Source: Escherichia phage moha
Strand: one strand, 5' to 3'
Length of the DNA stretch: 64,000 nt
Sequence record: MN850590.1
Part shown: one piece after another, positions 1 through 64,000 of the stretch
Numbering within the stretch: the first letter of the stretch is position 1
Layout of the letters: each line of letters starts with the position of its first letter
The notes under the pieces: generated by a model
The model's input: only the letters and a program-made list of their open reading frames with translations
Told to the model about the DNA's origin: nothing
The model's database searches: none
Program-made: the position numbers and the translations under genes

Positions 1-2
1 TA

Positions 3-449
3 GAAGCAAATAATTGTGTATTTGATGCTAATGTTATTGGTGATAATACTGCGGAAGGTTATGTTCTGAAGCCTTGTTTCCCTAAATGGCTGCCAAACGG
101 TACTCGTGTAGCTATTAAGTGCAAGAACTCTAAATTCAGTGAAAAGAAAAAGTCTGATAAGCCTATTAAAACTCAGGTTCCATTAACCGAAATTGACAAA
201 AACTTGCTTGATGTTCTAGCTTGTTATGTTACATTAAATCGTGTTAATAATGTTATTTCTAAGATTGGGGATGTAACGCCAAAAGATTTTGGCAAAGTGA
301 TGGGATTGACTGTTCAAGATATTCTGGAAGAAACTTCTCGTGAAGGTATTGTATTAACATCATCTGATAATCCGAATCTTGTTAAGAAAGAATTAGTCCG
401 AATGGTGCAAGATGTTCTGCGTCCTGCATGGATTGAATTAGTATCATAA
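3..449 (+). CDS. rnlB: RNA ligase 2-like protein, C-terminal part (5' end lies outside the window)
   Basis: Open frame runs from the window edge to the stop at 449; convergent with gene 24 and separated from it by a bidirectional hairpin terminator; the position matches T4 gene 24.1/rnlB. Identity assigned from memory and synteny. Confidence 0.5.
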
Positions 450-451
450 CG

Positions 452-479
452 AAAAAGGGGACCTTACGGTCCCTTTTTT
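452..479. terminator. bidirectional rho-independent terminator between rnlB and gene 24
   Basis: aaaaa-GGGGACC-ttac-GGTCCC-tttttt; A-run upstream and T-run downstream allow termination on both strands. Confidence 0.75.
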
Positions 480-1761
480 ATTCATCAATGATAATTTTTG
501 GTAGCTTAACACCTAATAAAACAGACAAGTCTGAACGTCCTGCCATTTTATCCATGTCCCCACCATCAATTATTCTCGCTTCTTTTTCATCTTTTGCTAC
601 TGTGTAAGGATTTGCTGATAAAGCATATCTAACCAATAATCCGATAGACGGTTGCAAGCTTTCTGGATCAACTACAACTTTAAATGCACCAACATGTTCC
701 GGGTCATCTAAATCTACTCCTTCAGTGTATGGAGCATAAAAGATGGACCCTACAATTTCTTTTTCGCCGATATTTTCTACAACACCCACAATAACATAAT
801 CTAATGGACTGTTGGTATCGCAGTAAAGAGGTAATCCATTTGCCAAGAATCCATAAGCATTTTGTGAAAGATACTTGTCATCTTCTGGCTTATGTTTTAA
901 CCAACCGGAAGCAGCAAGAATAGCAGCTGCACGAGCTGAGGCCACACAAAACGTTGCAGTATAAGTTGTCTCTTTTTGAATGTGTGATACCATTTCACAC
1001 ACCATTCGATATAACGAACGACCTGCTTCTGGAGCGGATGCATAGCTCAAGTCAATAAATCCGGTGTCAGTAATTCCTGTAACTTTATAACGTTTCGATA
1101 CAGTAATTAAAGACTGAAGAATATCTTTATTAATTTCATCAGCCATTTCAGTAGCAAGTAAATCTTCTAAGAAGTTAGGGGCATCAAATCCATTCGCTTC
1201 CAAATCTTGCGCTAATTCAACCGTGAGGCCAGTTTTAAGTTTACGAGATTTGACTGAAGTTTGCCATTTATTAATCTGGAATCTTGCATCAGAAATTTCG
1301 CTATCAGAGCTTTCAAATTTGCTTGTTACCGCTGCATCTGAAAATAACCGTACCTTTAAATGAACGACTGCAATCTGAAGAGCTAATTCTAGATCACTTT
1401 CTTGAATATCTGCAAATGGTGTATCTTCTAACACTTTATAGACGATATTATTATATTTGAAAAAATCACCTTTATTTAGTGTGACTTTTGATTCTTCTGT
1501 GAGTTCAGTAATTTTTTCTCGGTCTACATATCCAACTTCGCCAGCATAAGTAGCACCAGTTTTAAATGTAAATTCATTATCTGGGTTAAGATATTTGATA
1601 CCATAAAAAGCAGCAACAGGTTGATTAGTTCTTTGTGTTGCTACAATGTCAGAATATACTAATTTAGTCGTAGCGCGAGTCAAAGCAACGAGATTTGGGC
1701 GACCAATTGAGTTGCTAGTAGACGTTGTAGATTCACGCAATAATTTTTGGATTTTACTCAT
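478..1761 (-). CDS. 24: capsid vertex protein gp24
   Basis: 427-aa ORF, same length as T4 gp24; lies immediately downstream of gene 23 in T4 order. Confidence 0.93.
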   Translation of the reverse strand: MSKIQKLLRESTTSTSNSIGRPNLVALTRATTKLVYSDIVATQRTNQPVAAFYGIKYLNPDNEFTFKTGATYAGEVGYVDREKITELTEESKVTLNKGDFFKYNNIVYKVLEDTPFADIQESDLELALQIAVVHLKVRLFSDAAVTSKFESSDSEISDARFQINKWQTSVKSRKLKTGLTVELAQDLEANGFDAPNFLEDLLATEMADEINKDILQSLITVSKRYKVTGITDTGFIDLSYASAPEAGRSLYRMVCEMVSHIQKETTYTATFCVASARAAAILAASGWLKHKPEDDKYLSQNAYGFLANGLPLYCDTNSPLDYVIVGVVENIGEKEIVGSIFYAPYTEGVDLDDPEHVGAFKVVVDPESLQPSIGLLVRYALSANPYTVAKDEKEARIIDGGDMDKMAGRSDLSVLLGVKLPKIIIDE

Positions 1762-1788
1762 TGCATTTTTTCCTTATGTGATATAGAT

Positions 1789-1796
1789 TATTTATA
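1789..1796 (-). promoter_or_regulatory. T4-type late promoter (TATAAATA) for gene 24
   Basis: Plus strand reads TATTTATA, 28 nt upstream of the gene 24 start codon. Confidence 0.6.
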
Positions 1797-1802
1797 AAGA
1801 TT

Positions 1803-1831
1803 GTTTACAACGTATTTGGTATGTGATACTA
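1803..1831 (+). promoter_or_regulatory. early-type sigma70 promoter
   Basis: GTTTAC at 1803-1808, 17-bp spacer, TG-a-TACTAT; followed by the conserved leader TAGACTTATCAACTACAGAGGAG and an ATG at 1863. Confidence 0.6.
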
Positions 1832-1862
1832 TAGACTTATCAACTACAGAGGAGTAAACAAA

Positions 1863-2132
1863 ATGACTAAAGCACGTTTCTTACGAGATACTTTAAAAGT
1901 TCTGGAAGCTGAAGCAGTTAAGTTAGTAGAAAAATATGGTGCAAAAGTTAATGGTAATGCCTTCAACAAAGTATGGATGAAAGTTGATTCTGAAGCTCGA
2001 GCTAAAGGTTATTGGGCCACTGATAAACTTGCATCATTCAAAAACAAAGATGGTTCTCCGGCATATGTCCAAGAAGGTATGCCTAATTGGCAAAATATTT
2101 TGAAAACTTACATCGAAATTGCACAGAAATAA
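1863..2132 (+). CDS. hypothetical early protein (89 aa), oriented against the late capsid genes
   Basis: ORF with GGAG Shine-Dalgarno and its own early-type promoter, sitting between genes 24 and 23. Confidence 0.6.
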   Translation: MTKARFLRDTLKVLEAEAVKLVEKYGAKVNGNAFNKVWMKVDSEARAKGYWATDKLASFKNKDGSPAYVQEGMPNWQNILKTYIEIAQK

Positions 2133-2160
2133 AACCAAAAATGGGAGACCGAAGTCTCCC
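2131..2160 (-). terminator. rho-independent terminator downstream of gene 23
   Basis: GGGAGAC-cgaa-GTCTCCC hairpin; on the minus strand it is followed by a U-rich tract (ATTTTTGGTTTT). Confidence 0.7.
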
Positions 2161-2184
2161 AAAATAAGATTTAATCAATTAAGA

Positions 2185-3753
2185 TTAGATGCCTTTTACA
2201 TATACACGGCGGAAGTAAGCGTTCTTACCAAGGCTGTTCAGGATAGATGGCATACCGGACTGGATGCGAGCACCTGGAGCCTGCAGGGAACTTTCAGCAA
2301 ACGGGTTAACACCGATACCGTAACGAGTTTTAAAGCCCATTACCGGCTGGAAGTTCTTAGGATCGGAACCACGCAGCGGGGTAAGTGCAACGTAAGGAGC
2401 ATAGTAAATACCTGCATCCATTTCGTTAGCGCCTTTGTAACCAACGGTGAAGTAATCCTGTTTAGCATACTGGTCGATGTATACGCGGTATTTACCACCA
2501 AGTACACCGGCAAATACAGACTTAGTAGTGTCGGTATTAAAACCAGAAGCCAGGCCCTGTGCAGCGTAAGAAATACCAGTATCAACTGAAGCCAGTACGT
2601 TAACTACGTTACGGGAAGCGATAATGAAGTTACCTTCACCACGACCGGTTTGACGAGCAATTTCAACTGCTTCTTTATCAATCTGGAACAACAGAGATTT
2701 AAAGCTTTCACCGGCCCAACGAGCACCACGGATATCAATCGGGTCCTGGAAGTCAAATACACCAGCTTTAGAACCCGGAGTCAGGGTCATACCAGATTTA
2801 CCAACCTGTGCTGAGTAGTTAATCCAATCAACAACTTCACGGTTGATTTCTAGCATAATTTCTGTAGCCAGAATACCGCTCAGTTCAGCATCAGCATCCA
2901 TACCGTGTACTGCACGGAGGTCTTGTGCTAATTCGATAGAGTAAGCAGCTTTCAGCTGGCGAGATTTAGCTTCGATAACTTGTTTATCGATACGGAAGCC
3001 CATTTCATTCCATGGGTTATCGGTAGAACCGTTGAAACCTTCCTGGAGTTCAGCGATAGAAGTAGCCATACCTTCAGCGATTTCTACCAGTGCACCAGCT
3101 TCCATTTGTTTCTTAACTTCTGCATCTAATTTAGCTGCATCAGTTGCACCAGAATCAAGTGTTACGACAGCAGAAGCTTGCAGATATACAGTACCAGTTT
3201 CTTGGAAGAAGTGAGTATAGATATCACCTACAACAGTAGTAGTGTCAGCAGCCAGAGCTGGGAATTTCTTAGCAGCACCCTGACCAGAGAACATCGCGTC
3301 TGGGGCATACATCGGATGGAAAGCTTCTTTAGCGCCAGCAGCGATAGGGTCTTTACCATATACTGCACGGAGAGCAAATACCTGACCGGTCGGGCTGTTC
3401 ATAGGCTGAACACCACAAATATCAAAAGCGATCAGATTAGGAATAGCACGACGAACCATACCCATAACTGCCGGCCCAATTTGGGTTACTGCACCAGAGG
3501 TTTGACCTGCTGCGATGTTCTGAGCATTATAACCATGGTCACCACCAATTTCAGCTTCGGTCAAGAAAGAACCAAATGCCTGAGCGATTTTCTCGTCTTT
3601 ATATTCAGGGGATACTTCGAAATCTTTTTCCTGGTTTTCGAAGATTTTAGCGATAATAGCCTGCTTGCTATTAGCGATTTCCGGCAGGCCTTCACCTTCC
3701 AGCAGTTCTTTCCATTTGTCTACGAGCTGAGCTTTAGTTTTGATAGTAGTCAT
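2185..3753 (-). CDS. 23: major capsid protein gp23
   Basis: 522-aa ORF; the translation is recognisable as T4 gp23 and the length matches (T4 521 aa). Confidence 0.97.
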   Translation of the reverse strand: MTTIKTKAQLVDKWKELLEGEGLPEIANSKQAIIAKIFENQEKDFEVSPEYKDEKIAQAFGSFLTEAEIGGDHGYNAQNIAAGQTSGAVTQIGPAVMGMVRRAIPNLIAFDICGVQPMNSPTGQVFALRAVYGKDPIAAGAKEAFHPMYAPDAMFSGQGAAKKFPALAADTTTVVGDIYTHFFQETGTVYLQASAVVTLDSGATDAAKLDAEVKKQMEAGALVEIAEGMATSIAELQEGFNGSTDNPWNEMGFRIDKQVIEAKSRQLKAAYSIELAQDLRAVHGMDADAELSGILATEIMLEINREVVDWINYSAQVGKSGMTLTPGSKAGVFDFQDPIDIRGARWAGESFKSLLFQIDKEAVEIARQTGRGEGNFIIASRNVVNVLASVDTGISYAAQGLASGFNTDTTKSVFAGVLGGKYRVYIDQYAKQDYFTVGYKGANEMDAGIYYAPYVALTPLRGSDPKNFQPVMGFKTRYGIGVNPFAESSLQAPGARIQSGMPSILNSLGKNAYFRRVYVKGI

Positions 3754-3770
3754 TTGTGTTAACCTTTAAA

Positions 3771-4583
3771 TTAGAAACGAGATGCGACTTTCGCATATAA
3801 ACTTACATTAGAATTCTGTTCTACCTGAGTTGTGGTAGTGTCAACTGCTTCGGCAACAAAATTAAGACCGGCAGCGTCATTGTCAACTGTATTTATACTT
3901 TCGGTAATAGCGGCTTCTTCTTTAGTAGAACCTTTAACCATTTCTACAATAGCAGTTAACTTAGTACCAAATGCGTCAGAATAATCCATACCTTCAACCA
4001 GGCCAATAACTTTTTCTTTCTGAGATTCAGTCAGGTCTTTTACGCTTTCATTAATAGCGGTTTCACGCTGAACGTAATTGATATATGCATCACGTTTGGT
4101 AACTTCTTCGAACAAACGAGCGGTTTCTTCTTTATGTTCGGCCAGCTCTTCTTCCATTTCTGCTACAACATCTACAGATTCTTCTGGAACAACAACGTTA
4201 TGTTCAACAAACAGTTCTTTCAGACCACCAAGCATGGATTCGAACAAATCAGCTTTAATGCCTTTATCAACTGCGATTTGGTTTTCTGCGAGCCATTCTT
4301 TTGCAAGATGGTCCAGGAATTTAGAAGCTTGTTCAGCCAATTTTTTATCAGCTTTCTCTTCAGCATCTTCTTTAGCCTTTTCAACTTCTTCTTCGGCTTT
4401 TTCGGCGATAGCTTTGATATGAGATTCAGCTAGTTTGACTGCTTCCTGCTTAACGGTGGCTTCGAATACAGTGCTGAAATTAGCTTTAACGTCCGGAGAC
4501 AGTTCTACTGATTCGAAAACACTATTAAGAGCAACTGAAGTCTCGATATTCTGAGCTTCTTTCAAAAGTTGTTCTTTGATCAT
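3771..4583 (-). CDS. 22: prohead core scaffold protein gp22
   Basis: 270-aa acidic, coiled-coil-rich ORF (T4 gp22 is 269 aa) in the expected position. Confidence 0.88.
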   Translation of the reverse strand: MIKEQLLKEAQNIETSVALNSVFESVELSPDVKANFSTVFEATVKQEAVKLAESHIKAIAEKAEEEVEKAKEDAEEKADKKLAEQASKFLDHLAKEWLAENQIAVDKGIKADLFESMLGGLKELFVEHNVVVPEESVDVVAEMEEELAEHKEETARLFEEVTKRDAYINYVQRETAINESVKDLTESQKEKVIGLVEGMDYSDAFGTKLTAIVEMVKGSTKEEAAITESINTVDNDAAGLNFVAEAVDTTTTQVEQNSNVSLYAKVASRF

Positions 4584-4613
4584 TTTAGTGTCCTGTGGTT
4601 TAGATTACATTAT

Positions 4614-4621
4614 TATTTATA
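4614..4621 (-). promoter_or_regulatory. late promoter (TATAAATA) for gene 22
   Basis: Plus strand TATTTATA about 31 nt upstream of the gene 22 start. Confidence 0.5.
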
Positions 4622-5258
4622 ATGCTTTTAAACTCTCTGCGAGAGCTTTAAATGCTTCATCAGCACTGTTTTTGGTGATTTCCACCGAATTTTCTGATTC
4701 TGATATTTGTTTAGGAGTAACCCAAGCATCTGGAGCAGAAGGTCCCCATACGGCATCTACGCCGACGGTTAATTTAAATCCTTCGTTCACGATACGGTAC
4801 CCTTTATTGGTGTCGGTTAAAGAACCAAGACCACGAGAGGAAACACCTGGAATCCAACCAGCACGTATATTAGCAGCTAATTTATCACCGGGACCATGGT
4901 CGCCTTCAATAATTCTAGCACGTCCATATACATCGTTTCCTTTCCACCACATATCTTCAATAATGATAGCGGCTTGCATAGGGTCAACATTTGCACGAGG
5001 TGGATGGTTTAATTCTCCAAGGGCTTGTTTGGTTGCGACTTGTTCTTTAATATAGTCACTTACTGCTTTTTCCAAAACGCGTTTAGGATATAAACGTTTA
5101 TTTCGGTTAACAACCTCTGCCTGAAGAAAAATACCTTCTATATAAAGCCCTGGTTTTAAGCCAGAATCTTTTCCATCATGAGATTCCAACATTGGAACGC
5201 CATCAATAATCTCACCGGGTTGACCCCAAGTTTCAATAAGTAACTCGGGTTTATTCAT
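4617..5258 (-). CDS. 21: prohead core protease gp21
   Basis: 213-aa ORF (T4 gp21 is 212 aa) in the expected position. Confidence 0.9.
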   Translation of the reverse strand: MNKPELLIETWGQPGEIIDGVPMLESHDGKDSGLKPGLYIEGIFLQAEVVNRNKRLYPKRVLEKAVSDYIKEQVATKQALGELNHPPRANVDPMQAAIIIEDMWWKGNDVYGRARIIEGDHGPGDKLAANIRAGWIPGVSSRGLGSLTDTNKGYRIVNEGFKLTVGVDAVWGPSAPDAWVTPKQISESENSVEITKNSADEAFKALAESLKAL

Positions 5259-5683
5259 TAGCTTAATCCTAATGCTTTACGACGTTTAAGAGCCTTTTTA
5301 CGCTTACGCAAGCCTTTAACTTGGCCTGAAGGGTTAGCTTTTTTAGCTTTAACGACCTTACGAGCGATTTGTCTACGTTTTGCTTTAGAAAGACCAGTGG
5401 TTTGGAACGCGTTACGTTCACGAGTTTTACGGTCTTTAGTGCGGGTGACTTCACCACGAGAAGAAACATGTTTAACGATAAACTCATTTAACTGTTCTTC
5501 ATTAATAATGGAAGCCATTGCAACAGCTAAATCCGTTTCAGTTTCAAGCATGTTCTCGATAATAGTATTTATATCGTCAATATCGAGAGCAGAAGACAAT
5601 GCATCGATTCGGCCCTGTGCTTCAGGAATAAGTGCTTCGACATTTTCGAGTACCAATTCATAAGATTCAGGGATAAGATACAT
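5258..5683 (-). CDS. 68: prohead core protein gp68
   Basis: 141-aa ORF with a basic C-terminus; length and position match T4 gp68. Confidence 0.8.
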
Positions 5684-5916
5684 TATTCATCGTCCTCATC
5701 ATCTTCGTCTTCGTCGTCATCGCCTTCATCAGCGTCGTCTTCCGAAGCTTTCTTTTCTTCTTCTTCAGGTTCTTCGCCTTCAATCAAAAATTGAGAAGCG
5801 ATTTCTGCTTTGCGTGCTTCAATCAAACGAACCGTTTTTTCTGCCATTGCACTTTCAAAAAACTTTCGAGTAGCAACGAGGTCGTTTGATTTAATAGCTT
5901 GAATTAAATCGTCCAT
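5683..5916 (-). CDS. 67: prohead core protein gp67
   Basis: 77-aa ORF with a poly-acidic C-terminus, located between genes 20 and 68. Confidence 0.8.
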
Positions 5917-7487
5917 TAAAAATCCTCTTGTTCTTGGTCGGGGTCTTGGAAACGAGCCTCTTTCGACTCTTCTTCAATTTGCTTAGCCTCTTGTTCAATT
6001 TCCTCGTCAGACATCTGAAGAATATCTTTCATAGCTGTTCTGTGAGAAATATATTTACCAATAAATGGTTCGGCCATCTGAAGCATATTAATGCGACGCT
6101 CCAGAATCTCAGCATCCTTTAATTCCGAGAAATAACTATCCCGATGAAATTTTATCTTAATATTATTTATTTCATCATTCCACTCATCTTCTGTAATAAT
6201 TCCTTTAAGAATTAAATTAGTTTTAAGCGGGTCTAGGAATATCTCTTCAAATTTATGTTGCAGCTCACGAATAAATTTACCAAATGATAATTCATCTCGT
6301 GTAATAGAAGTACCAGCATCAAACTGTATACCACCTTGGTCACTTGGAATACGGGTAATAGGAATACGTAAAGCCATATAAAGCGCATTACGGAACCAAC
6401 GTACATCTTCCATATTTCCGGTATTATCTGCACCTGGTAATGTATCAACTTCTGTTACTGCTTTACCATCACGTCGTTGTAACCAATAATCTTCGGTCAT
6501 CGACATAATATGCTGCTGGTTTTTAATCTTGCCTGTAGTAGCATCATATGCAATACGGTTTTTCATCGTATTCATAACATGTTGCATATGTTCTGCTGCT
6601 TTTCTTGAAGGCATATTACCTGTATCAACGTACCATACACGACGATCAGGAGCACGAGTAATACGATAAATTACGACGGCATCTTCAAGAAGTTTTAATT
6701 GGTTCGCCGGCTTAATAGCCCGATGCAAATAACCAATGATATTTTTACCACAACAATCAACTAAACCAGAATGGGCATAAACAATCGCGGCTTTAGGGAT
6801 TTTTATTTTTGTGCCAGCTTCATATATGCGACCATCACAAGCGTAAGATTCGTGTGATGTGTCATAAATGAAATATTCTTTATAACCCTTGACTATTTTA
6901 ACACCGGCTTCAGTGGTTGTAATAACTTCACGGACATATTGAACTTGACGTGGATCTAAACGACGAAGCTCTTTAATACCTTCTTTAGGGCGTTTAGGGT
7001 CAATAATTTTATGGAAGAAAATTCGAGAATCTACATACCAACGCCTAAAATGGTCTGAACCTTTACGTTGGAAAGATAAATGATTCAACACTTCGTTAAA
7101 TTCATCCAACATCAATGATTTTATATTTGGACTAAATTTTGTGTTGTCTAAATTTATAGAAACGACTTCTGTATCATCTTCATATACGATAGCATCAGAA
7201 ACTATTTCAGAGACTGCATTATCCACTTCATAGTTCGTCATCAAATTTCGATACGTATCGATTAATTCACGGGTTGATTTGAGCCCTGGTTCTTGACTAC
7301 CGAACATTCTCTGAAACATAGCATTATATGTTTGCTGTGCTTCATTTTCAGATACTTCGTATTCTTTAGCACCGTCGTCCAATTTTGGTGCTGTGATAGA
7401 TTCTAAATTTTCTTTTTCTTGGTCTTTGTAATCACGTTCGTCCATTTTTGCCCATGGAGCAAACAAACTTAAGATATTAAATTTCAT
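5916..7487 (-). CDS. 20: portal vertex protein gp20
   Basis: 523-aa ORF (T4 gp20 is 524 aa) in the expected position. Confidence 0.93.
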
Positions 7488-7516
7488 TGTATTCTCCGAA
7501 TGGGAATTATAGTTAT

Positions 7517-7524
7517 ATTTATAT
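7517..7524 (-). promoter_or_regulatory. late promoter (TATAAATA) for gene 20
   Basis: Plus strand TATTTATA 30 nt upstream of the gene 20 ATG. Confidence 0.6.
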
Positions 7525-7571
7525 GGACTTCTCCGTCATCACGGGAAGATGGGGATTTCTCCCCAACCAGA

Positions 7572-8063
7572 TTATTCCCACCAATCAAGAGCAAGAGTTA
7601 CTTCGAACGTTTCAATCTCGTTATTGCTGTCCCAGTCAAGAGATACTTCGCCAACGTTAGTAGGCCACAAGCCGACAATTTCAACTTCTTTAGTGACCGT
7701 TTTAGCATCACGGGCAAATTGACGAACGATAGCAGACTTTTTATATTCAGCAGGTTTACCACCGGTAATTTCATTACCTTGTCCTGCTGCAATACCTTGC
7801 CAATCAACAAATTTCTGACGAATGCTATGAGCATCATCGTTCATTACTGTAATAGTCCAATCATCGAATGTACGATCACCGGCCACGTTAATTTTACGGT
7901 TCATATAAGAAACAGGAACCTTTTCAACAATCGCAGCAGGAAGAGCCGTAGCACGACACTGGAAGCTAAAGTTTTGCCCAAGATAAGAGATTTCTACTTC
8001 GAACAGGTTAGGGCGAGCGAAATCACCTGATTCGAATGCACGAGTTACGTCATCTACAAACAT
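7572..8063 (-). CDS. 19: tail tube protein gp19
   Basis: 163-aa ORF, same length as T4 gp19, in the expected position. Confidence 0.93.
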   Translation of the reverse strand: MFVDDVTRAFESGDFARPNLFEVEISYLGQNFSFQCRATALPAAIVEKVPVSYMNRKINVAGDRTFDDWTITVMNDDAHSIRQKFVDWQGIAAGQGNEITGGKPAEYKKSAIVRQFARDAKTVTKEVEIVGLWPTNVGEVSLDWDSNNEIETFEVTLALDWWE

Positions 8064-8135
8064 ATTAGCCTCTGTAGTAATATGGGCTTAGGATTAACCT
8101 GATGCCCATAGAATTAATTTTTAAACGATATAGTA

Positions 8136-8143
8136 TATTTATA
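8136..8143 (-). promoter_or_regulatory. late promoter (TATAAATA) for gene 19, preceded by a hairpin
   Basis: Plus strand TATTTATA; the GGGCTA-ccgaaa-TAGCCC hairpin at 8144-8161 sits between the gene 18 stop and this promoter. Confidence 0.55.
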
Positions 8144-8175
8144 TGGGCTACCGAAATAGCCCATCAGGCGTCTTA

Positions 8176-10158
8176 TTAGCCACCTACAGCACCAATTAGT
8201 TCGTCGAAATCGGCACCAGTTGCTGTTGCTACAAAGTTCAACGTAATATAATTTATCGAGCGGGCAGGTTGTAAGTAGAAAGTAGCTACAAATTCATTAC
8301 GGTCGATAACTGCTGGAGTGTTATTGGTAGTATCACAAACAACTTTAAAGTTATATACACCACCAAGAGCTTTAATACCCTGTAGATATTGAGAAGTCTC
8401 TGTACGGAAAGAAGAACGGGTAAATGCGTTGTTCAATTCAAACAGGCGATATTTAGATGCTGAACCAATATTCGTTTTAACCATATTGAACAAACGACGA
8501 ACGTTAATACGGTCAAATGGCGAAGGAACAGAAGTGGCAGTTTTATCACCGTACAGAACATACCCATCACCACCAGTACCAGTAACAGGGTTAATAGCTT
8601 CCTGATACAAACGATCACGCTGCGCTTGGCGAGTTTCAATTGCAAGCTTAATAACGTTAAGAATTTGTCCACGGTTATAACCGGCTGGAGACATCCAAGG
8701 CTGAGAAATATTGTCTGTACGAGCACAAAGACCAGCGATATCAGCAGCTAATGGAACCCAACGATTCACGTCATTATATTTGTCATATTGATATTTATAG
8801 TTACCGTCAATAGCAGCATAAGTAGAACTTACATTAAAGTTATTATCAGTGTAAGTTCCTGACGCAGTACGCCAATCAACCAGATTATCAACTGCACGAT
8901 TAACAGGAATACCGACTATAGTTGCACGTGGCGGTGAGCAAAGAACCAAGCAATCTTGGCGAGAATCACCAATTGCTACAACATGTTTCTGAACTGTAGA
9001 AGCAACTTCTAAAGATTCACCTGCACAAGAACCGGCAATAAACAACTGCGCATTAACAGATTCGCGGTCAGCAAACAAATCCCAAGCTTCCATTAAATCA
9101 CCAGCGTCAACCGTTTCATTAGATGATAAGCCGCCACCCAGTTTGATTACGCCAGAGAAACCTTTTGGCCAACCTTGTGCAGTAGCGAAAATATAATTGC
9201 TTGCACCTTTAGCAAAGAAATCATCAATAAAGATATTACTACCATAAATATCGCGTTCACCACGTTTAGTAGAAAGAACTACGCTCTGAACTACAGCATC
9301 GTTACGACGAACTATAATTGCATATTGGTCATCAGTTTGTGGGCCATACCCAAAGATTGCTTTAGCAGTAGATGCGCGAGTACCACCATCAGGATAAATT
9401 TTTAACTGGGCTGAAGCACCTTTGTCATAGTCTGCTTTAGATACGATTTCAATTTCGAGCTGGTCGCCAAGTTCACCAGGATAAAGAGCAACTACGCCTG
9501 GGACACCATATTTTTTAATAGATTCTTGGAAAGTTAGAGAAGTAATAGCTTCTTCAGAAGTTTCAACTTCAGTTAACAGAATACCCGAATCGGTTACGAT
9601 AGAACCAATTGTAATAACGCCAGAAAGTCCAGAAGAAGAACTGGCAACTTCGGCGGTCCAGTTAGAACCCAATGCCGGATATTCATTAATTTCTTTTGCA
9701 CGAGCAATAATTTTACCGGTTGGGATATAAATGTTAAGAATTTTACCATCGACATCAACCGAAGTGACATAACCATCTGCTTCAACAGTTTCGGTCAAAT
9801 ACTTAACGATAATTTTATCACCAACTGCATAGTTACTACCAGCAGCAGAGATTGTGAATTCAATATTGCCTGCTACAGGAGATGAGTTCTTAGCAGTATC
9901 ACGGTCAACTGCGCGTACAACACGAAGGTCATTACCATATTGAAGGAAGTTCATAGCAGACATGAAATAATCTGCTGTATCCGTATTAGGAGTACCAAAC
10001 ATATCAACTAATGCAACTTCATCAGTGATTTGTTTAATCTGGAATGCAGGTCCCCATTGGAATTTTCCAGCCAGGGCAGCAGTACCAGTGGAGTTATTAA
10101 CTACAGTACTCTGTACGGTAGTTTCTTTGAGCTCAACGCCCGGAGAGAGAAGTGACAT
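8176..10158 (-). CDS. 18: tail sheath protein gp18
   Basis: 660-aa ORF (T4 gp18 is 659 aa) in the expected position. Confidence 0.95.
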   Translation of the reverse strand: MSLLSPGVELKETTVQSTVVNNSTGTAALAGKFQWGPAFQIKQITDEVALVDMFGTPNTDTADYFMSAMNFLQYGNDLRVVRAVDRDTAKNSSPVAGNIEFTISAAGSNYAVGDKIIVKYLTETVEADGYVTSVDVDGKILNIYIPTGKIIARAKEINEYPALGSNWTAEVASSSSGLSGVITIGSIVTDSGILLTEVETSEEAITSLTFQESIKKYGVPGVVALYPGELGDQLEIEIVSKADYDKGASAQLKIYPDGGTRASTAKAIFGYGPQTDDQYAIIVRRNDAVVQSVVLSTKRGERDIYGSNIFIDDFFAKGASNYIFATAQGWPKGFSGVIKLGGGLSSNETVDAGDLMEAWDLFADRESVNAQLFIAGSCAGESLEVASTVQKHVVAIGDSRQDCLVLCSPPRATIVGIPVNRAVDNLVDWRTASGTYTDNNFNVSSTYAAIDGNYKYQYDKYNDVNRWVPLAADIAGLCARTDNISQPWMSPAGYNRGQILNVIKLAIETRQAQRDRLYQEAINPVTGTGGDGYVLYGDKTATSVPSPFDRINVRRLFNMVKTNIGSASKYRLFELNNAFTRSSFRTETSQYLQGIKALGGVYNFKVVCDTTNNTPAVIDRNEFVATFYLQPARSINYITLNFVATATGADFDELIGAVGG

Positions 10159-10185
10159 TTTAATTCCTCTTAATTTGCTTTATTT

Positions 10186-12502
<2,317 letters not shown>

Positions 12503-12511
12503 ATTTACCTC

Positions 12512-13336
12512 TTATTGTTTTCTAGGACCAGGAGGGGTTGGTGGAGTCGGGATTGGAATATCATGAGTATAAGTTTGTTCAACTTCACCATTCCAATCTT
12601 GTGCTTCAACGTCTCTCGGTTTAATTTCTGTATCAACTGATTCAAAAACACTGGCGGCTGTTTGAAGGTCTCGTTCATTAGCATGAAAATCAAGATAAGT
12701 CGTTTTAATAAGGCCTTCAGCTGCGCCTACCGGAGGATACATCCATCCATTTACTTCAAATGTTAATGACCACTCTAAACGTCGACGAGATAAATTATCG
12801 CCGTCTATTTGTTCATCCATTGCTGCTGCCATCCATACGACTTTAATATCCCTTTCAAATGGAATATCCTGCCCATATTGCTCAATCATAGTCGTATTAA
12901 AATGCGGCTGAAAATATGGAATAATTTGCTCAACGATTTGGAACATATCATCTTCATAACGAGTAAAGATGCTCAGTTCAAAAATCATTTTAATTGGTGA
13001 TGGGTTGTATTGGTCTACAATATCCTTAGTCGATTTACTCAAAAGAGAGTTATTCAATATATTCGTTTTAAACGTTGGGTTATAAACGAAATCTACCATT
13101 TGGAGATTTATACGTGGTAGAATAGTTTCGACTTTAGCCACATCTTCTTGTGAGTTTATAGAGGTCCATTTATTAAGTTTCATCATAAAGTGCTCTTTAG
13201 ATGCATACGTAATAGGAACTCTAATTAATTTATTGCCTGTAGACAATTGACGGTTAACTTGGATATTTGAAAACAAATCGCCCATCATTGTGATATATCG
13301 CCTGAACGACGAGTTGTAAAAATAACCAAACATCAT
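12512..13336 (-). CDS. 15: tail sheath stabiliser / tail completion protein gp15
   Basis: 274-aa ORF (T4 gp15 is 272 aa) in the expected position. Confidence 0.88.
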   Translation of the reverse strand: MMFGYFYNSSFRRYITMMGDLFSNIQVNRQLSTGNKLIRVPITYASKEHFMMKLNKWTSINSQEDVAKVETILPRINLQMVDFVYNPTFKTNILNNSLLSKSTKDIVDQYNPSPIKMIFELSIFTRYEDDMFQIVEQIIPYFQPHFNTTMIEQYGQDIPFERDIKVVWMAAAMDEQIDGDNLSRRRLEWSLTFEVNGWMYPPVGAAEGLIKTTYLDFHANERDLQTAASVFESVDTEIKPRDVEAQDWNGEVEQTYTHDIPIPTPPTPPGPRKQ

Positions 13337-13385
13337 TTCTCCTAACCGGCCTTTCGACCGGTGTTTGCTTTATCTTATCTATTTA

Positions 13386-14150
13386 TTAATTCATAAACCC
13401 ATCGTCAAATGGTGAATTTTGTCTACCACGGTTGTTAACTACTACATACGGCTCAACGTATTCACTTGCCTCTGAATTGATTTGCTCAACTTCAGAATAT
13501 TCATCGATATTAATGTCATGGATACCGTCAAGATTTCTAACAGGGTTAAGTTCCAAGTCACTAAATTCAGGTATATTGATACCTTCATTTTTCTGAAGCA
13601 CCGGATTGATTTCTTCGCCAGAGTAAATAAACTTGCCTGCAGTAATTTTACGAATCGCATTTTTACCTACTTGATAGAATGGGTCATATGGTTCAACCCA
13701 GTTAATCTCAAACAAACTGTTGTCCATTGGGAAGTATATTAAATCACCTTCCTTAGGCTCCTGATTGTTGACCTGGTGTTTGAAAAGACCCGGGTTAATA
13801 GATAATGTAACCTCGTCTTGAACTTGCATTCCGAAGTTGCTGAAGAACGATTTCGCTCCTTCATAACCTTCAAAAGAGTTCAGATATGCAGCAAATTTCC
13901 ATGCTTTAGTAAATTTATTTTTAAGGTCCTCACCAAAGATAAGGTCCACAGCAACATATTCACGTGGAACATAAAAACATTCAATACCGCGCATCTGTAT
14001 GCTTTCTGCCACTAGAACATCGGCTAATGTCTGACTATTCTCATAATTATTAAAATTGACAAATGGATTGAGGATTTCAGTCTCATTTGTCTGAGAATAC
14101 CCACCACGATTTTCTAGCTTGGCGAAAAGATTTTTATCATAAGTTGCCAT
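13386..14150 (-). CDS. 14: neck protein gp14
   Basis: 254-aa ORF (T4 gp14 is 256 aa) in the expected position. Confidence 0.88.
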
Positions 14151-14151
14151 A

Positions 14152-15078
14152 TTAACCTACCAAAATACCTGCAGGAGGGTCCAGTAAATATAACTCTTCT
14201 CGTAAAGCTTCTTTCTCTAAACGAGCTTCTTCAATTAATCGAACACCATCAACAGTGACGCCACCAGGTAACATCATACCTTGATGTTTAGCAAGAATTT
14301 GTCCATTAAGCTCTTTAGCTAATGCAGTTGCATAATCTTTAACCCAGCGGTTGTTATATGCGCCTTGTTTAGTTGCAGGATCTTCACCAACTCGACGTCC
14401 TACCAAATTATGGTCTGGATTATCATAACGTTCAGAAATAGACCATGAATCACGAGGACCAACCTGACCGTACCCTACTGTATTTCCTACCATCTTATGG
14501 GTCTCGATATAAGAGCGAACATACGATTCAACGATAATGACATCTTTCTGTCTAAAGTTACCCATTACTTTTAATTGCTCGTTTGCAGAGTTAAACCAAA
14601 AATCTGGAAGAGGAGCAATCATATCTTGAAGCATACCCATATAAGATACTAATTGAGAATAATACCCGAGGTCAGCGCCAAAAGCGTTCGGACCGTAGAA
14701 TTTACCACAATTACTACCCATACCACCTGAAACACCAGCCATTCCTAAAAGGAAATCGGTGAACCATGGATAAGTTGCATTACCATCCATTGAAGTAATA
14801 GAGCCAACATTTGTTCTTATAATTCTTGTTACGGCAAATACGTTAGAACCACGCATATCAAATACGCCGTGACGGTATTTTTCTTCGTCATCAACAAAAA
14901 ATACATGGAAACCTTTATTCAACCCGTCAAAATGGTATTCGCCATAAAGTTCTAACGCTCGTGAAATACAATCATAAATTTGGTCCGTAGTTAATTCAAC
15001 ATTTACAATAGGAGCGCCTAAACGACGTAATATTACATCCTTTAATTCTTTAGGGTTTTGTGCATTATAACCTGACAT
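14152..15078 (-). CDS. 13: neck protein gp13
   Basis: 308-aa ORF (T4 gp13 is 309 aa) in the expected position. Confidence 0.88.
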
Positions 15079-15110
15079 ATAAATCCTTTAGGGCCCGAAG
15101 GCCCTTTTCA

Positions 15111-16559
15111 TTAAGCTGTAGGAAGTTCAACCCATGCGCCATCTTTGCGAACATAGAATTTACCGTCTGAAGGAGCATCTTCAATATATCCAGCGTCCTT
15201 AAGAGTTTGGATTTCAGCTTCTGCAGCGGCCAAATCAGTTTCAAGAGTAGCAATTCTAGAAGTTAAACCATTAATTGTCATATCATGACTTTTAACTGTA
15301 GGCAATATACCGCGTTCTTCAACAGTCGAACCATTTGGGTTGGTGCCATTTATAAGAGTATTTAATGTGTTTACAGAACCCTTAATTCCTGTGCTATTAG
15401 TCCCAACATCAGTTTGAATGTTCTGAATGTCATTACTCATCCCACTGATAGTTCCTTCAAGCTCTCGAGTACGATAAAGCAAAGAGCCGTCTGGTTCCGG
15501 TTTCCCACCTGAAGCGTCAACACCAACTACGTTATTTAACCATGACACATTAAAACGCAATCCTGATGAAGAATCAGAGCCGACAACAGTGTTCAATGCT
15601 CCGATAGCATCAGTATTGAGTTTAATACGTCCTTGGATTGTAGTAGGCAAATCATCAGCGCCAATGGCAGTTTCTACTGTAGTCAAACGAGGTTTAATAC
15701 CACCGGATTGATTGAGCTCAAGATTAATGTCATTTATTGCTGAACTATTTGCATTAGTGGTAGTAATAATAGAAGTCGTATTAGGATACCCAATAGACTG
15801 TTTAATGCCATCCAAGTTAGCATTTTGACGCGACAAAGTTAAATCAATACTGGAAAGACGACTAAACACTGGAGTAGTGAAAGAAGTGCGAGGTCCCATT
15901 TCTTCACGCAAGTGTTCAACTTCAATAGTTAAAGAGCCGACGTCAGAATCAGCAAATTTAGTTTCTAGATCAGTTAATCGAACACCGTGGTCAACAATTA
16001 CGGAGCTATTAGTCATAATACGGCGTTTCATACCAGTGCTATCATTTCCTGGAGTAGGAACCCCATTAATATCTTGACCAGTGTATTGTCCTAATTCGTT
16101 TTTAATCCAAAGCAGGTCGTTACGAACCGTTCTATAAACTGAATCTGTTTCCTGATTATAAACACCAATATCATCAGTATTCGCATCAATATGTTCATTC
16201 AAATCATTCAATTCACTAGCATGGGTTTGAACTGTGACTTTAATGACATCGATATCTTGGGTGTTCTGACCTATCTGTGCAAGAGCATCAACATCCCCAG
16301 AAACATCTAAAATACCTTGAATAACTTTGATATCTTCATTGGCCGTATTCAAAGAAGATGCTATAGTTTTAATATTAACATCTAACGCTTCTACGTTACG
16401 TTGAACTTCAACAATAGGACGGTTCATTACACCTTCAGAACCGTATTTTGTGTCAGCACCTGTTATTTCTTCATCGTTTTTAATCCATTCAATACGACTC
16501 TGACCCGCGTCTGGCGGGCCGTCAACATATGGTAAATCTACCAGAGTTATATCAGCCAT
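15111..16559 (-). CDS. wac: fibritin (whisker) protein
   Basis: 482-aa ORF (T4 Wac is 487 aa), mostly coiled-coil, ending in a foldon-like ...GYIEDAPSDGKFYVRKDGAWVELPTA. Confidence 0.9.
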   Translation of the reverse strand: MADITLVDLPYVDGPPDAGQSRIEWIKNDEEITGADTKYGSEGVMNRPIVEVQRNVEALDVNIKTIASSLNTANEDIKVIQGILDVSGDVDALAQIGQNTQDIDVIKVTVQTHASELNDLNEHIDANTDDIGVYNQETDSVYRTVRNDLLWIKNELGQYTGQDINGVPTPGNDSTGMKRRIMTNSSVIVDHGVRLTDLETKFADSDVGSLTIEVEHLREEMGPRTSFTTPVFSRLSSIDLTLSRQNANLDGIKQSIGYPNTTSIITTTNANSSAINDINLELNQSGGIKPRLTTVETAIGADDLPTTIQGRIKLNTDAIGALNTVVGSDSSSGLRFNVSWLNNVVGVDASGGKPEPDGSLLYRTRELEGTISGMSNDIQNIQTDVGTNSTGIKGSVNTLNTLINGTNPNGSTVEERGILPTVKSHDMTINGLTSRIATLETDLAAAEAEIQTLKDAGYIEDAPSDGKFYVRKDGAWVELPTA

Positions 16560-18142
16560 TATTTTACCTTAATGATATAGTTTAAAGAAATATTCCATGG
16601 ACGAGTTTCATTTCCAATTAATTCTGGACGATTCATGGTATATTTAGAGTTACGCTGAGACGCTGGATCAATTTCATATCCTTCGTTAGTAAAATATGAA
16701 CGGTTATCCCAGTCAAGTCCTTTACGAGTACCAACAAAGTTTGAACGACGAGTATTACCAAATGCACCGGAATCGTCATGTTCGCCAAAACCACCAGCAT
16801 GCTTATGATACGACATCTGTTGTTTTTGCACTTCACCGACATATCCACCGGTACAACCTACCGCCAGACGAGGCTTACCGAATTGGTCATTACCATTAAC
16901 ATTAGGGTTAGTTAAATGGTTACCACGACCTGAGCCGCGAACAAATAATCCACGCATATCAGGCAAGCCCGGGTTAGAAGAGCTACCACCATATCGTGTC
17001 CCAATTCTGGAAGCATATACAGGACATTCTGAAGCAGAAACGGTCCCACCATGACAGAAGCGCCAGTCAGAACTCGGTAAACTATCTGCAGCCCACATTG
17101 TAATAGCGCCAACTGGAAGAATTCGGTCCAATTCATTTTGAGTCACAATACGATTGCCTTGAATATAACCACCGGTCATATTGACATTACCAGTTATATT
17201 AGCTCCACCAGAACCAACCGTCAACGTATTATTAATGCGAAGCGTGCCATTAATAGTTTGTCCACCTCGTTGGTGGATAACATCAGCATTCCAAGCAAGG
17301 GCAGAAGAACCATCACCACCTGATTGGTTACCCGCTTGTGTAGTTAAACGAACAACTCCACGTAAAGAAGTTGTAGCCCCACGGCCGTTTAATGTTGCGC
17401 CGGTCACTACAACTGAAGAGTTGTTACTATTTACTTCAGTCTGTGTCCCTAGTTTAACGACACCTTTATTAGTTTCTGATGCTACTGAATTCATAAAGGT
17501 ATAAGGTGAAATTGCATAGCCTTCACGCAGGGTGCCTTGTTGTGCTTGAGCAACTGTAGCCAAACGAACAACACCGGTAATAGATTCGGTGGCGTCACTA
17601 TTATTTGGAGCAATTTGTGAAATAAGTTTAATTGCTAATTGCTGTGTTTTTAACGGGGTCATTGCCGTTGTATCATCAGAACCAGCTAATGCCGCAGCAG
17701 AAGTTGAAATTTTAATTACACCATTTGTTGCTTCTGTTGACACTTTTGTCTGAAATACATTGTCTATTTTTTGATTCAATTTAAGCGGAGTAATTGATGC
17801 ATCGTCAATAGTTCCTGTTACTGCTTCATCTTCAGTAGCATAACGAGTTAAGCCATATTGAGTTTCGGTTGCATTAGGATATTGTAGACGAGCATTCAGT
17901 GATGCCGGAGTAACAGCTTTACTATTATCTAATCCATCAATAACTTCTTGTGGAGTAGCTATTTGAATAATTCCTGGTGTAGTAGTTGTTGCTTCTGGTA
18001 CACCATTAACACCTGAAGGAGAAATAGCAGCTAATGCGGCTTGGACATTAGTGACTGTATCTGGAAAATTCGACCCCGTAGGGTCGAATTCAACGTAAAT
18101 GGATTCGTTTGAAACGTGTTGGTATGTATTGTTATTACTCAT
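16559..18142 (-). CDS. 12: short tail fibre protein gp12
   Basis: 527-aa ORF, same length as T4 gp12, in the expected position. Confidence 0.9.
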
Positions 18143-18798
18143 GAGGCTCTCACAAAGTGGTAGAAAACGGTAGGAGTATCATGGTTATCAAGAGTAACCG
18201 TTTGGGCACCCAATAAATTCCATGTTCCGTATCCGGATTTTGCTTCAGACAAAATTTCTTGCGAAATTGTTACACCAAACGAAGCATATGTTGGCAACAC
18301 ATGACGTTGGTTATCTAAATATGTCACCTGAAGTTTATTACCTTCAGACGGATGGTCTTTATAAGAAGAAATAGCGATTTGATTAGCAATGGCTTCTTGT
18401 AAAGCTATACGAACTTGTGCCGTTAATTCGTTATCAGTCATACCGATTGTTGCTTTAACAGCAAGTCCAAATACGTTAATAACGACAGGCGTTCCAGGGG
18501 CCAAAGTATCGTCGAGAACATCACCAGAAAAAGTCCAATAATCAACTTGTGCTGTACCTTCAGGCGATATGCCTGAAGTGTTTGTGACAACAGTACCAAT
18601 ATCAGCTCGTGCCATATTATGGACATCATTTATTGCAGATTCTACGTTAGCGTCATAAAAACCGCGAGCTAACTGAGAAATAGTCACGGAACCTACAGCT
18701 TGGTTGTTTAAAACATCAATTTGATCTGGATTTTTTCTGTAATTCAAAAAATCAGCATGACGGGAAATAACTCCCGCCTTTGTATTAAGTACAGTCAT
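18139..18798 (-). CDS. 11: baseplate wedge protein gp11
   Basis: The ORF track gives 225 aa; the start matching T4 gp11 is the internal Met (MTVLNTKAG...), giving 219 aa as in T4 and an ATGA overlap with the gene 10 stop. Confidence 0.88.
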
Positions 18799-20603
18799 TA
18801 TGCAATCCTTACCCAACGGTATACAGTTATAGATGGCTGAATATTAGTTATAGAACGCGCTGGAACATGAGATCCATTAGTTTTTGCATGGTCTTCACGA
18901 TATTTAGTGTAAATAGGACCTTCTTCATCCGGGTCATATTGGCAACCGCCTATAATTACTGTACCATTATCATCAGAAATAAGAACCTTTTCATCGGTTT
19001 GTGTAGCCGGTAAATCAGCATTTTCTAATGTGATGGTTGTTACACCAACGGTACCACCTGCAGTATGAGTAGGGTTACCATTGACGTCAAGGTCATTATT
19101 ATTTAATGCAAAATTAGGATCCGACGCGTCGTCATTCCAACCTGCTAATACTTTGCCTTGTCCCCAAATTTTCCATGAACCAAAACCTAAATAAGTGGCC
19201 GGATTATTAGGGTTAACCGCATTTTCGTAAATAGTCCCGACAGGATAAATTGTATCAAATATTGCTGAGATAGTCGAGAATTCACGTTCATACTTAGGAA
19301 CAGGTTCTACATTAGGCCATCCAATTTTATCGAAATCGGTTAATGCAACGTCACCAGTAATTTCAATGTTAGACCCTTGAGAAACATATTTCTCATCAGC
19401 GACATCAAGGATTTCTTCCATTTCAAGAAGAGTTCCTAAATCGTTATTAAACCATGTGATGGTAATAATGTCTTGGTCTTCAAATTGACGGTCAAACAGA
19501 ATTGCGCTAGGGATATTATCAGTATATTCAATCGCATAATCTGTATACGATTGAGTCCATGTCCCACCGAGATTAGCGCATGACTCTTCAGAATCAGCAT
19601 CCACACCTTCACAACGGAAAATAGGAGTTCCAACAGTACCCGCTAATTCTTGGAGAATACCATTGAAACGAACTTCTAATGAATTCGGGTTAGGTGGTTC
19701 TGTAGGATTAATACCAAATGCTGTAAATGGAATAGACCTGAATGTACTCAAATCAGTGACGTAAATACTTCCGTCAATAGACTTTTTAGCAGTCAATTTA
19801 CTATCTAAAATGCGAACTTGGCGACGAGTATATGAACTACGCCACTGAGAAACACCGTCTAGGAATGTCTCAATTTGTACAGTGTCCCCAACATTACATG
19901 GTTGGCGTAATCTAATATTAAATCCATCAAGTGCAACCAGTTCACCAGGATTAGCGCCTGGAGAACCAAAATCACTATTATCACTGAATACATCACCATA
20001 ATACAATTCGTTGCCACGATGTTTTACGCGAATGTTGTTAACGTTATAAGAGGTACCGTTAAAAACATCCATGAAATCGGTCTGACCTTGGGTTTCAACC
20101 AGATATTCTCTACGAGCAACATTACTAATGTCAGAGCTAACTATTTTATCAATTTGTTTGTTCTTGATGTATTCCCAACGTCCAGGAGCACAATAAACTA
20201 ATTCTAAATCAGAGAACTGAACGTTAATTTCTACCGGAGATGAAGAACCTTTAATCGTGTCTCCGTTTGCCGGAATTAAAGTAACAGGGTTAATGTTCCA
20301 AGTTGCAAATACGTCACGAGCACGAATAACTTTATTATAGTCTGCAATTGTCCCTTTAGGAAGATTTACCGAAACTCGCCCAGAAGTAGTATTAATTGCA
20401 TAAGATTTACCCCAAGCAGCCTTAAGATTAAGACCATCAGCCGCATCATAAGTCTTCCATGCGCCAGCGGCATAAGGAACTTCACCATCACCTAATTCAT
20501 AATAGATTTCGTCAAAGTTCTCATTTATTTTTTCACCACCTCGACGAAGGTAATCGCCTTGTCCGTCATCAACGACGTTACCAATTTTAATATTTTGTTT
20601 CAT
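18798..20603 (-). CDS. 10: baseplate wedge protein gp10
   Basis: 601-aa ORF (T4 gp10 is 602 aa) in the expected position. Confidence 0.9.
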
Positions 20604-21475
20604 TATTGAGCGACCCCAATTTTCTGAGTTGAGATAATTTTAACTGCCGAACGTAATCCAATAATATCGGATGTAATCGTCATAGTAGCAAAGTTGTTAA
20701 TAATACTAAAGCTAATATTAGCAATCTCGTCGGTTTCATCTACATTACCAACTCGCATTACTGCAAATTCGGTAGAAAGAACTTCCGAGTTAATTGTATC
20801 TATTAGAATATTTATTTCGCATGTTTTTATTTTTCTACCGTCGGCGGATTGGCATGTAACAAGCAATTTAGCCATGTTATAATCCGTGCGATAAAACAGA
20901 GGAATAGAAACTGTGTTTCCTGTAAGACTCCAAGTCCCATCGACAGGAGATTCTTTCTGCCCAAACATGCTATCAGTAGAATAATTCCATACTGAAGTTG
21001 GCCCGTTAAGTTCAACACAACGAAGAACAACATGGGTATAAGGGGTGGAAATAACAAGATTATTAAGAACACCTTTAATCGAACCATCGGTTACTTGGAT
21101 ACTTAAAGGATTGTTAACAGAAATAGACCCATTAGAGTTTATGAATTCTACAGAGTCACCTAATTCAGGTCGGTCAATAATAACAATCACACCACCATCA
21201 GAAGCATCAATATCATGCATAGTGCCTGGTTTAATAGGAGTTTGATAATCGACCGCCTTTCCTTTTTGATAATAACCTGTGGCATGGATAGTTTGACCTG
21301 TAGGTCCGGTTCCATCTGCTACGGCCATTTTACGTTGATCGCCAAATGCATTGTAAATAGCGTTGATATCGTCATTTATTTTATTACCACCGTCGAATAA
21401 GATATCTCCTGTTGAGGCATTACCAATTTCGCCGGTATCGATTAATTGTTTAGGAGTTTGCTTAAAAAATGCCAT
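20603..21475 (-). CDS. 9: baseplate wedge / long tail fibre socket protein gp9
   Basis: 290-aa ORF (T4 gp9 is 288 aa) in the expected position. Confidence 0.9.
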   Translation of the reverse strand: MAFFKQTPKQLIDTGEIGNASTGDILFDGGNKINDDINAIYNAFGDQRKMAVADGTGPTGQTIHATGYYQKGKAVDYQTPIKPGTMHDIDASDGGVIVIIDRPELGDSVEFINSNGSISVNNPLSIQVTDGSIKGVLNNLVISTPYTHVVLRCVELNGPTSVWNYSTDSMFGQKESPVDGTWSLTGNTVSIPLFYRTDYNMAKLLVTCQSADGRKIKTCEINILIDTINSEVLSTEFAVMRVGNVDETDEIANISFSIINNFATMTITSDIIGLRSAVKIISTQKIGVAQ

Positions 21476-21507
21476 AATTCTGCCTTTTGTTGTCCGATAT
21501 TATATTC

Positions 21508-21515
21508 TATTTATA
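21508..21515 (-). promoter_or_regulatory. late promoter (TATAAATA) for gene 9
   Basis: Plus strand TATTTATA about 30 nt upstream of the gene 9 ATG. Confidence 0.6.
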
Positions 21516-21520
21516 GATAC

Positions 21521-21544
21521 AAAAATGGGAGCCTTCGGGCTCCC
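21521..21544 (-). terminator. rho-independent terminator downstream of gene 8
   Basis: GGGAGCC-ttcg-GGCTCCC hairpin; on the minus strand it is followed by ATTTTTG. Confidence 0.65.
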
Positions 21545-21547
21545 TAA

Positions 21548-22552
21548 TTAAAACATAAACAAAATGTTAATTTCTTCTGTTTGGTCCATTGCCATAATAA
21601 CAGGTGGTCGGTTTTCCATATAAATCATTTCACCAGAATGACGTTGCAGGTCTCTAGGGTCGTAATAATCCTTTTCTGCTTTAACATTAGGGTCATTTGG
21701 ATTTTTCTTAGCTTCTAACGGGTTTGCGATAATTGATATCTGTCTAAAACCCTTGTTACCAGGCAAAGCTGCCTCAGGGAAATAAACAGAATCAAAATAT
21801 GCTTTAAACCGCATCGTATTAGCTTTAACACGGTAAATCAAACCGTAGTCATCTTGTTGCCAAGTTAAGTTATTTTCATATCCCCAACGGGTTGGGTCTT
21901 CTTTAATTTCTTCCGGCCATGGAACTACAAGATATTCATTAGTGCAACGGTTAATTGACACATCGGCAGGAATCTCGTAAAGATATTCCCAAATATATCC
22001 ATCACCGGTTTCGATAACCCCATTAGCATCGCCTCTGCCTTCAGGAGGAGACATAGAACGAACAGACGGGGTCCATTTACCACCTAATTTAAGACATTCA
22101 TCTTTATTATCTAAAGATTCTATTGAACAGAGCCCTACGTCAGGGACATCTAAACAACGGTAAATTAACCAACCAGCTCCAACTTCTGTCGCGTTGTACG
22201 GAGCAGTATTACATGCGACTATATCGTTAATTCTAAACGTGTAAGGGTCTGGATATCGCACATCTCCCCAATCACGTCTAGGAATAACAGAATCTAACAT
22301 TGAAGGTAAAACTTTAACGGTACCCATCATATGGGTCCACATATCAGTAACACCAAGAACAGAATCTGTAGGATAAGGTGGGGCGAAGCCCACCTCATTT
22401 TCATTTGACGCCCAAGGCTCTGAACGTCCAAACGTAATATAAATGGAGTTCTTATCGTCTCCATCCCCAACTGAATTATAAAAATTCAGCATTTTCTCTG
22501 TTCTAAATTTTGATGTAACTATTGCACGATAGATAACACTTGAATCATTCAT
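21548..22552 (-). CDS. 8: baseplate wedge protein gp8
   Basis: 334-aa ORF, same length as T4 gp8, in the expected position. Confidence 0.9.
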   Translation of the reverse strand: MNDSSVIYRAIVTSKFRTEKMLNFYNSVGDGDDKNSIYITFGRSEPWASNENEVGFAPPYPTDSVLGVTDMWTHMMGTVKVLPSMLDSVIPRRDWGDVRYPDPYTFRINDIVACNTAPYNATEVGAGWLIYRCLDVPDVGLCSIESLDNKDECLKLGGKWTPSVRSMSPPEGRGDANGVIETGDGYIWEYLYEIPADVSINRCTNEYLVVPWPEEIKEDPTRWGYENNLTWQQDDYGLIYRVKANTMRFKAYFDSVYFPEAALPGNKGFRQISIIANPLEAKKNPNDPNVKAEKDYYDPRDLQRHSGEMIYMENRPPVIMAMDQTEEINILFMF

Positions 22553-25500
22553 CTAATTTAACCTGTGGTGGATTCACGGGGTCTCTTGGATTTCCTACAT
22601 TATCGATTAACCGTTGTTCAACCAAATCTCTAAATCTAGAGAATGTTGTTCCGGACGCATCAAATAATGGGCTCATCAGTTTACGTCGTTCCGATGGAAG
22701 TTGACCTTGAAATATGGAGTTATTGTTTTCAGCGTTATAATCTTCAGGCAATGGATAATCTTGACCAGCCATAGGGCCTATTTCATATATCGCTTTACCT
22801 GTAATAGGGTCAAACTCAACATTTCCTTGTGGGTCTAATTTAGCCACTCGGTCTGCATATTTAGTCGGTAATCCAGAATCCCACTTATAGTTTTTGTATT
22901 TATTAATAATGGTTTCAACATGTTTAAGTGTTAATCCAGTGTTAATAAACATTGTGAGAAGGGTAATTGCGATAAATCCAAATCCAACCGGATGAACAAA
23001 ACGTAATACGTCTGATTTCCAACGAGATGATGGAAGTTTAGATTTAATCTTCATTACGTAGTATGCTCTACCACGATTTATGTAATCGATGTTGTTCTGA
23101 GAAAGCTCTTTACCTTTAATACCACGAACAATTTCACCTTCAAAACCAGGGAGTCTTTCAGCTTTAACTTCCTGTCCTTGGATTAAACGACCTAAGAGGT
23201 TGTGAATTGTTACAGTCCATTGTAATTTACCTTTAGAGTAACTTCTCTCGATATACGTCACATTACAACGTCCTGTAGCGGTGTATATGGTTTGTCCGAC
23301 CAAATCTTCTGTCAACGAATCAGATTCAATGATGATATCATATTCGGTCCCGGAACTAGATTCAATTTCAATTTCAACATCTTCGTTATAAAGCACTTTA
23401 AACAAGAATTTATATGACGCTTCAGTTCCTTTAGTTGAATAGAAGTCATAACTTCTTGATTCAAAGAAACGAGACACTAAATCGCGTTTTTCGGCGTTTA
23501 AGTAAATGTTTCGTTTATAAATCTCAGACCATAAGTATTCCCACGCATGTTCTTCGCGCGGATATTGATTTTTAATAAGATTCAAAAGGTTGTTATAATG
23601 GGTCCCATAACCGTCAGAAAGATACTGAATATAAGCCTCGCAGAATGCTTCAAAGTTTGTATTATCTAAAAGATAAGACTCCGGCATCATTGTAGTGAGC
23701 AATGGTCGTAAATCTGGGTCTGCAATACCGTTCTCTTCTACAGGAGTCCATGTGGTATCTTTTTCTTGGTTTTGTAACGATGCTGTTAAGAATATATTAG
23801 TAGGCTTCCAAATTATAGAAACATTATCTCTAACACGATAACTAAAATCATAATAAGAAATAATCTCACCTGATGATTTATAGAAAATCATGCCGGATGC
23901 ATATTTTTTAAATCCGGTGAAATCTACGTTAGGCATCACTATTGTACAGTCACCGTCCTTCCAATATTCATGAACTTCACGGTCTGAAGAACTAAGTGGA
24001 TGATTCTCAATAACCTTAGTGTAAAGTAAATCAGAATAAATTACAACGGCCTTGTCTGAGTTATTAATCCAACATCGAGTACCAGACTTTCTAGAATAAC
24101 TAAAGAATGGCTCAGCATAGTATTCCATCGGTTGAGGAGTGAACGATTCCCATTGAGAGTCTTCAGTTGAAATAAATGCCATCATATGATAATGTTTATC
24201 AGCTAACCATTCGCTAGGATACTCATATTTAACAGCACCGATTAAACCGTACTTGATTTGTGTTTTTGGGTCATCAACAATATCCGATTCTAGAAATTTA
24301 AAATTACTAGACGAAATAGATAACTCAACACCATCAGTAGACATACTGGTGTACCCTGGTTCAATAAGACGGCGTTCTTCTTCAGTATTACCAAACACAC
24401 GTTTAAATGTGCCAGCATCATGATCTAGAACGTAAACACCTTTATCAGCAGAATCAACAATAGGAGTAGTCCTCGGGTCATCGTTAAGATTAACAACTTC
24501 ACCGATAATCAGTGCAAATATTTTACCACCAACAGAATCCATTTTATAGCAAACTGCCTTAGGGTTACCTGTGATGTTAAATGTTTCTTGTTCAAACAAA
24601 CGTTCGGAATACGTCGGAGATAACGGGTCTGAATCAATAGGGGCATTACTAGTTTTAATAAAACGAACTTTATCTCGAGCAGCAACGTATACATAATCGT
24701 CATTGCAAACGATAGCTTCTGCAATACGTGACACGTTAGCAGGTAATGATGCGTAGTTACCAAATATTTCTACATCAAATCCTAAATTTAACTGGTCACC
24801 AATTTTAGCAAATGTTATATCTTGAGAACTAAATCTCACATCATCAGCAGACCAACGAACGTCAGTTGATTTACGGCCGTAAAATAATTTATCATACCCA
24901 AGAACATACGTGGTATAACCTGTCTGGTAATACACTGTTCTTGATACAGGGTACCCTACACGGTCATTAAACAATTTAACCGATTTCCAGGTTTGTCCCT
25001 TATCATTAGAGACTTTAACCACAGGCTGATACCGTTCAAACAAATAAAGAATTCCTTCGGATTCCATCAAATAAACACGGTTTATATCATGACACACCTG
25101 TTGAATCGAACCTTGAATTTCATGATACTCATTTTCGCCAATAATGAAATTTTTAATAGATGAAATATCCGCATAAGCAGGGCTAAATTGGAACGATTCA
25201 TTCATTAGAGCTGCCATTATAGTGTCGTTATTAAAATCGACATAAGACATGTTGTTATTTGTAAATTTTTCTCTAATAAAAGTGTTAGCCAATTGCATTT
25301 CAATCATATGTTGAAATGTATACGCGTTAGTCTGAAATGATTCAAATATTTCGGTATATACCCAATCAGATCTCTCGAAGCCTTCGGCGGCAGTTGATAC
25401 ACGAATAATATAAGAAGTTAATGGGTCTAAGCTACTTTCGAACCAGTTGCTATTAGGAGTATATCCTAAATTTATCCATCTGTAGCTGGCAGGGGGAATT

Positions 25501-25643
25501 ATTTCCCCGTCTGCCGTTTTAGTCTCAGCGATTTCTACGAAATAGTAGAAATTAGCACCAACGTCATCCCAGCGTATTTGAACTTGGTTAGCGGACAACT
25601 TGGATATTCTGAGACTTGTGACTGCTGGCGCTTTTACTGTCAT
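22545..25643 (-). CDS. 7: baseplate wedge protein gp7
   Basis: 1032-aa ORF, same length as T4 gp7, in the expected position. Confidence 0.9.
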   Translation of the reverse strand: MTVKAPAVTSLRISKLSANQVQIRWDDVGANFYYFVEIAETKTADGEIIPPASYRWINLGYTPNSNWFESSLDPLTSYIIRVSTAAEGFERSDWVYTEIFESFQTNAYTFQHMIEMQLANTFIREKFTNNNMSYVDFNNDTIMAALMNESFQFSPAYADISSIKNFIIGENEYHEIQGSIQQVCHDINRVYLMESEGILYLFERYQPVVKVSNDKGQTWKSVKLFNDRVGYPVSRTVYYQTGYTTYVLGYDKLFYGRKSTDVRWSADDVRFSSQDITFAKIGDQLNLGFDVEIFGNYASLPANVSRIAEAIVCNDDYVYVAARDKVRFIKTSNAPIDSDPLSPTYSERLFEQETFNITGNPKAVCYKMDSVGGKIFALIIGEVVNLNDDPRTTPIVDSADKGVYVLDHDAGTFKRVFGNTEEERRLIEPGYTSMSTDGVELSISSSNFKFLESDIVDDPKTQIKYGLIGAVKYEYPSEWLADKHYHMMAFISTEDSQWESFTPQPMEYYAEPFFSYSRKSGTRCWINNSDKAVVIYSDLLYTKVIENHPLSSSDREVHEYWKDGDCTIVMPNVDFTGFKKYASGMIFYKSSGEIISYYDFSYRVRDNVSIIWKPTNIFLTASLQNQEKDTTWTPVEENGIADPDLRPLLTTMMPESYLLDNTNFEAFCEAYIQYLSDGYGTHYNNLLNLIKNQYPREEHAWEYLWSEIYKRNIYLNAEKRDLVSRFFESRSYDFYSTKGTEASYKFLFKVLYNEDVEIEIESSSGTEYDIIIESDSLTEDLVGQTIYTATGRCNVTYIERSYSKGKLQWTVTIHNLLGRLIQGQEVKAERLPGFEGEIVRGIKGKELSQNNIDYINRGRAYYVMKIKSKLPSSRWKSDVLRFVHPVGFGFIAITLLTMFINTGLTLKHVETIINKYKNYKWDSGLPTKYADRVAKLDPQGNVEFDPITGKAIYEIGPMAGQDYPLPEDYNAENNNSIFQGQLPSERRKLMSPLFDASGTTFSRFRDLVEQRLIDNVGNPRDPVNPPQVKLDE

Positions 25644-27613
25644 TGTGAAATAGGCTCCAAATCTATAGTTAAGTACTGAGGACGTAAGTCGTTTTCGAAT
25701 ACGATTAAAGAACCATCCTTTGTAAAAATAATATCATCTGCAGGGTCGGAATAAAGTTCAATTGTTTGAACTTCAAAACGGTCTGAAGTGAGGTCAATTT
25801 TAGCAATGTTCCAATAAATCGAATCGGCAGGATAATTCACTTCACCAATTGAATAGTATTTGTTTCGTCCGTCAGTAACAGTAAGTTTATTAAAATCATT
25901 ACCTGTATAAGGTTGTATATTTTCGTTTTCAACAACATCACCGTCTGCAAATGGACCAATAATAACTTGACCTATGCCACGATCATTACGGTCAGAAGAT
26001 ACTATGCGAACACCGTATTTAATAGTTTCGTTTGCATTTTCTGGATTAGGTCTGTGCGAATCAAACGAGAATATATTAGATTCCATCGATCTATCTTTAA
26101 TCTGATTATTGTATTTAATACCGGCCTCAGGCGTTTTATAGAAGTTTTGTACTTCGCGAACCATTTGAATAGTAGCTGAAGAACCAATAATAGAAATATC
26201 TGCATCATCGACATAAGTTAGCATTTTAGATTTTGCAAACGATGAGTTAAAAATTTCTACATCTTCAATATAATATCGGTCAATTTTATTAATAATTTGC
26301 CCTTCAAGATATTGTTCTGATTCTTGGAGTTTATTCAACGCGTATGTAACTTTGATATTCATTTTGATAAACAAATAATCAGGCGAAATAACAACAGGTG
26401 TAATAGTCCCTAAGTTATAATCATTCAAATAGTTTTTGATATCATCGCGTTGGACAGAAGTCAAATACAATCCAGATTTAGGCTTAGCAGCAATATATGC
26501 GTACCCTGGTTTAGATGAATCTGTGAATGTTTGAACCGCTTGAATAATAGAACCAAACCGCTCAGAAACGAATGTGTCATAGTCGGAAGCGGTTACACAA
26601 CGTTGTTGAGTTTCGCGTTTAATTGTGCCTAATTCGCGGATACGTTCAATATCTTCAGGGTCACCACCGCCGTCGGCCCCAACAAAGTCTGGGTTATTGC
26701 TAGGGTTCTCATTAATATCGATTACCGTGATATTAGCTAATGTATCAGCATAAGAAAATCCTACAGCACCGTTAGCATCTGCGCCATTAGTAGAAATATA
26801 CTCAATTACGATTTTAGAACCCTGAACAGGTTTAAGGCCACCAATATAGTTAGATGTTAACGCACCTTCTGACGTGTTAATAGAGATTTCGCCTTCACCA
26901 AAATAAAATTCGGTGTTCCCATCAACTGTTTCACGCATATAATAGATTGTTGACGTAGAACCAGCGTGAACCATCGACTTACGAGTCCAGTTAATCCATT
27001 CTGCTCCGTCAACATACAACTTAACCAAATTACGGTCAATATTCTTATCACGAATAATGATAGGTTTTAATCTATCAAATGTTAATTCAGTGCGAACAAT
27101 ACGTCCTTGAGCTAATCGAAGACGTGGAAAATATTGGTTATTTTTATCTTTAACTACAATGACATCTTCGGTAGAAACAAAGTTATACGGGTTAACAGAA
27201 GTATCTTTAGCGTATGCTAAGAAACGAGTGCCACGTGGAATGGTGATATAGTTTCTATTTAATGCATCCGTACATGTGAGCATAATTTCTGTTTGTGCTG
27301 CTGATTTAGATGAAGGCAGATATCCGTTATCTTGAGCCGCTTGTACAACAGAGCTACGCAAGTTTGCAGTGCGCATAAAACTTTCATACACTGCACTATT
27401 ACTGAACTGTTGGATGTAAAGAGTGTTATATGCTAAAAGGTCACACAATACGTTTAAGCGTGAACCTTCAAAATCATAATCAAGAAATTCATTCTGCCCA
27501 TTAAGCCATTCAATAATGTTCTGTTTGATTTCGGCAAATGTGCCCCCGATAAAAATCTCGGGAATAGCATTCGCTGTTCGTGTTAATTGATAATTTACAG
27601 GAGTGTTTGCCAT
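25640..27613 (-). CDS. 6: baseplate wedge protein gp6
   Basis: The ORF track gives 676 aa; the start matching T4 gp6 is the internal Met (MANTPVNYQLTRTA...), giving about 657 aa. Confidence 0.9.
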   Translation of the reverse strand: MANTPVNYQLTRTANAIPEIFIGGTFAEIKQNIIEWLNGQNEFLDYDFEGSRLNVLCDLLAYNTLYIQQFSNSAVYESFMRTANLRSSVVQAAQDNGYLPSSKSAAQTEIMLTCTDALNRNYITIPRGTRFLAYAKDTSVNPYNFVSTEDVIVVKDKNNQYFPRLRLAQGRIVRTELTFDRLKPIIIRDKNIDRNLVKLYVDGAEWINWTRKSMVHAGSTSTIYYMRETVDGNTEFYFGEGEISINTSEGALTSNYIGGLKPVQGSKIVIEYISTNGADANGAVGFSYADTLANITVIDINENPSNNPDFVGADGGGDPEDIERIRELGTIKRETQQRCVTASDYDTFVSERFGSIIQAVQTFTDSSKPGYAYIAAKPKSGLYLTSVQRDDIKNYLNDYNLGTITPVVISPDYLFIKMNIKVTYALNKLQESEQYLEGQIINKIDRYYIEDVEIFNSSFAKSKMLTYVDDADISIIGSSATIQMVREVQNFYKTPEAGIKYNNQIKDRSMESNIFSFDSHRPNPENANETIKYGVRIVSSDRNDRGIGQVIIGPFADGDVVENENIQPYTGNDFNKLTVTDGRNKYYSIGEVNYPADSIYWNIAKIDLTSDRFEVQTIELYSDPADDIIFTKDGSLIVFENDLRPQYLTIDLEPISQ

Positions 27614-27621
27614 TTTAATTC

Positions 27622-27915
27622 CTATTTTATAAAGACTTTTGACGAGGCCTGAGAAACAGTATCCCCGCATGAAATTGGGTCAGCCATTTGAACGGCCTTT
27701 TTACCGGTGACGTATACTTTAGATGTACGAGGTTCAGTAACACCTCCATGAGTCTCGTATGGTTTTTTAATTTCTGTATGAGGTGTTATTTGGTCTCCTG
27801 CCACAAGAACAGGAATACCGCCGGTGAACACTTTAGATTGGGAAGCATTTATTACAGTAGGAGGCCATGCTTCATGACCTGTTGTAACGCACTTGTCGTA
27901 ACTTAAGCCAGACAT
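27622..27915 (-). CDS. 5.4: PAAR-repeat baseplate spike tip protein gp5.4
   Basis: Starting at the internal Met gives 97 aa, the T4 gp5.4 length; cysteine and histidine rich. Confidence 0.75.
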
Positions 27916-27917
27916 TT

Positions 27918-28433
27918 TCACGGCCTCACATAAACATAGTTTCGTAATTGATGAGCCCATTTGCTCCAATTTCCTACTATAGTTTTTGTATAAACCTTAG
28001 TAAGAGTTTTTTGTACTGGAGCCGGTGGAGGTTCTGTACCAGAGTCACTTCTAGAACCGCCTGATGAACTTTCTTCTTGGTAGTTATAAATCATTTCAAC
28101 CGTATAACTAAACACTTTACGAAGATTCTGAGGAGCTCTCCACAAATATAACTGTGTGGACTCATCTTTTGGTAAATCATCCCATGAAGATGCGGTTTCA
28201 AAATCATCATTTAATCGGTATTTCAATGCGTCCGAAGAAAAGCTAAACACACTTTCATATGTTCCATATAAACGATTACCATCTACCGTAATGCCTTGTG
28301 TCGGTTCATAATCTGTTATATTTATTGACACTAAAGTTTCGGTTGTTTCTAACTGTGGAGTAAAAAGGGCGTCTATTGACGCCCCTTCCATGTCTTCTCC
28401 TAAGTCGGTATTTAAAGGAAGTATTTGTGCCAT
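27918..28433 (-). CDS. conserved hypothetical protein in the gene 5.1 position
   Basis: 171-aa ORF between gene 5 and gene 5.4, tightly packed with its neighbours. Confidence 0.55.
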
Positions 28434-28436
28434 ATA

Positions 28437-30170
28437 TTACCCAATATCAATACGAGATCCGTCAACAGTGTATTGTCCTGAAGCTACTGAGCTCATTGTA
28501 GACATTGTTTCTGCCCAATCCCCGGCAACAGTCATATCAACATTACCATTAACAGTCCATTTAACGTTTCCGTTGACGGTGTAATCATGATTCCCTTCGA
28601 CCTGAGTTTTTGCATCACCTTTAACAAGAATATCTGCATTTCCGTCAACAACTATTTTGATATTACCCTTAACGTAAAGAGTTCCATCGCCTTCAACAGT
28701 TTTAGATTGATTACCACGAATAAAGATTGTGTCATTGCCGTCTATTTGATGGAGGCGGTCTGCCATGTTATAATATATTTCATTAGCACCAACGTTAACA
28801 AGCTTATCGCCAGAAATCAAAAAGTTCCCATCGCCATTAGTGATGTCAAAAAGGTCTTCTACAGTTTTACGAGTACGACGCCCAGACGGAGAAACTTCCT
28901 CATATGACCCTGTTGGATGAACTAAGCGATAACGTTCATTACCTGGAGTATCGTCAAATTCTTGGATATGACCGCTTTCTGTTTCCATAGCATGAACGTA
29001 TGGATACTCACCACGATAACTTGATTCCGGTTCTTTAAAAAGGATGCGTGAATCTAATGGAACAGGAGGACCAGCTGGGTCTTCTGGATCGGTATTTCTA
29101 GTAACTAAATCGGCACCAACTCCTGGTGAAGGCGGCGTTTTAACAGGAACACCATATGATTCCATGTTACCGGTTAAAATAATTGTTGTTACACGTGAAG
29201 CGCGTCCTTTAGTCTGTTGGAACCATAATGAATCGCGTCCAGATTTGTATGCAGTTTTCCAATCGCCTGCGGCCATTGCTTTAAGCATAGTATTGAATTT
29301 TGCTACACCACCAACGCCCATTTGGAAACACATGTTTTCTAATGCCATTTGACGAGACCTGTTCATTTTAGCATAAACAGGACCTACTTTAGAATTAGAA
29401 CGAATGTCTTTCTGCATCTTAGCAAGGTCTTTCTCAAATAACGCTGTTGCTTCTTCTAATGTAATAGTTCCCGGATTTCCTGTTACTTCACGCCCTACTT
29501 GATCGGATAACAATTTATTAATTCGAGACATATCTCGGGTCTTTTCCATTACGATAAGGTGCCCAATACCTACGGTAGGATATCCGAGATGGTCCCAATA
29601 CACTTTATCACGAAGACCTTCGTCACGACGTAACATTTCTGTTATTGTAAAATTAGGGTCATCATCTTCTGGAATATTTGCTAAATCTGTATCATCTGGG
29701 TTTATACCATAATCCAAGTTGTTATCTTGAATTACGTTAGAGTTTGAATAATAACCAGCTTCACCACCTTGGTTTAATACGTTCGTATCATTACCTAAAC
29801 GTCGTGGATACTGGCCTGTCGGGTCTGAAAAACCTTCAAGTCTATTAGGCTTTTCACGTACGATTCCACCGTATGTACCAAGTACAATCCCGTTTGTTTT
29901 CCATTTGTCTAAGAAATGACCATATACTCGAGTTCCTTCAACAGGACCTGTAACAGAACCACCAATACCTGACATTGATGCAGACGTAATAGGTTGAATA
30001 ACAGTCATCCATGGAAGTTTTTCTGTAGGAATACCTTGTACATCACCTTGTGCTCTCTGTGCCGGATGAAGTCCAACGACTCGAACTCGAACTCGCCCTT
30101 GTTTTAATGGGTCCATTCTGTCCTCGACAACACCCACGAACCAATTAAGGCTACTGCTAATCATTTCCAT
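28437..30170 (-). CDS. 5: baseplate hub / tail-associated lysozyme gp5
   Basis: 577-aa ORF (T4 gp5 is 575 aa) with a central lysozyme-like region and a C-terminal beta-helix repeat region. Confidence 0.93.
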   Translation of the reverse strand: MEMISSSLNWFVGVVEDRMDPLKQGRVRVRVVGLHPAQRAQGDVQGIPTEKLPWMTVIQPITSASMSGIGGSVTGPVEGTRVYGHFLDKWKTNGIVLGTYGGIVREKPNRLEGFSDPTGQYPRRLGNDTNVLNQGGEAGYYSNSNVIQDNNLDYGINPDDTDLANIPEDDDPNFTITEMLRRDEGLRDKVYWDHLGYPTVGIGHLIVMEKTRDMSRINKLLSDQVGREVTGNPGTITLEEATALFEKDLAKMQKDIRSNSKVGPVYAKMNRSRQMALENMCFQMGVGGVAKFNTMLKAMAAGDWKTAYKSGRDSLWFQQTKGRASRVTTIILTGNMESYGVPVKTPPSPGVGADLVTRNTDPEDPAGPPVPLDSRILFKEPESSYRGEYPYVHAMETESGHIQEFDDTPGNERYRLVHPTGSYEEVSPSGRRTRKTVEDLFDITNGDGNFLISGDKLVNVGANEIYYNMADRLHQIDGNDTIFIRGNQSKTVEGDGTLYVKGNIKIVVDGNADILVKGDAKTQVEGNHDYTVNGNVKWTVNGNVDMTVAGDWAETMSTMSSVASGQYTVDGSRIDIG

Positions 30171-30745
30171 TATGCAATCTCCATCTCACGAATCAAATCA
30201 GTAATAAACGAGTTTATATCTTCTTTTGCAACAATTTTTATTTTACGAAGTTTTTCATTATCTAATACTGCCGCTTCATAAATATCTACTGCAGCTAAAG
30301 GTCCTTTATATTGCGGATACTTACGAGCTTCATCACCTTTATCGTACCACACTAAAGGCTCATCAGGATATGAAACTAAATTGTAAAATTTCTCACGGTT
30401 CTCGTTAATATGATAAAGAATTTGGTCTCCACCAGCATTTGCATATTTCTGAATAGAAGCTTGATACGCTGCTTCCTGAGATGTAATCCAACCATAATAC
30501 GGGTCGTAGTTATCGTTGCACATCAAAAGAACCCAGTATAATTGCGGGTTGCCATAAATGATATTCGCTAGTTCTTCAGGACGTGGAGAGCCTTTAATGT
30601 AATAAGAACGTAATCTATAATTGGCAGCAACACGCTTAAAGTACTCTTTATAGTTACGAAATATGTCTGTCATAGGAATAGTAGGTGCATTCTTATCAAC
30701 TGTTTTAGCACTATATCCTATTGGGTCGAAGAATGTAAATAACAA
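30170..30745 (-). CDS. 53: baseplate wedge protein gp53
   Basis: 191-aa ORF (T4 gp53 is 196 aa), immediately upstream of gene 5 on the same strand. Confidence 0.85.
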   Translation of the reverse strand: MLFTFFDPIGYSAKTVDKNAPTIPMTDIFRNYKEYFKRVAANYRLRSYYIKGSPRPEELANIIYGNPQLYWVLLMCNDNYDPYYGWITSQEAAYQASIQKYANAGGDQILYHINENREKFYNLVSYPDEPLVWYDKGDEARKYPQYKGPLAAVDIYEAAVLDNEKLRKIKIVAKEDINSFITDLIREMEIA

Positions 30746-30772
30746 GATAGTCTCCTTCCAATATGAAATTGG

Positions 30773-30780
30773 TATAAATA
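30773..30780 (+). promoter_or_regulatory. late promoter (TATAAATA) for gene 4
   Basis: TATAAATA 27 nt upstream of the gene 4 ATG. Confidence 0.6.
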
Positions 30781-30787
30781 ATAATAC

Positions 30788-30795
30788 TATTTATA
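30788..30795 (-). promoter_or_regulatory. late promoter (TATAAATA) for gene 53, divergent from the gene 4 promoter
   Basis: Plus strand TATTTATA 43 nt upstream of the gene 53 ATG. Confidence 0.5.
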
Positions 30796-30806
30796 AGGAG
30801 GACAAC

Positions 30807-31256
30807 ATGGCCTACTCTGGTAAATGGGTCCCAAAAAATTTAAAAAAATACCGTGGAGACCATACCAAAATAACGTATCGTTCAAACTGGGAAAAATTCT
30901 TTTTCGAATGGTTGGATAAAAATCCAGAAATTATTGCATGGGGTAGTGAAACAGCAGTAATTCCATATTTTTGTAATGCTGAAGGTAAGAAACGTCGATA
31001 CTATATGGACATATGGATGAAAGATACATCAGGTCAAGAGTTCTTTGTAGAAATAAAACCAAAGAAAGAAACTCAGCCACCTATTAAACCGGTGAATCTT
31101 ACAACTGCGGCTAAGAAACGTTATATGAATGAAATCTACACGTGGTCTGTGAACTGTGACAAATGGAAAGCTGCCTCAGCTGTTGCTGAAAAGAGAAATA
31201 TAAAATTTCGAGTTCTAACCGAAGATGGTCTTAGAAAACTCGGATACAAGGGGTAA
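30807..31256 (+). CDS. 4: head completion protein gp4
   Basis: Start taken at the ATG after a GGAGG Shine-Dalgarno, giving 149 aa (T4 gp4 is 150 aa); divergent from gene 53 as in T4. Confidence 0.85.
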
Positions 31257-31258
31257 TT

Positions 31259-32080
31259 ATGAGCATATTCCAAATTATATCTGAAGGCGTACAAGCCCCT
31301 AAGATTGCTCAGTCTATGAATGAAAGAAAATGGATTGAGATAGGATTAGAATACAAGAAAGCTAAAGAGAAAGGAATCACTGCAAAAGCATTTGCAGAAT
31401 CAAAAGGAATAAAATACTCGTCGTTTACATCTGCAATGTCTAGATATGCATCATCTATTAAGACTGCACAGAAAATTGAAACGCTTGAATCTAAACCTAA
31501 AAATAAACTCAATAAGCAAGAACGTCAACTTCTGATGATAAACTCGTTTCGCAGTTCAATACGAGAAAAGATTAGAAATGAAGGCGCAGCAGTAAACAAC
31601 AAATCATCTAAGTGGTTTGTTGAAACAATTAAGAAAAGTGTAAAAGGTCATAAAGTAGTCAAGCCTACGCCAGGCAAAATTTATACTTACGTGTATGATG
31701 CTAAACATAAAGATACTCTGCCGTATTGGGACAGATATCCTTTGATTATTTATTTAGGATTAGGTAAACATAATTTGATGTATGGGTTAAACTTGCACTA
31801 TATCCCACCTAAAGCACGACAACAGTTTCTTGAAGAATTGCTGAAGCAATATGCTAGCACAACCACTATTACTAATAACACAAAGTTGAAGATAGACTGG
31901 AGCAAGGTGAAAGGATTTCAAGGTGCTGACAAAATGATTAAAGCATACCTGCCAGGCCACATTAGAGGAACAATAACAGAAATAGCTCCTAAAGACTGGG
32001 CTAACATAATCATGTTACCTACTCAGCAGTTTATGTCAAAAGGAAAACGTTTCTCTGCGAATACTGTTTGGAAATCTTAA
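31259..32080 (+). CDS. 2: DNA end protector protein gp2
   Basis: 273-aa basic ORF (T4 gp2 is 274 aa); synteny 4-2-3-1. Confidence 0.75.
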
Positions 32081-32182
32081 TTCTATTCTCTTCCGCTCTT
32101 CCGATATTCTGTTAAACCGGATTAATGGAAGAGACCTAAAACCATTATACTGCATTTTTATTAAAGCGTTTTTGAGGTGCTT

Positions 32183-32767
32183 ATGACTCGTCCAGCGAGA
32201 CAGATTTTTAACCAAACAAATATAACAAACTTTGTTGTGGATATCCCAGATAGTACACGAACTTCAGGTTTTGTGCTCAATGCCCAAACGGCTCCATTAC
32301 CAGGTGTGAGAATTCCTGTTGTTGAAACTGTGACGGGCACAATGGGGTTAGGACGTGCAATGCGCGCAGGCACTACATTTGAATATGACCCTTTTATTGT
32401 ACGCTTTATAGTTGATGAAGACATGACGTCCTGGATGAACATGTATAAATGGATGCTCAGCACTAATAACTATATAACCGGTCATAATACAGCCCACTCC
32501 GATGGTCCTGAGTTTGTTACTTTGCACATTTTAAACAACAATAAGACTGAAGTAGTTTTGACGGCGAATTTCTATAAACCATGGATTTCTGATTTGAGTG
32601 AAATTGAATTTAGTTACACTGAAGACTCTGACCCTGCCGTTACATGCGTAGCAACTATTCACTTCGCGTATATGACGATAGAAAAGGATGGTGAAGTCAT
32701 TGTATCTCAACAACCACGTCAAGCAGTCGAATCTAAATCCATTTCTAGACACCCTTCCTTGCGTTAA
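32183..32767 (+). CDS. 3: tail tube terminator / tail completion protein gp3
   Basis: 194-aa ORF between genes 2 and 1; start taken at the ATG after the GAGGTG Shine-Dalgarno. Confidence 0.7.
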   Translation: MTRPARQIFNQTNITNFVVDIPDSTRTSGFVLNAQTAPLPGVRIPVVETVTGTMGLGRAMRAGTTFEYDPFIVRFIVDEDMTSWMNMYKWMLSTNNYITGHNTAHSDGPEFVTLHILNNNKTEVVLTANFYKPWISDLSEIEFSYTEDSDPAVTCVATIHFAYMTIEKDGEVIVSQQPRQAVESKSISRHPSLR

Positions 32768-32784
32768 TCGCTTCTAGCTCCGTA

Positions 32785-32793
32785 TGTTATAAT
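32785..32793 (+). promoter_or_regulatory. extended -10 promoter element (TGTTATAAT) upstream of gene 1
   Basis: Exact TGnTATAAT 28 nt upstream of the gene 1 ATG. Confidence 0.45.
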
Positions 32794-32820
32794 CACTCAT
32801 AAATTATATGAGGAAAACCT

Positions 32821-33555
32821 ATGGAGCTAATCTTTTTAAGTGGCATCAAACGTAGTGGCAAAGATACTACTGCTGATTACATCAATTCAAACTTTAAATC
32901 TGTAAAATATCAATTAGCATATCCGATTAAAGACGCTCTAGCAATAGCCTGGGGGCGTAAACATGCTGAAAATCCTGATGTATTCACAGAGTTGAAATAC
33001 GAATACTTTGAAGGCATTGGATACGACCGTGAAACACCATTAAATCTCAATAAGTTGGATGTTATTGAATTATTGGAAGAAGCGCTAATTTATTTGCAAA
33101 GTCAATATTTACCGATTAATAATGTTAAAGTATTATCATCGTTAGAAGGTGGATATTCGTATCTAGATATTAAACCATATGAAGCCCTGCGTGAAGCTAT
33201 AAATAATATCAACGACACATGGTCAATCCGCCGTCTTATGCAAGCCCTCGGTACGGATGTTGTCGTTAATTTATTTGACCGTATGTATTGGGTTAAACTT
33301 TTTGCATTAAACTATATGGATTATATTGGAAGTGATTTCGATTACTATGTTGTAACCGATACACGCCAAGTCCATGAAATGGAAACCGCTAGAGCGATGG
33401 GTGCTACAGTTATTCATGTGGTTCGCTCTGGTACGGAATCCACCGATAAACATATTACAGAAGCTGGGTTGCCTATTGAAGAAGGCGATTTAGTTATTAC
33501 AAACGACGGCTCTTTAGAAGAGCTTTATTCTAAAATTGAAACAATCTTAAGGTAA
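32821..33555 (+). CDS. 1: deoxynucleoside monophosphate kinase gp1
   Basis: 244-aa ORF with an N-terminal P-loop (FLSGIKRSGKDT); recognisable as T4 gp1. Confidence 0.9.
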   Translation: MELIFLSGIKRSGKDTTADYINSNFKSVKYQLAYPIKDALAIAWGRKHAENPDVFTELKYEYFEGIGYDRETPLNLNKLDVIELLEEALIYLQSQYLPINNVKVLSSLEGGYSYLDIKPYEALREAINNINDTWSIRRLMQALGTDVVVNLFDRMYWVKLFALNYMDYIGSDFDYYVVTDTRQVHEMETARAMGATVIHVVRSGTESTDKHITEAGLPIEEGDLVITNDGSLEELYSKIETILR

Positions 33556-33559
33556 TAAA

Positions 33560-34245
<686 letters not shown>

Positions 34246-34258
34246 TTTTAACAAAACA

Positions 34259-34294
34259 GTTTACATAAGGATGATGGTGTGTTACTATCATCCT
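34259..34294 (+). promoter_or_regulatory. early-type promoter with the -10 region embedded in an inverted repeat
   Basis: GTTTAC at 34259-34264, TGTTACTAT -10, flanked by the 8-bp inverted repeat AGGATGAT / ATCATCCT. Confidence 0.55.
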
Positions 34295-34322
34295 ATCAAA
34301 TAAACAGCCTCAAGGAAATAAA

Positions 34323-34610
34323 ATGAAAACCTATAAAGAATTTATATCACCTGTTGCTAACGTTTCTACTCTGACCGAAGCAACCCTTACTTCCGAAGTT
34401 ATTAAAGCAAATAAAGGACGTGAGGGTAAACCAATGATTAGCCTGGTTGACGGCGAAGAAGTAAAAGGTACTGTTTACTTAGGGGATGGATGGTCTGCTA
34501 AGAAAGACGGCGCTACTATTGTTATCTCTCCGGCCGAAGAGACCGCACTGTTTAAAGCTAAGCATATTTCTGTAGCTCAGCTTAAAATTATTGCAAAAAC
34601 TCTTCTGTAA
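34323..34610 (+). CDS. ipI: internal protein I-like protein with capsid-targeting leader
   Basis: 95-aa ORF starting MKTYKEFI..., matching the T4 internal-protein leader MKTYQEFIAE; position between 57B and the tRNAs as for T4 ipI. Confidence 0.7.
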   Translation: MKTYKEFISPVANVSTLTEATLTSEVIKANKGREGKPMISLVDGEEVKGTVYLGDGWSAKKDGATIVISPAEETALFKAKHISVAQLKIIAKTLL

Positions 34611-34613
34611 GTA

Positions 34614-34652
34614 GTTTACATCTTGATAGGACTATGTTATAGTAGTCCTATC
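34614..34652 (+). promoter_or_regulatory. promoter-early stem-loop (PeSL-type) cassette, copy 1
   Basis: GTTTAC, spacer, then GATAGGACTA-tgttatag-TAGTCCTATC: a perfect 10-bp inverted repeat around the TG-t-TATAGT -10. Confidence 0.65.
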
Positions 34653-34680
34653 AAAACAAATGAGTAAATGGAGAAATAAA

Positions 34681-34866
34681 ATGAAACGCGCTGAACTGAT
34701 TCGTAATGTTGCTGTAGTAATTGCTTCAATGGCTTTTAGTTTTTCGATGTTTGTAGGATTCATTTGCGGACTACTGACAACAACTGAAAATTCTATCTCA
34801 TTGGTAGTAGCATTTCTAATCGGTTTAATCGCTATCGTTATGGATAAAATTGCAAAAGGTGAGTAA
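34681..34866 (+). CDS. small membrane protein (61 aa, hydrophobic)
   Basis: ATG after a GGAG in the conserved leader; the ORF track start (34660) is probably upstream of the real one. Confidence 0.5.
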   Translation: MKRAELIRNVAVVIASMAFSFSMFVGFICGLLTTTENSISLVVAFLIGLIAIVMDKIAKGE

Positions 34867-34867
34867 A

Positions 34868-35230
34868 ATGAAATATCACGTATATGCGGATTTTGAAGCA
34901 AATCCTTCTAAAGACCCTGATTGTCGTTTGATACGCAAACCATTTGATTCAGCAGCTCAAGCATGGACTTGGATTAAATCTAAATCGCCTGGTTATATGT
35001 TCTTTGAAGTAGTCGATGACAATGGTACACTGCATCCAGAACCTACAGAAACTATTAATTTCCTTCTGTTTGCTGGTTACGACTGTTATCCTCTTGGCGG
35101 TATTGATGATCTTGTTGCTACAGGAAAAACTGTTGAGGCTCTTCGCGAAATTTATAAAAACGCAGAAGAAAATTTTGACTGGTATCATATTGTTGATGCT
35201 CACACCTTTGAAGTGGTGGAACATTCATGA
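34868..35230 (+). CDS. hypothetical protein (120 aa)
   Basis: ORF with start coupled to the upstream stop. Confidence 0.5.
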   Translation: MKYHVYADFEANPSKDPDCRLIRKPFDSAAQAWTWIKSKSPGYMFFEVVDDNGTLHPEPTETINFLLFAGYDCYPLGGIDDLVATGKTVEALREIYKNAEENFDWYHIVDAHTFEVVEHS

Positions 35231-35517
35231 TTCTTTATGCTAAGGTAAAATCCGTTGAGAATGGATATGAAAGCGACCGAGCTGCAGCTAAAGCACTAGT
35301 CGATTACTATGGTATTTTGACCCACTTTGAAGTTGAAAAGGTTTACGTCGACCGTTCATCTTCACAGGTTAAATTACTTTGGGAAGACCGCAAATTTAAT
35401 AGTGTGAACTTTGATTTCTTTATTGAAACAGAAAAAGGTCCTCTTGAATATGATATTTTCAAGAATCCTTTGAAATTACGTTGCATTGAATATAATTACA
35501 TTAATATGGTACGGTGA
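35227..35517 (+). CDS. hypothetical protein (96 aa)
   Basis: ORF with ATGA overlap to the upstream gene. Confidence 0.5.
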   Translation: MILYAKVKSVENGYESDRAAAKALVDYYGILTHFEVEKVYVDRSSSQVKLLWEDRKFNSVNFDFFIETEKGPLEYDIFKNPLKLRCIEYNYINMVR

Positions 35518-35521
35518 GTAA

Positions 35522-36037
35522 ATGAATATTTGTTTAGGCAGTACAATTCCTAAGGGTTACGTAATTGATGTCACTACTTGGGAAAATGACGGCGACAACT
35601 ATAAAACTAAAACGTTGTTTGGTGTAGAAGAGCATGAGCTCCAACAGTTTAAATATCTTTTGAAGAAATTTAAGAGCCGTCATTCCAGCACTAAAGCTGA
35701 ACGTTACTGTGGTAATACACTATTCAGTGATTGTTCGCTTTTAATCTATGAATACTTGGTTGAAGGATTGTTCTCAGACCAGCTTTATCCAGAATTCATT
35801 AAAAAGGTCTTTGATATTGAAGTCGACCTTGGTAATAAATCTGAAGAAGACGAATCGCGTGTATTTGACCTGTTCCATGAGAATGGATATTTAGTATCAG
35901 AAGGTCTCATTGATATTCTTGGTCATGCTTCTGAATATTATGATTATGATTTCTTGCGTGTAGTTGAATGTGTTGAATTTGCTTATATTGAAGAAGAAAT
36001 CGTTTTGCCGACTGTTAAAATGATTGATTTGCTTTAA
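35522..36037 (+). CDS. hypothetical acidic protein (171 aa)
   Basis: ORF in the co-directional early cluster. Confidence 0.55.
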   Translation: MNICLGSTIPKGYVIDVTTWENDGDNYKTKTLFGVEEHELQQFKYLLKKFKSRHSSTKAERYCGNTLFSDCSLLIYEYLVEGLFSDQLYPEFIKKVFDIEVDLGNKSEEDESRVFDLFHENGYLVSEGLIDILGHASEYYDYDFLRVVECVEFAYIEEEIVLPTVKMIDLL

Positions 36038-36116
36038 GAATTATGTGTTATTATTAATTCATACCCTCTATTACCAAAGGTGCTCTAAAGTGCCTTTCAT
36101 AATAGAAAGTTATTTA

Positions 36117-36191
36117 GGCCCTGTAGCTCAATGGGAGAGCTGTCAGCTCATAACTGATAGGTAGCTGGATCGAAACCAGCCAGGGTCACCA
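36117..36191 (+). tRNA. tRNA with CAT anticodon (Met, or Ile2 if C34 is lysidinylated)
   Basis: Manual fold: acceptor GGCCCTG/CAGGGTC, D-stem GCTC/GAGC, anticodon stem GTCAG/CTGAT with loop CT-CAT-AA, T-stem GCTGG/CCAGC, discriminator A and encoded CCA. Confidence 0.8.
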
Positions 36192-36194
36192 ATC

Positions 36195-36271
<77 letters not shown>

Positions 36272-36289
36272 ACTTTAAGTGAGGAAAAT

Positions 36290-36634
36290 ATGAAAGGCAA
36301 TATTTATCTGGTAGTTCATGACTTAACGTTTTATTTTAACGAACGTGAAACAGTTATTTCCGACCGGTTGATTAATTCGTTATATCAACACGCTGATTAC
36401 GTTTATTTCCAAAATGAATTTGGCCATTGGAAGTTTCTTAAAAACCGTTCAGGGTTAACTAGTTTTGAATACTTTGACCGTAAAGACCTTTTAAACGAAA
36501 TTCCATTACAACATCGGTTCCAGAAACGCGAATCACTATACTATTGTCGTCATATACCAAATGCTGAATGTGTTAATGAAGCGATTAATCTATGGCGGCG
36601 GCGTCGAGAGCAAATTGATGATATGCCAAAATAA
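36290..36634 (+). CDS. hypothetical protein (114 aa)
   Basis: Start taken at the ATG after GAGGAAAA, downstream of tRNA-Arg; the ORF track start (36242) overlaps the tRNA. Confidence 0.5.
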   Translation: MKGNIYLVVHDLTFYFNERETVISDRLINSLYQHADYVYFQNEFGHWKFLKNRSGLTSFEYFDRKDLLNEIPLQHRFQKRESLYYCRHIPNAECVNEAINLWRRRREQIDDMPK

Positions 36635-36639
36635 GAAGC

Positions 36640-36944
36640 CGGGTCGCTACCGGCAAGTCGTCGGACTGATGTTCCCTGAGTAAGGACTGGTCTTAATAAA
36701 TCTTTACGATTTGTTAATATCCCCTTACATCACAGCAGAAACGGCGCACCGAATTATCGATTCGAGGAAATATCTTTGCCGTAAGCCGAGTAGCGTTTTT
36801 GACGGAACGTTCGGATATGGTCGAGATATGGCCTTTTAAAAATATTGAGTAGCGTCAACTGCTTAATAACCGGGTTCGAATCCCGGCGTTTCGTACAAAC
36901 ACTTGCCTTAGCAGGTGGAACCCCGACAAGGTTGCCGCAAGGCT
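36640..36944 (+). ncRNA. candidate structured stable RNA region
   Basis: About 300 nt with no credible ORF, containing several hairpins and a canonical tRNA T-arm motif (CCGGG-TTCGAAT-CCCGG at 36870-36886), ending at a strong terminator. Confidence 0.25.
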
Positions 36945-36978
36945 TAGCCCCTTCCGAAAGGTCGGGGCTTTTTGGCAT
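36945..36978 (+). terminator. rho-independent terminator (34-nt sequence repeated exactly at 52157)
   Basis: TAGCCCCTTCCGAAAGGTCGGGGCTTTTTGGCAT: GC-rich stem, GAAA loop, T5 tract. Confidence 0.8.
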
Positions 36979-37018
36979 AATAATAAATAGATAAGTTAAT
37001 TAACTTAGGAAAAGCAAC

Positions 37019-37483
37019 ATGAAATCATACGCTGAATTTTTGACTGAACAATCTAGTTCAGATGTAAAAGCCGCTGCGATTGCAGCAATTCAAGCAGGTA
37101 AATATTCTTACAAAGACGCCTCTGATGAAGAACGTTTCCGTTTTATTAGAGATTTTAAAGCCGAAGGTTTTACTAATGCTAATACTGTTAGCCGAGTTTT
37201 TAAAAGCCTAGCTGCATCAGGTGAATTGTTCCAGAAAGCTACAGGTAAAGCACCTGCGCCAAAAACAGACCCTAAAGCAGCTCAAGAAAAAAATATCGCC
37301 AAAGGAATTATTTCTAAGTATGAAGCAATTCTTAAAGAGCTTTTAGTAATCAAAACAGAAGGCCAGAAACTGGCACGAGCACATAGCTTCAAAGATAATC
37401 CTCACGCTCATAGCCTTGAGTATGTTGAAGATATCCAAAAACTTATTAAAGACCGTATCTGGTCTGCTAAACAAATTAAATAA
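37019..37483 (+). CDS. internal-protein-like protein with capsid-targeting leader (154 aa)
   Basis: N-terminus MKSYAEFLTE resembles the MKTYQEFIAE leader; followed by a terminator. Confidence 0.6.
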   Translation: MKSYAEFLTEQSSSDVKAAAIAAIQAGKYSYKDASDEERFRFIRDFKAEGFTNANTVSRVFKSLAASGELFQKATGKAPAPKTDPKAAQEKNIAKGIISKYEAILKELLVIKTEGQKLARAHSFKDNPHAHSLEYVEDIQKLIKDRIWSAKQIK

Positions 37484-37489
37484 TAGAAT

Positions 37490-37518
37490 GCCCCTTCCTT
37501 ATGGTTGGGGCCTTTTGG
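37490..37518 (+). terminator. rho-independent terminator
   Basis: GCCCC...GGGGC stem followed by CTTTTGG. Confidence 0.6.
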
Positions 37519-37549
37519 TATCTAGGGCATAAAAATATTTCATAAAGAT

Positions 37550-37578
37550 GTTTACTTCTTCTAAGGACATGATACTAT
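37550..37578 (+). promoter_or_regulatory. early-type promoter
   Basis: GTTTAC, spacer, TG-a-TACTAT, then the TAGACTTATCAA leader and AGAGGA Shine-Dalgarno. Confidence 0.6.
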
Positions 37579-37606
37579 AGACTTATCAACCATAGAGGAA
37601 AATGTT

Positions 37607-38110
37607 ATGAGTCTTTACACTGAACTGAATAAAAAATCTGAAGAATCTGCTGAAACTATTTTTAAAAACGTGCAAAAGCGTATTTTGGAAAAGATGTATG
37701 ATGCAGCATCTAAAGGTGAAAAATCTTGCCGGTTTCCGATGAGGTGTTCTTCTGATTTATGCGCAAATACTATTGAATGGCTGGAAAGTGAAGGTCTTAC
37801 GGTAGAGAAAAACCCGGCGACTTCTATTGACGGCGAATCATATATTAGTATTTCTTGGGATAAATCAAGGGTAGAAGAGAAAGATGGTGATTGGGTTGTA
37901 GATGTTAAAACTTCTGATGGTGGACGTTCTGTTGAAGTTTCGGCTGTAGTTAAAGGTACCCACGAACAAAGGACTTGGGGTTGGGGTGGTGAAGAAAAAG
38001 AAATTGTTCTTAGTGTGATTGCCAGGTCAACTAGTAATAAAATTGCACAAAGCATCATTGACGCTGCAATTGCTGAAGCAGAAAAAATTTGCAAAATTAA
38101 AAATAAATGA
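37607..38110 (+). CDS. hypothetical protein (167 aa)
   Basis: ORF with promoter and Shine-Dalgarno; preferred over the overlapping antisense ORF. Confidence 0.6.
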   Translation: MSLYTELNKKSEESAETIFKNVQKRILEKMYDAASKGEKSCRFPMRCSSDLCANTIEWLESEGLTVEKNPATSIDGESYISISWDKSRVEEKDGDWVVDVKTSDGGRSVEVSAVVKGTHEQRTWGWGGEEKEIVLSVIARSTSNKIAQSIIDAAIAEAEKICKIKNK

Positions 38111-38169
38111 TGTACAAACGCCAAGGATGGTGGTACTATAGACTTATCAACTACAGAGGAGTAAACAAA

Positions 38170-38334
38170 ATGACTACTTTAATTATTTGGTTCGATGAAA
38201 ATGAAGAAACATACTGTGTGAATATTGGTGAAAGTCCAATGCCTGAATTTGAATCCTCGGATAAAAACTCTGTTGTATCTTGGGCTGAAGGTTATAAAGC
38301 AGCTAAAGGTGACGTTGAAATAATTTACATCTAA
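38170..38334 (+). CDS. hypothetical small protein (54 aa)
   Basis: ATG after CAGAGGAGTAAACAAA, the same leader as at 1840-1862. Confidence 0.5.
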   Translation: MTTLIIWFDENEETYCVNIGESPMPEFESSDKNSVVSWAEGYKAAKGDVEIIYI

Positions 38335-38380
38335 GTAAGTTTATGTTATAGTAGTCCTATCAAATCAAGAGGAAAACAAA

Positions 38381-38608
38381 ATGGCTAAAGTTAGTATTGA
38401 TGTCGTTGATTATGAATACACAGAAGAAGTTATTCGCAACCGCCACCCTGAAGTTCGTATCGATTCAGTCCAAGATTCCAAGTTCTGGACAACTGAGCTT
38501 AATCTGAGTGGTCCTTATGAAGCTGTTAAGAAGTTCATGGTTGAAGAATACTGCGAAGGCATGCACCCCGAAGACGCCAAGTTTTATGTCAATTTGATTA
38601 AAAAATAA
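38381..38608 (+). CDS. hypothetical protein (75 aa)
   Basis: ORF downstream of a truncated PeSL copy (right arm TAGTCCTATC at 38352-38361) with an AGAGGAAAA Shine-Dalgarno. Confidence 0.55.
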   Translation: MAKVSIDVVDYEYTEEVIRNRHPEVRIDSVQDSKFWTTELNLSGPYEAVKKFMVEEYCEGMHPEDAKFYVNLIKK

Positions 38609-38640
38609 TTTACAAACTCTTGAGAGCAGAGTATAATGCT
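38609..38640 (+). promoter_or_regulatory. sigma70-type promoter with the -10 inside an inverted repeat
   Basis: TTTACA, 17-bp spacer, TATAAT, with GAGAGCA / TGCTCTC arms flanking the -10. Confidence 0.6.
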
Positions 38641-38678
38641 CTCGTTGGATAATAAACCACCAATTGAAAGGTAATAAT

Positions 38679-39272
38679 ATGAACACACTGAAGAAACTTG
38701 TTGAATTCATCCGCACTAAACTTGGTACTGCTATGGCTAAAAATCTGACTGTCGAAGAACAGTATAACGCAGCTGCAGATAAGTTGATTACCCAAATCAA
38801 AGAACTAAAAACGGCTTCTGTTAAATCTATTAATGAAGAAAAACGTATTCGCGAACTTGTTAATGAAAAGAACAAGCAAGCCGCTTCTAAGGAACGTGAA
38901 ATTCGTAAGCTCCTGGCTGAAGGACAAGATGTTACCATGCATGCTAAGCTTGGTCTTCTGTATCGTCGAACTGCCGAACAACTTAATACAAAAGCTGACG
39001 GGTATGCCGCTATGCGAATTGAAATTGCTCGTAAGGTGGTTGAACTTGATGATGCTCGTCAGAATCTGGCAATCAAACTCGAATACATTCGTGAAACTCG
39101 AGCAGCCAATGCCCTTGGTATCTCTACGGCCGATGATGTAATTGAAATAGCTGCACTGACTAAGGTTGATATCGAAGACACTCTGACTCGTGTTGAAACG
39201 TTCAATGGCACTCCAGCCGGCGTCGAAACCACTTCTGCTGATGTACAAGAATATATTAACTCTTTGAAATAA
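38679..39272 (+). CDS. coiled-coil protein, possibly PspA/IM30-like (197 aa)
   Basis: Long heptad-rich helical sequence with an amphipathic N-terminus; assignment is by eye only. Confidence 0.4.
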
Positions 39273-39280
39273 AATAATAC

Positions 39281-39302
39281 GGAGGACTCCGGTCCTCCTT
39301 TT
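39281..39302 (+). terminator. rho-independent terminator
   Basis: GGAGGAC-tccg-GTCCTCC followed by TTTT. Confidence 0.7.
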
Positions 39303-39321
39303 GGATAATAAAGGAGTTAAC

Positions 39322-39924
39322 ATGCGAAACCAAAATAATGATATTGACTCAATGTTCGAAGAGTTCCGAGATAAGGTAAATCCACCTACGTCTTTAGTTG
39401 ATTCATTACGATATGTTGCAACCGGACGTAAATGGTACTGGTCGTCTTCTTATGAGACCACCGAGAAAACGGCTAGCCATAGCAGAAAATCTTTATTAGC
39501 CCCAGGTATTATGATTCATGATATCGGAGCTATTGCTAAACTAGTTGCAGACCATGATATTAGATTCACCGATTTCGTTGCTCCTACATGGTCTGTTTGT
39601 TGTTTAAACACTGAATGGGAATATATCAGCGAACGCTCTAAAGATTATTATGGTTTTAGAGATAAGCTTCTGAGGTCTAATATGTTTTATATCGATACAG
39701 AAGTTCTAGTCGATAATAAAAAATATTACTTTACGTTAATCATCGATTCTGAAACTATGTATGAAGGCAAGCCTTTGCTTAAAAGAGTTGATGCTTTAAG
39801 TGCTATTGATGCGCTTTATGAAACTATGGTTGTTAGTCCTAATTTCACTAACAATTTAATCCTTGAGCAATTTATTATGGAATGTAGAGAATATGTCAAA
39901 GCCAACCCTATACATGCCAAGTAA
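39322..39924 (+). CDS. hypothetical protein (200 aa)
   Basis: ATG after an AAGGAG Shine-Dalgarno. Confidence 0.55.
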   Translation: MRNQNNDIDSMFEEFRDKVNPPTSLVDSLRYVATGRKWYWSSSYETTEKTASHSRKSLLAPGIMIHDIGAIAKLVADHDIRFTDFVAPTWSVCCLNTEWEYISERSKDYYGFRDKLLRSNMFYIDTEVLVDNKKYYFTLIIDSETMYEGKPLLKRVDALSAIDALYETMVVSPNFTNNLILEQFIMECREYVKANPIHAK

Positions 39925-40285
39925 GCCCTGGGCGTATGAATACAAGCGTAAATTAATCCCAAATGAAGTACTATTTGGCCCTATTTTAGCTTTAGCATTT
40001 TTAATCTTTATGATTATAGGAGCTGTTTTAGATTCTAGTGAAGTTATATCGTCTGATGCAGTGTTTTTACTTATTATAGCCGGGTCGTTTATTGTGCCAT
40101 TTTTATTAATGCCTATTAACTGGGTGGGATATTGGTACCAAGGACGTCATTATAGAGCTCGAGTACGCGAATGGAAAATTCAATGTGCAAAAGCTCAAGC
40201 TCAGTATGATGAAGCTGTTAAAAAGTATGAATATGAAGAAGCTATGGAATTCGTTAAGGAAATAAGATGCAAAAGCCTGAACTGA
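39893..40285 (+). CDS. hypothetical membrane protein; start uncertain
   Basis: ORF with two hydrophobic segments; candidate starts at 39863, 39893 and 39914. Confidence 0.4.
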   Translation: MSKPTLYMPSKPWAYEYKRKLIPNEVLFGPILALAFLIFMIIGAVLDSSEVISSDAVFLLIIAGSFIVPFLLMPINWVGYWYQGRHYRARVREWKIQCAKAQAQYDEAVKKYEYEEAMEFVKEIRCKSLN

Positions 40286-40383
40286 ATTTATGCTGTTTAC
40301 GCTTCTCAAATGATTAGTTATAATGAACTCCTAGCTAGACGTGAAAATGAAACAATCGAAAACTTTATTAAGGAATGTAGAAA

Positions 40384-40689
40384 ATGAGTAAGATTATTGA
40401 AATTAAAGTACCAGAGTTTAATGATGCCAAATCCGCTTCAGATGCAATTTATAAACTTCTGAATCAAGCTGAACGTATCGAAGAAGAAGCAACAAAGATC
40501 GCAGACCAATATGCCGTATCATTTTCTGTAGGTGATTATGGTAGCGGTCGTACTTATTATCCTAAGGGTGAAATCGTATCCCAGTGGATGAAAAATGAAA
40601 TTGAAAATAACGGTGGCGATGTTAAGCGTGAAGGTAATGGTTACATTATTACTGAAGGTGCTTGGGTTTCGTCTTCTGCGTTGTGTTAA
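40384..40689 (+). CDS. small protein, paralog family member 1 (C-terminal GAWVSSSALC)
   Basis: 101-aa ORF; shares a C-terminal W-V-S/A-S-S-x-x-C motif with the next two ORFs. Confidence 0.55.
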   Translation: MSKIIEIKVPEFNDAKSASDAIYKLLNQAERIEEEATKIADQYAVSFSVGDYGSGRTYYPKGEIVSQWMKNEIENNGGDVKREGNGYIITEGAWVSSSALC

Positions 40690-40698
40690 GGAATCATT

Positions 40699-40971
40699 AT
40701 GTCTAAAGAACAAACCGAACTGGCTGAAGCTGTAGCAAAAATCTATGCAGCTATTGAGGCTGCCAAAGAAATTGCTGATAAACAAAACACAACATTCAAC
40801 TTGTACCCAGCTTATGGTATGGGTGGAACCTATCATTCACCCGGACATCTTAAAGCCGATCTTGAACGTTGTACAAAAAACGGCTATGCTGAATGGGCTG
40901 ACGTTTACCAATACGACTACAACCTGAGCCTCGAAACTGGTGGTTGGGTCGCATCTTCTCACACTTGCTAA
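40699..40971 (+). CDS. small protein, paralog family member 2 (C-terminal GGWVASSHTC)
   Basis: 90-aa ORF in tandem with the previous one. Confidence 0.55.
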   Translation: MSKEQTELAEAVAKIYAAIEAAKEIADKQNTTFNLYPAYGMGGTYHSPGHLKADLERCTKNGYAEWADVYQYDYNLSLETGGWVASSHTC

Positions 40972-40980
40972 GGAAACAAT

Positions 40981-41178
40981 ATGTCTCGTGAATTAGATTG
41001 TGCTGTACGTACGGCAGTAGCTGCCCTGGAAAACCTGTTCCAAATTGCAACAGAAGAACGCGAAGAAGTTACATTATGGATTGAAGATAACGCAGGTCTG
41101 AATCTCCAGGACGCGATCTCATTATCCCACAATAGTATCACTGTTCAAGGCTGGGTATCATCTAGTTATTCTTGCTAA
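40981..41178 (+). CDS. small protein, paralog family member 3 (C-terminal QGWVSSSYSC)
   Basis: 65-aa ORF in tandem with the previous two. Confidence 0.55.
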   Translation: MSRELDCAVRTAVAALENLFQIATEEREEVTLWIEDNAGLNLQDAISLSHNSITVQGWVSSSYSC

Positions 41179-41182
41179 AACA

Positions 41183-41221
41183 GTTTACAACAAGATAGGG
41201 CTATGTTATAGTAGTCCTATC
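41183..41221 (+). promoter_or_regulatory. PeSL-type cassette, copy 2
   Basis: GTTTAC, then GATAGGGCTA-tgttatag-TAGTCCTATC (one mismatch in the left arm). Confidence 0.6.
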
Positions 41222-41240
41222 AAAACAAATGGAGTCCACA

Positions 41241-41480
41241 ATGATTTATTACGAAAGTATCGGAACCAAAGTGGTTGGTAAAACCATTACTCGTGAAAAG
41301 TTTGCAAAGATATTCGATATGCGTTATAAAAAATCTGAACACAAAGGCATCCGATTCGAAGATGCGCACTGTACAATTTGCCCTTATAATGAAGACATAA
41401 ACGGTACAATCGTTCCATTGGTAGAGGCTTCACATGATGACCTCTGGGATGAATATAATATCGCATGTCGTGAAATTTAA
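41241..41480 (+). CDS. hypothetical protein (79 aa)
   Basis: Start taken at the ATG after the GGAG in the leader; the ORF track start (41229) lies inside the Shine-Dalgarno. Confidence 0.5.
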   Translation: MIYYESIGTKVVGKTITREKFAKIFDMRYKKSEHKGIRFEDAHCTICPYNEDINGTIVPLVEASHDDLWDEYNIACREI

Positions 41481-41508
41481 GTTAATGAATTAATCCGAGG
41501 AAAATATT

Positions 41509-42465
41509 ATGATGTTAGTTATTGGTTCTCGTGCACTTCACTATCACGGTCTTATTGATTCTAGCGCTATTAAAAATAGTGATTGGGACTTTATTGCGGA
41601 CCAATGTTCTTGGAATGCATTCAAAAATCAAATGATGGGTGTATATGTTCACCAAGATAACCCTGATGTCCAAGTTTTCAAATGCTTCCATAATGGACGC
41701 GAAACTCATTTTGAAGCATATATTGTTCCGGCAATCACTAATGTCCGTGAATTAGTCGGTGAACTCACTCCTGAAGATTTCACGTCTTCTTATGACCTTT
41801 TAAAATACGCCAAGAAAAATTTGACTAAAGACCGTTTGAACGGGTTTTACTGGGCAACTCCTGAGATATGTCTTGCAATTAAGATGTCTCATCGTTTCAA
41901 GAAAAATAATCCATTCTTTTTAAAGACTATGAACCATATTCAGTATCTTCGTGGTAAAGGTGTTACACTGAACGATGAACTTACTGAAATTATGCTGAAA
42001 CGCCAGAAAGAAACCTTGAACTATGCTCACCCAGTTCTTGACACTTCTAAAAGTGCGTTCTTTAAAGATGACATCTATACATATGACCATGATACTATTC
42101 ATGAAGCCATTGCACTAACAGACCGTCCGGCGTATACATTTTATATGAAAGATGGTTCTGAAGTCATGACCTCACGCGAGAAGTTCGAATCGTTACCAGA
42201 AATGGTCAAATTGGCCGGCGTATACGAAGAATCATGTGTACTAGCATTAGAACGTTCTCAAATTCCTAATGACTTTAAAATTAACCCTGAAGCCAGTTTT
42301 ATGATGGCATTGGAAAAAGTCTGTACAAGCATCACCTCTGGTTGGTTCCGTGAGTACGCATACGAGAACTATTATGAAGTAGTGGCTATGTATCATAAGC
42401 TCGGCAAAAATGATTACATCAAACGGTTTAAAGAAAATTTTCATATGGTAAAACCTTTCAAATAA
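41509..42465 (+). CDS. hypothetical protein (318 aa)
   Basis: Long ORF; N-terminus IGSRALHYHG...SDWDF loosely resembles a nucleotidyltransferase GS...DxD motif. Confidence 0.55.
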   Translation: MMLVIGSRALHYHGLIDSSAIKNSDWDFIADQCSWNAFKNQMMGVYVHQDNPDVQVFKCFHNGRETHFEAYIVPAITNVRELVGELTPEDFTSSYDLLKYAKKNLTKDRLNGFYWATPEICLAIKMSHRFKKNNPFFLKTMNHIQYLRGKGVTLNDELTEIMLKRQKETLNYAHPVLDTSKSAFFKDDIYTYDHDTIHEAIALTDRPAYTFYMKDGSEVMTSREKFESLPEMVKLAGVYEESCVLALERSQIPNDFKINPEASFMMALEKVCTSITSGWFREYAYENYYEVVAMYHKLGKNDYIKRFKENFHMVKPFK

Positions 42466-42477
42466 TTTCGCAAAACT

Positions 42478-42515
42478 GTTTACACAATTATAGGACTATG
42501 TTACAGTAGTCCTAT
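42478..42515 (+). promoter_or_regulatory. PeSL-type cassette, copy 3
   Basis: GTTTAC, then ATAGGACTA-tgttacag-TAGTCCTAT; both arms are complementary to each other. Confidence 0.6.
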
Positions 42516-42536
42516 TAAAAACATGAGGAGAATATT

Positions 42537-42842
42537 ATGAAATTAACAGACACCAATCGAATCGGTCTTTTAACAATATTTGCATCACCTTTTTACGCAG
42601 CCCTTTCTGTTGCAGTATTACAAAAGGCTTACGATATGGATGGTGTTCCTGGTTTTGTATTCTTATCGCCGTTTTTGCTATTCGTTGGAGCTTTGTTATT
42701 ATATGCCACGACTAGTTTCGACCATAATGTCTGGGTCAATTATAAACGTAAATTGACCGAAGAAGAACACGCAGAAGCTCGTAAAAAAGCTATTGAATCT
42801 ACCAATCTAGAAAATTTCATTAAAGAATGTCGAGGAAAATAA
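42537..42842 (+). CDS. hypothetical membrane protein (101 aa)
   Basis: Two hydrophobic segments; GAGGAG Shine-Dalgarno. Confidence 0.55.
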   Translation: MKLTDTNRIGLLTIFASPFYAALSVAVLQKAYDMDGVPGFVFLSPFLLFVGALLLYATTSFDHNVWVNYKRKLTEEEHAEARKKAIESTNLENFIKECRGK

Positions 42843-42843
42843 T

Positions 42844-43530
42844 ATGAATAGTTCTAAAGTGTTTAATAGTCAAGCTCGTGCAGTAGGTGGTTTTGCTCAT
42901 GCGATTAAAAATGACCAGATTAAAAACGAGCCTATGTTCTTTAATTGCGATTTGAATTTTGCTTTTGATAACGGCGGTCCAATTACTCGTAGCTTTATCC
43001 AAAATCTCCCTGACGATTGGAAAGACTCGGATGTAGTATTTGATTCACGAGTCCACATGCTGATGCCTGGTTGGTACCCTGCTATCCCAGGTTATCACCA
43101 TGACGATGTTCCACGTCCTGATATTCCAGTTGGTCAACACTTTATTACTGCAGGACAACCCGATTATGACAATCCTCGCTATTTGTCTGAACATATTCTT
43201 GGTCTTGTTAACGCTGATGTGTGTCCTACTCATTTTGCAACAGGAACTGCAGAGTTCAGTCAGATTCCTGATGGCGAACTTATCTATCGTCAGTGGCACA
43301 AAGAAGTCCTCGAAAAAATTGAAAAAGGTGAACTAGAGAAATGGGAAGCTCCAGATCGTACTCTTCTTCAGTTTGATTGGCAAACATGGCACACTGGTTC
43401 TCGTGCAATTAGTAACGGATGGCGTTGGTTCGGACGTGTATCTCGTAATACAGACCGAGTTAAAAAGATTACCAATGAAATTCGTGTCAACGCTCAAGTT
43501 TATCTAGAATTCCCTATGGAAGGCTGGTAA
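42844..43530 (+). CDS. hypothetical protein (228 aa)
   Basis: ORF tightly coupled to its neighbours. Confidence 0.55.
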   Translation: MNSSKVFNSQARAVGGFAHAIKNDQIKNEPMFFNCDLNFAFDNGGPITRSFIQNLPDDWKDSDVVFDSRVHMLMPGWYPAIPGYHHDDVPRPDIPVGQHFITAGQPDYDNPRYLSEHILGLVNADVCPTHFATGTAEFSQIPDGELIYRQWHKEVLEKIEKGELEKWEAPDRTLLQFDWQTWHTGSRAISNGWRWFGRVSRNTDRVKKITNEIRVNAQVYLEFPMEGW

Positions 43531-44009
43531 TGATTAACAATAATATAGACGATGGCGACGAAGGTATTTCATACTATTCAGTAGATTGGACAGGATGTCC
43601 ATCCTACTTAGTGAAACACCATTGTCAAGCATTTAAAATCGACAAACCAGCAGGTATTATCGTGAACAGATACATTAATGGATATCAACCTATCGATGAA
43701 GTAATACGAACAACCCAAGCTGAGCTTGAAAAGTTTTTCAATAAGTGTCAATGGATAACAGGATGGATTATATTTGTACCGTCAGTGTGGTTTTTTAGTA
43801 CTAAAGTAAGTGCCTTTGCTATACTAGATATTATCGCTATCTTATTAGCATCTACTATCGTAAGTATAATTGGCGGTATTATTGGTGGAGGTACTGTAGG
43901 CATCATTATTAATCTTGTTAAAAGTAGTTTACAGGAACGTAAAGACAAGATAAAGGCCAAGAATAATGAAGTTGAACGTTTTATTACCGAATGCAGGAAT
44001 TTGAGATGA
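43530..44009 (+). CDS. hypothetical membrane protein (159 aa)
   Basis: TAATG overlap with the upstream gene; Gly/Ile-rich transmembrane segments. Confidence 0.55.
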   Translation: MINNNIDDGDEGISYYSVDWTGCPSYLVKHHCQAFKIDKPAGIIVNRYINGYQPIDEVIRTTQAELEKFFNKCQWITGWIIFVPSVWFFSTKVSAFAILDIIAILLASTIVSIIGGIIGGGTVGIIINLVKSSLQERKDKIKAKNNEVERFITECRNLR

Positions 44010-44242
44010 GTATAGCAATTTACATTAAATCAGAATCATGTGATAGTTATCTGTACACATACGATAAAGATGTGTCAGAAGAAAAAATCAAAGACGACCT
44101 TAATATGGACCTTGATATGTTCTGTCCTATTGCAGATTACAAACTTGCGGTCTCTAATAGTGAAAGTCCATCTAAAGAAACGCGCATTGAAGAATTTATG
44201 TCCGAATTAATGGCCAAATCATGGAACCGAGATGATGAGTAA
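44006..44242 (+). CDS. hypothetical protein (about 78 aa)
   Basis: ATGA overlap with the upstream stop; the ORF track start at 43991 is the alternative. Confidence 0.4.
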   Translation: MSIAIYIKSESCDSYLYTYDKDVSEEKIKDDLNMDLDMFCPIADYKLAVSNSESPSKETRIEEFMSELMAKSWNRDDE

Positions 44243-44690
44243 GAAAAATAAAGTGAAAGAACTATCAGCCGGTATTATTTTCCTTACCGAAGATAAAGAA
44301 TTATTCATGGGGCGTGTAACTGGTTCTCGTCCTAAAGGTTCTTTAGCTCATCGGTGGGATATTCCTAAAGGACGTGTCGAGCCCGGTGAATCTCCTATTG
44401 AAGCCGCTATTCGTGAATGCGAAGAAGAAACTGGGTTTACACAATATGACCCTGCCTTCCTGAAAGACCTAGGTGAACATCATTACTCAGACAATAAGAA
44501 TATTCATCTGTTCCTATATACCATCCCTGTAGAGCACGAGCAATTCAGAAACAGTGTTTGTAATTCCTATCATACATTCCCAGACGGACGTCAGATTCCT
44601 GAATTTGATGCATTCGCTTTAATTAAACCTTCTCAATGGGAATATGTAATGGGCAAATCATTATATAAGGTGCTCACTACCCTCCTATAA
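44232..44690 (+). CDS. nudE: Nudix hydrolase
   Basis: 152-aa ORF with a Nudix box (GRVEPGESPIEAAIRECEEETG), directly upstream of e in this window. Confidence 0.85.
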   Translation: MMSKKNKVKELSAGIIFLTEDKELFMGRVTGSRPKGSLAHRWDIPKGRVEPGESPIEAAIRECEEETGFTQYDPAFLKDLGEHHYSDNKNIHLFLYTIPVEHEQFRNSVCNSYHTFPDGRQIPEFDAFALIKPSQWEYVMGKSLYKVLTTLL

Positions 44691-44724
44691 GTAATAAATA
44701 CCTCCTATAAACGTGGGAGGTATT

Positions 44725-45213
44725 ATGAATATATTTGAAATGCTTCGTAATGACGAAGGTCTTAGACTGACTTTATACAAAGACACTGAAGGCTTTTGGA
44801 CGATTGGCATTGGCCATTTAGTAACAAAGAATCCGTCTTTAGCCGTAGCTAAAGCTGAACTTGACAGAATGATCGGGCGTAAATGCAACGGTACAATTAC
44901 CCTTGATGAGGCTGAAAAGCTATTTAATGAAGACGTCGATAAAGCCGTTCGCGGAATCTTGGGTAATGCTAAACTTAAACCGGTATATGATTCTTTAGAT
45001 GCGGTTCGTCGATGTGCATTGGTCAATATGGTCTTCCAAATGGGTGTAGCAGGCGTCGCTGGTTTTACTAATTCTCTTCGTATGCTTCAACAGAAACGTT
45101 GGGATGAAGCGGCAGTAAATCTAGCCCAATCTAAATGGTATCGTCAGACACCTAATCGCGCGAAACGCGTAATCTCAACATTTAAAACAGGAACTTGGAA
45201 AGCGTATATATGA
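44725..45213 (+). CDS. e: endolysin (T4-type lysozyme)
   Basis: Translation [32 protein letters not shown]... is near-identical to T4 lysozyme; start taken at the ATG after a GGGAGG Shine-Dalgarno. Confidence 0.97.
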
Positions 45214-45491
45214 AAACATATAGTGAATTTTTATCAGAATCTATTCTTAACGAAGCTACTGACACATTTGCAACTAAGCTAGGTGCAGCTTTGGTTGAAG
45301 CCGAAAGTCTATTAGCACGTATTTCTGAACTTGCTAGTAAGATAGATACTCGCAAATTTGAACGTACCAGCGATATCGCTAAGCTTGAAGCCTTGTTACG
45401 TATGTGCGATAAACCGGACGAAATCGCTAAGAATGGCTCGCTAATGAAACAACGTCTTGAAAAATATATTTCAGGCGCTTCAGAAAAATAG
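45210..45491 (+). CDS. internal-protein-like protein with capsid-targeting leader (93 aa)
   Basis: Starts [10 protein letters not shown]; ATGA overlap with the e stop. Confidence 0.6.
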
Positions 45492-45492
45492 T

Positions 45493-45546
45493 GTTTACTT
45501 CCTCCAAGGACTTTGATACTATACATTCATCAACTACTTGGAGGAA
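45493..45546 (+). promoter_or_regulatory. early-type promoter with a Shine-Dalgarno-sequestering inverted repeat, upstream of denV
   Basis: GTTTAC, then left arm TTCCTCCAAG (45499-45508), TG-a-TACTAT -10, and right arm CTTGGAGGAA (45537-45546) containing the GGAGG Shine-Dalgarno. Confidence 0.6.
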
Positions 45547-45549
45547 ATT

Positions 45550-45963
45550 ATGACCCGTATCAATTTAACACTTGTTTCTGAACTGACCGACCAACATCTT
45601 ATGGCTGAGTATCGTGAATTACCACGCGTATTTGGTGCAGTCCGTAAACATGTTCAAAACGGTAAACGTGTAAAGGATTTTAAAATCTCTCCAACATTTA
45701 TCTTAGGCACAGGTCACGTAACATTCTTTTACGACAAACTCGAATTTTTACGTTTACGTCAAATCGAGCTAATCGCTGAATGCTTGAAACGTGGTTTCAA
45801 AATCAAGGACACGACTGTCCAGGATATTTCCGACATTCCTGTAGAATTTCGTAATAATTATGTCCCGTCCGAAGCGTCCATTGCGATAAGTCAAGCACGC
45901 TTAGATGAAAAAATTGCTCAACGTCCGACTTGGTACAAATACTATGGTAAATCAATTTACTAA
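45550..45963 (+). CDS. denV: endonuclease V (pyrimidine dimer DNA glycosylase)
   Basis: Translation [34 protein letters not shown]... is near-identical to T4 endonuclease V; 137 aa. Confidence 0.95.
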
Positions 45964-45969
45964 GGAAAA

Positions 45970-46230
45970 ATGAAAATGTATCAAGAATTTATCATTGAAG
46001 CAGATGCCAAAGGTCCTAAATTTAAAGTTAAAGCTTTCATTGGTGATGCGGAAGACTTTGGCTCATTAAAACGTAATGGGTATTTTTTCTTAGGTGGCGA
46101 TGGTAAAGAAATCAACACCTATGCAAAACGTAGTGAAATTGCTTATGTTGTAGCAAGTCCTAAAGTAGATGTTGACGATATTGGATACGATTTTAACAAC
46201 TTCGGAATTATTTCTGGCGGTAAAGCTTAA
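45970..46230 (+). CDS. internal-protein-like protein with capsid-targeting leader (86 aa)
   Basis: Starts MKMYQEFIIE. Confidence 0.55.
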   Translation: MKMYQEFIIEADAKGPKFKVKAFIGDAEDFGSLKRNGYFFLGGDGKEINTYAKRSEIAYVVASPKVDVDDIGYDFNNFGIISGGKA

Positions 46231-46233
46231 ATT

Positions 46234-46263
46234 GTTTACGCTTAAGTATTAATATGGTATAAT
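46234..46263 (+). promoter_or_regulatory. early-type promoter (GTTTAC, 18 bp, TG-g-TATAAT)
   Basis: Near-consensus extended -10 followed by the CTATCAAAACAAA leader. Confidence 0.6.
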
Positions 46264-46294
46264 TACTCTATCAAAACAAACAAGGAAACAAAAA

Positions 46295-46873
46295 ATGAAA
46301 ACATATAAAGAATTTATCGCCGAGGCCTTTGCAGGAAAAGCTCAAGGCATTAATAAGGACGAGTGGAATTATCGTGGCGGAAACGGCTTTGACCCTAAAA
46401 CTGCTCCACTTGAACGATATCTAGCCACAAAGGCTTCTGATTTTAAAGCCTTCGCTTGGGAAGGACTTCGCTGGCGTAACGATTTAAATATTGAAGTTGA
46501 CGGACTTAAATTTGCTCATATTGAAGATGTTGTTGCTAGTAACTTAGACGCAGCTTTTGTTAAAGCCGACAGTGACCTTCGTCGCTGGAATTTAAAACTG
46601 TTCTCTAAACAAAAAGGCCCGAAGTTTGTGCCTAAAGCAGGTAAATGGGTTATTGATAATAAATTAGCTAAGGCTGTCAACTACGCCGGTCTTGAATTTG
46701 CCAAGCATAAATCATCATGGAAAGGTCTTGATGCAATGGCTTTCCGTAAAGAATTTGCCGATGTTATGGCTAAAGGCGGCTTTAAGGCAGAAATAGATAC
46801 CTCTAAAGGTACGTTTAAGGACGCTAATGTTCAGTATGCTTACGCCGTTGCTAATGCGGCCCGTGGTAATTAA
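46295..46873 (+). CDS. internal protein III-like protein with capsid-targeting leader (192 aa)
   Basis: Starts MKTYKEFIAEA; similar in size to T4 IPIII (194 aa). Confidence 0.65.
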   Translation: MKTYKEFIAEAFAGKAQGINKDEWNYRGGNGFDPKTAPLERYLATKASDFKAFAWEGLRWRNDLNIEVDGLKFAHIEDVVASNLDAAFVKADSDLRRWNLKLFSKQKGPKFVPKAGKWVIDNKLAKAVNYAGLEFAKHKSSWKGLDAMAFRKEFADVMAKGGFKAEIDTSKGTFKDANVQYAYAVANAARGN

Positions 46874-46875
46874 TA

Positions 46876-46897
46876 AGGCCTAAGTATAGGCCTATTT
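46876..46897 (+). terminator. hairpin, putative weak terminator
   Basis: AGGCCTA-agta-TAGGCCT followed by ATTT. Confidence 0.35.
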
Positions 46898-47051
46898 ACA
46901 TTCAAATAAAATGGGAACAACCTGGACCTCATGATTCTATGAGGGATTCCCGCCAACCTGTAATAAGGTCGAGCCCAAGTGCGGTAATGGGTAAATACAG
47001 AAATGGACAATTCATGCGCCATGGAATGGCCCAACCTAAAAGAGAAACTAA

Positions 47052-47591
47052 ATGAGAACATTTTTAACCGGTCCTTATCTATCCCTGATGAATGCTTTTA
47101 CACACCATTCTGATGCTAGAGTAGAAGAAATTTGTAAGAACGGTTATGTCCCACCATTTGAAGACGTACTCAAGCAGTACTGTACACTTCGTTTAGACGG
47201 CGGCAGACAATCAGGTAAATCAATTGCTGTGACTAACTTTGCTGCTAATTGGCTGTATGATGGCGGAACAGTTATTGTTCTTTCTAATACTTCAGCTTAT
47301 GCTAAAATTTCTGCTGGCAACATTAAAAAAGAATTTTCTCGTTATTCTAGCGATGATATTCGATTCCGTTTATTTACTGATTCTGTTCGTAGTTTTATTG
47401 GCAATGAAGGTTCTAAATTCCGTGGATTAACGCTTTCTCGTATTCTGTATATAATTGACGAGCCTATTAAAGCTCCTGATATGGATAAGATTTACAATGT
47501 CCACATTAAAACAGTACAGCACTGCTGCAAAAGCAAATATTGCATCAGCGGTAATGCTCGTCCTCAATTTTTTGTGATTGGAATGCAATGA
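47052..47591 (+). CDS. P-loop NTPase-like hypothetical protein (179 aa)
   Basis: Walker A-like GGRQSGKS and Walker B-like ILYIIDEP. Confidence 0.5.
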   Translation: MRTFLTGPYLSLMNAFTHHSDARVEEICKNGYVPPFEDVLKQYCTLRLDGGRQSGKSIAVTNFAANWLYDGGTVIVLSNTSAYAKISAGNIKKEFSRYSSDDIRFRLFTDSVRSFIGNEGSKFRGLTLSRILYIIDEPIKAPDMDKIYNVHIKTVQHCCKSKYCISGNARPQFFVIGMQ

Positions 47592-47896
47592 TGACCACTA
47601 TTGAAGTTTTTGAGTATTGTTATAACAGCCCAGTATGCAATAAAAGGGCTCTTGTAGAAAATTATGAGATTTACCATTTTAAACCTAAACGATATCGTTT
47701 GACTAAAGGTCCGTTCGCAGGGCAGCAGGTTCTTTGTACTGCTCCTAATGCACGGTTGATGACTAGTATTCCGCATTTCAAAATGGAATTTATTGATGGG
47801 CCATTTAAGGGATTAATCACTCAAAGTTTAATGGCATTTAATTCCGACCCATTTTTGATTAAAGAAAAATCTTGGATAAATTTATTTTCTAATTGA
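47588..47896 (+). CDS. hypothetical protein (102 aa)
   Basis: ORF with start overlapping the upstream stop. Confidence 0.5.
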   Translation: MMTTIEVFEYCYNSPVCNKRALVENYEIYHFKPKRYRLTKGPFAGQQVLCTAPNARLMTSIPHFKMEFIDGPFKGLITQSLMAFNSDPFLIKEKSWINLFSN

Positions 47897-47902
47897 GGTT
47901 AT

Positions 47903-48265
47903 ATGAAAGCATATCAAATTCTTGAAGGTGCACATAAAGGCACTATTTATTTTGAAGACGGTACTCAAGCCCGGATTATTGTCTCTAAGACTTTTAAAGA
48001 AGACGCTATTGTAGACCCGGAAATTTTCTACGGTTTGAATGCCCGTGAAATTGAAATTGAACATCAACCTAAAGTTAAAATTGAAGGTGGTCAACACCTG
48101 AACGTTAACGTTCTGCGTCGCGAAACTCTGGAAGATGCAGTTAAGCATCCGGAAAAATATCCGCAGCTGACCATTCGTGTATCCGGTTATGCAGTTCGCT
48201 TTAACTCTCTGACTCCGGAACAGCAGCGCGACGTTATCGCTCGTACCTTTACTGAGAGTCTATAA
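47903..48265 (+). CDS. GrcA/YfiD-like autonomous glycyl radical cofactor
   Basis: 120-aa ORF with the glycyl-radical motif RVSGYAV near the C-terminus; the C-terminal roughly 60 codons are GC-rich with host-like codon choice. Confidence 0.8.
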
Positions 48266-48489
48266 TGGCTAAATTGATTATAGAAGGGTCTGAAGATGTT
48301 TTAAAATGTTTTGCCGCCTGGTTTAGTTGCTCAGGCGAGCAATCATTCACTGAAGCATTTAGAATGGGTGATATTACTGGAAACTATCCGACAACTGATA
48401 TCACTGTACGTGGATATGGTATTAATGAGCCTATCCAATTGGTCGAATATGACCTTGCCACCGATGAGGAAATTCCTTATGTCGATTGA
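48265..48489 (+). CDS. hypothetical protein (74 aa)
   Basis: TAATG overlap with the upstream gene. Confidence 0.5.
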   Translation: MAKLIIEGSEDVLKCFAAWFSCSGEQSFTEAFRMGDITGNYPTTDITVRGYGINEPIQLVEYDLATDEEIPYVD

Positions 48490-48745
48490 AGATATTAAAG
48501 GTTACAAACCGCACACCGATGACAAAATCGGTAAAGTGAACGCTATTAAAGATGCCGAAGTCCGTCTTGGATTGTTGTTTGATGCTCTGATTGAAGAAGC
48601 ATATATCTTGAAAGAAAATGAAACAGAGCAACAAACCAAAGAAGATATGGATGCAGTGCAGGCTCTTAAGTATGCTAAGCAACATCTAAAAGAAGCCAGC
48701 ATGTGGGCATGCCGTGCAGTATTTCGACCTGAGGAAAAATACTAG
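48479..48745 (+). CDS. hypothetical protein (88 aa)
   Basis: Start taken at the ATG overlapping the upstream stop; the longer ORF-track frame from 48311 is probably not translated. Confidence 0.45.
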   Translation: MSIEDIKGYKPHTDDKIGKVNAIKDAEVRLGLLFDALIEEAYILKENETEQQTKEDMDAVQALKYAKQHLKEASMWACRAVFRPEEKY

Positions 48746-48954
48746 TGAAAATTGAAAGTTTGCAAGAATTCCAACGTATCATTAGCGAAGCCTGTACCGG
48801 TTACCACAAATATTTGCTCGATGACCAGGTTGCTTGTCTTGAAGAAGGCGAAATGCAGTACGCTGTCCAGCGCCTTGAACAAGTGAAAGAGTTTTATCCT
48901 GCAATGGTAGAAATTTGTTCGATAGCTGGAAAACTCACACCATTCCAAGAATAA
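48745..48954 (+). CDS. hypothetical protein (69 aa, GTG start)
   Basis: GTG start preceded by GAGGAAAAA. Confidence 0.4.
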   Translation: MKIESLQEFQRIISEACTGYHKYLLDDQVACLEEGEMQYAVQRLEQVKEFYPAMVEICSIAGKLTPFQE

Positions 48955-48958
48955 AGTA

Positions 48959-49009
48959 GTTTACTTCTCCTCTAGTTGTGTTACTATAGACCTGTCAACT
49001 AGAGGAGAA
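48959..49009 (+). promoter_or_regulatory. early-type promoter with a 14-bp Shine-Dalgarno-sequestering inverted repeat, upstream of regB
   Basis: GTTTAC, left arm TTCTCCTCTAGTTG (48965-48978), TG-t-TACTAT -10, right arm CAACTAGAGGAGAA (48996-49009). Confidence 0.65.
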
Positions 49010-49015
49010 ATCAAA

Positions 49016-49474
49016 ATGACTATCAATTCAGACGTTTTTATCCGCCGTAATAAACTCCGTCGAATCTTTGAAACGGAGTTCCGCAAAATAAATGCCAGTA
49101 TAAAAGATGCTGCAAAGTCTCTTGGACTACCAGGCTTTCATATCAAGTATTCTCAACATCTCTTAGATCGTGCCATCCAGAGAGAAATAGATGAGAATTA
49201 CGTTTTTGAATTATTTCATAAAGTAAAAAATCATGTTAAAGAAGTTGCAGAATTTTTATCAATGCCGGCACGTCCAGATGTTGATGAAGATTTTGTCGAA
49301 GGTGTCGAATATCGCCCAGGCCGTTTAGAAATAACTGACGGAAATCTTTGGTTAGGACTTACAGTTTGTCGCGAAAATCCGGCATTCAAAATGAAGACTC
49401 TTCAATGTAGAATGGCTATTATTAACAGTAAACGACTACCAGGAAAAGCTTCTAAAGCAGTGATTAAAATCTAG
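49016..49474 (+). CDS. regB: RegB endoribonuclease
   Basis: 152-aa ORF (T4 RegB is 153 aa) recognisable as RegB, located between denV and tk. Confidence 0.8.
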   Translation: MTINSDVFIRRNKLRRIFETEFRKINASIKDAAKSLGLPGFHIKYSQHLLDRAIQREIDENYVFELFHKVKNHVKEVAEFLSMPARPDVDEDFVEGVEYRPGRLEITDGNLWLGLTVCRENPAFKMKTLQCRMAIINSKRLPGKASKAVIKI

Positions 49475-49482
49475 AGGTAAAC

Positions 49483-50025
49483 ATGAGAAAAGCACTACTC
49501 GCTGGTCTATTTGCTCTTTCATTATCAGCACATAGCTCCGAGCATACTTTTAGTAATGTCCAACTCGATAACTTGAATTATGCTTATCAGTTTGGGGAAC
49601 AGTTTTCTAAGGATGGAAAATTTAAAACGCATGAAAATATGCATAAGAAAGGACTTGGATACATAATGGCCGCAATACTATGGCAGGAATCATCTGCCGG
49701 TATTAATCTTAAAGATAAGAAAGGTCACCATGCGTATGGAATGTTCCAAAATTATCTACCGACAATGAGGGCAAGAATTAACCAGCTTGGTTATAATATG
49801 ACTGATGCCCAAATTAAGAAAATGCTATCTAAGCGGTCTAATTCAGCCAGATGGGCTTATATCGAATTTTCTTATTGGTTAAATATACATAACGGGGATA
49901 TAAGAAAAGCTATATCCTCATATAATGCGGGATGGAAGACAAGTGCCGGAAGTAAATATGCTTCTGAAGTCCTAGAAAAGGCTAATTACCTTAAATCAAA
50001 TAAACTACTGGAAATAAAAGAATGA
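49483..50025 (+). CDS. secreted lytic transglycosylase (SLT-domain)-like protein (180 aa)
   Basis: N-terminal signal peptide (MRKALLAGLFALSLSAHS) and SLT-like motifs (WQESSAG, GMFQ, YNAGW). Confidence 0.55.
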   Translation: MRKALLAGLFALSLSAHSSEHTFSNVQLDNLNYAYQFGEQFSKDGKFKTHENMHKKGLGYIMAAILWQESSAGINLKDKKGHHAYGMFQNYLPTMRARINQLGYNMTDAQIKKMLSKRSNSARWAYIEFSYWLNIHNGDIRKAISSYNAGWKTSAGSKYASEVLEKANYLKSNKLLEIKE

Positions 50026-50369
50026 CCAAAATGTTGGCTTTAATAGTTGGCTTGGTTTCATTTAATGCTCTTGCTAATACTACATATACTGATGTAACGG
50101 AGTATACAAACAGAACGGCGTCTGATTATTGTGGTAAAAGTCAAGAGTGTAAAGTAGATTTTTCACAAAAATTGTTATATGCGTATAAAGACGGAGAAAA
50201 AGACGGGGCGTCTAGTAGGTTCAAGGCGTCTACCTTAATTAAAAGATACTATAAAAAATGGCAAATATTAGAATGCTCGGTGGCGGAACCTAAAGATAAG
50301 GCAGCATGCAATTCTATGGTGGACCGTCTAGTTGACTCTTATAATAGAGGACTTGCAGCAAGTGATTAA
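50022..50369 (+). CDS. secreted hypothetical protein (115 aa)
   Basis: Signal peptide (MTKMLALIVGLVSFNALA) and four cysteines; ATGA overlap with the SLT-like gene. Confidence 0.55.
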   Translation: MTKMLALIVGLVSFNALANTTYTDVTEYTNRTASDYCGKSQECKVDFSQKLLYAYKDGEKDGASSRFKASTLIKRYYKKWQILECSVAEPKDKAACNSMVDRLVDSYNRGLAASD

Positions 50370-50826
50370 AAACTATATCAAGGGCGATATTGTCGCCCTG
50401 TTTTCTAAAGGTAATAATATTGCTCATGGGTGTAATTGTTTTCATACAATGGGCGCGGGTGTGGCAGGACAATTAGCAAAGGCTTATCCAAAAATTCTGG
50501 AAGCCGATAAACTTCAAACCGAATTCGGAGACGAGTCTAAACTCGGGACTTATTCGGTTTATGAAAAATATTTTAAGACCCATAAAGCTTATTGCTTTAA
50601 TCTTTATACACAGTTTGAGCCGGGACCTAATTTTGAGTACTCTGCTTTAATGAATTGTATAATAGAATTAAATGAATTCGGAAAGAATAAGATAACAAAG
50701 CCTGTAATTTATATGCCAAGAATTGGTGCAGGTATTGGTGGTGGAAACTGGGATGTCATCGAAGAGATTTTAGATACGTATTCCACTAAACTAGAAATTG
50801 TGATTGTTGATTGGGAACCTAAATGA
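50362..50826 (+). CDS. macro domain (ADP-ribose binding/hydrolase) protein
   Basis: Motifs KGDIVALF, IAHGCNCFHTMGAGVAGQL and PRIGAGIGGG. Start is uncertain: GTG at 50362 lies 10 nt after a TAGAGGA Shine-Dalgarno, and the ORF-track start at 50332 is a TTG. Confidence 0.65.
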   Translation: MIKNYIKGDIVALFSKGNNIAHGCNCFHTMGAGVAGQLAKAYPKILEADKLQTEFGDESKLGTYSVYEKYFKTHKAYCFNLYTQFEPGPNFEYSALMNCIIELNEFGKNKITKPVIYMPRIGAGIGGGNWDVIEEILDTYSTKLEIVIVDWEPK

Positions 50827-51005
50827 AATTAACTAAAGAAGAGAAAGCTAAACTGTTCGAACTTATCCATGACCTATTGGATGAACAAGCAGCCACCAAT
50901 GCGTATGATGAATATGCTCCTTTAACAGATGAAGAATATCAAGCATTGATGGAATCATTTGACAGGAAAGAACAAGAACTCATTGACTACGTGAATTCAC
51001 TATAA
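50823..51005 (+). CDS. hypothetical small acidic protein (60 aa)
   Basis: ORF with start overlapping the upstream stop. Confidence 0.45.
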   Translation: MKLTKEEKAKLFELIHDLLDEQAATNAYDEYAPLTDEEYQALMESFDRKEQELIDYVNSL

Positions 51006-51014
51006 GGGACTCTT

Positions 51015-51596
51015 ATGGCTAGTTTAATTTTTACCTATGCCGCTATGAACGCTGGTAAGTCTGCTTCATTACTTACTGCCGCACATAACTATAAAGAACG
51101 TGGCATGGGTGTATTAGTTCTTAAACCGGCTATTGATACTCGCGATTCAAAAGGTGAAATAGTCTCTCGTATTGGTATTCGTCAGGACGCCAATATAATT
51201 ACAAAAGACATGGATATCTTTGAATTTTATAAATGGGCTGCAGCACAAAAGGATATTCACTGCGTATTTGTTGACGAAGCTCAGTTCTTAACTACTGAAA
51301 AGGTGTATCAACTTAGTCGTATTGTTGACGTATACAATGTGCCGGTAATGGCATATGGACTACGAACAGATTTTAAAGGTAATCTATTTGAAGGTTCTCA
51401 AGCATTAATGGCTATTGCCGATAAGCTTGTTGAACTTAAAGGTGTCTGTCATTGTGGTAAAAAGGCCACAATGGTAGCTAGAGTCACGGAAGACGGACTT
51501 CCAATTACAGATGGCAGTCAAATTGAAATTGGTGATACCGATAGATATGTGTCATTATGCCGGAAGCATTGGAACGATTTGACAGGGTTGTTATAA
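51015..51596 (+). CDS. tk: thymidine kinase
   Basis: 193-aa ORF with a P-loop (AAMNAGKSASL) and a C-terminal CHCGKKA zinc motif; recognisable as T4 Tk and the same length. Confidence 0.93.
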   Translation: MASLIFTYAAMNAGKSASLLTAAHNYKERGMGVLVLKPAIDTRDSKGEIVSRIGIRQDANIITKDMDIFEFYKWAAAQKDIHCVFVDEAQFLTTEKVYQLSRIVDVYNVPVMAYGLRTDFKGNLFEGSQALMAIADKLVELKGVCHCGKKATMVARVTEDGLPITDGSQIEIGDTDRYVSLCRKHWNDLTGLL

Positions 51597-51623
51597 ATAC
51601 TAATATCTAACCAAGAGGTATAT

Positions 51624-51836
51624 ATGCAGCAATTAAACGAAAGACAACTTCGTAATCTTACTGTAACCCAATTGGATGAAATCCGAAGAGAATTAGGACA
51701 TTCTATTTCTCATTTAAACGAGGATATCCGTCAAACTGGTTCTAAAGCTGATTATACACGCAAGCGCAAGCTGGAAAAATACCTCACAGATGTTAAGGCC
51801 GTCCAAAGGCGAAAAATAAATACTGGCCAAAATTAA
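51624..51836 (+). CDS. hypothetical protein (70 aa)
   Basis: ORF after an AAGAGG Shine-Dalgarno. Confidence 0.5.
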
Positions 51837-51848
51837 CAGGAGGCCTAT

Positions 51849-52151
51849 ATGGCCTTAAGAGCGATAGCTGTCATAGCGATGCTGGGGTTTTTTGCAGCAA
51901 CAACTCCTATCGTTGGTACTGCACATATCGACCCATATTTTGATAACTTTATGGAATCAGGGATTAAAAACGTATATACTTTGTTTGAAATTCAAAATGT
52001 CGAGAATTCTGAAAAATTCTATAAGTATATGGCAAAGCATTACAAAAATAGCCCCTGTGATGATGCATTTGAATGTTATGAACAAGGCATAAAAACTGCC
52101 AGACAATTTGCCGAGTTCATGAAAATAAAATTAGAGCCTACATCTATCTAA
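51849..52151 (+). CDS. rI: lysis inhibition regulator RI (antiholin)
   Basis: 100-aa ORF with an N-terminal signal-anchor and conserved DPYFDNFMESGI...FEC pattern; recognisable as T4 RI. Confidence 0.75.
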   Translation: MALRAIAVIAMLGFFAATTPIVGTAHIDPYFDNFMESGIKNVYTLFEIQNVENSEKFYKYMAKHYKNSPCDDAFECYEQGIKTARQFAEFMKIKLEPTSI

Positions 52152-52156
52152 TTTAC

Positions 52157-52190
52157 TAGCCCCTTCCGAAAGGTCGGGGCTTTTTGGCAT
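52157..52190 (+). terminator. rho-independent terminator (exact copy of the 34-nt element at 36945)
   Basis: TAGCCCCTTCCGAAAGGTCGGGGCTTTTTGGCAT. Confidence 0.8.
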
Positions 52191-52196
52191 CTATCA

Positions 52197-52248
52197 GTTT
52201 ACTTCTCCTCAGGTTGTGTTATAGTAAACCTTACTTACTAGAGGAGAA
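52197..52248 (+). promoter_or_regulatory. early-type promoter with a Shine-Dalgarno-complementary upstream arm
   Basis: GTTTAC, then TTCTCCTC..., TG-t-TATAGT, and ...GAGGAGAA. Confidence 0.55.
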
Positions 52249-52252
52249 CGTT

Positions 52253-52432
52253 ATGTCACGTAAAGAAAAAATTTCTAAGTTAATGTTTTTGATTGAAGAG
52301 TACGCTAATGCGGTATCTGATTGGGAAAATGCTCATGGTTGCGAAGATGGAGACATCGACATTAACAGAGCTATGAAAAAGATGGCTGACACCCACACCG
52401 AATTGCAAATGTATGTTAACGAGATTATGTGA
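52253..52432 (+). CDS. hypothetical small protein (59 aa)
   Basis: ATG after GAGGAGAACG; the ORF track start (52184) would precede the promoter. Confidence 0.45.
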   Translation: MSRKEKISKLMFLIEEYANAVSDWENAHGCEDGDIDINRAMKKMADTHTELQMYVNEIM

Positions 52433-52439
52433 GGATATT

Positions 52440-52649
52440 ATGCTTTACGATTATACTGGAAAATCTGAAGACGGTGTACTTGAACTTTTACCTGAAAGCG
52501 CTGAAGATGACGATATGGCGATGGTGATGTTTTGTAAAAATGGTCCTGGGGATAAGGGATGGATTTATCTTCGTCAAGAAAATGACTTAATTGTTTTGGA
52601 CCCTAAACAAGTTGAAGAGCTTTATCAACATTTAAAACACAATCGGTAG
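52440..52649 (+). CDS. hypothetical small acidic protein (69 aa)
   Basis: ATG after a GAGGA Shine-Dalgarno. Confidence 0.45.
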   Translation: MLYDYTGKSEDGVLELLPESAEDDDMAMVMFCKNGPGDKGWIYLRQENDLIVLDPKQVEELYQHLKHNR

Positions 52650-52686
52650 TTTACAACTTGATAGGACTATGTTATAGTAGTCCTAT
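52649..52686 (+). promoter_or_regulatory. PeSL-type cassette, copy 4
   Basis: GTTTAC, then GATAGGACTA-tgttatag-TAGTCCTATC; identical to copy 1. Confidence 0.65.
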
Positions 52687-52914
52687 CAAAACAAATGGAG
52701 AACAAAATGAAACTTTTGCTTATCGCTTATGTTGTAGTACAATACAATTATCCGATGTTTACGTATAACATGGTAAATGGTGTAATGAATCTTATTGAAG
52801 CGAGTATGGTAAAATGACCTGTGAAATGGATCTTATTTAATTTTTATAGAAATCAGGTTGATGCTCGTCAGAATGATTTGGTGAATTTTGTTGAAACTTT
52901 AATTGGTGAATAAT

Positions 52915-53445
52915 ATGAAAACTGTAATTGAAACGACTGAGTTGTTTGGTGATTTATGTATCGAAAAACGTGGTTATGCGTACGTTCTGACGCAAGAAGA
53001 TGATGTTGTTACTATTCTTCCTATGGAACTAGACAAGATTTTGAAACTCAATCCACCCGGTCATGCATCTGTAATTAACATTGATGAAGACCTTCAAGTT
53101 CGTTTTTATCACGGACTTTATAGTGGGGTTAATATCGAAACCGAAGATGAATGTTTTTCTATTAATAATTGGAAAACATTTGTCACTAAGGTGAAAGAAT
53201 TCATGGAATCTGAAACAGCCAAAAAGGCCAAACTTCAATGGGCTAAATGCCGTAATGCTTTTATTACAAATCAGGAACGCCCTGACTATACAACAGTCCT
53301 GGGAGTTAATCCTTCTTATGAAGACGGTGATGTCGTAGTTATTCGCCAAATTGATGACCTTCGTCAACATATCATTACATTAGACAAAGATGAGGCAGTT
53401 GCTCTTAAAGCTTATCTCGATTCTATTATCCCAACTTTGAAATAA
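52915..53445 (+). CDS. hypothetical protein (176 aa)
   Basis: ORF after a GGTGA Shine-Dalgarno. Confidence 0.5.
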   Translation: MKTVIETTELFGDLCIEKRGYAYVLTQEDDVVTILPMELDKILKLNPPGHASVINIDEDLQVRFYHGLYSGVNIETEDECFSINNWKTFVTKVKEFMESETAKKAKLQWAKCRNAFITNQERPDYTTVLGVNPSYEDGDVVVIRQIDDLRQHIITLDKDEAVALKAYLDSIIPTLK

Positions 53446-53454
53446 GGAATTATT

Positions 53455-53928
53455 ATGATTATCAATGAAAACTCTTGGCACTTTAAAATTTATGCCGCGT
53501 TCAATAGTACATGGAATCGTCCGAAAACGTTGTGTGCTTATTTTTGGAAAACGTTAATCCCGGTATTGTCTGTTTCAATTATTGGATTTGCGATTTTAGC
53601 AGCAGTCACAATCATTGGCCATGAAATTTTAACTAAATTCTTTGTTTTTAGCAGTCTATGGACATTAGTTCCAGCATCAATTGGTGTAGGCATTTTAATG
53701 GTAGCAGTCATGGCTTTTATTTCTACCGGGTTGGTAATTGGCCCGTCTTGGTTGTTAGACAAATATAACGACAGAAAATATTATAAAGAAATTGAGCTCA
53801 TTGCACAAAACCAAGAACGAATTAAAAATGGACTTGAGCCTATTGAACGTAAGAAATCATTAATAGGCGAATACCTTAAAGCTCGTAAAGAAAAAGTCTG
53901 TCCTACTCTTGAATATAAGGCTAAATGA
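53455..53928 (+). CDS. hypothetical membrane protein (157 aa)
   Basis: Multiple hydrophobic segments. Confidence 0.55.
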   Translation: MIINENSWHFKIYAAFNSTWNRPKTLCAYFWKTLIPVLSVSIIGFAILAAVTIIGHEILTKFFVFSSLWTLVPASIGVGILMVAVMAFISTGLVIGPSWLLDKYNDRKYYKEIELIAQNQERIKNGLEPIERKKSLIGEYLKARKEKVCPTLEYKAK

Positions 53929-54914
53929 TGAAAACAATTGTGAAAACTTATTTTGGTAGCCACCTTTATGGAACGTCTACCCCAGAATCTGACGTTGATT
54001 TTAAAGAAATTTATGTCCCTCATGCTCGTGATATCTTGACCGGTAACGTTAAAGAACACATGAGCAAGAACACGAATAACACATCTTCTAAGAACACAAA
54101 AGACGACGTGGACCATGAGTTGTATAGTCTCAAATATTTCTTTAAACTAGCTGCGGATGGTGAAACCGTCGCATTAGATATGCTTCACACTCCACAAAGT
54201 CTAGTAGTTAAATCTGATTTGCCTGATGTATGGAAGTATATTCAAGATAACAGGTCTCGTTTCTATACCACTAACATGAAATCTTATTTAGGGTATGTCC
54301 GTAAGCAAGCTTCTAAATACGGTGTCAAGGGTTCTCGACTGGCTGTTCTTCGTCAAGCCCTTAAACGTTCTAATGAATGGGGACAATACTTTGATAATGG
54401 TGCAGTAATTCGTTTATCACATATGAAGAATGTTCTGCCTGTAGGTGAATTTGCTTCGTGGGTTGAAACAGAAAACGAGAAAACAGGTAAGCAAACATTC
54501 TATAATCTGTTAGACCGTAAATTCCAAGATACGTTAACCAATAAAGAGTTCAATGCCATCCTGGTTAAACTGGAAGAGAACTACGGTGAACGTGCTCGTA
54601 AGGCAGAAGCCAACGAAGGTATTGACTGGAAAGCATTGAGTCATGCATGTCGTGGTGGACTTCAACTATTGGAAATTTACAAAACCGGCGACCTGGTTTA
54701 CCCACTTCAGGATGCTCCATTTATTCTCGATGTTAAGCTTGGTAAACATACGTTTAAAACTGTACAAGAATTCCTAGAAGATATCGTTGACCAAGTTGAA
54801 CAAGCATCAGAACAAGCCGCTAAGAACGGTATGCAACAAAAAGTAGATATGAGTTTCTGGGATGATTTCCTTGAGCAAGTCTATCTCGAAAATCATAATT
54901 CTTACTATAAATAA
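53925..54914 (+). CDS. nucleotidyltransferase-fold (Pol-beta superfamily) protein (329 aa)
   Basis: N-terminal YFGSHLYGTSTPESDVDF matches the hG[GS]x(9-13)Dh[DE] nucleotidyltransferase signature; ATGA overlap with the upstream gene. Confidence 0.55.
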   Translation: MMKTIVKTYFGSHLYGTSTPESDVDFKEIYVPHARDILTGNVKEHMSKNTNNTSSKNTKDDVDHELYSLKYFFKLAADGETVALDMLHTPQSLVVKSDLPDVWKYIQDNRSRFYTTNMKSYLGYVRKQASKYGVKGSRLAVLRQALKRSNEWGQYFDNGAVIRLSHMKNVLPVGEFASWVETENEKTGKQTFYNLLDRKFQDTLTNKEFNAILVKLEENYGERARKAEANEGIDWKALSHACRGGLQLLEIYKTGDLVYPLQDAPFILDVKLGKHTFKTVQEFLEDIVDQVEQASEQAAKNGMQQKVDMSFWDDFLEQVYLENHNSYYK

Positions 54915-54945
54915 ATAGATAAATAACCCTTAACTCGAGGTAAAT

Positions 54946-55212
54946 ATGAAAAAATTAGTAATTGGTTTATTCGCAGTAATGATGGCATTCTCTGTTGGTG
55001 CTACCACAGGTGCAGGAGCTGGTGGTAACCAGTCTTCTGGGCCTTCCAATGGTTCGGTAAATGCATCACATTCTCAGGGTATTGAGAACATTAAATCAAG
55101 CTATATTAATAGCACGGCCGGACAAGCAACTGAAGCATGGTCAAAGGGTCGAGTAGTTACTCGCTCCGTATTCTGTGATATGCCTAATTATGTTGCTAAG
55201 TGCGATAAGTAA
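54946..55212 (+). CDS. secreted glycine/serine-rich small protein (88 aa)
   Basis: Signal peptide and a C-terminal cysteine pair; followed by a terminator. Confidence 0.55.
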   Translation: MKKLVIGLFAVMMAFSVGATTGAGAGGNQSSGPSNGSVNASHSQGIENIKSSYINSTAGQATEAWSKGRVVTRSVFCDMPNYVAKCDK

Positions 55213-55216
55213 ATGT

Positions 55217-55238
55217 GGGGACCTTCGGGTCCCTTTAG
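55217..55238 (+). terminator. rho-independent terminator
   Basis: GGGGACC-ttcg-GGTCCC followed by TTT. Confidence 0.65.
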
Positions 55239-55263
55239 GGGGTTAAAATATTTAAAAAAGTAG

Positions 55264-55290
55264 TGTACATGCTTTTAGGATATGATACTA
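55264..55290 (+). promoter_or_regulatory. early-type promoter (-35 variant TGTACA, TG-a-TACTAT)
   Basis: Followed by the TAGACCTATCAAAACAAGAGGAG leader. Confidence 0.5.
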
Positions 55291-55321
55291 TAGACCTATC
55301 AAAACAAGAGGAGAAAACAAA

Positions 55322-55540
55322 ATGAAAACCAAAATGTTAGAAATGATTCGTGAAGCAGGTGATAAAGGTCTTATGGTTAACACTCGTGATGCAGACCAAC
55401 GTCAAGCATTCGGTGAACTGAAAGCTAAAGGTCTAGTTAAAGCATCCTTAGGAATAGGTAATGCATTACGAGTCACCTTAACCCCAGCCGGTAAAGCAGT
55501 GTTCTTTCAACCTCTTACCAAAAAATCTCGTCGCAAATAA
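55322..55540 (+). CDS. small basic protein, possible winged-helix DNA binder (72 aa)
   Basis: Sits between its own promoter and the next promoter; helix-turn-helix-like GELKAKGLVKASLG. Confidence 0.45.
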   Translation: MKTKMLEMIREAGDKGLMVNTRDADQRQAFGELKAKGLVKASLGIGNALRVTLTPAGKAVFFQPLTKKSRRK

Positions 55541-55542
55541 TT

Positions 55543-55571
55543 GTTTACTTTTGCTTTAAACATGTTATTAT
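55543..55571 (+). promoter_or_regulatory. early-type promoter
   Basis: GTTTAC, spacer, TG-t-TATTAT, followed by the TAGACCTATC leader. Confidence 0.55.
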
Positions 55572-55609
55572 AGACCTATCGAAACGAAATGAGTAAATTG
55601 GAGAATAAA

Positions 55610-56590
55610 ATGTTCAACGTTCAAATCAAAAAAGGTATCTATCGTAATAACGAAATCTCTGGTTCTTATGTTGCCACAAAGACCTGGTTCCCGGCAAAGC
55701 TTAATCCTGAATGTTCCCACTTAGGTGACGGTAAAATTTTCGTTATGATTGATGGTTCTGAACGTGGAGTATGGGTCTTCAAATCAGACATCGTAATGGA
55801 AGGAGTTGAGACATCACCAGTTGCAGTTGTTGAAAGCACTGAAGATATGAAAACTCGTATCAACAAACGCTTTAAAGTAATGAACATGATGACGAATGGT
55901 ATTATCGATGGCAAAATTCGTTCACTCATTATTTCAGGTGCAGCCGGTATTGGTAAGACGTATTCTCTGGATAAAGCACTTAATAATGCTAATGATAATG
56001 GTTTCATCAAATACAAAAGCATTAATGGTAAAATCTCTGGTATAGGTCTTTACGAACAACTTTGGCTCAACCGTGATGCAGACAGCGTTCTCTTAATCGA
56101 CGACGTTGACGTATTCTCGGATATGGACATCTTGAACCTTCTTAAAGCAGCATTAGATACCGGTGATAAACGCAAAGTTTGCTGGAGCACTGCATCATCT
56201 TATCTTGATGATAAGGGTATCGATAAAGAATTTGAGTTTGAAGGTACTATCGTTTTCATTACAAACGTTGATATCGATAAAGAGTTAGAACGTGGTTCGA
56301 AACTTGCTCCTCACCTTCAAGCTTTAGTATCTCGTTCAGTATATCTCGATCTTGGAGTACACTCTAATGAAGAGATTATGGTTCGAGTTGAAGATGTAAT
56401 ATTATCTACTGACATGATGCAGAAACGTGGCTTGACTGATGCTGAAACGTACAAAGCATTGTCCTGGATGAAGGCTAACGTATCTCGTCTTCGTAATGTG
56501 TCATTACGTACAGCTCTTTATGTAGCAGATTTTATTTCAACTGATAAAGATGGTTGGGAGGAAATCTCTGAAGTAACTTTACTGAAATAA
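55610..56590 (+). CDS. AAA-type P-loop ATPase (326 aa)
   Basis: Walker A ISGAAGIGKTYS and Walker B VLLIDDVD; roughly 120-aa N-terminal domain upstream of the ATPase core. Confidence 0.6.
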   Translation: MFNVQIKKGIYRNNEISGSYVATKTWFPAKLNPECSHLGDGKIFVMIDGSERGVWVFKSDIVMEGVETSPVAVVESTEDMKTRINKRFKVMNMMTNGIIDGKIRSLIISGAAGIGKTYSLDKALNNANDNGFIKYKSINGKISGIGLYEQLWLNRDADSVLLIDDVDVFSDMDILNLLKAALDTGDKRKVCWSTASSYLDDKGIDKEFEFEGTIVFITNVDIDKELERGSKLAPHLQALVSRSVYLDLGVHSNEEIMVRVEDVILSTDMMQKRGLTDAETYKALSWMKANVSRLRNVSLRTALYVADFISTDKDGWEEISEVTLLK

Positions 56591-56728
56591 GCTTATAGGA
56601 AGTTCTGAGGTAACAAAAGCCATAAAGATGAATAATCATATGGCTTACCTCAAAGAAGGACACCAGGAACCTACTGAGGGCATAGAAATATTTAAAAATA
56701 ATGATGTACAAATCAAAGAGGATATGTT

Positions 56729-57016
56729 ATGGATTTTATGCAAAAAATTAAAGCCGCAGTCGAACTCTATGCTCATCGTATGGTTAGTTCTACAATGCAA
56801 TATAGCGAGGAGGTTCGCCAGGATTCTTCCTTGAAAGGAAAAACTAAAGCCTTAATTACCTTAGACCGTTTGCAAAAGAATGCCATAGAGATGCTCCAGT
56901 ACGACAAGGGTGTATATAAGAAAGAACGGGAAGAGAAACTTAAATCTGAAAAATTACAAAAAATCCCGAAGTCTGTTTGGTTCAGTGGAAAAAATACCGA
57001 AAAAAGTTTCTTTTAG
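56729..57016 (+). CDS. hypothetical protein (95 aa)
   Basis: ATG 8 nt after an AAGAGGA Shine-Dalgarno; preferred over the overlapping 68-aa frame at 56628. Confidence 0.45.
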   Translation: MDFMQKIKAAVELYAHRMVSSTMQYSEEVRQDSSLKGKTKALITLDRLQKNAIEMLQYDKGVYKKEREEKLKSEKLQKIPKSVWFSGKNTEKSFF

Positions 57017-57018
57017 TT

Positions 57019-57047
57019 GTTTACAAGGTCTATGGTTATGTTATTAT
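57019..57047 (+). promoter_or_regulatory. early-type promoter
   Basis: GTTTAC, spacer, TG-t-TATTAT, followed by the TAGACCTATCAACTACTGGAGG leader. Confidence 0.55.
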
Positions 57048-57074
57048 AGACCTATCAACTACTGGAGGTAAAAC

Positions 57075-57602
57075 ATGAACGCTAAAGATATTTTCAACCT
57101 GGTAAATTATAACGACGGTAAATTTAAATCTGAAGCACAAAGCAAGTTCTTTAATGACGTTGCTTATGGTAACGAGATTACCGTGGACGGAGGACAGATT
57201 TTCAAATCTCGTTGGAATTGGATTGTTATCATCGATTCAGTTGGAATTGTGGAAGTCTACAAAAACACTAACAAAAAACGTACATTATTCTGGTCTCGTG
57301 AAACTAACGAGCAGTACAAAAAGGATAAAGCATCTCGTTTATCCAAAGTAACCCAGGAAGATATCGACTTCATCAAGAAAGATATCTTAATGTATGAAAA
57401 TTTAATCGCTGAAGACCAGGCAGTACTCGATAAGTTCGATGAAATTAAAGCTTCTCGAGAAATCCCTGACTTCATGAAAGAAACAGTAAACGAACGTTAC
57501 GCTCTCACTTCAGAACGTATCTTGAACTACACAAAACAGAAAGCAGAACGCATTAGTACTCTTCATAAATTCGAAGAACGTTTAAAGACGGTTCACGCAT
57601 AA
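57075..57602 (+). CDS. hypothetical protein (175 aa)
   Basis: ORF after a GGAGG Shine-Dalgarno. Confidence 0.55.
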   Translation: MNAKDIFNLVNYNDGKFKSEAQSKFFNDVAYGNEITVDGGQIFKSRWNWIVIIDSVGIVEVYKNTNKKRTLFWSRETNEQYKKDKASRLSKVTQEDIDFIKKDILMYENLIAEDQAVLDKFDEIKASREIPDFMKETVNERYALTSERILNYTKQKAERISTLHKFEERLKTVHA

Positions 57603-57664
57603 ACGCTTTACCCAAGGACGGGTTATAATGGTTCTGAGTTCCAATTCAATCTGAGGAAATAGTT

Positions 57665-58636
57665 ATGAGTATTACATCTGATGCAGTAAAACATGAAATT
57701 GCCGGTTTATGTGCTTCACAGATTAAAGTATGGTTTGATGGACATAATGATCGACGTTCACTCAATTATGAGCAAATCGCTATTCAGGTTCACCAATTAC
57801 TGGTTAGTAAATTTGATTTCCACATGCCGTCTGAAATCTATACTAATCTGCCACGAGCAATCATTAAAGCATGTAAAGGCTACGGAAAATCAATGGCAGA
57901 TGGAATCTTCAACGCGTTGAATAAACTTAACGTTCTGTCGATGATTAACTCTAATAATATATTGCGTAATCTCGGACGTACCGATTTGTTTGGACGTGAA
58001 CAGGGTAAAATGCCTTTGAAACAGATTATTGCTCATCTTAACCAGAACCAAACACGTTTTCTGGCTGTAGCAGCTCGCTTACAGACTGGCTTAGACCGAC
58101 AGATGAACTTTAAAACTCATCCACGTTATTCAGGTTCATCTGAGTTCTTTAATTGTGAATTACAAAAAGTTGCTGGTAAAACGGTCTTAGTGGTTCGTGT
58201 AACGTTTGAAGGACGACGTCAAGGATATTTTGACTTAATCGGTTCTGGGCTTAAACACTGTGGATTTATTGACGAAGTTGATATCAAGCGTGACGGCATT
58301 GGATATCGTATTGGGTATGTTTGTACTCTTAAAGAAGAAGAAATTTCAGAACCAGTGCCACCTAAGGTTAAAGCTCCTAAAGAAGTTACATACGATATTA
58401 ACCGAGATGATGCTCTTCAAGGCCTTATTGATGAACTAAACGAGGAAGTTATTCCAGTACAGAAATTTGAATCAAAGCACGCTGAGCAAATCAAATACTT
58501 TGAAGCTTTGATTAACGAACTTAATGTAACTATTCAACAGACCGACGATGAAATCTCACGATTAGCAGGGATGAACGGTAAAAATAAAACAGAACGAGCT
58601 AATCTCATTCAAGTAGTAAAACTTCTTAAGGATTAA
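57665..58636 (+). CDS. hypothetical protein with C-terminal coiled coil (323 aa)
   Basis: ORF after a GAGGAAA Shine-Dalgarno. Confidence 0.55.
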   Translation: MSITSDAVKHEIAGLCASQIKVWFDGHNDRRSLNYEQIAIQVHQLLVSKFDFHMPSEIYTNLPRAIIKACKGYGKSMADGIFNALNKLNVLSMINSNNILRNLGRTDLFGREQGKMPLKQIIAHLNQNQTRFLAVAARLQTGLDRQMNFKTHPRYSGSSEFFNCELQKVAGKTVLVVRVTFEGRRQGYFDLIGSGLKHCGFIDEVDIKRDGIGYRIGYVCTLKEEEISEPVPPKVKAPKEVTYDINRDDALQGLIDELNEEVIPVQKFESKHAEQIKYFEALINELNVTIQQTDDEISRLAGMNGKNKTERANLIQVVKLLKD

Positions 58637-58638
58637 TA

Positions 58639-58839
58639 ATGGAAATTATTTGTTTTATTTTTGTATATATTGTGTTAGGGTTCATTATAGTAATGATTGG
58701 ACGAAACCACATGGAAATTAGTTCAGGCGGTGAAGCTGTATTTGCCACATTTATTTGGCCTATTCTTGCTTTATTTGGAATAGTTTGGATTGTATCCTGG
58801 CCTTTAGCTAAACTTTATGAAAAAATATTTAGACTATAA
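58639..58839 (+). CDS. small membrane protein (66 aa)
   Basis: Two hydrophobic helices; coupled to the upstream gene. Confidence 0.45.
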   Translation: MEIICFIFVYIVLGFIIVMIGRNHMEISSGGEAVFATFIWPILALFGIVWIVSWPLAKLYEKIFRL

Positions 58840-58858
58840 TACGAAAATTGGAACATGT

Positions 58859-58920
58859 AATGAATGCATTAAAATCATAAAACAGTTTACAACCAAGGAT
58901 GGTTGGAGTATAATAAATCT
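58859..58920 (+). repeat. 62-bp repeat, copy A (gene 3' end plus early promoter)
   Basis: AATGAATGCATTAAAATCATAAAA-c-AGTTTACAACCAAGGATGGTTGGAGTATAAT-a-AATCT; two mismatches against copy B; includes GTTTAC and TATAAT. Confidence 0.8.
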
Positions 58921-58940
58921 TTCAACATGAGGAATACAAA

Positions 58941-59870
58941 ATGGCTTTTATTACACGCAAAGAACTTATCAAAGAATTTACTTCGTATAACGACAAAACC
59001 ACCTACCCTAAGCGTAAAGCTCGGACTCCTGCGCAGATTGAACAGATATGTGCGTACTACGGGATTAATTCTCGCAAATTCAGCGACTTTGAATGTGCTA
59101 CCAATGTGCCTGTTAAAGAGCTCACTAAAAATGGCGAGTTCGCTCGTGTTCTGGCTAAACAGAAACTTCGTAATTTTTGTATTGGCGGCGAAGGCCAATA
59201 TTTTGCTAAGCAGTTCCGAAATAACCTTAACAATCTGATGGCTATTGCTTCTCGTATTCGTTCGCAATCAGTTAACATGAAGCATCTGAAGTATACTTAC
59301 GATAAGTTAGAAATCATGGTTATCAGTGAGAACGAGTTCACTCTCACATATAAACCCGAGAACGATAACGTCGCTCGTGTATTCAACCAAGCGTTGGAAG
59401 TGTTAGGCGATAATATTCATCAGATTAAAGCAATTTATTCTCGTGAGCTTAATATTATCGACCCTGTCAAGAATAAGGGTCATATCGCTATTCAAGCTCG
59501 TGTATCTGTTGGTAAAAAAGTTCCTGCACCGTGGTGGCACAAAGACTCTGAGTATTACCAAAATCTTAAAAAGGAAAATGCAATGTTCGAAGGCAATATT
59601 ACAGCAACACCAGTCGGTAATGCAGAGGTTCTAAGCGCATATTCTACTGCTCCATCTATATACACTTCCGCGACGACTAAACTGGAAATCTCTAACAACC
59701 TTCTTCCAGCCGAAGATTACCATTACAACCAAATCAAGGTCACTGTGGACCAACTGTCTGTTGAACTTGACAAAGCACAAGCTAAGCTTCGTGATGCTCA
59801 AAGTGTTGTAACGAATCTCCAGTTGCAGTATTCTAAACTTTTTAACGCAATGAATGCATTAAAATCATAA
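58941..59870 (+). CDS. hypothetical protein with C-terminal coiled coil (309 aa)
   Basis: ORF after a GAGGAA Shine-Dalgarno; its last codons (...NAMNALKS) lie inside repeat copy B. Confidence 0.55.
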   Translation: MAFITRKELIKEFTSYNDKTTYPKRKARTPAQIEQICAYYGINSRKFSDFECATNVPVKELTKNGEFARVLAKQKLRNFCIGGEGQYFAKQFRNNLNNLMAIASRIRSQSVNMKHLKYTYDKLEIMVISENEFTLTYKPENDNVARVFNQALEVLGDNIHQIKAIYSRELNIIDPVKNKGHIAIQARVSVGKKVPAPWWHKDSEYYQNLKKENAMFEGNITATPVGNAEVLSAYSTAPSIYTSATTKLEISNNLLPAEDYHYNQIKVTVDQLSVELDKAQAKLRDAQSVVTNLQLQYSKLFNAMNALKS

Positions 59871-59910
59871 AATAGTTTACAACCAAGGATGGTTGGAGTA
59901 TAATGAATCT
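59849..59910 (+). repeat. 62-bp repeat, copy B
   Basis: Near-identical to 58859-58920; spans the 3' end of the 58941-59870 ORF and the promoter of the next gene. Confidence 0.8.
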
Positions 59911-59932
59911 ATCTTAACGAGAGGAAAATATT

Positions 59933-60883
59933 ATGACACGTTCACATTACATTGAATACTTTGCAGGTCTTATCGCTAACGTTCATGCCCAACGTGCTTC
60001 TGGTGCACTAGGATTTGATGTTCCACACCGAGATGTAGTAAGTGGTATTCTTCGCGATTTTGGTACATACATAGGCCAAGAAAATCATATCTGTAAAGAT
60101 ACTCAAAATGCGTATTCTCATTCGTTAGGGACGTTGCTTCAATGGTTCAAACGTTCTCGTTTATTATCTTCTACTGTAGCTCGCGATAACATTAAAAACT
60201 TTATGAAGCCGAGCTTTATTAAATCTGTGACATCTAAAACCGATTTGGTTGAATTCACTATTGTTAATGATGTTAAAAAGACTCATTTGGCTGATTGGTT
60301 ATCTACCATTCCTGAAACTAAATTTGCTGATAAATTTGCTTGTGAATTCAATAACCAAGTGAATATGCTTTTTAAACATTCTCGTAAATTATTCACAGGC
60401 GGCGATGATCGTACAAATAAAGTTCATGTTAAAGATTGGGTTACTGCAGTATTCAAACCAACCGGTAATGGTAACGCATCATTATCAATTGATATCCAGG
60501 TTCCTTATTACTACTCACGTAATCTCGGTACCATGAAAGCCGAAGAAATTAATAAGCGCAACAAAACCATTCGTTCGCTGTCTTATAAACTTCGCATGAT
60601 GTTAAGAATCATGGACGTGGTAGAAATGTATGATGAAACCGAAGATAATGGTTCAATGTTATACAGTTCTCGCATTCAAATTAAGTTGAAGAACCCTAAC
60701 GAGTATAAGCCTAAGCCTATTAAAGAGCCTAAAGCAGAAAAAGTTGATAACTTAAGAGAAGAACGCGAATATCTCAAATCTCGTCTGAAAGAAGTCGAAG
60801 CCCAGATTGCAGAACAAACTAAATCGTTAAAAGCTCTGAATGCGAAAGCGGATGGTTTACGAAATGCCATTGAGGTGTTATAA
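59933..60883 (+). CDS. hypothetical protein with C-terminal coiled coil (316 aa)
   Basis: ORF after a GAGGAAAA Shine-Dalgarno. Confidence 0.55.
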   Translation: MTRSHYIEYFAGLIANVHAQRASGALGFDVPHRDVVSGILRDFGTYIGQENHICKDTQNAYSHSLGTLLQWFKRSRLLSSTVARDNIKNFMKPSFIKSVTSKTDLVEFTIVNDVKKTHLADWLSTIPETKFADKFACEFNNQVNMLFKHSRKLFTGGDDRTNKVHVKDWVTAVFKPTGNGNASLSIDIQVPYYYSRNLGTMKAEEINKRNKTIRSLSYKLRMMLRIMDVVEMYDETEDNGSMLYSSRIQIKLKNPNEYKPKPIKEPKAEKVDNLREEREYLKSRLKEVEAQIAEQTKSLKALNAKADGLRNAIEVL

Positions 60884-61188
60884 TGAAACTACGTCTTTTA
60901 GAGGATATTGATATGAGCACTAATCATGGCTTGGTTAAGTTTATTGACGATAGTTCAAAGATTGAATTTGTTCAGCGAGATAAAATCCACGGTGAAGAAG
61001 AGTTCGTTCCTCCGGCATGGAACGAAATAATGAAAATGGTTGAACGACGTGAAAATGCTGCCAAATCGGCAGCAAAACATCCATGTCCGGAATGTGGAAC
61101 TATCCAAGTCCAACTGGTTAACTGGACCAGTGATAACTTGAAATTGAAATGCCGTAAATGCTTCCACAAATTTGAGAGAACATTATAA
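60883..61188 (+). CDS. zinc-ribbon small protein (101 aa)
   Basis: CPECG...CRKC motif. Confidence 0.5.
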   Translation: MKLRLLEDIDMSTNHGLVKFIDDSSKIEFVQRDKIHGEEEFVPPAWNEIMKMVERRENAAKSAAKHPCPECGTIQVQLVNWTSDNLKLKCRKCFHKFERTL

Positions 61189-61601
61189 TGAGATATAGCC
61201 TTCGTTGTTTTATCGCAGCTTTAGTTTTTGCTATTATTCCATTCATTTGGAACAGCCAGAATACTTACATGGAAACTAAAGTAATTCCTGTGGAGGTAGT
61301 GGAATTAATCTCAGGTCAATCTACAGGAAAATATTCTAAATTAGAATTTATTGCAGTCTATAAAGATGAGCAAGGACGAGTTTTTGACAGGCGTGTATCG
61401 CCATCGTTTTATACGCTTCTGAATAAAGGTGATACGATAGCTATAGAAATTCGTGAGATGGATATCAAACAAACTACCAAAGATAACTTGATTTGGTTCT
61501 TTGGTACAGTGTTGTTGGTTTCTATCTGTATCACAGGTTTTATTACATGTATTGTATTTGGCATTGCATATTTAATTGATGAAAGGAAAAATAATGTTTA
61601 A
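61188..61601 (+). CDS. hypothetical membrane protein (137 aa)
   Basis: N- and C-terminal hydrophobic helices. Confidence 0.5.
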   Translation: MRYSLRCFIAALVFAIIPFIWNSQNTYMETKVIPVEVVELISGQSTGKYSKLEFIAVYKDEQGRVFDRRVSPSFYTLLNKGDTIAIEIREMDIKQTTKDNLIWFFGTVLLVSICITGFITCIVFGIAYLIDERKNNV

Positions 61602-61857
61602 AGTGTACGGGTATGACTCTACTATTCATAAATGCATTTATTGTGATAATGCGAAACGATTGCTGACTGTTAAGAAACAACCATTCGAATTCATTAATGT
61701 TATGCCGGAAAAAGGTGTGTTCGATGATGAGAAAATTACTGAGCTTCTGGTTAAGCTTGGACGTGAATCACAAGTTGGATTGACTATGCCTCAGGTGTTT
61801 GCTCCTGACGGAAGTCACATTGGTGGATTTGACCAACTACGAGAATATTTTAAATGA
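61594..61857 (+). CDS. nrdC: glutaredoxin/thioredoxin
   Basis: Translation MFKVYGYDSTIHKCIYCDNAKRLL... with a CxxC active site; recognisable as T4 NrdC, 87 aa from the ATG at 61594. Confidence 0.93.
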   Translation: MFKVYGYDSTIHKCIYCDNAKRLLTVKKQPFEFINVMPEKGVFDDEKITELLVKLGRESQVGLTMPQVFAPDGSHIGGFDQLREYFK

Positions 61858-62150
61858 GTATTGATTTAACTTTCCCTGGCCCTTATGACCAGGGTGAATT
61901 AGAAGCTTTATTATATCAAGAAATGTGCTCTCGTGCCAAGAACGATATTCAGTATGCTATCGATAATCCATGGGGCGAATTTCGAGTAATGATGGGTAAT
62001 CGAATCATCGGTGTCCAATGGCGATTCGTTGGCCTTGAGCCTGAGGACTATGAAGAAAACGAGCACGGTGACTGGATTCCTGTTGGTGAATATCACTGGG
62101 AATACGGTGGTCCTGATTTTGAAGTCTCTTGTTCATGGGTAGAACAATAA
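61854..62150 (+). CDS. hypothetical protein (98 aa)
   Basis: ATGA overlap with the nrdC stop. Confidence 0.5.
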   Translation: MSIDLTFPGPYDQGELEALLYQEMCSRAKNDIQYAIDNPWGEFRVMMGNRIIGVQWRFVGLEPEDYEENEHGDWIPVGEYHWEYGGPDFEVSCSWVEQ

Positions 62151-62168
62151 CCTGCTAGAAAATTTTAA

Positions 62169-62525
62169 ATGACATATTCATTAAATCTTAAAGATTTCCA
62201 AGATGTATACGAAGTTTGTGCCAATGAACTTGGTCCTGATGCTCCAACTATTATTGAAGTTTTAAATGTGCTCCCTTCATCATTAGCTTACGAAGCCAAA
62301 TCATGGGGATGGAACGACACTGTCGTTCGTGATGACCTTTACGTCCTGATGAACGACATGATGGTTAAAAAGGCAGAACCGGTTGCACCAATGGTTACCA
62401 TTACCGTTGAAGAATATAATCGCCTGCAAGCCATTGAAGAGCTTCTGTGGAACATTGAATGTGACCTGCCGTCAGGGCTAGAATCCTGGATTGATTATGA
62501 AGAGCTCAATAAACTCCGGGGTTAA
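62169..62525 (+). CDS. hypothetical protein (118 aa)
   Basis: ORF in the co-directional cluster. Confidence 0.5.
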   Translation: MTYSLNLKDFQDVYEVCANELGPDAPTIIEVLNVLPSSLAYEAKSWGWNDTVVRDDLYVLMNDMMVKKAEPVAPMVTITVEEYNRLQAIEELLWNIECDLPSGLESWIDYEELNKLRG

Positions 62526-62653
62526 GCCATGGTATTCGGCTCGATGGGAGACAGTCGAGCCAGACGTCGAAACAGTTTACAACGACGAAGAAACGTGTTA
62601 TGATGAACCTTCAATAAATGAATTAATTGATATGGAGATGGGAAGAGATTATT

Positions 62654-62824
62654 ATGCAAGTTAAATTATTGTACCGTTTATTAAAAAGTGGCGAACACGA
62701 TTGGTATTTGCTTATTAAAACCGATCCGAATTTTTTCTCTGGACAACCATTTACAGTTCGTCCTACTAAACGTCAGCTTCGCAAAGCTAAACGTTCTCAT
62801 CGTAACTTTTATAGAGAATATTGA
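62654..62824 (+). CDS. small basic protein, paralog A (56 aa)
   Basis: C-terminal ...FTVRPTKRQLRKAKRSHRNFYREY resembles the ORF at 63249. Confidence 0.4.
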   Translation: MQVKLLYRLLKSGEHDWYLLIKTDPNFFSGQPFTVRPTKRQLRKAKRSHRNFYREY

Positions 62825-62825
62825 T

Positions 62826-63239
62826 ATGAATATTTCTGAAACTCGCGGTAAATGGTTCAAGATTGTTAAAGAAGATGAAGAACTACAAGTCAAGTTTCCT
62901 GAATTAAAGAAAGATACGATCATCAAGGTAATTGGTACTACTACCGAAGATGGTTATGGCGACCATGGCATTATTGAAGTGATGTTGAACACAGGTGAGA
63001 AACTTTGCATCTATGACCGTGATACTTCTCTTTGGTGCTTCTGGGAATCCCATTCAATAGATGAACTCGAAGAAATTGACCAAGTAGTTTGTGATGGTGG
63101 ACTTGGCGAATTCGAAGGTGAACGTATTTCTTATGCTTTAGCTAAATTAGCCGCCCAAGAAAATAATGACGGTTATGAAGGTAATCTGATGCAAGCCGCA
63201 GCGGAATACATTGAATATTTAGAAAGACGTTTAAGTTAA
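62826..63239 (+). CDS. hypothetical acidic protein (137 aa)
   Basis: ATG adjacent to the upstream stop. Confidence 0.5.
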   Translation: MNISETRGKWFKIVKEDEELQVKFPELKKDTIIKVIGTTTEDGYGDHGIIEVMLNTGEKLCIYDRDTSLWCFWESHSIDELEEIDQVVCDGGLGEFEGERISYALAKLAAQENNDGYEGNLMQAAAEYIEYLERRLS

Positions 63240-63248
63240 AGGTTTATT

Positions 63249-63428
63249 ATGAAAACTGAACTATTTTATGGCGAAAGAACAAACGGCCAAAAATCCTGGA
63301 AATTTATTATGATTGGGGCTCCAAACAATCCGAACATGAGGACTTCAATCATTTCGGTAACACGTCCTACTAAAAGAATGATTCGACAGTATAAACGTTT
63401 TCATCGAGACTTTTATAACGTTTACTAA
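63249..63428 (+). CDS. small basic protein, paralog B (59 aa)
   Basis: C-terminal ...ISVTRPTKRMIRQYKRFHRDFYNVY; below the 60-aa ORF-track cutoff, found by manual translation. Confidence 0.4.
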   Translation: MKTELFYGERTNGQKSWKFIMIGAPNNPNMRTSIISVTRPTKRMIRQYKRFHRDFYNVY

Positions 63429-63430
63429 AT

Positions 63431-63462
63431 TATAAATACCCTTATCTATATATGGTAAGGGT
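63431..63462 (+). promoter_or_regulatory. gene 49 late promoter plus Shine-Dalgarno-sequestering hairpin
   Basis: TATAAATA at 63431-63438, immediately followed by ACCCTTA (63438-63444), which pairs with TAAGGGT (63456-63462) containing the Shine-Dalgarno. Confidence 0.7.
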
Positions 63463-63467
63463 TTATT

Positions 63468-63941
63468 ATGTTATTATCTGGCAAATTATACAAAGAAGAA
63501 AAACAAAAATTTTATGATGCACAGAATGGTAAGTGTCCTATTTGCCACCGTGAATTAGACTCTGATGTTCAAGGTAACCATCTTGACCACGACCACGAAT
63601 TAAACGGGCCAAAAGCCGGTAGAGTTCGTGGATTACTCTGTAATCTGTGCAACGCAGCAGAAGGCCAAATGAAGCATAAGTTCAATCGTTCCGGTCTTAA
63701 AGGACGTGATGTTGACTACCTCGAATGGCTTGAAGCTCTTCTTGCTTATTTGAAACAAGATTATTCTGATAATAATATCCATCCTAATTTTGTTCCAGAC
63801 AAAACTAAAGAGTTCTCAAGACTAGGTAAAGAGGAAATGATGGCTGAGATGCTTCAAAGAGGATTTGAATATAATGAATCTGACACCAAAACACAGTTAA
63901 TAGCTTCATTTAAGAAGCAACTTAGAAAGAGTTTAAAATGA
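63468..63941 (+). CDS. 49: endonuclease VII (Holliday junction resolvase)
   Basis: 157-aa ORF; translation MLLSGKLYKEEKQKFYDAQNGKCPICHRELDSDVQGNHLDHDHELNG... is near-identical to T4 gp49. Confidence 0.95.
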   Translation: MLLSGKLYKEEKQKFYDAQNGKCPICHRELDSDVQGNHLDHDHELNGPKAGRVRGLLCNLCNAAEGQMKHKFNRSGLKGRDVDYLEWLEALLAYLKQDYSDNNIHPNFVPDKTKEFSRLGKEEMMAEMLQRGFEYNESDTKTQLIASFKKQLRKSLK

Positions 63942-64000
63942 CAATTGAAAAAGAAATTGAAGGATTGATTCATAAAACTAATAAAGACCTTTTAAACGAG
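63938..64000 (+). CDS. hypothetical protein, 5' fragment (continues beyond the window)
   Basis: ATG overlapping the gene 49 stop (ATGA); only 21 codons visible. Confidence 0.3.
   Translation, partial: MTIEKEIEGLIHKTNKDLLNE

What the first reader, a model, noticed from the sequence alone, without database searches (positions are those of the whole stretch)
40384..41178. Tandem family of three small proteins sharing a C-terminal W-V-S-S-x-x-C motif
Three consecutive ORFs of 101, 90 and 65 aa end in GAWVSSSALC, GGWVASSHTC and QGWVSSSYSC and all have acidic, helical N-terminal halves. This looks like local triplication followed by divergence, which often marks genes under diversifying pressure such as host-range or anti-defence functions. 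The conserved C-terminal cysteine could be a modification or metal-binding site.
Basis: seen in the sequence. Interest (0 to 1): 0.5.

Follow-up and report, generated by a model that had tools for sequence, protein, structure and literature searches.

The report
Cysteine-tailed small proteins beside phage nucleotidyltransferase
Three small phage genes ending in the same tryptophan-serine-serine-cysteine tail are real members of a wider phage family that almost always sits just upstream of an uncharacterised nucleotidyltransferase-like gene, which points to a two-part system of unknown function.

Summary
Three adjacent + strand ORFs (40384-40689, 40699-40971, 40981-41178; 101, 90 and 65 aa) end in WVSSSALC, WVASSHTC and WVSSSYSC. 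Chance predicts 0.008 such ORFs in the window.

The window is an RB69/APCEc01-like T4-type coliphage.
- P1 and P2 are full-length homologues (profile comparison 98% probability). P3 shares only the last 14-15 residues with them.
- The copies are old paralogues with orthologues in many phage genera.
- They are under purifying selection (dN/dS 0.18-0.25), so this is not a recent triplication under diversifying pressure.

The new result is context. The tail W-x-x-S-S-x(0-3)-Cys-stop marks 1-5 tandem small genes upstream of a ~300-aa protein (window 41509-42465, Pfam DUF7277+DUF7275):
- 73-74 of 80 viral contigs carrying that protein have them.
- 46 of 47 loci found through the small proteins have the protein downstream.
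- This holds in unrelated phage lineages.

Best reading: a conserved phage module in which the tail is the handle through which variable small proteins engage the enzyme, as substrates or regulators. No experiment or publication was found.

The parts
40296..40324 (+). Promoter-like site (TTTACG-17 nt-TATAAT) 60 nt upstream of P1. It coincides with a mosaic junction against phage vB_Eco_F31.
   Evidence: Consensus scan. The scan as a whole is not above chance (22 sites vs 18.8 expected). The window/F31 alignment is unalignable upstream of about 40295 and nearly identical downstream.
40384..40689 (+). P1: 101-aa small protein, phrog_899, the RB69ORF139c type. It has an N-terminal helix, a DYGSGRTYYP loop, a beta-hairpin and the tail W94-V-S-S-S-A-L-C101.
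   Evidence: (E 4.8e-22). AlphaFold2 model: mean pLDDT 90.8.
40663..40686 (+). Tail of P1 (WVSSSALC).
   Evidence: Invariant W/S/C columns.
40699..40971 (+). P2: 90-aa paralogue, phrog_899, the RB69ORF137c type, with an AYGMGGTY loop and the tail WVASSHTC.
   Evidence: E 5e-19. Full-length profile homology to the P1 type.
40945..40968 (+). Tail of P2 (WVASSHTC).
40981..41178 (+). P3: 65-aa protein, phrog_4882, RB69ORF136c. It has the same tail (WVSSSYSC), but its body is not detectably homologous to P1/P2.
   Evidence: (E 7.7e-37).
41152..41175 (+). Tail of P3 (WVSSSYSC).
41182..41244 (+). Repeated promoter-plus-stem-loop element (GTTTACA...ATAGGGCTATGTTATAGTAGTCCTAT...GGAG...ATG) between P3 and the next ORF. 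It resembles the PeSL cassettes described for T4-type phages.
   Evidence: Promoter-like match at 41184-41212. Copies at 52648-52710, 34613-34662, 42472-42520 and 38318-38368. PeSLs are described in PMC2839356 and PMC4122927, whose titles and abstracts I saw; what PeSLs consist of rests on my own knowledge.
41229..41480 (+). 83-aa ORF (phrog_3723, the RB69ORF135c type) lying between the small-gene trio and the enzyme. It lacks the tail and is not part of the module in most lineages.
   Evidence: A counterpart is annotated in JS98 (gp123, 'similar to RB69 ORF135c'). The Marfa gene in the same position was not compared. There is no such gene between the small genes and the enzyme in 44RR2.8t, phiR1-RT or phiWec190.
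41509..42465 (+). 318-aa nucleotidyltransferase-fold protein (Pfam DUF7277 + DUF7275, phrog_2141, RB69ORF134c type). It is the conserved partner gene of the small proteins.

Best explanation
The three ORFs are genuine, probably early-expressed genes of a phage-restricted family of small, mildly acidic alpha/beta proteins. Their defining feature is a C-terminal tail, W-x-x-S-S-x(0-3)-Cys-COOH, carried on variable bodies.

They are the upstream half of a conserved two-part module. The other half is the nucleotidyltransferase-fold protein at 41509-42465.

Most likely the tail is the common handle through which each small protein engages that enzyme. The Trp anchors the last beta-strand in the fold. 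The Ser-Ser...Cys end protrudes and enters the enzyme's active or binding site.

My preferred sub-mechanism is that the enzyme transfers a nucleotidyl (or phosphoryl) group to a tail hydroxyl or thiol, so the small proteins are its substrates. The alternative is that they tune or inhibit it.

Shown: the genes, the tail, purifying selection, the linkage, and the enzyme's fold and catalytic motif.
Inferred: physical interaction, what the tail does, and any chemistry.
For: 1. Real genes. Each has a ribosome-binding site and ATG. dN/dS is 0.18-0.25. Synonymous variation occurs inside the conserved tail. They hit PHROG families.

2. Linkage.
- All 10 phage records inspected that carry a close full-length enzyme homologue (39% identity or more) have 2-5 tail ORFs next to it. 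These include Straboviridae of several genera, Phapecoctavirus phiWec190, Otagovirus phiPsa347 and Menderavirus BUCT608, where the small genes lie downstream instead.
- In 80 IMG/VR loci found through the enzyme, 73 have 1-5 same-strand tail ORFs (74 counting a WDSSTC variant).
- Those loci hold 216 such ORFs, all 2-4626 nt upstream (median 883). There are none downstream and one on the opposite strand.
- Conversely, 46 of 47 loci found through small-protein motifs have the enzyme 0.2-2.4 kb downstream. The exception is a 3.6-kb contig.
- 5 of 5 metagenome-assembled-genome (MAG) contigs also show the pair.

3. Modular tail.
- Bodies differ while the tail is constant. P3-type proteins share only the last 14-15 residues.
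- Long forms of 120-172 aa carry other N-terminal parts with no Pfam domain.
- The tail's W, S and C are the only invariant columns apart from the initiator Met.

4. The P1 model puts residues 93-96 (the residue before the tail plus W-V-S) in a beta-strand. The last residues have low confidence (mean pLDDT 65 for residue 101), consistent with an exposed end.

5. Enzyme.
- Model pLDDT is 91.6.
- G-S, D-x-D and a third acidic residue are invariant across 39 homologues.
- These relatives all transfer NMP to a hydroxyl of tRNA or of an antibiotic. That is established knowledge for these families and is summarised for MenT in PMC11375011.
Against: - There is no direct evidence of interaction or modification. 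Co-folding could not be run.
- At least two enzyme-bearing loci (L037, L088) have no detectable tail ORF within 6 kb. Four more have only a distant '...RWTTC' protein 4.5 kb away. The enzyme can therefore exist without recognisable partners.
- Shorter or more diverged enzyme homologues lack small partners: BillNye, WilliamBoone, KVP40, DC31 and the full-length but 27%-identical DSS3_VP1.
- In one subfamily the motif also occurs internally (DWLNSSC-YGE), so a free C-terminus is not always needed.
- In the window, the trio and the enzyme are separated by another ORF and a promoter-like element.
- Many surveyed loci are related T4-like phages, so the counts are not independent events.
- Conserved neighbourhood alone does not prove a shared pathway.
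Confidence: 0.55

Rival explanations
1. Toxin-antitoxin-like module. The enzyme is a MenT/AbiEii-like translation-blocking nucleotidyltransferase used for host shut-off or as an addiction element. The small proteins are antitoxin-like inhibitors or regulators that bind it, for example through their long N-terminal helix, or that induce its auto-inactivation.
For: The best structural matches of the enzyme are MenT1, MenT3 and MenT4 toxins. The small genes lie upstream of the enzyme, as antitoxins usually do. MenA1 is a small antitoxin that contacts MenT1 through one extended helix (PMC11375011), and P1 has a 29-residue N-terminal helix.
Confidence: 0.2
2. The small proteins are independent host-takeover or anti-defence effectors, and the terminal Cys serves as a metal ligand, redox site or site of modification by a host enzyme. 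Their position next to the enzyme would be only shared residence in an accessory-gene island.
For: The genes lie in a hyperplastic region bounded by promoter/stem-loop repeats and a mosaic junction. Promoter-like early signals are present. NAD-salvage-like and Sir2-like genes, which may relate to defence or counter-defence, lie within 6 kb in 22 of 99 loci. The proteins are small and acidic, as many phage inhibitors are.
Against: Adjacency to the same enzyme persists across unrelated phage lineages whose surrounding genes differ. Selection is purifying rather than diversifying at gene level. The proteins were not found away from the enzyme.
Confidence: 0.13
3. The tail is purely structural. 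Trp closes the small fold, and the terminal Cys mediates oligomerisation or binds a metal (for example an intermolecular Zn or Fe-S site), without entering any enzyme.
For: The Trp lies in a predicted beta-strand. One subfamily has two WxxSSC units per chain, giving two Cys. The motif tolerates 0-3 residues between SS and Cys.
Against: This does not explain the linkage to the enzyme. It also does not explain why a body with no detectable homology (P3 type) keeps exactly the same tail. No other conserved metal ligands appear in the alignments.
Confidence: 0.1
4. Artefact: the ORFs are not genes, and the shared ending reflects a repeated DNA element.
For: None beyond the short size of the ORFs.
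Against: Synonymous codon differences occur within the tail. dN/dS is well below 1. There are hundreds of orthologues and strong ribosome-binding sites. Self-BLAST finds no repeat covering the coding parts.
Confidence: 0.01

Closest known systems
MenAT / AbiE nucleotidyltransferase toxin-antitoxin systems (DUF1814 toxins MenT1/3/4 and AbiEii, with MenA or AbiEi partners)
   Different: There is no sequence membership: no Pfam DUF1814 or PADLOC hit. The enzyme carries a large, highly conserved C-terminal domain (DUF7275) with no structural match. The partners are 1-5 paralogues defined by a C-terminal W-x-x-S-S-x-x-C tail and unrelated to MenA1, MenA3 or AbiEi. The module is carried by virulent phages, and only 5 MAG contigs were found among 185,579 species genomes.
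Antibiotic O-nucleotidyltransferases ANT(2'')-Ia and LnuA
   Different: They act on small molecules, have no partner proteins, and have no DUF7275 domain.
Protein-modifying pol-beta nucleotidyltransferases (MNT of HEPN-MNT systems, GlnE, GlnD, DrrA); recalled from my own knowledge and not tested here
   Same: They provide a precedent for this superfamily nucleotidylylating a side chain of a partner protein.
   Different: Known acceptors are Tyr (or Thr), not a C-terminal Ser-Ser-x-x-Cys tail. The partners are HEPN, PII, GS or Rab proteins with no resemblance to these small proteins.
Phage NrdC.11-type minimal nucleotidyltransferases reported to make competitor cyclic dinucleotides (Ho et al., bioRxiv 10.1101/2022.06.09.495361)
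   Same: They are phage-encoded pol-beta-type enzymes with a GS...SDxD site (this one has GS...SDWD). They sit in accessory regions, often near NAD-salvage genes (compare).
   Different: They are a different family. In that family GS and SDxD are 9 residues apart; here they are 16 apart. No RB69, JS98, 44RR or phiR1-RT entries appear in their Table S1. Aeromonas phage CC2 appears there with a 322-aa protein of another locus tag (F485_gp357), while its homologue of this enzyme lies next to F485_gp171. No tail-bearing partners are described.
PHROG families 899 and 4882 (unknown function)
   Same: P1 and P2 match phrog_899 and P3 matches phrog_4882 with strong E-values.
   Different: These are database clusters without a described function, motif or context. 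PHROGs splits into two families what the tail and the gene context unite.

Membership tests
Tail-bearing small-protein family (phrog_899 / phrog_4882) | HMM match to the PHROG profiles | tested here: met
   P1 E 4.8e-22 and P2 E 5e-19 to phrog_899. P3 E 7.7e-37 to phrog_4882.
Tail-bearing small-protein family (phrog_899 / phrog_4882) | C-terminal W-x-x-S-[SN]-x(0-3)-Cys as the last residues | tested here: met
   All three window proteins have it. So do 216 ORFs in 80 viral loci, with tail length 8 in 134 of 178 unique tails.
Tail-bearing small-protein family (phrog_899 / phrog_4882) | Common descent of all three window proteins over their whole length | tested here: inconclusive
   P1 and P2: yes (hhalign 98.2%, E 4e-14). 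P3 vs P1/P2: only the last 14-15 residues align (17% and 82%). P3 types cluster separately once the tail is removed.
Tail-bearing small-protein family (phrog_899 / phrog_4882) | Location next to a DUF7277-DUF7275 gene on the same strand | tested here: met
   In the window, the P3 stop codon ends at 41178 and the enzyme starts at 41509. Surveys.
MenAT / AbiE (DUF1814) toxin-antitoxin | Toxin matches the DUF1814/AbiEii sequence family | tested here: not met
   Pfam scan at E up to 0.1 returns only DUF7275 and DUF7277. PADLOC and NCBIfam return no hit. A PDB sequence-profile search finds no NTase.
MenAT / AbiE (DUF1814) toxin-antitoxin | Minimal nucleotidyltransferase fold with GS...DxD and a third acidic residue | tested here: met
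MenAT / AbiE (DUF1814) toxin-antitoxin | Partner homologous to a known antitoxin (MenA1, MenA3/AbiEi) | tested here: not met
MenAT / AbiE (DUF1814) toxin-antitoxin | Growth inhibition by the enzyme, relieved by the partner | not testable with these tools
   This needs expression experiments.
RiPP-like precursor-plus-enzyme cluster | Short unstructured precursor peptides next to a known RiPP maturase (radical SAM, YcaO, LanM and similar) | tested here: not met
   P1 is predicted to be a folded 101-aa domain (pLDDT 90.8). No such enzyme domain occurs among the neighbours scanned.
Ubiquitin-like sulfur carriers (ThiS/MoaD type) | Beta-grasp fold ending in Gly-Gly, next to an E1-like adenylyltransferase | tested here: not met
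   The proteins end in Cys, not Gly-Gly. No beta-grasp match was found. The neighbouring enzyme has a pol-beta-type fold, not an E1 fold. The 'sulfurtransferase' label in phage F31 belongs to a different upstream gene that is absent from the window.
Phage NrdC.11-type NTases (Ho et al. 2022) | Catalytic signature GS-x-AY[GAN]T-x4-SDxD and listing among the 240 family members | tested here: not met
   The window enzyme reads GSRALHYHGLIDSSAIKNSDWD, with a longer spacer. RB69-, JS98-, 44RR- and phiR1-type entries are absent from Table S1.

The most novel reading that the evidence does not exclude
The module is a previously unrecognised phage system. In it, a dedicated MenT/ANT-like nucleotidyltransferase covalently nucleotidylylates the Ser-Ser...Cys tail of a set of small scaffold proteins, or primes a nucleotide chain on that tail. 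This would create protein-nucleotide conjugates whose variable bodies direct them to different host or defence targets.
Probability: 0.2. Interest if true: 0.85.

Novelty: new variant of a known kind. Interest (0 to 1): 0.6.

Why it matters
The small proteins and their partner enzyme are catalogued only as 'unknown function' (two PHROGs and two Pfam DUFs). Full-text searches for those names returned nothing.

The enzyme family has over 2000 members, almost all in phages. The linkage with 1-5 tail-tagged small proteins spans T4-like phages of many hosts, jumbo phages, Phapecoctavirus, Otagovirus and Menderavirus.

If the tail is a recognition or modification site, this would be a new way for phages to use a nucleotidyltransferase. 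It would also give an easily testable system: RB69 and JS98 are laboratory phages, the proteins are small, and three point mutations define the tail.

If the module instead behaves like MenAT/AbiE, it would show that lytic phages carry their own version of one of the most common bacterial abortive-infection toxin folds.

Either outcome would annotate several genes in hundreds of therapeutic-candidate coliphage and Klebsiella phage genomes.

Tried and rejected
- **Known families for the three proteins.** Pfam, NCBIfam and PADLOC scans gave only sub-threshold noise.
- **Profile search of 1.84 billion representatives.** It returned 18 hits. The one large protein (P0192, 1931 aa, 13 matched stretches) is an adhesin whose repeats 'GYGHFTVNTDGSWTYT' resemble the beta-hairpin before the tail. 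I read this as a generic hairpin resemblance, not homology.
- **Rosetta-stone fusions.** None of the 120 enzyme homologues held contains the tail motif.
- **Long forms of the small proteins.** Ten were scanned and none has a Pfam domain in the extra N-terminal part.
- **tRNA linkage.** This was suggested by the MenT similarity and by tRNA genes 4 kb upstream in the window. Only 6 of 56 diverse loci have a tRNA gene within about 6 kb, so it was rejected as a general feature.
- **Intermolecular Cys or metal clasp with the enzyme.** Enzyme Cys243 is Tyr in Acj9 and BUCT608, which do have partners. Cys272 is also present in DSS3_VP1 and DC31, which lack partners. There is no clean correlation.
- **Identity with the phage NTases of Ho et al.** They are a different family.
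- **The 'sulfurtransferase' annotation near the hit in phage F31.** It belongs to another gene that the window does not have.
- **Technical failures.** A locus search with the mixed alignment failed for lack of a conserved stretch, so subfamily alignments were used instead. One dN/dS script timed out and was rewritten.

Full report
**What is there**

The window is an RB69/APCEc01-like Mosigvirus (T4-type coliphage). Bases 40300-41250 are 99.3% identical to Escherichia phage APCEc01, and 137 phage records cover at least 80% of that stretch.

Three consecutive + strand ORFs occupy the reported coordinates:
- P1: 40384-40689, 101 aa
- P2: 40699-40971, 90 aa
- P3: 40981-41178, 65 aa

They end in WVSSSALC, WVASSHTC and WVSSSYSC. 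Each has an AAGGA(A) ribosome-binding sequence and an ATG, and the spacers are 9 nt.

No other ORF in the window carries such an ending. The number expected by chance is 0.008 for a relaxed tail and 0.0001 for the strict one. The tail codons differ at synonymous sites, so the protein is what is conserved.

**Are the three proteins one family?**

Pairwise BLASTP is weak (E 3e-4, 4e-3, 3e-4) and centred on the C-terminus.
- P1 and P2 both match phrog_899; P3 matches phrog_4882. None matches Pfam, NCBIfam or PADLOC above noise.
- With profiles built from orthologues, the P1 and P2 types are homologous over their whole length (hhalign probability 98.2%, E 4e-14, residues 20-101 vs 6-90).
- The P3 type aligns to them only over the last 14-15 residues.
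- After removing the last 12 residues, 188 of 220 unique tail-bearing proteins fall into one transitive BLAST cluster. The P3 type forms a separate cluster of 18.

So P1 and P2 are true paralogues. P3 shares the tail and the general layout (N-terminal helix, then strands), but no demonstrable common body.

**The copies are old and under purifying selection**

tblastn finds P1-type genes in 397 phage records and P3-type genes in 251. Hosts include Escherichia, Klebsiella, Enterobacter, Aeromonas, Yersinia, Serratia and Edwardsiella.

Other phages carry more types in tandem:
- JS98 and Marfa have five.
- One further type has the motif twice (DWLNSSC-YGE...IWYPSSC).
- Another type ends in FWFSSSMSC.

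NG86 dN/dS medians among Mosigvirus and Dhakavirus orthologues are 0.20 (P1), 0.25 (P2) and 0.18 (P3). The neighbouring enzyme gives 0.07 and other neighbours 0.09-0.15. The picture of a recent local triplication under diversifying pressure is therefore not supported. Caveats: dS is high (about 1.2-1.3) for P1/P2, and no site models were run.

**The tail**

Across 29 and 39 aligned sequences the invariant columns are the Trp, one Ser and the terminal Cys, plus the initiator Met in the first alignment. The second Ser is more than 90% conserved.
- In 178 unique tails from viral contigs, W-x-x-S-S-x-x-C accounts for 134 and W-x-x-S-S-C for 37.
- A few have one or three residues before the Cys, which is always the last residue.

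**The context is the main finding**

Every phage locus fetched through P1 also has a ~300-320-aa gene a short way downstream. This is the homologue of window ORF 41509-42465 (318 aa; Pfam DUF7277 E 1.2e-27 plus DUF7275 E 1.2e-77). The phages include the unrelated Phapecoctavirus phiWec190.

Working from the enzyme:
- Phage records with a close full-length homologue have 2-4 tail ORFs beside it: phiPsa347 (Otagovirus), Acj9 and BUCT608 (Menderavirus, where they lie downstream).
- None was found beside four shorter homologues (BillNye, WilliamBoone, KVP40, DC31) or the full-length but 27%-identical DSS3_VP1 homologue.

In 80 IMG/VR loci retrieved with the enzyme alignment:
- 73 carry 1-5 same-strand tail ORFs (74 with a WDSSTC variant).
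- All 216 ORFs lie upstream of the enzyme, 2-4626 nt away (median 883).
- None lies downstream and one lies on the opposite strand.

Conversely, 46 of 47 loci retrieved with small-protein motifs contain the enzyme 0.2-2.4 kb downstream. The exception is a 3.6-kb contig that ends too early.

A scan of one genome per bacterial and archaeal species found only five hits. All are MAG contigs, and all have tail ORFs just upstream.

True exceptions exist. L037 and L088 have the enzyme and no tail ORF. Four related loci have only a distant '...RWTTC' protein. The contigs range from about 100 kb to 370 kb, but many are T4-like, so the counts overstate the number of independent events.

**The partner enzyme**

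It has 2131 homologues at E up to 1e-3. Among 39 diverse ones, G6, S7, D25, D27 and E69 are invariant. So is a long list of residues in the C-terminal domain, including motifs such as GVYEExCVLALERSQIP and KVCTSITSGWFREYA.

The model is confident (pLDDT 91.6, pTM 0.85).
- Foldseek's best PDB matches are MenT1 and a fungal nucleotidyltransferase-like protein (probability 1.0).
- Sequence searches of the PDB find nothing.

The protein is thus a pol-beta-type minimal nucleotidyltransferase fused to a novel, very conserved helical domain. MenT toxins extend tRNA 3' ends and are controlled by small antitoxins. MenA1 binds MenT1 through one extended helix and induces auto-phosphorylation (PMC11375011).

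**How it most likely works**

Shown:
- The genes are real.
- They share a tail on variable bodies.
- They are under purifying selection.
- They are almost always found next to this enzyme, across lineages whose surrounding genes differ.
- The enzyme has an intact nucleotidyltransferase motif.

Inferred: the tail is the common element through which each small protein engages the enzyme.

I favour a substrate role. The structural relatives all transfer NMP to a hydroxyl, and the tail offers an invariant Ser pair next to a thiol and a free carboxylate that could bind the catalytic metal. One enzyme with several conserved, differently bodied partners also resembles one-enzyme, many-substrate arrangements more than a toxin-antitoxin pair.

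I put about 0.8 on functional coupling of some kind, about 0.55 on the tail being the coupling element, and about 0.2-0.3 on covalent modification of the tail.

The main rival is a MenAT-like arrangement with the small proteins as inhibitors or regulators (0.2). Its support is the fold match and the gene order. Against it are the multiple paralogues, conservation of the tail rather than the helix, and enzyme-only loci.

The remaining rivals are:
- Independent effectors that merely share an accessory island (0.13).
- A purely structural or metal-binding tail (0.1). The internal copy of the motif in the two-motif subfamily shows that a free C-terminus is not always required, which weighs somewhat towards a structural or metal role.
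- Non-genes (0.01).

**Local organisation**

A promoter-like site (TTTACG-17-TATAAT) lies at 40296-40324. This is exactly where the window and phage F31 stop being alignable upstream.

A 50-63-nt promoter-plus-stem-loop element follows P3 at 41182-41244 and recurs four more times in the window. It resembles the PeSL cassettes proposed to mediate modular shuffling in T4-type phages (PMC2839356, PMC4122927).

The trio thus looks like one early-type transcription unit. The 83-aa ORF plus the enzyme look like the next one. This is consensus-level evidence only.

**Comparison with what is known**

Full-text searches found no paper mentioning DUF7275, DUF7277 or the RB69 ORF names. The phage nucleotidyltransferases of Ho et al. 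(competitor cyclic dinucleotides) are the NrdC.11 family, which is different.

I therefore rate the finding as a new variant of a known kind: nucleotidyltransferase-plus-small-partner modules. The most novel reading not excluded is a phage protein-nucleotidylylation system.

Noticed in passing
window 41182-41244; also 52648-52710, 34613-34662, 42472-42520, 38318-38368: A conserved element of about 50-63 nt (GTTTACA..ATAGGACTATGTTATAGTAGTCCTAT..AAAACAAATGGAG..ATG) recurs five times on the + strand, at 80-92% identity. It combines a promoter-like -35/-10 pair, a stem-loop overlapping the -10, and a ribosome-binding site. It looks like the PeSL promoter/stem-loop cassettes of T4-type phages, and it explains the extra 'places per record' in the megablast.
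   Followed up: partly
window ~40295 (compare L001 ~3996): There is a mosaic junction. Downstream of about 40296 the window and phage vB_Eco_F31 are nearly identical. Upstream they are unalignable and encode different genes: a 140-aa ORF at 39863-40285 in the window, and a 119-aa CDS labelled 'sulfurtransferase' in F31. The last 25 codons of the F31-type gene (...ENFIKECRK) survive in the window at 40311-40387 as a remnant. A similar C-terminus (...ENFIKECRGK) ends the window ORF 42537-42842.
   Followed up: partly
L005, L009, L010, L011, L007, L014 and IMG/VR loci (e.g. L085, L088, L144, L054-L063): NAD-related genes lie within 6 kb of the nucleotidyltransferase-fold gene in 22 of 99 loci from several lineages. 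Nampt-like genes occur in 12 loci, four of which also have a PRPP-synthetase-like gene. Sir2/CobB-like genes occur in 10. No background rate was computed.
   Followed up: partly
window 36117-36188 and 36195-36268: Two tRNA genes lie on the + strand about 4 kb upstream of the trio (Rfam, 59 and 71 bits). tRNA proximity to the module is not general (6 of 56 loci).
   Followed up: yes
P0192 (1931 aa, from the representative library): A giant adhesin-like protein with tandem repeats 'GSNGYGHFTVNTDGSWTYTADSAH' matched the small-protein profile in 13 stretches (E 1.1e-13). This probably reflects a shared hairpin pattern (F-x-V-x-x-DG-x-W) rather than homology.
   Followed up: partly
L143-L147 (genome contigs): All five 'bacterial genome' hits to the enzyme are MAG contigs (Saccharibacteria, Bacteriovoracales, Thermosynechococcus and others) that carry the phage module. 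L146 also has 12 tRNA genes and a tmRNA-like gene within 4 kb. These contigs look like phage DNA binned into MAGs.
   Followed up: no
L054, L055, L057, L087 (about 1090-1540): In the enzyme-bearing loci that lack a canonical tail ORF, a 66-67-aa protein lies 4.5 kb upstream. It reads MKYHLFSFDIYYPSGGAKDY...GYIDESRWTTC and also ends in Cys three residues after a Trp. It may be a very divergent relative.
   Followed up: no
window 41229-41480: The 83-aa ORF between P3 and the enzyme (phrog_3723) has three Cys and ends ...LWDEYNIACREI. It lacks the Ser-Ser and the terminal Cys, and it is confined to some T4-like genera.
   Followed up: partly
H195, Acinetobacter phage phi1_092060 (PQ885451.1 92725-93555): The depositor labelled the enzyme homologue in this phage 'DefenseFinder protein'. 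Two other records call it 'nucleotidyltransferase' (M5.1, vB_AbaM_Kimel). The model behind the DefenseFinder label was not identified.
   Followed up: no

Follow-up and report, generated by a model that had tools for sequence, protein, structure and literature searches.

Anti-Shine-Dalgarno arms within early promoters of an RB69-like phage and their candidate role in promoter-gated translation

Escherichia phage moha, a phage of the RB69-like T-even type, probably gates the translation of a subset of its immediate-early genes through their own promoters, as judged from the sequence and from predicted RNA structures. Ahead of denV and regB, a segment of the early promoter is complementary to the Shine-Dalgarno (SD) region of the gene and is predicted to mask it in RNA read through from upstream. 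The analysis covered a stretch of 64,000 nucleotides (sequence record MN850590.1), hereafter the window, to which all positions refer.

Promoters, arms and leader folding in the window

The features at denV and regB are listed below. In all loci the start sites (+1) were predicted from the position of the -10 element.

45493..45522, + strand: denV early promoter (sequence and promoter scan), -35 GTTTAC at 45493-45498, 18-nt spacer, TGn, -10 TACTAT at 45517-45522, predicted +1 near 45529
45499..45508, + strand: denV 5' arm TTCCTCCAAG (anti-SD), inside the promoter spacer, paired with 45537-45546 in the MFE and centroid structures
45537..45546, + strand: denV 3' arm CTTGGAGGAA, holding the SD GGAGG at 45540-45544; ATG at 45550
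45550..45963, + strand: denV CDS (ORF list), 137 aa, endonuclease V; homologues annotated denV
48959..48987, + strand: regB early promoter, -35 GTTTAC at 48959-48964, 17-nt spacer, -10 TACTAT at 48982-48987, predicted +1 near 48994
48965..48978, + strand: regB 5' arm TTCTCCTCTAGTTG, inside the spacer
48996..49009, + strand: regB 3' arm CAACTAGAGGAGAA, holding the SD and GGAG; ATG at 49016
49016..49474, + strand: regB CDS, 152 aa, GGAG-specific endoribonuclease, as originally predicted; homologues annotated RegB

Early promoters of the form GTTTAC-N17/18-TAnnnT were located by the promoter scan ahead of denV, regB, ORF 52253 and ORF 37607. The complementarity observed between the -35/-10 spacer and the SD takes the form of exact inverted repeats of 10 bp at denV, 14 bp at regB and 8 bp at ORF 52253. 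The arms reach 5-6 bp past the SD core, and in the window cases 13-17 nt separate the end of the 5' arm from the predicted +1. The original prediction had quoted such arms for denV, regB, ORF 52253, e and gene 49, and all were found in the sequence. Their placement between the -35 and -10 elements was correct for the three early genes and incorrect for e and gene 49, because these have late-type, TATAAATA-like promoters without a -35 element.

The denV read-through leader folds at -17.8 kcal/mol (z -4.18 against dinucleotide shuffles) and the regB helix, with 14 perfect base pairs, at -21.6 kcal/mol (z -4.45). Only 0-1 of 200 shuffles matched the stability of these two, and neither helix is less stable than the e hairpin of this phage (-16.3 kcal/mol). 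In the long leaders of denV, regB, ORF 52253 and ORF 37607 the SD is predicted to pair with the promoter segment (P = 1.00), whereas leaders starting at the predicted +1 leave it unpaired with a probability of 0.5-0.6; for denV the values are 0.00 in the long and 0.50 in the short leader. The short leaders tested (denV, regB and ORF 52253) have minimum free energies of 0 to -2.5 kcal/mol. The folding check suggested with the original prediction thus gave a masked SD in long leaders and an open one in short leaders. Many arms contain G-U pairs, by which the sense fold becomes 5-10 kcal/mol better than the antisense fold, a gap which points to selection acting on the sense RNA.

According to the terminator scan, no terminator separates the denV and regB promoters from the genes upstream of them, so both should receive read-through. 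The scan had no entry at 45499-45546 or 48965-49009 either; no U-run follows the helices, which do not qualify as intrinsic terminators, and their 3' flanks are A-rich (AAUUAUG and AUCAAAAUG). A search of the whole window against Rfam 15 at the gathering score returned two tRNAs only, and no match at the hairpins.

Two further early promoters carry shorter arms.

52197..52248, + strand: ORF 52253 promoter and hairpin, GTTTAC at 52197-52202, 5' arm TTCTCCTC at 52203-52210, -10 TATAGT at 52220-52225, 3' arm GAGGAGAA at 52241-52248
52253-52432, + strand: ORF 52253 CDS, homologue of RB69 mobD.2a
37550..37600, + strand: ORF 37607 promoter and hairpin, GTTTAC at 37550-37555, 5' arm TTCTTCTA at 37556-37563, -10 TACTAT at 37573-37578, 3' arm TAGAGGAA at 37593-37600; 8 bp with one G-U pair
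37607-38110, + strand: ORF 37607 CDS

Both hairpins have 8-bp arms and 30-nt loops and are no more stable than dinucleotide shuffles (z -1.33 for ORF 52253, z -1.45 for ORF 37607), and both are marginal cases, predicted to be thermodynamically weak. An intrinsic terminator at approximately 52160-52185 lies directly upstream of the ORF 52253 promoter, so that read-through would already be limited there. ORF 37607 is a fourth case, absent from the original list; of its relatives, L100 retains partial pairing and L098 has a different promoter and no SD pairing.

Together with denV and regB, these loci bring the SD-masking early promoters to four of the 20-22 in the window. Among the 20 early promoters with a nearby gene, three form a promoter-to-ribosome-site duplex of -12 kcal/mol or lower, compared with 0.41 in spacer shuffles (p approximately 0.005). 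Over all 20-22 promoters, cognate promoter/ribosome-site pairing was not better than non-cognate pairing (p = 0.09-0.19), and the proposal of a general design extending to the early genes did not hold for this window. At seven other window promoters a hairpin straddles the -10 element without touching the SD. Four window sites share near-identical promoter cassettes, and denV and the internal-protein (IP) genes follow one another in a different order than in T4.

Gene e, gene 49 and the known late-promoter leaders

The window also contains two hairpins of the type with late promoters.

44698..44723, + strand: gene e (lysozyme) hairpin, arms ATACCTCC at 44698-44705 and GGAGGTAT at 44716-44723, late-promoter-like element TATAAACG in the loop; ATG at 44725
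63431..63462, + strand: gene 49 hairpin, TATAAATA at 63431-63438, arms ACCCTTA at 63438-63444 and TAAGGGT at 63456-63462; ATG at 63468

The e arms were present as quoted, two bases away from the positions first given (44696-44721). The e hairpin has a z-score of -4.84 against dinucleotide shuffles, and the gene 49 hairpin folds at -12.8 kcal/mol (z -2.48). The predicted stability exceeds that of shuffled controls, the comparison named with the original prediction, at denV, regB, e and gene 49 but not at ORF 52253 and ORF 37607.

The coupling of promoter and hairpin had correctly been described as documented for T4 e and 49, which are both among the known cases (PMC3014915). The T4 e leader hairpin (McPheeters et al. 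1986, as summarised in PMC3014915) lowers lysozyme synthesis approximately 100-fold, and the same design occurs at soc, gene 49 and I-TevI. According to Edgell, Gibb and Belfort 2010, the genes regulated by such leaders are all late genes. In this class a hairpin hides the SD on RNA started upstream, and transcripts of the internal or adjacent promoter skip the 5' arm and are translated; the window copies of e and gene 49 are direct members. At denV and regB a stable helix is likewise predicted to enclose the SD on RNA initiated upstream, and transcripts start 3' of the 5' arm as far as predicted starts go. A late gp55 promoter and a late gene are found at e and 49 but not at denV, regB, ORF 52253 or ORF 37607. 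The T4 e class uses late promoters (gp55, TATAAATA), whereas denV and regB have a sigma-70-type early promoter with the arm in the -35/-10 spacer; the class delays translation until late, whereas the logic proposed for denV and regB is the reverse, translation being confined to the immediate-early burst. The leaders of homing endonucleases (I-TevI/II/III, segB, Aeh1 mobE) differ as well, their promoters being late or middle and none early, and their stated rationale being protection of intron splicing or limitation of the nuclease. Relative to the late-gene precedent, the occurrence of SD masking at early genes appears to be new, as far as sequence and folding indicate.

Conservation of the pairing with changing arms

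Conservation of the pairing with changing arms was observed among the homologues of both genes. Homologues of regB from at least seven lineages keep the SD complementarity throughout, with at least eight different arm pairs (5' arm/3' arm):

RB69-like: CTAGTTG/CAACTAG
T4: CTTGACTG/CAGTTAAG
L011: CTTTATG/CATAAAG
Citrobacter CF1-like: TGTAAG/CTTACA
Kosakonia 305: ATCTCCTTTTAGT/ACTAAAAGGAGAT
Serratia X20: ATCCTCATTTG/CAAATGAGGAT
L014 and CUA3: also distinct

Homologues of denV have approximately 11 distinct arm pairs, again with SD complementarity, and the cognate duplexes average -14.8 kcal/mol versus -9.4 kcal/mol for non-cognate ones (permutation p < 5e-5). Of the 29 denV homologue leaders that were folded, 27 have the SD paired with an arm whose end falls between -17 and +2 relative to the predicted +1. 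From lineage to lineage the SD supplies the 3' arm, and the position and sequence of the 5' arm vary. Two architectures are seen: one places the 5' arm within the spacer, the other has it cover the -10 element, and in both it ends at -17 to +2 of the predicted +1. The feature is absent from the most distant RegB homologue (L017) and from denV homologues of jumbo phages.

In T4, 9-11 of 31 early promoters are built this way. Of the 31 T4 genes proximal to an early promoter, nine reach a promoter-to-ribosome-site duplex energy of -12 kcal/mol or lower, compared with 0.65 in spacer shuffles (cognate versus non-cognate p < 1e-4); the set includes regB, denV, alc, modB, motB.2, nrdC.8, alt.-3 and ndd.4. 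The arms of CUA3 regB are identical to those of T4 denV, so that part of the apparent covariation may reflect cassette replacement and not stepwise compensation; the unit of promoter and SD seems to move as a cassette. The original proposal that read-through RNA masks the SD, and that the local transcript lacks the 5' arm, agreed with every computational test, namely the SD accessibility of long and short leaders, hairpin stability on a par with that of e, arms that change between lineages but stay complementary, and the arm position.

Proposed mechanism and alternatives

In the proposed mechanism the 5' arm sits inside a sigma-70-type early promoter. It occupies either the spacer between -35 and -10, whose sequence is free of constraint, or, in some relatives, the -10 element, in which case it ends at +1; the 3' arm is the Shine-Dalgarno region of the gene itself. 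Polymerase started upstream, in delayed-early or middle read-through or in late transcription, would copy both arms, and the nascent long RNA would form a helix of 10-14 bp to which the 30S subunit cannot bind. RNA from the local promoter would begin 3' of the 5' arm and, with an unstructured leader of approximately 20-25 nt, be translated. Inferred here are the start sites used in vivo, the presence and abundance of read-through RNA and the consequence for translation. T4 early promoters are shut off 2-3 min post infection. With long transcripts masked, DenV, RegB and a few others would be made only when their own early promoter fires.

A by-product would be the protection from RegB, on long transcripts, of any GGAG inside a masked SD. 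RegB cuts GGAG in SD sequences and is inhibited by secondary structure (PMC3014915, PMC1702504), for which reason the regB hairpin should prevent cleavage of long transcripts. T4 RegB cleaves its own mRNA at the GGAG-containing regB SD. The hairpin involves this same SD, but in autoregulation RegB cuts the short, open transcript in trans, whereas the hairpin would act in cis on long ones. The RegB cleavage site is GGAGRAYARAA (Durand et al. 2006), with GGAG, an A-rich 3' context and no C at position 9; the regB SD of the window is GGAGAAATCAA, with C at position 9, and that of close relatives is GGAGAAATAAA.

Among the alternatives, ordinary PeSLs, the promoter-early stem-loop cassettes of T4-type phages whose hairpin occupies the -35/-10 spacer or covers the -10 element (Arbiol et al. 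2010, PMC2839356; Comeau et al. 2014, PMC4122927), come closest, although we consider this reading unlikely. It holds that the stem-loops attenuate or terminate upstream transcription and supply homology for modular shuffling, the SD overlap being incidental. The placements match, one RB49 stem-loop has a terminator-like effect (PMC2839356), and the seven hairpins off the SD would fit. A strong early promoter with a stem-loop followed by SD and ATG is common to both, as are repetition in hyperplastic regions and apparent mobility: a repeated cassette with gene shuffling is found in the arms shared by T4 denV and CUA3 regB, in the four similar window sites and in the denV/IP order. PeSLs, however, are described as terminators or attenuators and recombination substrates with a separate SD downstream, whereas here the 3' arm is the SD and no U-tract follows; the denV and regB helices run into A-rich sequence and are not among the hits of the terminator scan, although a helix lacking a U-tract may still attenuate. 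A constant SD in the 3' arm, combined with a 5' arm that varies in position and sequence, is expected from selection for SD masking, not from a terminator or recombination site, and the G-U pairs argue for a constraint on RNA and not on DNA. Slightly less probable still is that the hairpin serves mainly to shield the SD GGAG from RegB on long polycistronic RNA, stabilising the downstream message with loss of translation as a side effect. The specificity of RegB, its cleavage of its own SD, its inhibition by secondary structure and the GGAG in the 3' arms of regB, denV and ORF 52253 favour this. Yet some masked SDs contain neither GGAG nor GGAU (GAGGAA at ORF 37607 and T4 alt.-3, GAGGAT at Serratia X20 regB), T4 denV is already RegB-resistant owing to its 3' context, and a helix hiding the SD stops initiation regardless of RegB.

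Translational coupling, in which the SD on read-through RNA is opened only by a ribosome that terminates at an upstream stop codon 7-10 nt ahead of the 5' arm, and translation of the gene would depend on that of its upstream neighbour instead of being turned off, appears improbable as the main explanation. Stop codons do lie 7 nt (denV) and 10 nt (regB) ahead of the 5' arm, the outermost helix pairs are the SD core and would be opened first, and such a ribosome could open the helix transiently. But this geometry recurs at e, with 7 nt, and at gene 49, with 9 nt, both of which are strongly repressed on early transcripts according to T4 reviews (PMC3014915), at ORF 37607 and ORF 52253 the upstream stop is over 50 nt distant, and in the architecture covering the -10 element the 5' arm is approximately 30 nt from the stop. 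Least probable is chance complementarity of purine-rich SDs with pyrimidine runs in AT-rich intergenic DNA. It accords with the z-scores of the two short cases and with the fair stability of non-cognate anti-SD spacer/SD pairings, but not with z-scores below -4 at denV and regB, arms extending well beyond the SD core, pairing that recurs with different sequences in many lineages, or the T4 excess over shuffles. For denV and regB the comparative data effectively refute a chance origin, a conclusion confined to these two and not extending to ORFs 52253 and 37607.

Promoter-gated translation would show that promoter-embedded SD masking also restricts dose-sensitive early proteins, such as an RNase and a transcription inhibitor, to the first minutes. 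It would offer a testable reason why early protein synthesis stops despite continued read-through transcription of the same genes, give a role to the -35/-10 spacer, which is otherwise free of constraint, recast some PeSL stem-loops as switches of translation and provide portable parts of approximately 55 nt for isoform-specific translation in synthetic biology. More tentatively, T-even phages may possess a conserved layer of promoter-gated translation, in which the early promoters that hide an anti-SD arm, either within the spacer or across the -10 element, make up approximately a fifth of the total in this phage and a third in T4, and promoter, arm and SD travel as a mobile unit; this wider reading is possible but somewhat doubtful. 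If true, host-takeover genes (regB, alc, modB, ndd.4) would be translated only from the transcript of their own promoter, which would help explain the abrupt end of synthesis of many early proteins after early promoter shut-off, and the 'extra consensus' of T4 early promoters, so far unexplained, would in part be a constraint at the RNA level and not a polymerase contact.

Arm pairs and their surroundings in the window

Complementarity of a promoter segment to the Shine-Dalgarno (SD) region is real in the window but is confined to a subset of the early promoters. The original prediction had placed a sequence complementary to the SD between the -35 and -10 elements of five genes, and all sequences quoted for it are found in the window. 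This position is wrong for e and gene 49, because their late promoters have no -35; both genes are documented cases of promoter-gated SD masking (PMC3014915). ORF 37607 was absent from the prediction.

Arm pairs in the window (5' arm, anti-SD segment; 3' arm, SD region of the gene)
denV: -35 GTTTAC 45493-45498; 5' arm TTCCTCCAAG 45499-45508; -10 TACTAT 45517-45522; 3' arm CTTGGAGGAA 45537-45546; ATG 45550
regB: -35 GTTTAC 48959-48964; 5' arm TTCTCCTCTAGTTG 48965-48978; -10 TACTAT 48982-48987; 3' arm CAACTAGAGGAGAA 48996-49009; ATG 49016
ORF 52253: -35 GTTTAC 52197-52202; 5' arm TTCTCCTC 52203-52210; -10 TATAGT 52220-52225; 3' arm GAGGAGAA 52241-52248; ATG 52253
ORF 37607: TTCTTCTA 37556-37563 with TAGAGGAA 37593-37600
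gene e, late-promoter type: ATACCTCC 44698-44705; GGAGGTAT 44716-44723
gene 49: ACCCTTA 63438-63444; TAAGGGT 63456-63462; right after the late promoter TATAAATA 63431-63438

ORF 52253 is a homologue of RB69 mobD.2a. A strong intrinsic terminator, CCCCTTCCGAAAGGTCGGGGCTTTTT, lies at 52160-52185, directly upstream of its promoter, so that expression of this ORF from upstream would be opposed by a terminator as well as by an SD mask. A mask of the late-promoter type was seen at the gene 54946-55212, where UAUCUCGA (54882-54889) pairs with the SD-containing UCGAGGUA (54935-54942). The design is that of e and gene 49: the late promoter TATAAATA (54906-54913) lies in the loop, and late transcripts would therefore lack the 5' arm.

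The window belongs to an RB69-type T-even phage (Mosigvirus). Several phages of E. coli and Shigella match it at approximately 97% identity, and T4 does so at approximately 87% across the shared parts. Early transcription runs on the + strand. The gene order is nudE, e, an internal-protein gene, denV, two further internal-protein genes, vs.8 to vs.3 and regB; T4 has the order e, ipIII, ipII, denV, whereas here a single internal-protein gene separates e from denV and two follow denV. The internal-protein locus spans 45210-46873, and the gene between e and denV encodes an internal head protein (45213-45491, phrog_3499). A relatively GC-rich stretch of about 160 nt (46894-47051) separates the terminator-like hairpin at 46876-46893 from the vs.8 homologue; it is without a + strand ORF, is overlapped by a 63-aa minus-strand ORF and has no Rfam match. 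The Rfam scan of the whole window returned two tRNAs and nothing else; the tRNA-Met (CAT) and tRNA-Arg (TCT) genes are adjacent on the + strand (36117-36271).

Folding and frequency at early promoters

The scan for early promoters required a T4-type promoter with an SD and an ORF downstream of it, and gave 22 on the + strand and 20 at a stricter score. Each leader was folded as a long RNA, beginning 12 nt ahead of the -35, and as a short RNA, beginning at the predicted +1. On the long RNA the SD pairs with the promoter segment with probability 1.00 at denV, regB, ORF 52253 and ORF 37607 (4 of the 22 promoters); on the short RNA of these genes the SD is unpaired with probability 0.5-0.6. At the promoters 34615 and 57020 the SD pairs in the folds with sequence upstream of the -35.

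Minimum free energy (MFE) of long leaders, with z scores against 200 dinucleotide shuffles per leader
denV: -17.8 kcal/mol; z -4.18
regB: -21.6 kcal/mol; z -4.45
e: -16.3 kcal/mol; z -4.84
gene 49: -12.8 kcal/mol; z -2.48
ORF 52253: -14.2 kcal/mol; z -1.33
ORF 37607: -12.1 kcal/mol; z -1.45

Short leaders have MFE values of 0 to -2.5 kcal/mol. The hairpins of denV and regB are clearly more stable than the shuffled controls, but those of ORFs 52253 and 37607 are not. At 3 of 20 window promoters the duplex between promoter and ribosome site reaches -12 kcal/mol or lower, where spacer shuffles predict 0.41 (p ~0.005). Over all window promoters, pairing with the gene's own ribosome site had no advantage over non-cognate sites (p = 0.09-0.19), which argues against a general design and not against the four positive cases. 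The original description as a general design was overstated, as the feature occurs at four of 20-22 early promoters. The accompanying proposal, that read-through RNA is masked and locally initiated RNA is open, is partly supported: folding and comparison make a strong case for denV and regB and a weak one for the two small ORFs, and for e and gene 49 it was known already.

The survey of T4 covered 150 kb of the reference. Duplexes of -12 kcal/mol or lower occur at 9 of 31 early-promoter-proximal genes, compared with 0.65 in spacer shuffles (0 of 200 shuffles reach nine genes), and the cognate versus non-cognate test is significant (p < 1e-4). The SD is masked in the folds of motB.2, modB, nrdC.8, regB, denV, alt.-3, alc and ndd.4, with weaker masking at mrh.2, mobD.5 and 30.8. 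At T4 nrdC.8 the spacer pairs with the SD, whereas the window copy of this gene, ORF 57075, forms a hairpin across the -10 together with an outer helix that joins its SD to sequence upstream of the -35. A conserved early-leader motif just 5' of the SD, CAACTAC, can pair with the extended -10 GTGGT(A), likewise conserved, of the promoter it belongs to; this was seen at T4 nrdC.8 and ndd.4 and in the window leaders 1804, 38111, 45494 and 57020. RNA pairing might therefore account for part of the "extra consensus" described for early promoters of T4.

Many arms contain G-U pairs, which correspond to A-C mismatches in the opposite strand and in DNA. Sense folds of these arms are 5-10 kcal/mol more stable than antisense folds, which points to the sense RNA as the constrained level; for all-Watson-Crick arms the two folds are similar. 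The comparison is suggestive only and is partly biased, the T4 subset having been chosen by sense-strand energy.

Comparison of denV and regB leaders across phages

Comparison across lineages is the strongest part of the case. T4 denV has the same arrangement with other arms, GTTTAC-A-TCTCCTGTAG ... CTACAGGAGA, as has T4 regB (TTTTCCTCTTGACTG ... CAGTTAAGAGGAGAA, 15 bp with two G-U). Further leaders of regB homologues were taken from IMG/VR and GenBank.

Arm pairs of regB homologues (5' arm/3' arm)
homologue: CTTTATG/CATAAAG
Citrobacter CF1-like: TGTAAG/CTTACA
homologue: UUUCCUU/AAGGAGA, plus an inner stem
Kosakonia phage 305 (Kanagawavirus): ATCTCCTTTTAGT/ACTAAAAGGAGAT
Serratia phage X20 (Winklervirus): ATCCTCATTTG/CAAATGAGGAT
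phage CUA3: ATCTCCTGTAG/CTACAGGAGAT

With ten regB leaders aligned by MAFFT, RNAalifold recovered only a 7-bp anti-SD/SD core, because indels shift the arms out of register, and the pairing was assessed instead by cognate versus non-cognate duplex energies. The regB 5' segments pair far better with the ribosome site of their own lineage than with that of another (moha versus T4: own -23.4, other -15.2 kcal/mol). In the most distant RegB homologue (40% identity) SD pairing is absent. Position 9 of the RegB/S1 consensus (GGAGRAYARAA) is a C in the regB SD context of moha (49003-49013, GGAGAAATCAA) and an A in close relatives; C is never found at this position in cleaved RegB sites (Durand et al.). 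Self-cleavage of the regB mRNA may be weaker in moha.

Among 32 distinct T4-like denV leaders the mean duplex energy is -14.8 kcal/mol for cognate and -9.4 kcal/mol for non-cognate pairs (permutation p < 5e-5). These leaders have about 11 different arm pairs in two architectures. The 5' arm lies within the spacer in moha, T4, ATCTCCGTTTG/CAAACGGAGAT and TCTCCTGTG/CACAGGAGA; it reaches over the -10 to about +1 in TAGTGTTCTC/GAGAACACTA, GATGTCTTCC/GGAGGACATC, ATGTCCTCCTA/TAGGAGGACAT, ATAGTAGCCT/AGGCTACTAT and ATTGTCCT/AGGACAAT. In unconstrained folds the SD-paired arm ends at -17 to +2 of the predicted start in 27 of 29 leaders of denV homologues, so that the conserved trait, as predicted from folding, is an SD paired to a segment missing from the local transcript and not a fixed sequence or position. 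The relatives of ORFs 52253 and 37607 are 91-100% identical, too close for a covariation test.

The denV homologues of jumbo phages (L040, L043, L047 and L048; contigs of 345-380 kb) lack the feature, their SD being unpaired. They carry another terminator-promoter combination, a terminator-like hairpin whose stem holds the -35 TTGAC (AAAAGGGTTGACTTCGGTCAGCCCTTTTT), followed by TATAAT.

The regB leader of Escherichia phage CUA3 (L109) contains essentially the same cassette as the T4 denV leader (L001, 8357-8420), GTTTAC-ATCTCCTGTAGG...TACTATAGACCTATCAACTACAGGAGAT. The unit therefore seems to be mobile, with promoter, anti-SD arm and SD transferring between genes together.

Alternative explanations and proposed function

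Chance complementarity is excluded for denV and regB but may account for ORFs 52253 and 37607. The hairpins could be ordinary promoter-early stem-loops (PeSL) that overlap the SD incidentally, as seven other window promoters have such hairpins with the SD untouched, and the cassette shared by T4 denV and CUA3 regB seems to be a mobile unit. This is improbable, since no U-run follows the denV or the regB helix, the terminator scan calls neither of them, and SD pairing is the constant feature across lineages. Shielding from RegB as the main purpose is weakened by several masked SDs without GGAG or GGAU. A terminating ribosome could open the helix by translational coupling, the upstream stop codon lying 7-10 nt ahead of the 5' arm; however, the same spacing occurs at e and gene 49, both of which are repressed on early RNA.

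In the commoner class of promoter hairpins in the window the -35/-10 spacer pairs with the first transcribed bases, so that the loop holds the -10 and the SD stays clear of the hairpin. Hairpins straddling the -10 lie at 34259-34305, 34614-34669, 38622-38644, 41194-41222, 42490-42517, 52658-52689 and 57026-57054 (for example GATAGGACTA-TGTTATAG-TAGTCCTATC); a U-run follows none of the seven, which resemble the PeSL described by Arbiol et al. 2010, and the promoters 34615, 41184, 42479 and 52650 share a nearly identical cassette. The early promoters at 58890-58906 and 59880-59896 have identical spacers with a small hairpin wholly inside (CAACCA-AGGA-TGGTTG). For the gene starting at 39322 (leader 39250-39321), folding predicts a long-range helix between the SD AAGGAG and TTAACTCTTT, which lies about 45 nt upstream; this helix encloses the intrinsic terminator GGAGGAC-UCCG-GUCCUCC-UUUU and has no obvious promoter between its arms.

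A 1986 abstract of Valerie et al. reportedly mentions potential stem-loops ahead of ipIII, ipII, denV and regB (then called orf61.9), and the structures may therefore have been seen previously, even if the masking interpretation was not given. The PeSL papers (PMC2839356, PMC4122927) draw no connection between stem-loop and SD. Literature searches gave no relevant ribosome-profiling or structure-probing study of early leaders in T4.

For SD masking on read-through RNA the following course is proposed. Transcripts initiated upstream would carry both arms, and the helix would close once the SD emerges, promptly because the 5' arm is transcribed about 35 nt ahead of the 3' arm, and exclude the 30S subunit. 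Transcripts from the local promoter would begin beyond the 5' arm, leaving an open leader of about 20-25 nt. The terminator scan found none between the upstream genes and the denV or regB promoters, and read-through into both is therefore expected. The helices at these two genes match or exceed the e hairpin of moha in stability; the T4 e hairpin lowers lysozyme synthesis about 100-fold (PMC3014915). On the long RNA a masked SD would also be shielded from RegB, which cannot cut structured GGAG.

T4 e, soc, 49 and I-TevI are the established cases of the SD-masking switch, and genes so regulated "are all late genes" (Edgell, Gibb and Belfort 2010). Unlike these, the proposed moha switch lies in a sigma-70 early promoter and would have the opposite temporal logic. 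Folding and comparison partly support a known switch newly placed in an early promoter with reversed timing. Early promoters would be shut off while middle RNA continues through extension of early transcripts, and the hairpin would tie RegB and DenV synthesis to the local promoter alone.

Follow-up and report, generated by a model that had tools for sequence, protein, structure and literature searches.

The vs.8 locus and its upstream gap

The window analyzed in this work is a stretch of 64,000 nucleotides from Escherichia phage moha (sequence record MN850590.1). A gene for a 179-aa protein, with an ATG start, lies at 47052..47591 on the + strand, as an initial sequence-only reading had proposed, and is followed by a second gene overlapping its stop codon. 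The upstream ipIII-like open reading frame (ORF) stops at 46873, which leaves a gap of 178 nt (46874-47051). That reading had described the gap as non-coding and lacking the usual promoter cassette. A promoter scan of 46874-47051 indeed found no sigma-70-like site, while typical T4 early-promoter cassettes precede the neighboring genes at about 45494-45550 and 46233-46263. The gap is promoter-less but has features of its own: no other stretch of the locus is as conserved at the DNA level, and it encloses a conserved pseudoknotted RNA, described below. The other features are the following:

46876..46893, + strand: terminator-like hairpin, AGGCCTAAGTATAGGCCT with a T-rich tail, directly 3' of the ipIII-like stop codon (terminator scan)
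47040..47046, + strand: putative weak Shine-Dalgarno-like AAGAGAA read from the sequence, 5 nt (47047-47051) ahead of the ATG
47052..47591, + strand: vs.8 ortholog, predicted 179-aa single-domain ASCE P-loop ATPase (ORF call, phrog_1488, homolog alignment, AF2 model)
47588..47896, + strand: vs.7 ortholog, 102 aa, sharing an ATGA overlap with vs.8; two helices, then a predicted KOW/SH3-like barrel with two GPFxG motifs

The terminator-like hairpin is poorly conserved among close relatives.

Orthology and family of Vs.8

As judged from sequence identity and gene neighborhood, the ORF is the Mosigvirus ortholog of phage T4 vs.8. The locus DNA is 97.5% identical to that of Mosigvirus PhAPEC2, whose gene annotation reads 'similar to Vs.8'; the protein is about 90% identical to T4 Vs.8 over 179 aa and matches phrog_1488 (function unknown) over residues 3-179 with an E-value of 1.6e-78. 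In total, tblastn found vs.8 in 1009 phage records, corresponding to about 1000 T4-like phage genomes, and its position between the ip/denV genes and vs.7-vs.6 is kept in the annotated regions of PhAPEC2, T4, Melville, fGh-Ecl04, X20, PKO111, and dhabil. The gene for T4 Vs.8 (NP_049732; phrog_1488) likewise has ip/denV upstream and vs.7 and vs.6/GrcA downstream, although the upstream gene order differs: e - ip - denV - ip - ipIII - vs.8 in the window and e - ipIII - ipII - denV - vs.8 in T4. T4 Vs.8 is annotated with 219 aa and a start inside the leader RNA, whereas here this frame is broken and the protein has 179 aa.

The earlier assignment to an unknown family therefore needs to be refined. 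The search for homologs in the T4 vs region, which had been suggested as a check, led to the named gene vs.8 and to phrog_1488, while the gene itself is indeed uncharacterized. No characterized ortholog came to light, because Vs.8 is itself without known function; literature searches with vs.8 and its accession numbers returned nothing relevant and brought up neither biochemical nor genetic work on Vs.8 or Vs.7. An exhaustive profile search with Vs.8 retrieved 56 small proteins only, and no larger family to anchor its function. Searches of the PDB sequences with the Vs.8 profile gave no significant match, and searches of NCBIfam and PADLOC gave no family for Vs.8.

Conserved motifs and predicted fold

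Two nucleotide-binding motifs are located in the protein:

47199..47222, + strand: Walker A / P-loop GGRQSGKS, residues 50-57, with a terminase-like Arg-Gln; invariant in 20 homologs
47442..47465, + strand: Walker B ILYIIDEP, residues 131-138, with D136 and the putative catalytic E137 (homolog alignment; AF2 strand 131-137)

Among 20 homologs down to 35-38% identity, the residues D49, G50, G51, R52, Q53, S54, G55, K56, I134, E137, and P138 are invariant, D136 is nearly so, and R113 and R124-G125 are also conserved. In 30 distant representatives, R52 remains invariant and Q53 nearly invariant. The Walker A-like and Walker B-like strings picked out by the sequence-only reading are thus present and conserved, not chance matches, and they support its description of a small stand-alone P-loop protein and predicted NTPase. 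A distant sub-branch of the family has neither the Walker A Lys nor the Walker B DE, and the Vs.8 fold can therefore persist without ATPase activity.

Vs.8 contains both a Walker A of the form GxxxxGK[ST] and a Walker B hhhhD followed by Glu. By their residues, the P-loop Arg-Gln and the Walker B Asp-Glu, the motifs are of the ASCE type, and they point to the terminase/helicase side of the ASCE P-loop NTPases. The AF2 model (pLDDT 81.5) comprises five strands with flanking helices and matches RecA-like domains weakly. Among PDB folds the best matches, all of them weak, come from helicase RecA domains and from the P74-26 TerL ATPase (TM about 0.44). The whole motif set includes the Arg-Gln ahead of GKS/T, a hydrophobic strand with Asp-Glu at its end, Arg113, Arg124-Gly125, and, at the C terminus, a strand that closes with G-x-Q. 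As a set, these motifs appear to resemble large-terminase ATPase domains most closely and, less tightly, the first domain of SF1/SF2 helicases.

Profile comparisons are consistent with this placement, with all terminase and helicase links of Vs.8 falling below family thresholds. TerL of phrog_2 is matched by 19 of the 20 homologs (best 1e-6), and Pfam Terminase_6N by 17 of them (best E 6.8e-5, below the curated cutoff); the window protein scores 13.6 bits against a Terminase_6N gathering threshold of 22. The hhalign comparison places GGRQSGKS on SRQLGKT of this phage's own gp17, with the P-loop region alone aligned (about 38 residues, probability 14%).

Large terminases (T4 gp17, Terminase_6N, phrog_2; P74-26 TerL, PDB 4ZNK) share with Vs.8 the Arg-Gln before GK(S/T), followed by a helix and a strand, and the Walker B hhhhDE with its catalytic Glu. 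In contrast to them, Vs.8 has neither a lid subdomain nor the C-terminal RNase H-like nuclease domain: it stops at residue 179, right past the last core strand, which is the strand expected to carry motif III. Its length is about one third of that of TerL, and the phage has a separate gp17 (window 10189-12024, minus strand). The RecA-like domain 1 of SF1/SF2 helicases (DSH9 8JX6, RecD, RadD) has the kind of ASCE core with Walker A and B that is predicted for Vs.8 and gives the best Foldseek matches (TM about 0.5, with E-values of 1e-3 or worse); Vs.8, however, has a single predicted RecA-like domain and lacks the second one that a helicase cleft requires.

The overlapping gene vs.7

In the great majority of listed lineages vs.7 begins 4 nt ahead of the vs.8 stop codon, and on the evidence of this ATGA overlap vs.7 is translationally coupled to vs.8. 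The structural model of Vs.7 is confident (pLDDT 90.6). Foldseek ranks KOW and tandem-SH3 proteins highest for it, with weak scores (E>=9e-3, TM about 0.4). The local copy of Pfam, KOW included, gave no match, and PF26834 is the only precomputed family listed for Vs.7 in the protein database. In the model, Vs.7 weakly resembles KOW/SH3-like domains. Like the KOW and tandem SH3-like domains of KIN17 (C-terminal domain, 2CKK), Spt5, and NusG, it would form a small beta-barrel, in this case with two GPFxG motifs.

A pseudoknotted RNA upstream of vs.8

The gap upstream of vs.8 contains a structured RNA of roughly 120 nt (46913-47030), which consists of an H-type pseudoknot core and a 3' module of two hairpins:

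46913..47000, + strand: structured RNA core, H-type pseudoknot (covariance model, covariation, helices verified on the window sequence)
46913-17/46947-51, + strand: core helix a
46922-24/46998-47000, + strand: core helix b
46927-32/46939-44, + strand: core P2 hairpin
46953-55/46988-90, + strand: core P3, enclosing P3a and P3b
46956-59/46966-69, + strand: core P3a, loop GUAAUA
46973-74/46981-82, + strand: core P3b
47003..47030, + strand: leader 3' module, hairpins P5 and P4, with two GGA motifs 18 nt apart
47003-07/47011-15, + strand: 3'-module P5, AUGGA/UUCAU
47018-21/47027-30, + strand: 3'-module P4, GCCA-UGGAA-UGGC

The covariance model matches the window at 46904-47034 with 80.8 bits (E 2e-16). 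Frequent G.U pairs fit the + strand only. In the aligned copies, 93% of cells are paired, versus 22-44% when the partners are slid. Compensatory changes occur in 17 of the 37 pairs, a number reached in none of 500 shuffles, with double changes in four of the five pairs of helix b and in all four pairs of P3. The covariation score is 0.272 against 0.108 in shuffles and 0.016-0.057 in the slid controls, and the covariation was confirmed on a sequence-only MAFFT alignment. The T4-class, rV5, Ivi, and L030 copies keep the helices although their sequences differ; the covariance-model alignment misplaces helices a and b in the short T4-class copies, and these copies were checked by hand. From these comparisons we conclude that the pseudoknot RNA is conserved and that its pairs are held by compensatory substitutions.

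Single-sequence folding gave for the window copy a minimum free energy no better than that of shuffled sequences (z = 0.08), a value that is uninformative because the predictor does not model pseudoknots; RNAalifold with six sequences recovered the structure only in parts. In Rfam, 6 kb searched at E<=1 and the 161-nt element searched at E<=10 had no match, and one further copy (L003) gave only noise (E 6.9). No tRNA or tmRNA was found in the gap by ARAGORN. A D-arm-like reading of GCCC...GGG was rejected, since this 3' segment shows covariation with the upstream strand of P3 in other classes. Literature searches for the RNA core sequence and for T4 structured RNAs found nothing relevant, and a RegB/denV paper concerns a different site.

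The 3' module is followed by a flanking CC (47031-32) and ends about 18-19 nt before the vs.8 AUG. Among 41 distinct leader copies, the spacing between the two GGA motifs is 17-19 nt in 39, and the distance from module to start codon is 14-22 nt in 37. A GGA spacing of about 18 nt is optimal for bridging by a CsrA dimer. The leader has, in its sequence, a GGA pair at this distance and a P4 loop of the form xGGAA, and so resembles CsrA-bound leaders, in which two GGA motifs, one of them in a hairpin loop, lie about 18 nt apart; CsrA binding is putative here. T4 gene 32 has an autoregulatory pseudoknot, likewise a pseudoknotted element located 5' of a phage gene. Compared with such known phage leaders and pseudoknots, the RNA described here is larger (about 120 nt, six to eight helices), shows no similarity to an Rfam family, and has a core that in other phage families is also found away from gene starts.

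Distribution of the RNA

The RNA precedes vs.8 in eight genera of Tevenvirinae: Tequatrovirus, Mosigvirus, Gaprivervirus, Gelderlandvirus, Karamvirus, Winklervirus, Jiaodavirus, and Dhakavirus. The core was also found upstream of ip genes, in rV5-like phages, and in one 45-kb phage. At these sites it has no adjoining vs.8: in rV5 it lies between ORF75 and an annotated promoter, and in Ivi and L030 it lies 3' of the endolysin gene, the L030 copy being followed by a terminator. The core may therefore be an independent RNA and not a leader specific to vs.8. Tandem cores with one common 3' module occur in L021, L026, and L048, and in L023 the 3' module stands before vs.8 without a core. P3a and P3b barely differ in sequence from one phage family to another, suggesting a partner that recognizes them sequence-specifically.

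Exact-pattern scanning of 185,579 species genomes from bacteria and archaea, and BLAST against all complete E. coli genomes, found no host copy. A riboswitch is not supported, as what lies downstream differs from copy to copy (vs.8, ip genes, rV5 ORF74 with a promoter of its own, the L030 terminator). Promoter-like sequences beside the rV5, Ivi, and L030 copies were inspected by eye and were unconvincing.

Proposed mechanism and alternative explanations

In our preferred explanation, to which we give about an even chance as a whole, Vs.8 is a terminase-like ATPase that works with Vs.7 and is controlled by the structured leader. Vs.8 would be a single RecA-like ASCE ATPase domain that binds and hydrolyses ATP via K56/S57 and D136/E137; it would probably act as an oligomer, with one conserved arginine acting in trans. 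Vs.7, translated from the same message through its coupling to vs.8, would probably act together with it, and could supply the contact to nucleic acid, RNA polymerase, or the ribosome. The pair vs.8-vs.7 has no promoter of its own; its message would either start with the structured leader or be read through it, and the leader may set the stability or translation of this message post-transcriptionally.

The gene vs.8 is a T4 accessory gene kept in essentially every T4-like enterobacterial phage, and its prediction as a catalytically intact, terminase-like single-domain ATPase with a KOW-like partner makes concrete experiments possible. The leader is a structured orphan RNA whose pseudoknot is well supported. 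It is present in hundreds of sequenced coliphages belonging to three or more unrelated groups, has no counterpart in Rfam or in host genomes, and in the T4 reference lies inside an annotated protein. It could control the ip/vs accessory cluster post-transcriptionally or could be a phage RNA that stands alone, and either role is directly testable in T4, the best-studied phage.

The second of these roles is a real possibility, though we do not consider it probable. The core would then be a trans-acting phage RNA (a decoy, sponge, or mimic directed against a host factor or defense nuclease) that stands before vs.8 by chance, and the 3' module with its two GGA motifs would alone be the cis-acting leader. 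This would account for the cores without a neighboring vs.8 in unrelated phages, the tandem cores sharing one module, the module standing alone before vs.8, the near-identity of P3a/P3b between families, and the absence from the species and E. coli genomes searched. Against it, in every Tevenvirinae genus examined the core is sense-oriented and directly 5' of vs.8 or ip. A trans-acting core is compatible with the protein part of the preferred explanation. 

A more specific proposal of this kind, which we consider unlikely, is that the horizontally shared core acts in trans by mimicking or titrating a host component, with the ATPase and KOW-like pair Vs.8-Vs.7 working with or under the RNA. The invariant P3a hairpin shows U-G-U-(A/G)-A, like the anticodon loops of G34-U35 tRNAs (Tyr, His, and relatives), and could thus be a decoy for an anticodon-directed enzyme or defense nuclease, or a sponge for an RNA-binding regulator. 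If true, such a mimic would represent a new class of phage counter-defense or host-takeover RNA, located within annotated T4 coding sequence.

It is quite improbable that Vs.8 is a mimic of the terminase ATPase domain, serving either as a decoy or inhibitor of terminase-recognizing host sensors (Avs-type) or as a modulator of gp17. The RQxGKS/T P-loop and the consistent sub-threshold TerL matches spanning Walker A to Walker B would fit this role, as would accessory-cluster neighbors annotated as orthologs of T4 vs.4, the gene for the Acb2 anti-CBASS protein. However, the resemblance to gp17 and to the TerL fold is confined to the short, low-probability alignment and the low TM value given above, and the catalytic residues are strictly conserved, which would be needless in a passive decoy.

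The sequence-only reading had suggested a kinase or toxin-like NTPase; it is very unlikely that Vs.8 is either a kinase acting on nucleotides or polynucleotides or an NTPase of the toxin kind. Being a small stand-alone P-loop protein of an accessory region, Vs.8 invites this suggestion, and there are weak matches to AAA_14 and, for one member, to PhoH-like proteins, all generic to P-loops. No kinase, toxin, or defense family was found in Pfam, NCBIfam, or PADLOC at E<=1 except generic AAA, with PtuA at E 0.041. Moreover, the Walker B hhhhDE with its invariant Glu and the helicase/terminase RecA fold matches place Vs.8 in the ASCE and not in the kinase-GTPase division, and vs.8 is conserved without exception across about 1000 genomes of virulent phages.

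Finally, a protein-coding function of the upstream stretch, either as the N-terminal 40 aa of Vs.8 (MRDSRQPVIRSSPSAV..., as in the in-frame ATG and 219 aa annotated in T4) or as a coupled 38-aa ORF at 46939-47055 (opened in the window by the same ATG, its TGA overlapping the vs.8 ATG), is highly improbable, since the frame is open in T4 alone (102 codons upstream of Walker A versus 48-69 in all others), the window and PhAPEC2 differ from T4 there by 1-nt and 6-nt indels, and in other genera non-triplet indels and strand-compensating substitutions change the peptide fully but keep the base pairs. The aligned homologs instead have a conserved N-terminus, M(R/K)xxLT, with P0010 and P0025 called with 12-13 extra upstream residues, and the 219-aa annotation of T4 vs.8, which reads through the RNA, is probably wrong.

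The vs.8 locus

The source phage is T4-like, from the genus Mosigvirus, and the locus under study is 97.5% identical to that of vB_EcoM_PhAPEC2, whose RefSeq record labels the counterpart of our ORF 'similar to Vs.8 (NP_049732.1) from phage T4'. The features of the locus used here, together with the large terminase gene of the same phage, are the following:

46876-46893: terminator-like hairpin in the gap before vs.8, found by a scan
stop at 46873: ipIII-like internal-protein ORF upstream of vs.8 (phrog_5341, 3.8e-117)
47052-47591, + strand: vs.8 ORF, ATG start, 179 aa
47199-47222, + strand: Walker A, GGRQSGKS, residues 50-57, read from the sequence
47442-47465, + strand: Walker B, ILYIIDEP, residues 131-138, read from the sequence
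47588-47896, + strand: vs.7, its ATG lying within the ATGA that overlaps the vs.8 stop
47903-48265: vs.6 ortholog, the next gene after vs.7
10189-12024, - strand: gp17, the phage's own large terminase

A tblastn search matched Vs.8 to 1009 phage records, near full length in 1007 cases, and the hosts of these phages are Escherichia, Klebsiella, Shigella, Enterobacter, Yersinia, Salmonella, Serratia and Citrobacter; the identity between the window protein and those of T4-type phages is about 90%. Homology shows the ORF to be an ortholog of T4 vs.8. The sequence-only reading had located the 179-aa ORF and both Walker-like motifs correctly, while its assignment to an unknown family holds in part: the gene is the ortholog of a named T4 gene, but its PHROG family, phrog_1488, is labelled 'unknown function'. 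Because vs.8 was already catalogued in T4, the initial finding alone is modest. When 1.84 billion cluster representatives were searched exhaustively with a profile, only 56 proteins reached E<=1e-3, mostly of 150-185 aa, and the Vs.8 family is thus narrow and made of small proteins. No mention of vs.8 or its accession was retrieved by a literature search. The GenBank names of the homologs conflict ('endoribonuclease', 'endonuclease', 'IpIII internal head protein', 'terminase large subunit', 'P-loop (containing) NTP hydrolase'); we saw no support for any of them, and they look like annotation noise.

A pseudoknotted leader RNA upstream of vs.8

The gap between the ipIII-like stop and the vs.8 ATG is 178 nt long. 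As had been noticed from the sequence, it lacks the usual promoter cassette: a consensus scan of these 178 nt detected no sigma-70-like promoter. In this respect, vs.8 differs from denV and the ipIII-like gene, which are preceded by typical T4 early-promoter cassettes (GTTTAC ... TATACT/TATAAT) at 45494-45550 and 46233-46263, respectively. The former cassette also bears a stem-loop, cctccaag/cttggagg.

T4 and the window are nearly identical over the 115 nt that lead up to the vs.8 ATG, and the leader region is recognisably kept in genera whose Vs.8 is only 36-46% identical. Its predicted structure comprises a core and a 3' module, with the following elements, all on the + strand:

46913-17 / 46947-51: helix a
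46922-24 / 46998-47000: helix b, crossing helix a
46927-44: hairpin P2
46953-55 / 46988-90: helix P3, enclosing P3a and P3b
46956-69: P3a, ACCU-GUAAUA-AGGU
46973-82: P3b
47003-15: P5 of the 3' module
47018-30: P4 of the 3' module, GCCA-UGGAA-UGGC

Since helix b crosses helix a, the core forms an H-type pseudoknot. A covariance model built from 13 copies gave a single match in the window (46904-47034, 80.8 bits, E 2e-16) and matched every T4-like locus retrieved as well. In the model alignment of 35 distinct copies, 93.0% of cells were standard pairs, as compared with 22-44% when partners were slid by 1-3 columns; a MAFFT-only alignment, which is not fitted to the structure, gave 93.5% against 18-44%. 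Two-sided changes were observed in 17 of 37 pairs, whereas shuffles gave 8.6 +/- 1.3 (0/500 reached the observed value) and slid controls 2-5; the covariation score was 0.272 vs 0.108 in the shuffles. Covarying pairs include four of the five in pseudoknot helix b and all four in P3.

Short T4-class copies were poorly aligned by the model, and their helices were checked by hand. Helices a, b, P3, P3a and P3b, and P2 where present, are formed with different sequences by the window, T4, the loci L028, L042 and L043, rV5, an rV5-like contig, Ivi and the contig L030. The variants among these copies include GGGAA/UUCCC, GGGAG/CUCCC, GGGG/CCCC, GAGGG/CCCUC and GUAG/CUAC for helix a, and CCUCAU/AUGAGG, CCUUAU/AUAAGG and ACAU/AUGU for P2. 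Many pairs are G.U, which become A.C mismatches on the other strand, so the structure belongs to the RNA sense to vs.8. Covariation across the alignment shows a pseudoknotted RNA directly 5' of vs.8. In all copies P3a has an invariant C-U-G-U-(A/G)-A, with the loops GUAAUA, GUAAAA, GUGAAA or GUAACA; this is reminiscent of the anticodon loops (U33-G34-U35) in tRNA-Tyr and tRNA-His.

A coding reading of the same gap was considered, as the T4 reference (NC_000866, locus L002, 3754-4413, - strand) places the vs.8 start at an ATG within P2, for a protein of 219 aa, and T4 indeed has 102 open codons upstream of Walker A. This long frame is kept in T4 only, other loci having 48-69 codons; in the window, owing to indels relative to T4, the same ATG begins a separate 38-codon ORF (46939-47055) that ends in the vs.8 ATGA. 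Other genera carry non-triplet indels and pair-preserving double substitutions in the leader, and the family N-terminus is conserved as M(R/K)xxLT. With the frame missing from other phages, the 219 aa most likely result from a gene call that runs through the leader RNA, and we report this likely mis-annotation of the T4 reference as new.

Distribution and modular organization of the leader RNA

The leader precedes vs.8 in Tequatro-, Mosig-, Gapriver-, Gelderland-, Karam-, Winkler-, Jiaoda- and Dhakavirus. Scanned for as an exact pattern, the core motif was present in 31 viral and 13 metagenomic contigs and in none of the species genomes of bacteria and archaea, 185,579 in number; BLAST against all complete E. 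coli genomes gave no match for the core. No matching family is present in Rfam 15, ARAGORN found nothing, and a literature search identified no paper that prints the core sequence.

In several T4-like phages, a pair of cores in tandem shares a single 3' module before vs.8 (L021 5049-5307, L026 8964-9222, L048 306-564, L025 ~190-385). The first core of these arrays has no 3' module, and in the second P2 is shortened and the P3b hairpin differs (GCC-CGC-GGC, GUC-CGC-GAC), itself covarying. A full copy or a divergent variant (L028 2168-2272, - strand; L053 807-954) precedes internal-protein genes in Jiaodavirus PKO111, where it is a second full copy, and in L028. In L023, an inserted ip gene separates a full copy from a solitary 3' module (9894-9940, - strand) directly before vs.8. 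These arrangements suggest that modular shuffling of the ip/vs cluster involves the leader.

A core-only form (a, b, P3, with or without P2, lacking the 3' module) is found in the Vequintavirus rV5, the 44.9-kb phage Ivi and a related contig. In rV5 (L051, DQ832317 ~2600-2700), it occupies the unannotated gap between ORF75 and the annotated ORF74 promoter (P74), ~500 bp upstream of the tRNA cluster. In Ivi (L052 ~2490-2590) and the related contig (L030 ~1840-1990, - strand), it lies after the endolysin gene and is followed by a terminator. The core behaves as a mobile RNA module that virulent coliphages share, and the 3' module is tied to gene starts. We report a new orphan pseudoknotted RNA in at least three unrelated coliphage groups, with neither an Rfam family nor a hit in the literature searched. 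The records of 'Campylobacter phage A142/A141/A140/A13b' (matches H92-H95, ~140.9 kb) share 97.3% identity with rV5-like coliphages across the query; they may carry a wrong host label or stem from contamination.

In the 3' module, two GGA motifs stand 17-19 nt apart in 39 of 41 distinct copies, and the distance from the end of P4 to the start codon is 14-22 nt in 37 of 41. The CsrA consensus is a GGA in a hairpin loop, and the optimal spacing for a CsrA dimer bridging two such sites is ~18 nt. By analogy, a CsrA link of the 3' module is a lead, not a result.

Vs.8 as a putative terminase-like ATPase

Motif conservation was scored over 20 Vs.8 homologs, down to 35-38% identity. Invariant residues include D49 G50 G51 R52 Q53 S54 G55 K56, R113, R124-G125, I134, E137, P138 and the C-terminal G177 and Q179, with I135 and D136 nearly invariant; both Walker motifs are accordingly conserved, and Vs.8 carries the defining sequence features of an ASCE ATPase. 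The AF2 model (pLDDT 81.5, pTM 0.82) is an alpha/beta domain of five strands; strand 45-48 and helix 56-69 flank Walker A, and strand 131-137 carries Walker B. All Foldseek matches in the PDB are weak (E>=1.2e-3, TM 0.44-0.52) and are solely the RecA-like domains of SF1/SF2 helicases (DSH9, SLFN11, RecD, RadD) and the P74-26 large terminase ATPase domain. In profile searches, phrog_2 (terminase large subunit) was matched by 19 of the 20 homologs (best 1e-6) over residues 45-138, from Walker A through Walker B, Pfam Terminase_6N by 17 (best 6.8e-5, under the curated cutoff) and the generic AAA_14 by 19. The affinity to terminase and helicase ATPase domains is weak but consistent. An earlier suggestion of a kinase or toxin-like NTPase, made from the P-loop, found no backing, as no kinase, toxin or defence family was matched in Pfam, NCBIfam or PADLOC, generic AAA profiles aside.

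Vs.8 was also considered as a TerL; its score is under threshold, it has no nuclease domain and it is one third the length. As for a terminase decoy, the rival suggested by this affinity, hhalign with gp17 of the same phage places DGGRQSGKS...VIVLS on NLSRQLGKT...VGILA over only 38 columns with a probability of 14%, and all T4-like Vs.8 members keep the catalytic set. Across very distant representatives R52 does not vary and Q53 scarcely does. A distant sub-branch (the proteins P0056, P0060, P0064 and P0065) has K56 replaced by His and the Walker B Asp-Glu lost, with the P-loop Arg kept; the fold can therefore persist without catalysis, and these four are probably catalytically dead paralogs. 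We place Vs.8, as a new assignment, as a single-domain terminase-like ATPase that appears catalytically intact by its motifs, and liken its working to that of a terminase/helicase-type motor domain; it would hydrolyse ATP, presumably as an oligomer.

A proposed Vs.8-Vs.7 module

The 4-nt overlap of vs.8 with vs.7, and a recognisable Vs.7 homolog after it, were found in nearly all lineages examined, Gelderlandvirus Melville being the exception; the translational coupling of the two genes is conserved. Vs.7, for which the protein database lists Pfam family PF26834, has a conserved core of ~50 residues with two GPFxG motifs, and its AF2 model (pLDDT 90.6) shows two helices followed by a small beta domain. 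The best PDB matches, namely the human KIN17 tandem SH3/KOW domain, Spt5 KOW domains and NusG, are weak (E>=9e-3, TM ~0.4). We infer that Vs.7 is the target-binding partner of the Vs.8 ATPase, and propose this Vs.8-Vs.7 module as new. Early in infection, the two proteins would act on a target that is a nucleic acid or a ribonucleoprotein, and the leader, at least its 3' module, would control the stability or translation of the vs.8 message; the core, in addition or instead, may act in trans.

The C-terminal half of the vs.6 ortholog is a Gly_radical domain (Pfam, 2e-18), and the gene is annotated as a GrcA-like autonomous glycyl radical cofactor.

Follow-up and report, generated by a model that had tools for sequence, protein, structure and literature searches.

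How a gene of a virulent T-even phage comes to carry a segment that looks like the DNA of its host is the question raised by vs.6, a small gene of Escherichia phage moha. T4 and its relatives break down the chromosome of the host, and the usual view is that little exchange takes place between the two. A review of T4-related genomes found few clues on the agents of lateral transfer into these genomes (PMC2993671), and the accessible papers on T4-family genomics say of vs.6 no more than that it is a conserved ORF containing a Gly_radical domain (PMC1524935). The window that we analysed is a stretch of 64,000 nucleotides from sequence record MN850590.1 and belongs to an RB69-like T-even phage (Mosigvirus). 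A preliminary description had singled out the ORF at 47903-48265 as GrcA-like and had suggested that its 3' half was a recently acquired, host-derived segment fused to a phage-type N-terminus.

This ORF, on the + strand at 47903..48265, was identified from the ORF list and from alignment with RB69 and T4 as vs.6, the ortholog of T4 Y06I. It is 99.2% identical in DNA to RB69 vs.6 and 93.4% identical to T4 vs.6, encodes 120 amino acids, as T4 Y06I does, and occupies the same position between vs.7 and vs.5 as in the RB69 and T4 reference genomes. A Shine-Dalgarno-like GAGG motif (47895..47898, +), located 4 nt 5' of the ATG, overlaps the stop codon of vs.7 (TGA, 47894-47896), and the TAA of vs.6 overlaps the ATG of vs.5 (48265). 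Neither the upstream neighbour vs.7 (47588..47896, +) nor the downstream neighbour vs.5 (48265..48489, +) shows host similarity or a Pfam match. With its own Shine-Dalgarno motif and stop, vs.6 encodes a small stand-alone protein and not the C-terminus of a full-length glycyl-radical enzyme.

The protein matches Pfam Gly_radical (PF01228) at residues 60-101 with 67.3 bits (cut-off 22.2) and E. coli GrcA in the PDB (6owr) over residues 21-120 (E 2e-42). The NCBIfam model for the autonomous glycyl radical cofactor GrcA (TIGR04365, spare_glycyl) aligns to residues 18-120 of 120 with 159.1 bits, which is below the equivalog cut-off of 170 because the N-terminal half is diverged. The glycyl-radical motif RVSGY lies at residues 92-96 (48176..48190, +); in an alignment to GrcA and PFL residues 696-759, its Gly95 (GGT, 48185-48187, +) falls on the glycine that bears the radical in GrcA and on G734 of PflB. 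The C-terminal 60 residues, RVSGY included, are identical to those of E. coli GrcA. The N-terminal half, in contrast to bacterial GrcA, is strongly diverged, with four indels, and the seven residues that differ between the 120-residue proteins of the window and T4 all fall within the first 60. The preliminary description had the ending of the ORF exactly right, and it was right both that E. coli GrcA ends in the same residues and that a T4 homolog rescues oxygen-damaged pyruvate formate-lyase (PFL). In the account of Wagner et al. 2001 given in PMC8683613, PFL-activating enzyme activates both T4 Y06I and E. coli YfiD/GrcA, the two "spare part" proteins validated by experiment, and oxygen-cleaved PFL regains activity through either protein. 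Because the C-terminal 60 residues are identical and this function was shown for the T4 ortholog, we infer that vs.6 encodes an autonomous glycyl-radical cofactor of the GrcA/YfiD type, a putative "spare part" for host PFL. Its product would be activated by the host PFL-activating enzyme, dock on oxygen-cleaved host PFL and restore its activity.

Composition was the original ground for regarding the 3' half as host-like. The described GC-rich stretch of about 180 nt is real, as GC is 0.356 at 47903-48079 versus 0.478 at 48080-48265, but it is not unique: the mean GC of the window is 0.381 (sd 0.039), 0.9% of 186-nt segments are as GC-rich as 48080-48265, and 13 separate regions of the window reach its value. 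Codon usage gave a similarly divided result. Among the codons named as unlike the phage, CTG (5/5 in the 3' part versus 0.10 in a background of 52 long phage ORFs) and CCG (3/3 versus 0.17) are atypical, as are CGC (3/6) and CAG (3/4), but CGT and GAA are favoured by the phage too. The codon-adaptation analysis that the preliminary description had proposed did not single out the tract: scored as a whole against the codon table of the phage, it stood at the 31st percentile, no outlier. Composition by itself is suggestive and is no unique marker of the 3' part of vs.6. Other GC-rich islands, with 186-nt GC of 0.51-0.54 and thus equal to or above the vs.6 tract, were seen at 2176-2521, 3134-3573, 16811-17152, 36638-36988 and elsewhere. 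Those inside 36001-61000, the vs.6 tract excluded, have no match in E. coli genomes, and those in 1-36000 may be highly expressed late genes.

Nucleotide comparison with host grcA was far more informative. By megablast, 175 of 175 nt at 48081..48255 (+) are identical to grcA of E. coli D9 (NZ_CP010152.1, 3314378-3314552). This is the longest exact run; it comprises 57 identical codons plus flanking identical bases and encodes residues 61-117, the glycyl-radical domain. None of the 57 codons differs from E. coli D9 grcA, all synonymous sites included, and when 25 kb of the window (36001-61000) was compared with 5,426 complete E. coli genomes, nothing but the tract gave a match. GC is 50% in the tract and 35% in the 5' part. 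The identity extends beyond what protein conservation would give, and the proposal of a recently host-derived 3' segment holds to the level of a present-day E. coli allele. Its extent, given earlier as 48080-48265, was approximately correct, but the true bounds are 48081-48255 and the last 10 nt are phage-type. This phage-type 3' end (48256..48265, +) carries the tail GAGAGTCTA, and each of the last three sense codons (48254-48262) has a synonymous change, with GAG AGT CTA in the window versus GAA AGC CTG in the host. On the other side lies the old phage-type 5' part (codons 1-60, 47903..48080, +), a diverged GrcA N-domain that differs from E. coli grcA mainly by non-synonymous changes and by its indels, and that is 89% identical to T4 and 75% identical to Klebsiella phage LilPanda. 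Among codons for residues conserved with the host, 10 of 17 are changed in the 5' part versus 0 of 57 in the tract (Fisher p 3e-8); in the tail, 3 of 3 are changed.

The tail codons form a patchwork among phages (T4, GAA AGT TTG; L097, GAG AGT CTG; L099, GAG AGC TTG), which could come from an edge-of-homology effect or from constraint by the overlapping start of vs.5. With an identity of only 79-79.5%, pflB was rejected as donor of the tract. Assembly contamination was also rejected, because ~640 independent phage genomes have the tract in frame within the ORF. None of the deposited phage genomes is 100% identical to the tract of the window, the best match being 99.4%. Queries with the vs.6 or T4 tract found up to 21-22 match places in some E. 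coli genomes, with a median of 2-3 (grcA, pflB and other paralogs). A scan for promoters and terminators yielded nothing beyond chance that bears on the tract.

The same 57 residues can be encoded very differently. In Pseudotevenvirus (Cronobacter phage leB and the IMG/VR loci L105-L107) they are retained in full, and only 143-146 of 171 nt are shared with any bacterium; against E. coli, 143/171 are shared, with 28 synonymous differences. Among bacteria, the tract of grcA shares 167/171 nt with E. coli in a sister species of Escherichia, 156/171 in Citrobacter and 142/171 in Salmonella (29 differences). The tract of the window and that of the host also have the non-optimal codons AAG, CAT, TAT and GTA in common, which indicates identity by descent and argues against convergent codon usage. 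Judged by these distances, protein constraint is not the explanation of the tract's identity, and the phage tract falls within the range of variation found among alleles of E. coli itself. RNA structure gave no sign of constraint either: the tract RNA folded no better than shuffles (z -0.87), as did the non-converted version of the Cronobacter phage (z -0.63), and an Rfam search of the vs.6 region found no family.

We also asked what the 5' half is. When residues 1-60 alone were compared with an HMM derived from 67 distinct N-termini of bacterial GrcA, the score was 20.6 bits (E 3e-5); the best of 1,600 shuffled controls reached 6.2 bits. The NCBIfam and PDB alignments likewise reach back to residues 18-21. 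Since a GrcA N-domain, though a diverged one, already makes up the 5' half, we read the event as replacement and not as fusion; of the fusion suggested initially, the host segment stands, and the unrelated N-terminus does not. The vs.6 gene thus appears to be an old phage homolog of grcA whose 3' part was overwritten by host DNA, most likely recurrently.

Evidence on how often this happened comes from other phages. The tract of T4 is also identical to E. coli grcA at 175 of 175 nt, and the allele that it matches is the major one: of the 5,426 genomes, 5,156 have it at ≥99% identity. The allele of the window is a minority allele, found at ≥99% identity in 1,254 E. coli genomes. The two phage tracts differ at two synonymous sites (48121, C/T; 48175, T/C). 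Overall, T4 and the window differ at 19 of 180 nt in the 5' part versus 2 of 171 in the tract (p 1.6e-4). We rejected the high T4-window identity as a stand-alone argument, as a 90-nt stretch of vs.8 is also 99% identical. That stretch (47225-47314), whose surroundings are 80-90% identical, is another local island of identity between the genera.

Seven sampled E. coli alleles are polymorphic at 48094, 48121, 48175 and 48184, and all four sites also vary in a set of nine phages, where the alternative bases are those of E. coli. On the assumption that any of the 57 third positions could vary, such a coincidence has a chance of ~2e-4, a value that comes from seven host and nine phage sequences and could be inflated if few synonymous sites are free to vary. 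By haplotype, the window corresponds to E. coli D9, and T4, L095 and L097 carry the major type. The haplotype of RB69 is the ABW_S38 type plus one private change, and that of L099 contains the non-preferred codon TCA, also found in ~485 E. coli genomes, plus one private change. L094 and L098 have alleles with two changes absent from every E. coli genome. These private changes imply that the tract also mutates within phage lineages and, at one or two per allele, that conversion is too infrequent to erase all phage mutations. The private change of the RB69 reference (L002) lies inside the tract at window position 48110 and is non-synonymous (GTT to ATT, V70I).

In total, ~640 phage records, from T-even phages isolated on Escherichia, Shigella and Yersinia, carry the E. 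coli-type tract at ≥95% identity. A neighbour-joining tree of the tract placed the E. coli-type phages inside Escherichia in 300 of 300 bootstraps; the five converted phages never formed one clade, and all phages were grouped together in 0 of 300. Phylogenies of the two segments are incongruent, for the tract groups with hosts and the 5' parts of the window, T4 and Jiaodavirus share 73-89% identity and can be aligned to hosts as protein only.

The preliminary description had proposed aligning the T4 homolog to see whether the composition boundary is shared. It is common to T4 and, beyond that, to Klebsiella phages. In Jiaodavirus, whose members infect Klebsiella, the 5' half is phage-type (73-75% identical to T4 and the window) and ends at the same junction, ...AAAATT / GAAGG..., with GC of 0.35 before it versus 0.57-0.59 in the tract. 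This tract has Klebsiella-type residues (LLDAVEH) and shares 157-163 of 171 nt with Klebsiella grcA versus 146-149 of 171 with E. coli; phage-type sequence is back ~20 nt before the stop. Some 110 phage records, nearly all of Klebsiella phages, are ≥95% identical to one K. variicola allele. The grcA alleles used for comparison, from K. variicola and two metagenomic loci of the Klebsiella cluster, match the Klebsiella-type tract at 94-97.6% and never at 100%, and in the tract tree Jiaodavirus joins Klebsiella in 143 of 300 bootstraps. Tract content therefore differs by host, E. coli-type or Klebsiella-type, at a common boundary, which points to repeated events and not one. At least two exchange events are indicated, one for each type at the same junction, and the haplotype matches to four E. 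coli alleles suggest further events within the E. coli type, in a small sample.

Karamvirus, Slopekvirus, Pseudotevenvirus, Krischvirus and T5-like phages show no recent conversion, though they infect the same hosts; they carry old, ameliorated versions with 42-50% GC and 76-85% identity to any host. A Salmonella-type tract was absent from the phage collection (best phage match of the Salmonella allele, 87.6%), and an Enterobacter-type tract was not found there, the best full-length phage matches of the Enterobacter allele being Klebsiella phages at 93%. The Yersinia-isolated Tequatroviruses fPS-2 (H78), phiD1 (H91) and PST (H95) have an E. coli-type tract (97.7-98.9%), of which the grcA tract of Yersinia shares 144/171, and Salmonella phage PSE-D1 (H116) has a Klebsiella-type tract. 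Tract type thus reflects the lineage or usual host of the phage more than the host of isolation, and host tracking is coarse.

Taking these results together, we consider it quite probable that host grcA overwrites the tract of vs.6 by recombination, that the tract is a self-maintaining island of homology, and that the tract of the window is a copied minority allele of E. coli. In the proposed course of events, the 5' half of an old phage grcA homolog would diverge freely, and protein constraint alone would keep the 3' part ~80-85% identical in DNA to host grcA. In the infected cell, this residual homology would open the way to homologous recombination or gene conversion between phage DNA and pieces of the host chromosome, and each conversion would reset the phage tract to the allele of whichever host was infected. 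The identity gained in this way would ease further conversion, so that the "homology island" would maintain itself. The edges of the tract would be fixed because homology stops there. The 5' edge would be the domain boundary, beyond which, on the upstream side, the DNA of host and phage can no longer be aligned, and the 3' edge would fall ~10 nt before complete divergence, where the start of vs.5 overlaps the stop of vs.6.

Recombination of the required kind is familiar from the laboratory. During infection, T4 can take part in recombination with homologous sequences that have been cloned, and tens of base pairs of homology suffice (marker rescue). The resemblance lies in the action of phage recombination enzymes on non-phage DNA with short homology, as the proposed step needs; the difference is that marker rescue involves laboratory crosses with plasmids carrying phage DNA, and the donor to vs.6 would be a native chromosomal gene in natural populations. 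For vs.6 the recombination itself is read from patterns in the sequence and is to that extent putative.

A stronger form of this proposal is that vs.6 is a standing homology island under recurrent conversion, through which phage and host populations share polymorphisms and haplotypes. The chances for and against this form seem to us about equal. If it were true, vs.6 would offer a natural case in which recombination of the host chromosome with a strictly lytic model phage can be quantified, and the phage would have a built-in means by which its spare part stays matched to the local host PFL system.

The most serious alternative is that a single recent transfer from host to T-even phages was followed by phage-to-phage spread through Tequatrovirus, Mosigvirus and relatives, with a separate single event in Jiaodavirus, and that the shared variants arose in parallel, by mutation at a small number of mutable synonymous sites. 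Several observations fit this scenario: T4, the window and Jiaodavirus have an identical 5' junction, T4 and the window have short islands of 99% identity elsewhere too, phage alleles have private mutations, and tract type tracks phage genus and not isolation host. It accounts poorly, however, for two phage genera that match different present-day E. coli alleles at 175/175 nt each, for the third (RB69) and fourth (L099, TCA codon) haplotypes that also match E. coli haplotypes, and for the coincidence of all 4 sampled host polymorphic sites with phage ones (p ~2e-4, with the assumption and sampling given above). In addition, RB69 is reported (PMC6024577) to be unable to recombine with T4. We regard a single transfer as unlikely, and phage-to-phage spread of a converted tract may nevertheless contribute to the pattern alongside repeated conversion by host DNA.

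It could also be argued that exchange ran in reverse or in both directions, with phage vs.6 alleles being written into grcA of E. coli or Klebsiella in survivors of infection. Shared polymorphism gives no direction by itself, and two-way host-phage exchange was inferred for cyanophage psbA (PMC1484495). Nevertheless, the GC content (0.50 in the E. coli type, 0.58-0.59 in the Klebsiella type) and codon usage of the tract match the hosts and not a phage of 35-38% GC, and host tract distances follow bacterial relatedness through E. coli, Escherichia sp., Citrobacter and Salmonella. Infection by a virulent phage, moreover, normally kills the cell. Because tract GC and codons follow the host, distances follow bacterial relatedness and infected cells normally die, the host-to-phage direction is favoured, and writing of phage alleles into hosts is very improbable.

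Least probable of all, and barely credible to us, is a single ancient acquisition with 3' identity preserved by extreme purifying selection on protein, codon usage or RNA structure: the glycyl-radical domain must indeed fit host PFL and PFL-activating enzyme, the tract protein is nearly invariant across phages and hosts, and many of its codons (GAA, GGT, GTT, CGT) are favoured by phage and host alike, but 28 synonymous positions separate E. coli from phages that encode exactly these 57 residues, Salmonella differs from E. coli at 29 positions, non-optimal codons are held in common with the host, neither the RNA fold (z -0.87) nor Rfam offers a structure, and Klebsiella phages have Klebsiella-type synonymous states.

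Replacement of phage sequence by host sequence has its closest known parallel in psbA and psbD of T4-like cyanophages (Zeidner et al. 2005; Sullivan et al. 2006, PMC1484495), which are likewise host-derived metabolic genes in T4-like phages. There, patchy %G+C and segments clustering with host alleles were read as exchange of segments between host and phage (PMC1484495). As for psbA, the case for vs.6 includes identity in excess of protein constraint, phylogenetic incongruence, coinciding patchiness of GC and more than one exchange event. Unlike psbA/psbD, vs.6 has a single block with sharp, conserved edges and 100% identity to specific alleles of present-day hosts, the phages concerned are the classical virulent coliphages, the sequence at the same junction is of E. 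coli or Klebsiella type according to genus, and the sharing of polymorphism is visible at the level of alleles. In the searchable literature (grcA, yfiD, Y06I or vs.6 together with phage), no description of the mosaic at the DNA level was found, and an earlier mention is possible. The vs.6 protein and its function were already known, and the unusually clean host-phage mosaic in the DNA seems to be new.

As a concrete and experimentally tractable case, in a virulent phage, of putative homologous exchange with the host, vs.6 could help to measure the natural frequency of such exchange and to define the recombination functions that it requires. There are practical consequences as well. The tract is the only phage segment in 36001-61000 liable to cross-hybridise, cross-map or cross-amplify with E. 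coli DNA, and it is relevant to read binning, host-contamination filters, assignment of CRISPR spacers and a PCR marker for Straboviridae. Phage "grcA" was used as such a PCR/qPCR marker in a 2026 paper (PMC12845203, Table 3), with the forward primer in the phage-specific 5' part and the reverse primer at the 3' end; because of these primer positions, the amplicon spans the host-identical tract.

Several further observations were made on grcA-like genes outside the converted phages. In Salmonella phage Kenya-K44 (L092, T5-like; 58-303, 320-688), a GrcA-like gene of 122 aa lies directly 3' of tRNA-Ile and tRNA-Met genes and is of the old ameliorated type, with ~76% identity to any host tract. 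Klebsiella sp. WOUb02 has a copy of grcA on the 275-kb plasmid unnamed4 (L026). An enterobacterial-type grcA, 91% identical to that of E. coli, was found in a genome labelled as the Gram-positive Vagococcus sp. WN89Y (L034) and is probably the result of contamination or mislabelling. Elsewhere in the window, a perfect palindromic hairpin, AGGCCTAAGTATAGGCCT, at 46876-46893, between the ORF at 46295-46873 and vs.8, is terminator-like on both strands, and two adjacent tRNA genes are located at 36117-36188 and 36195-36268 on the + strand (Rfam tRNA, 59.4 and 71.1 bits).
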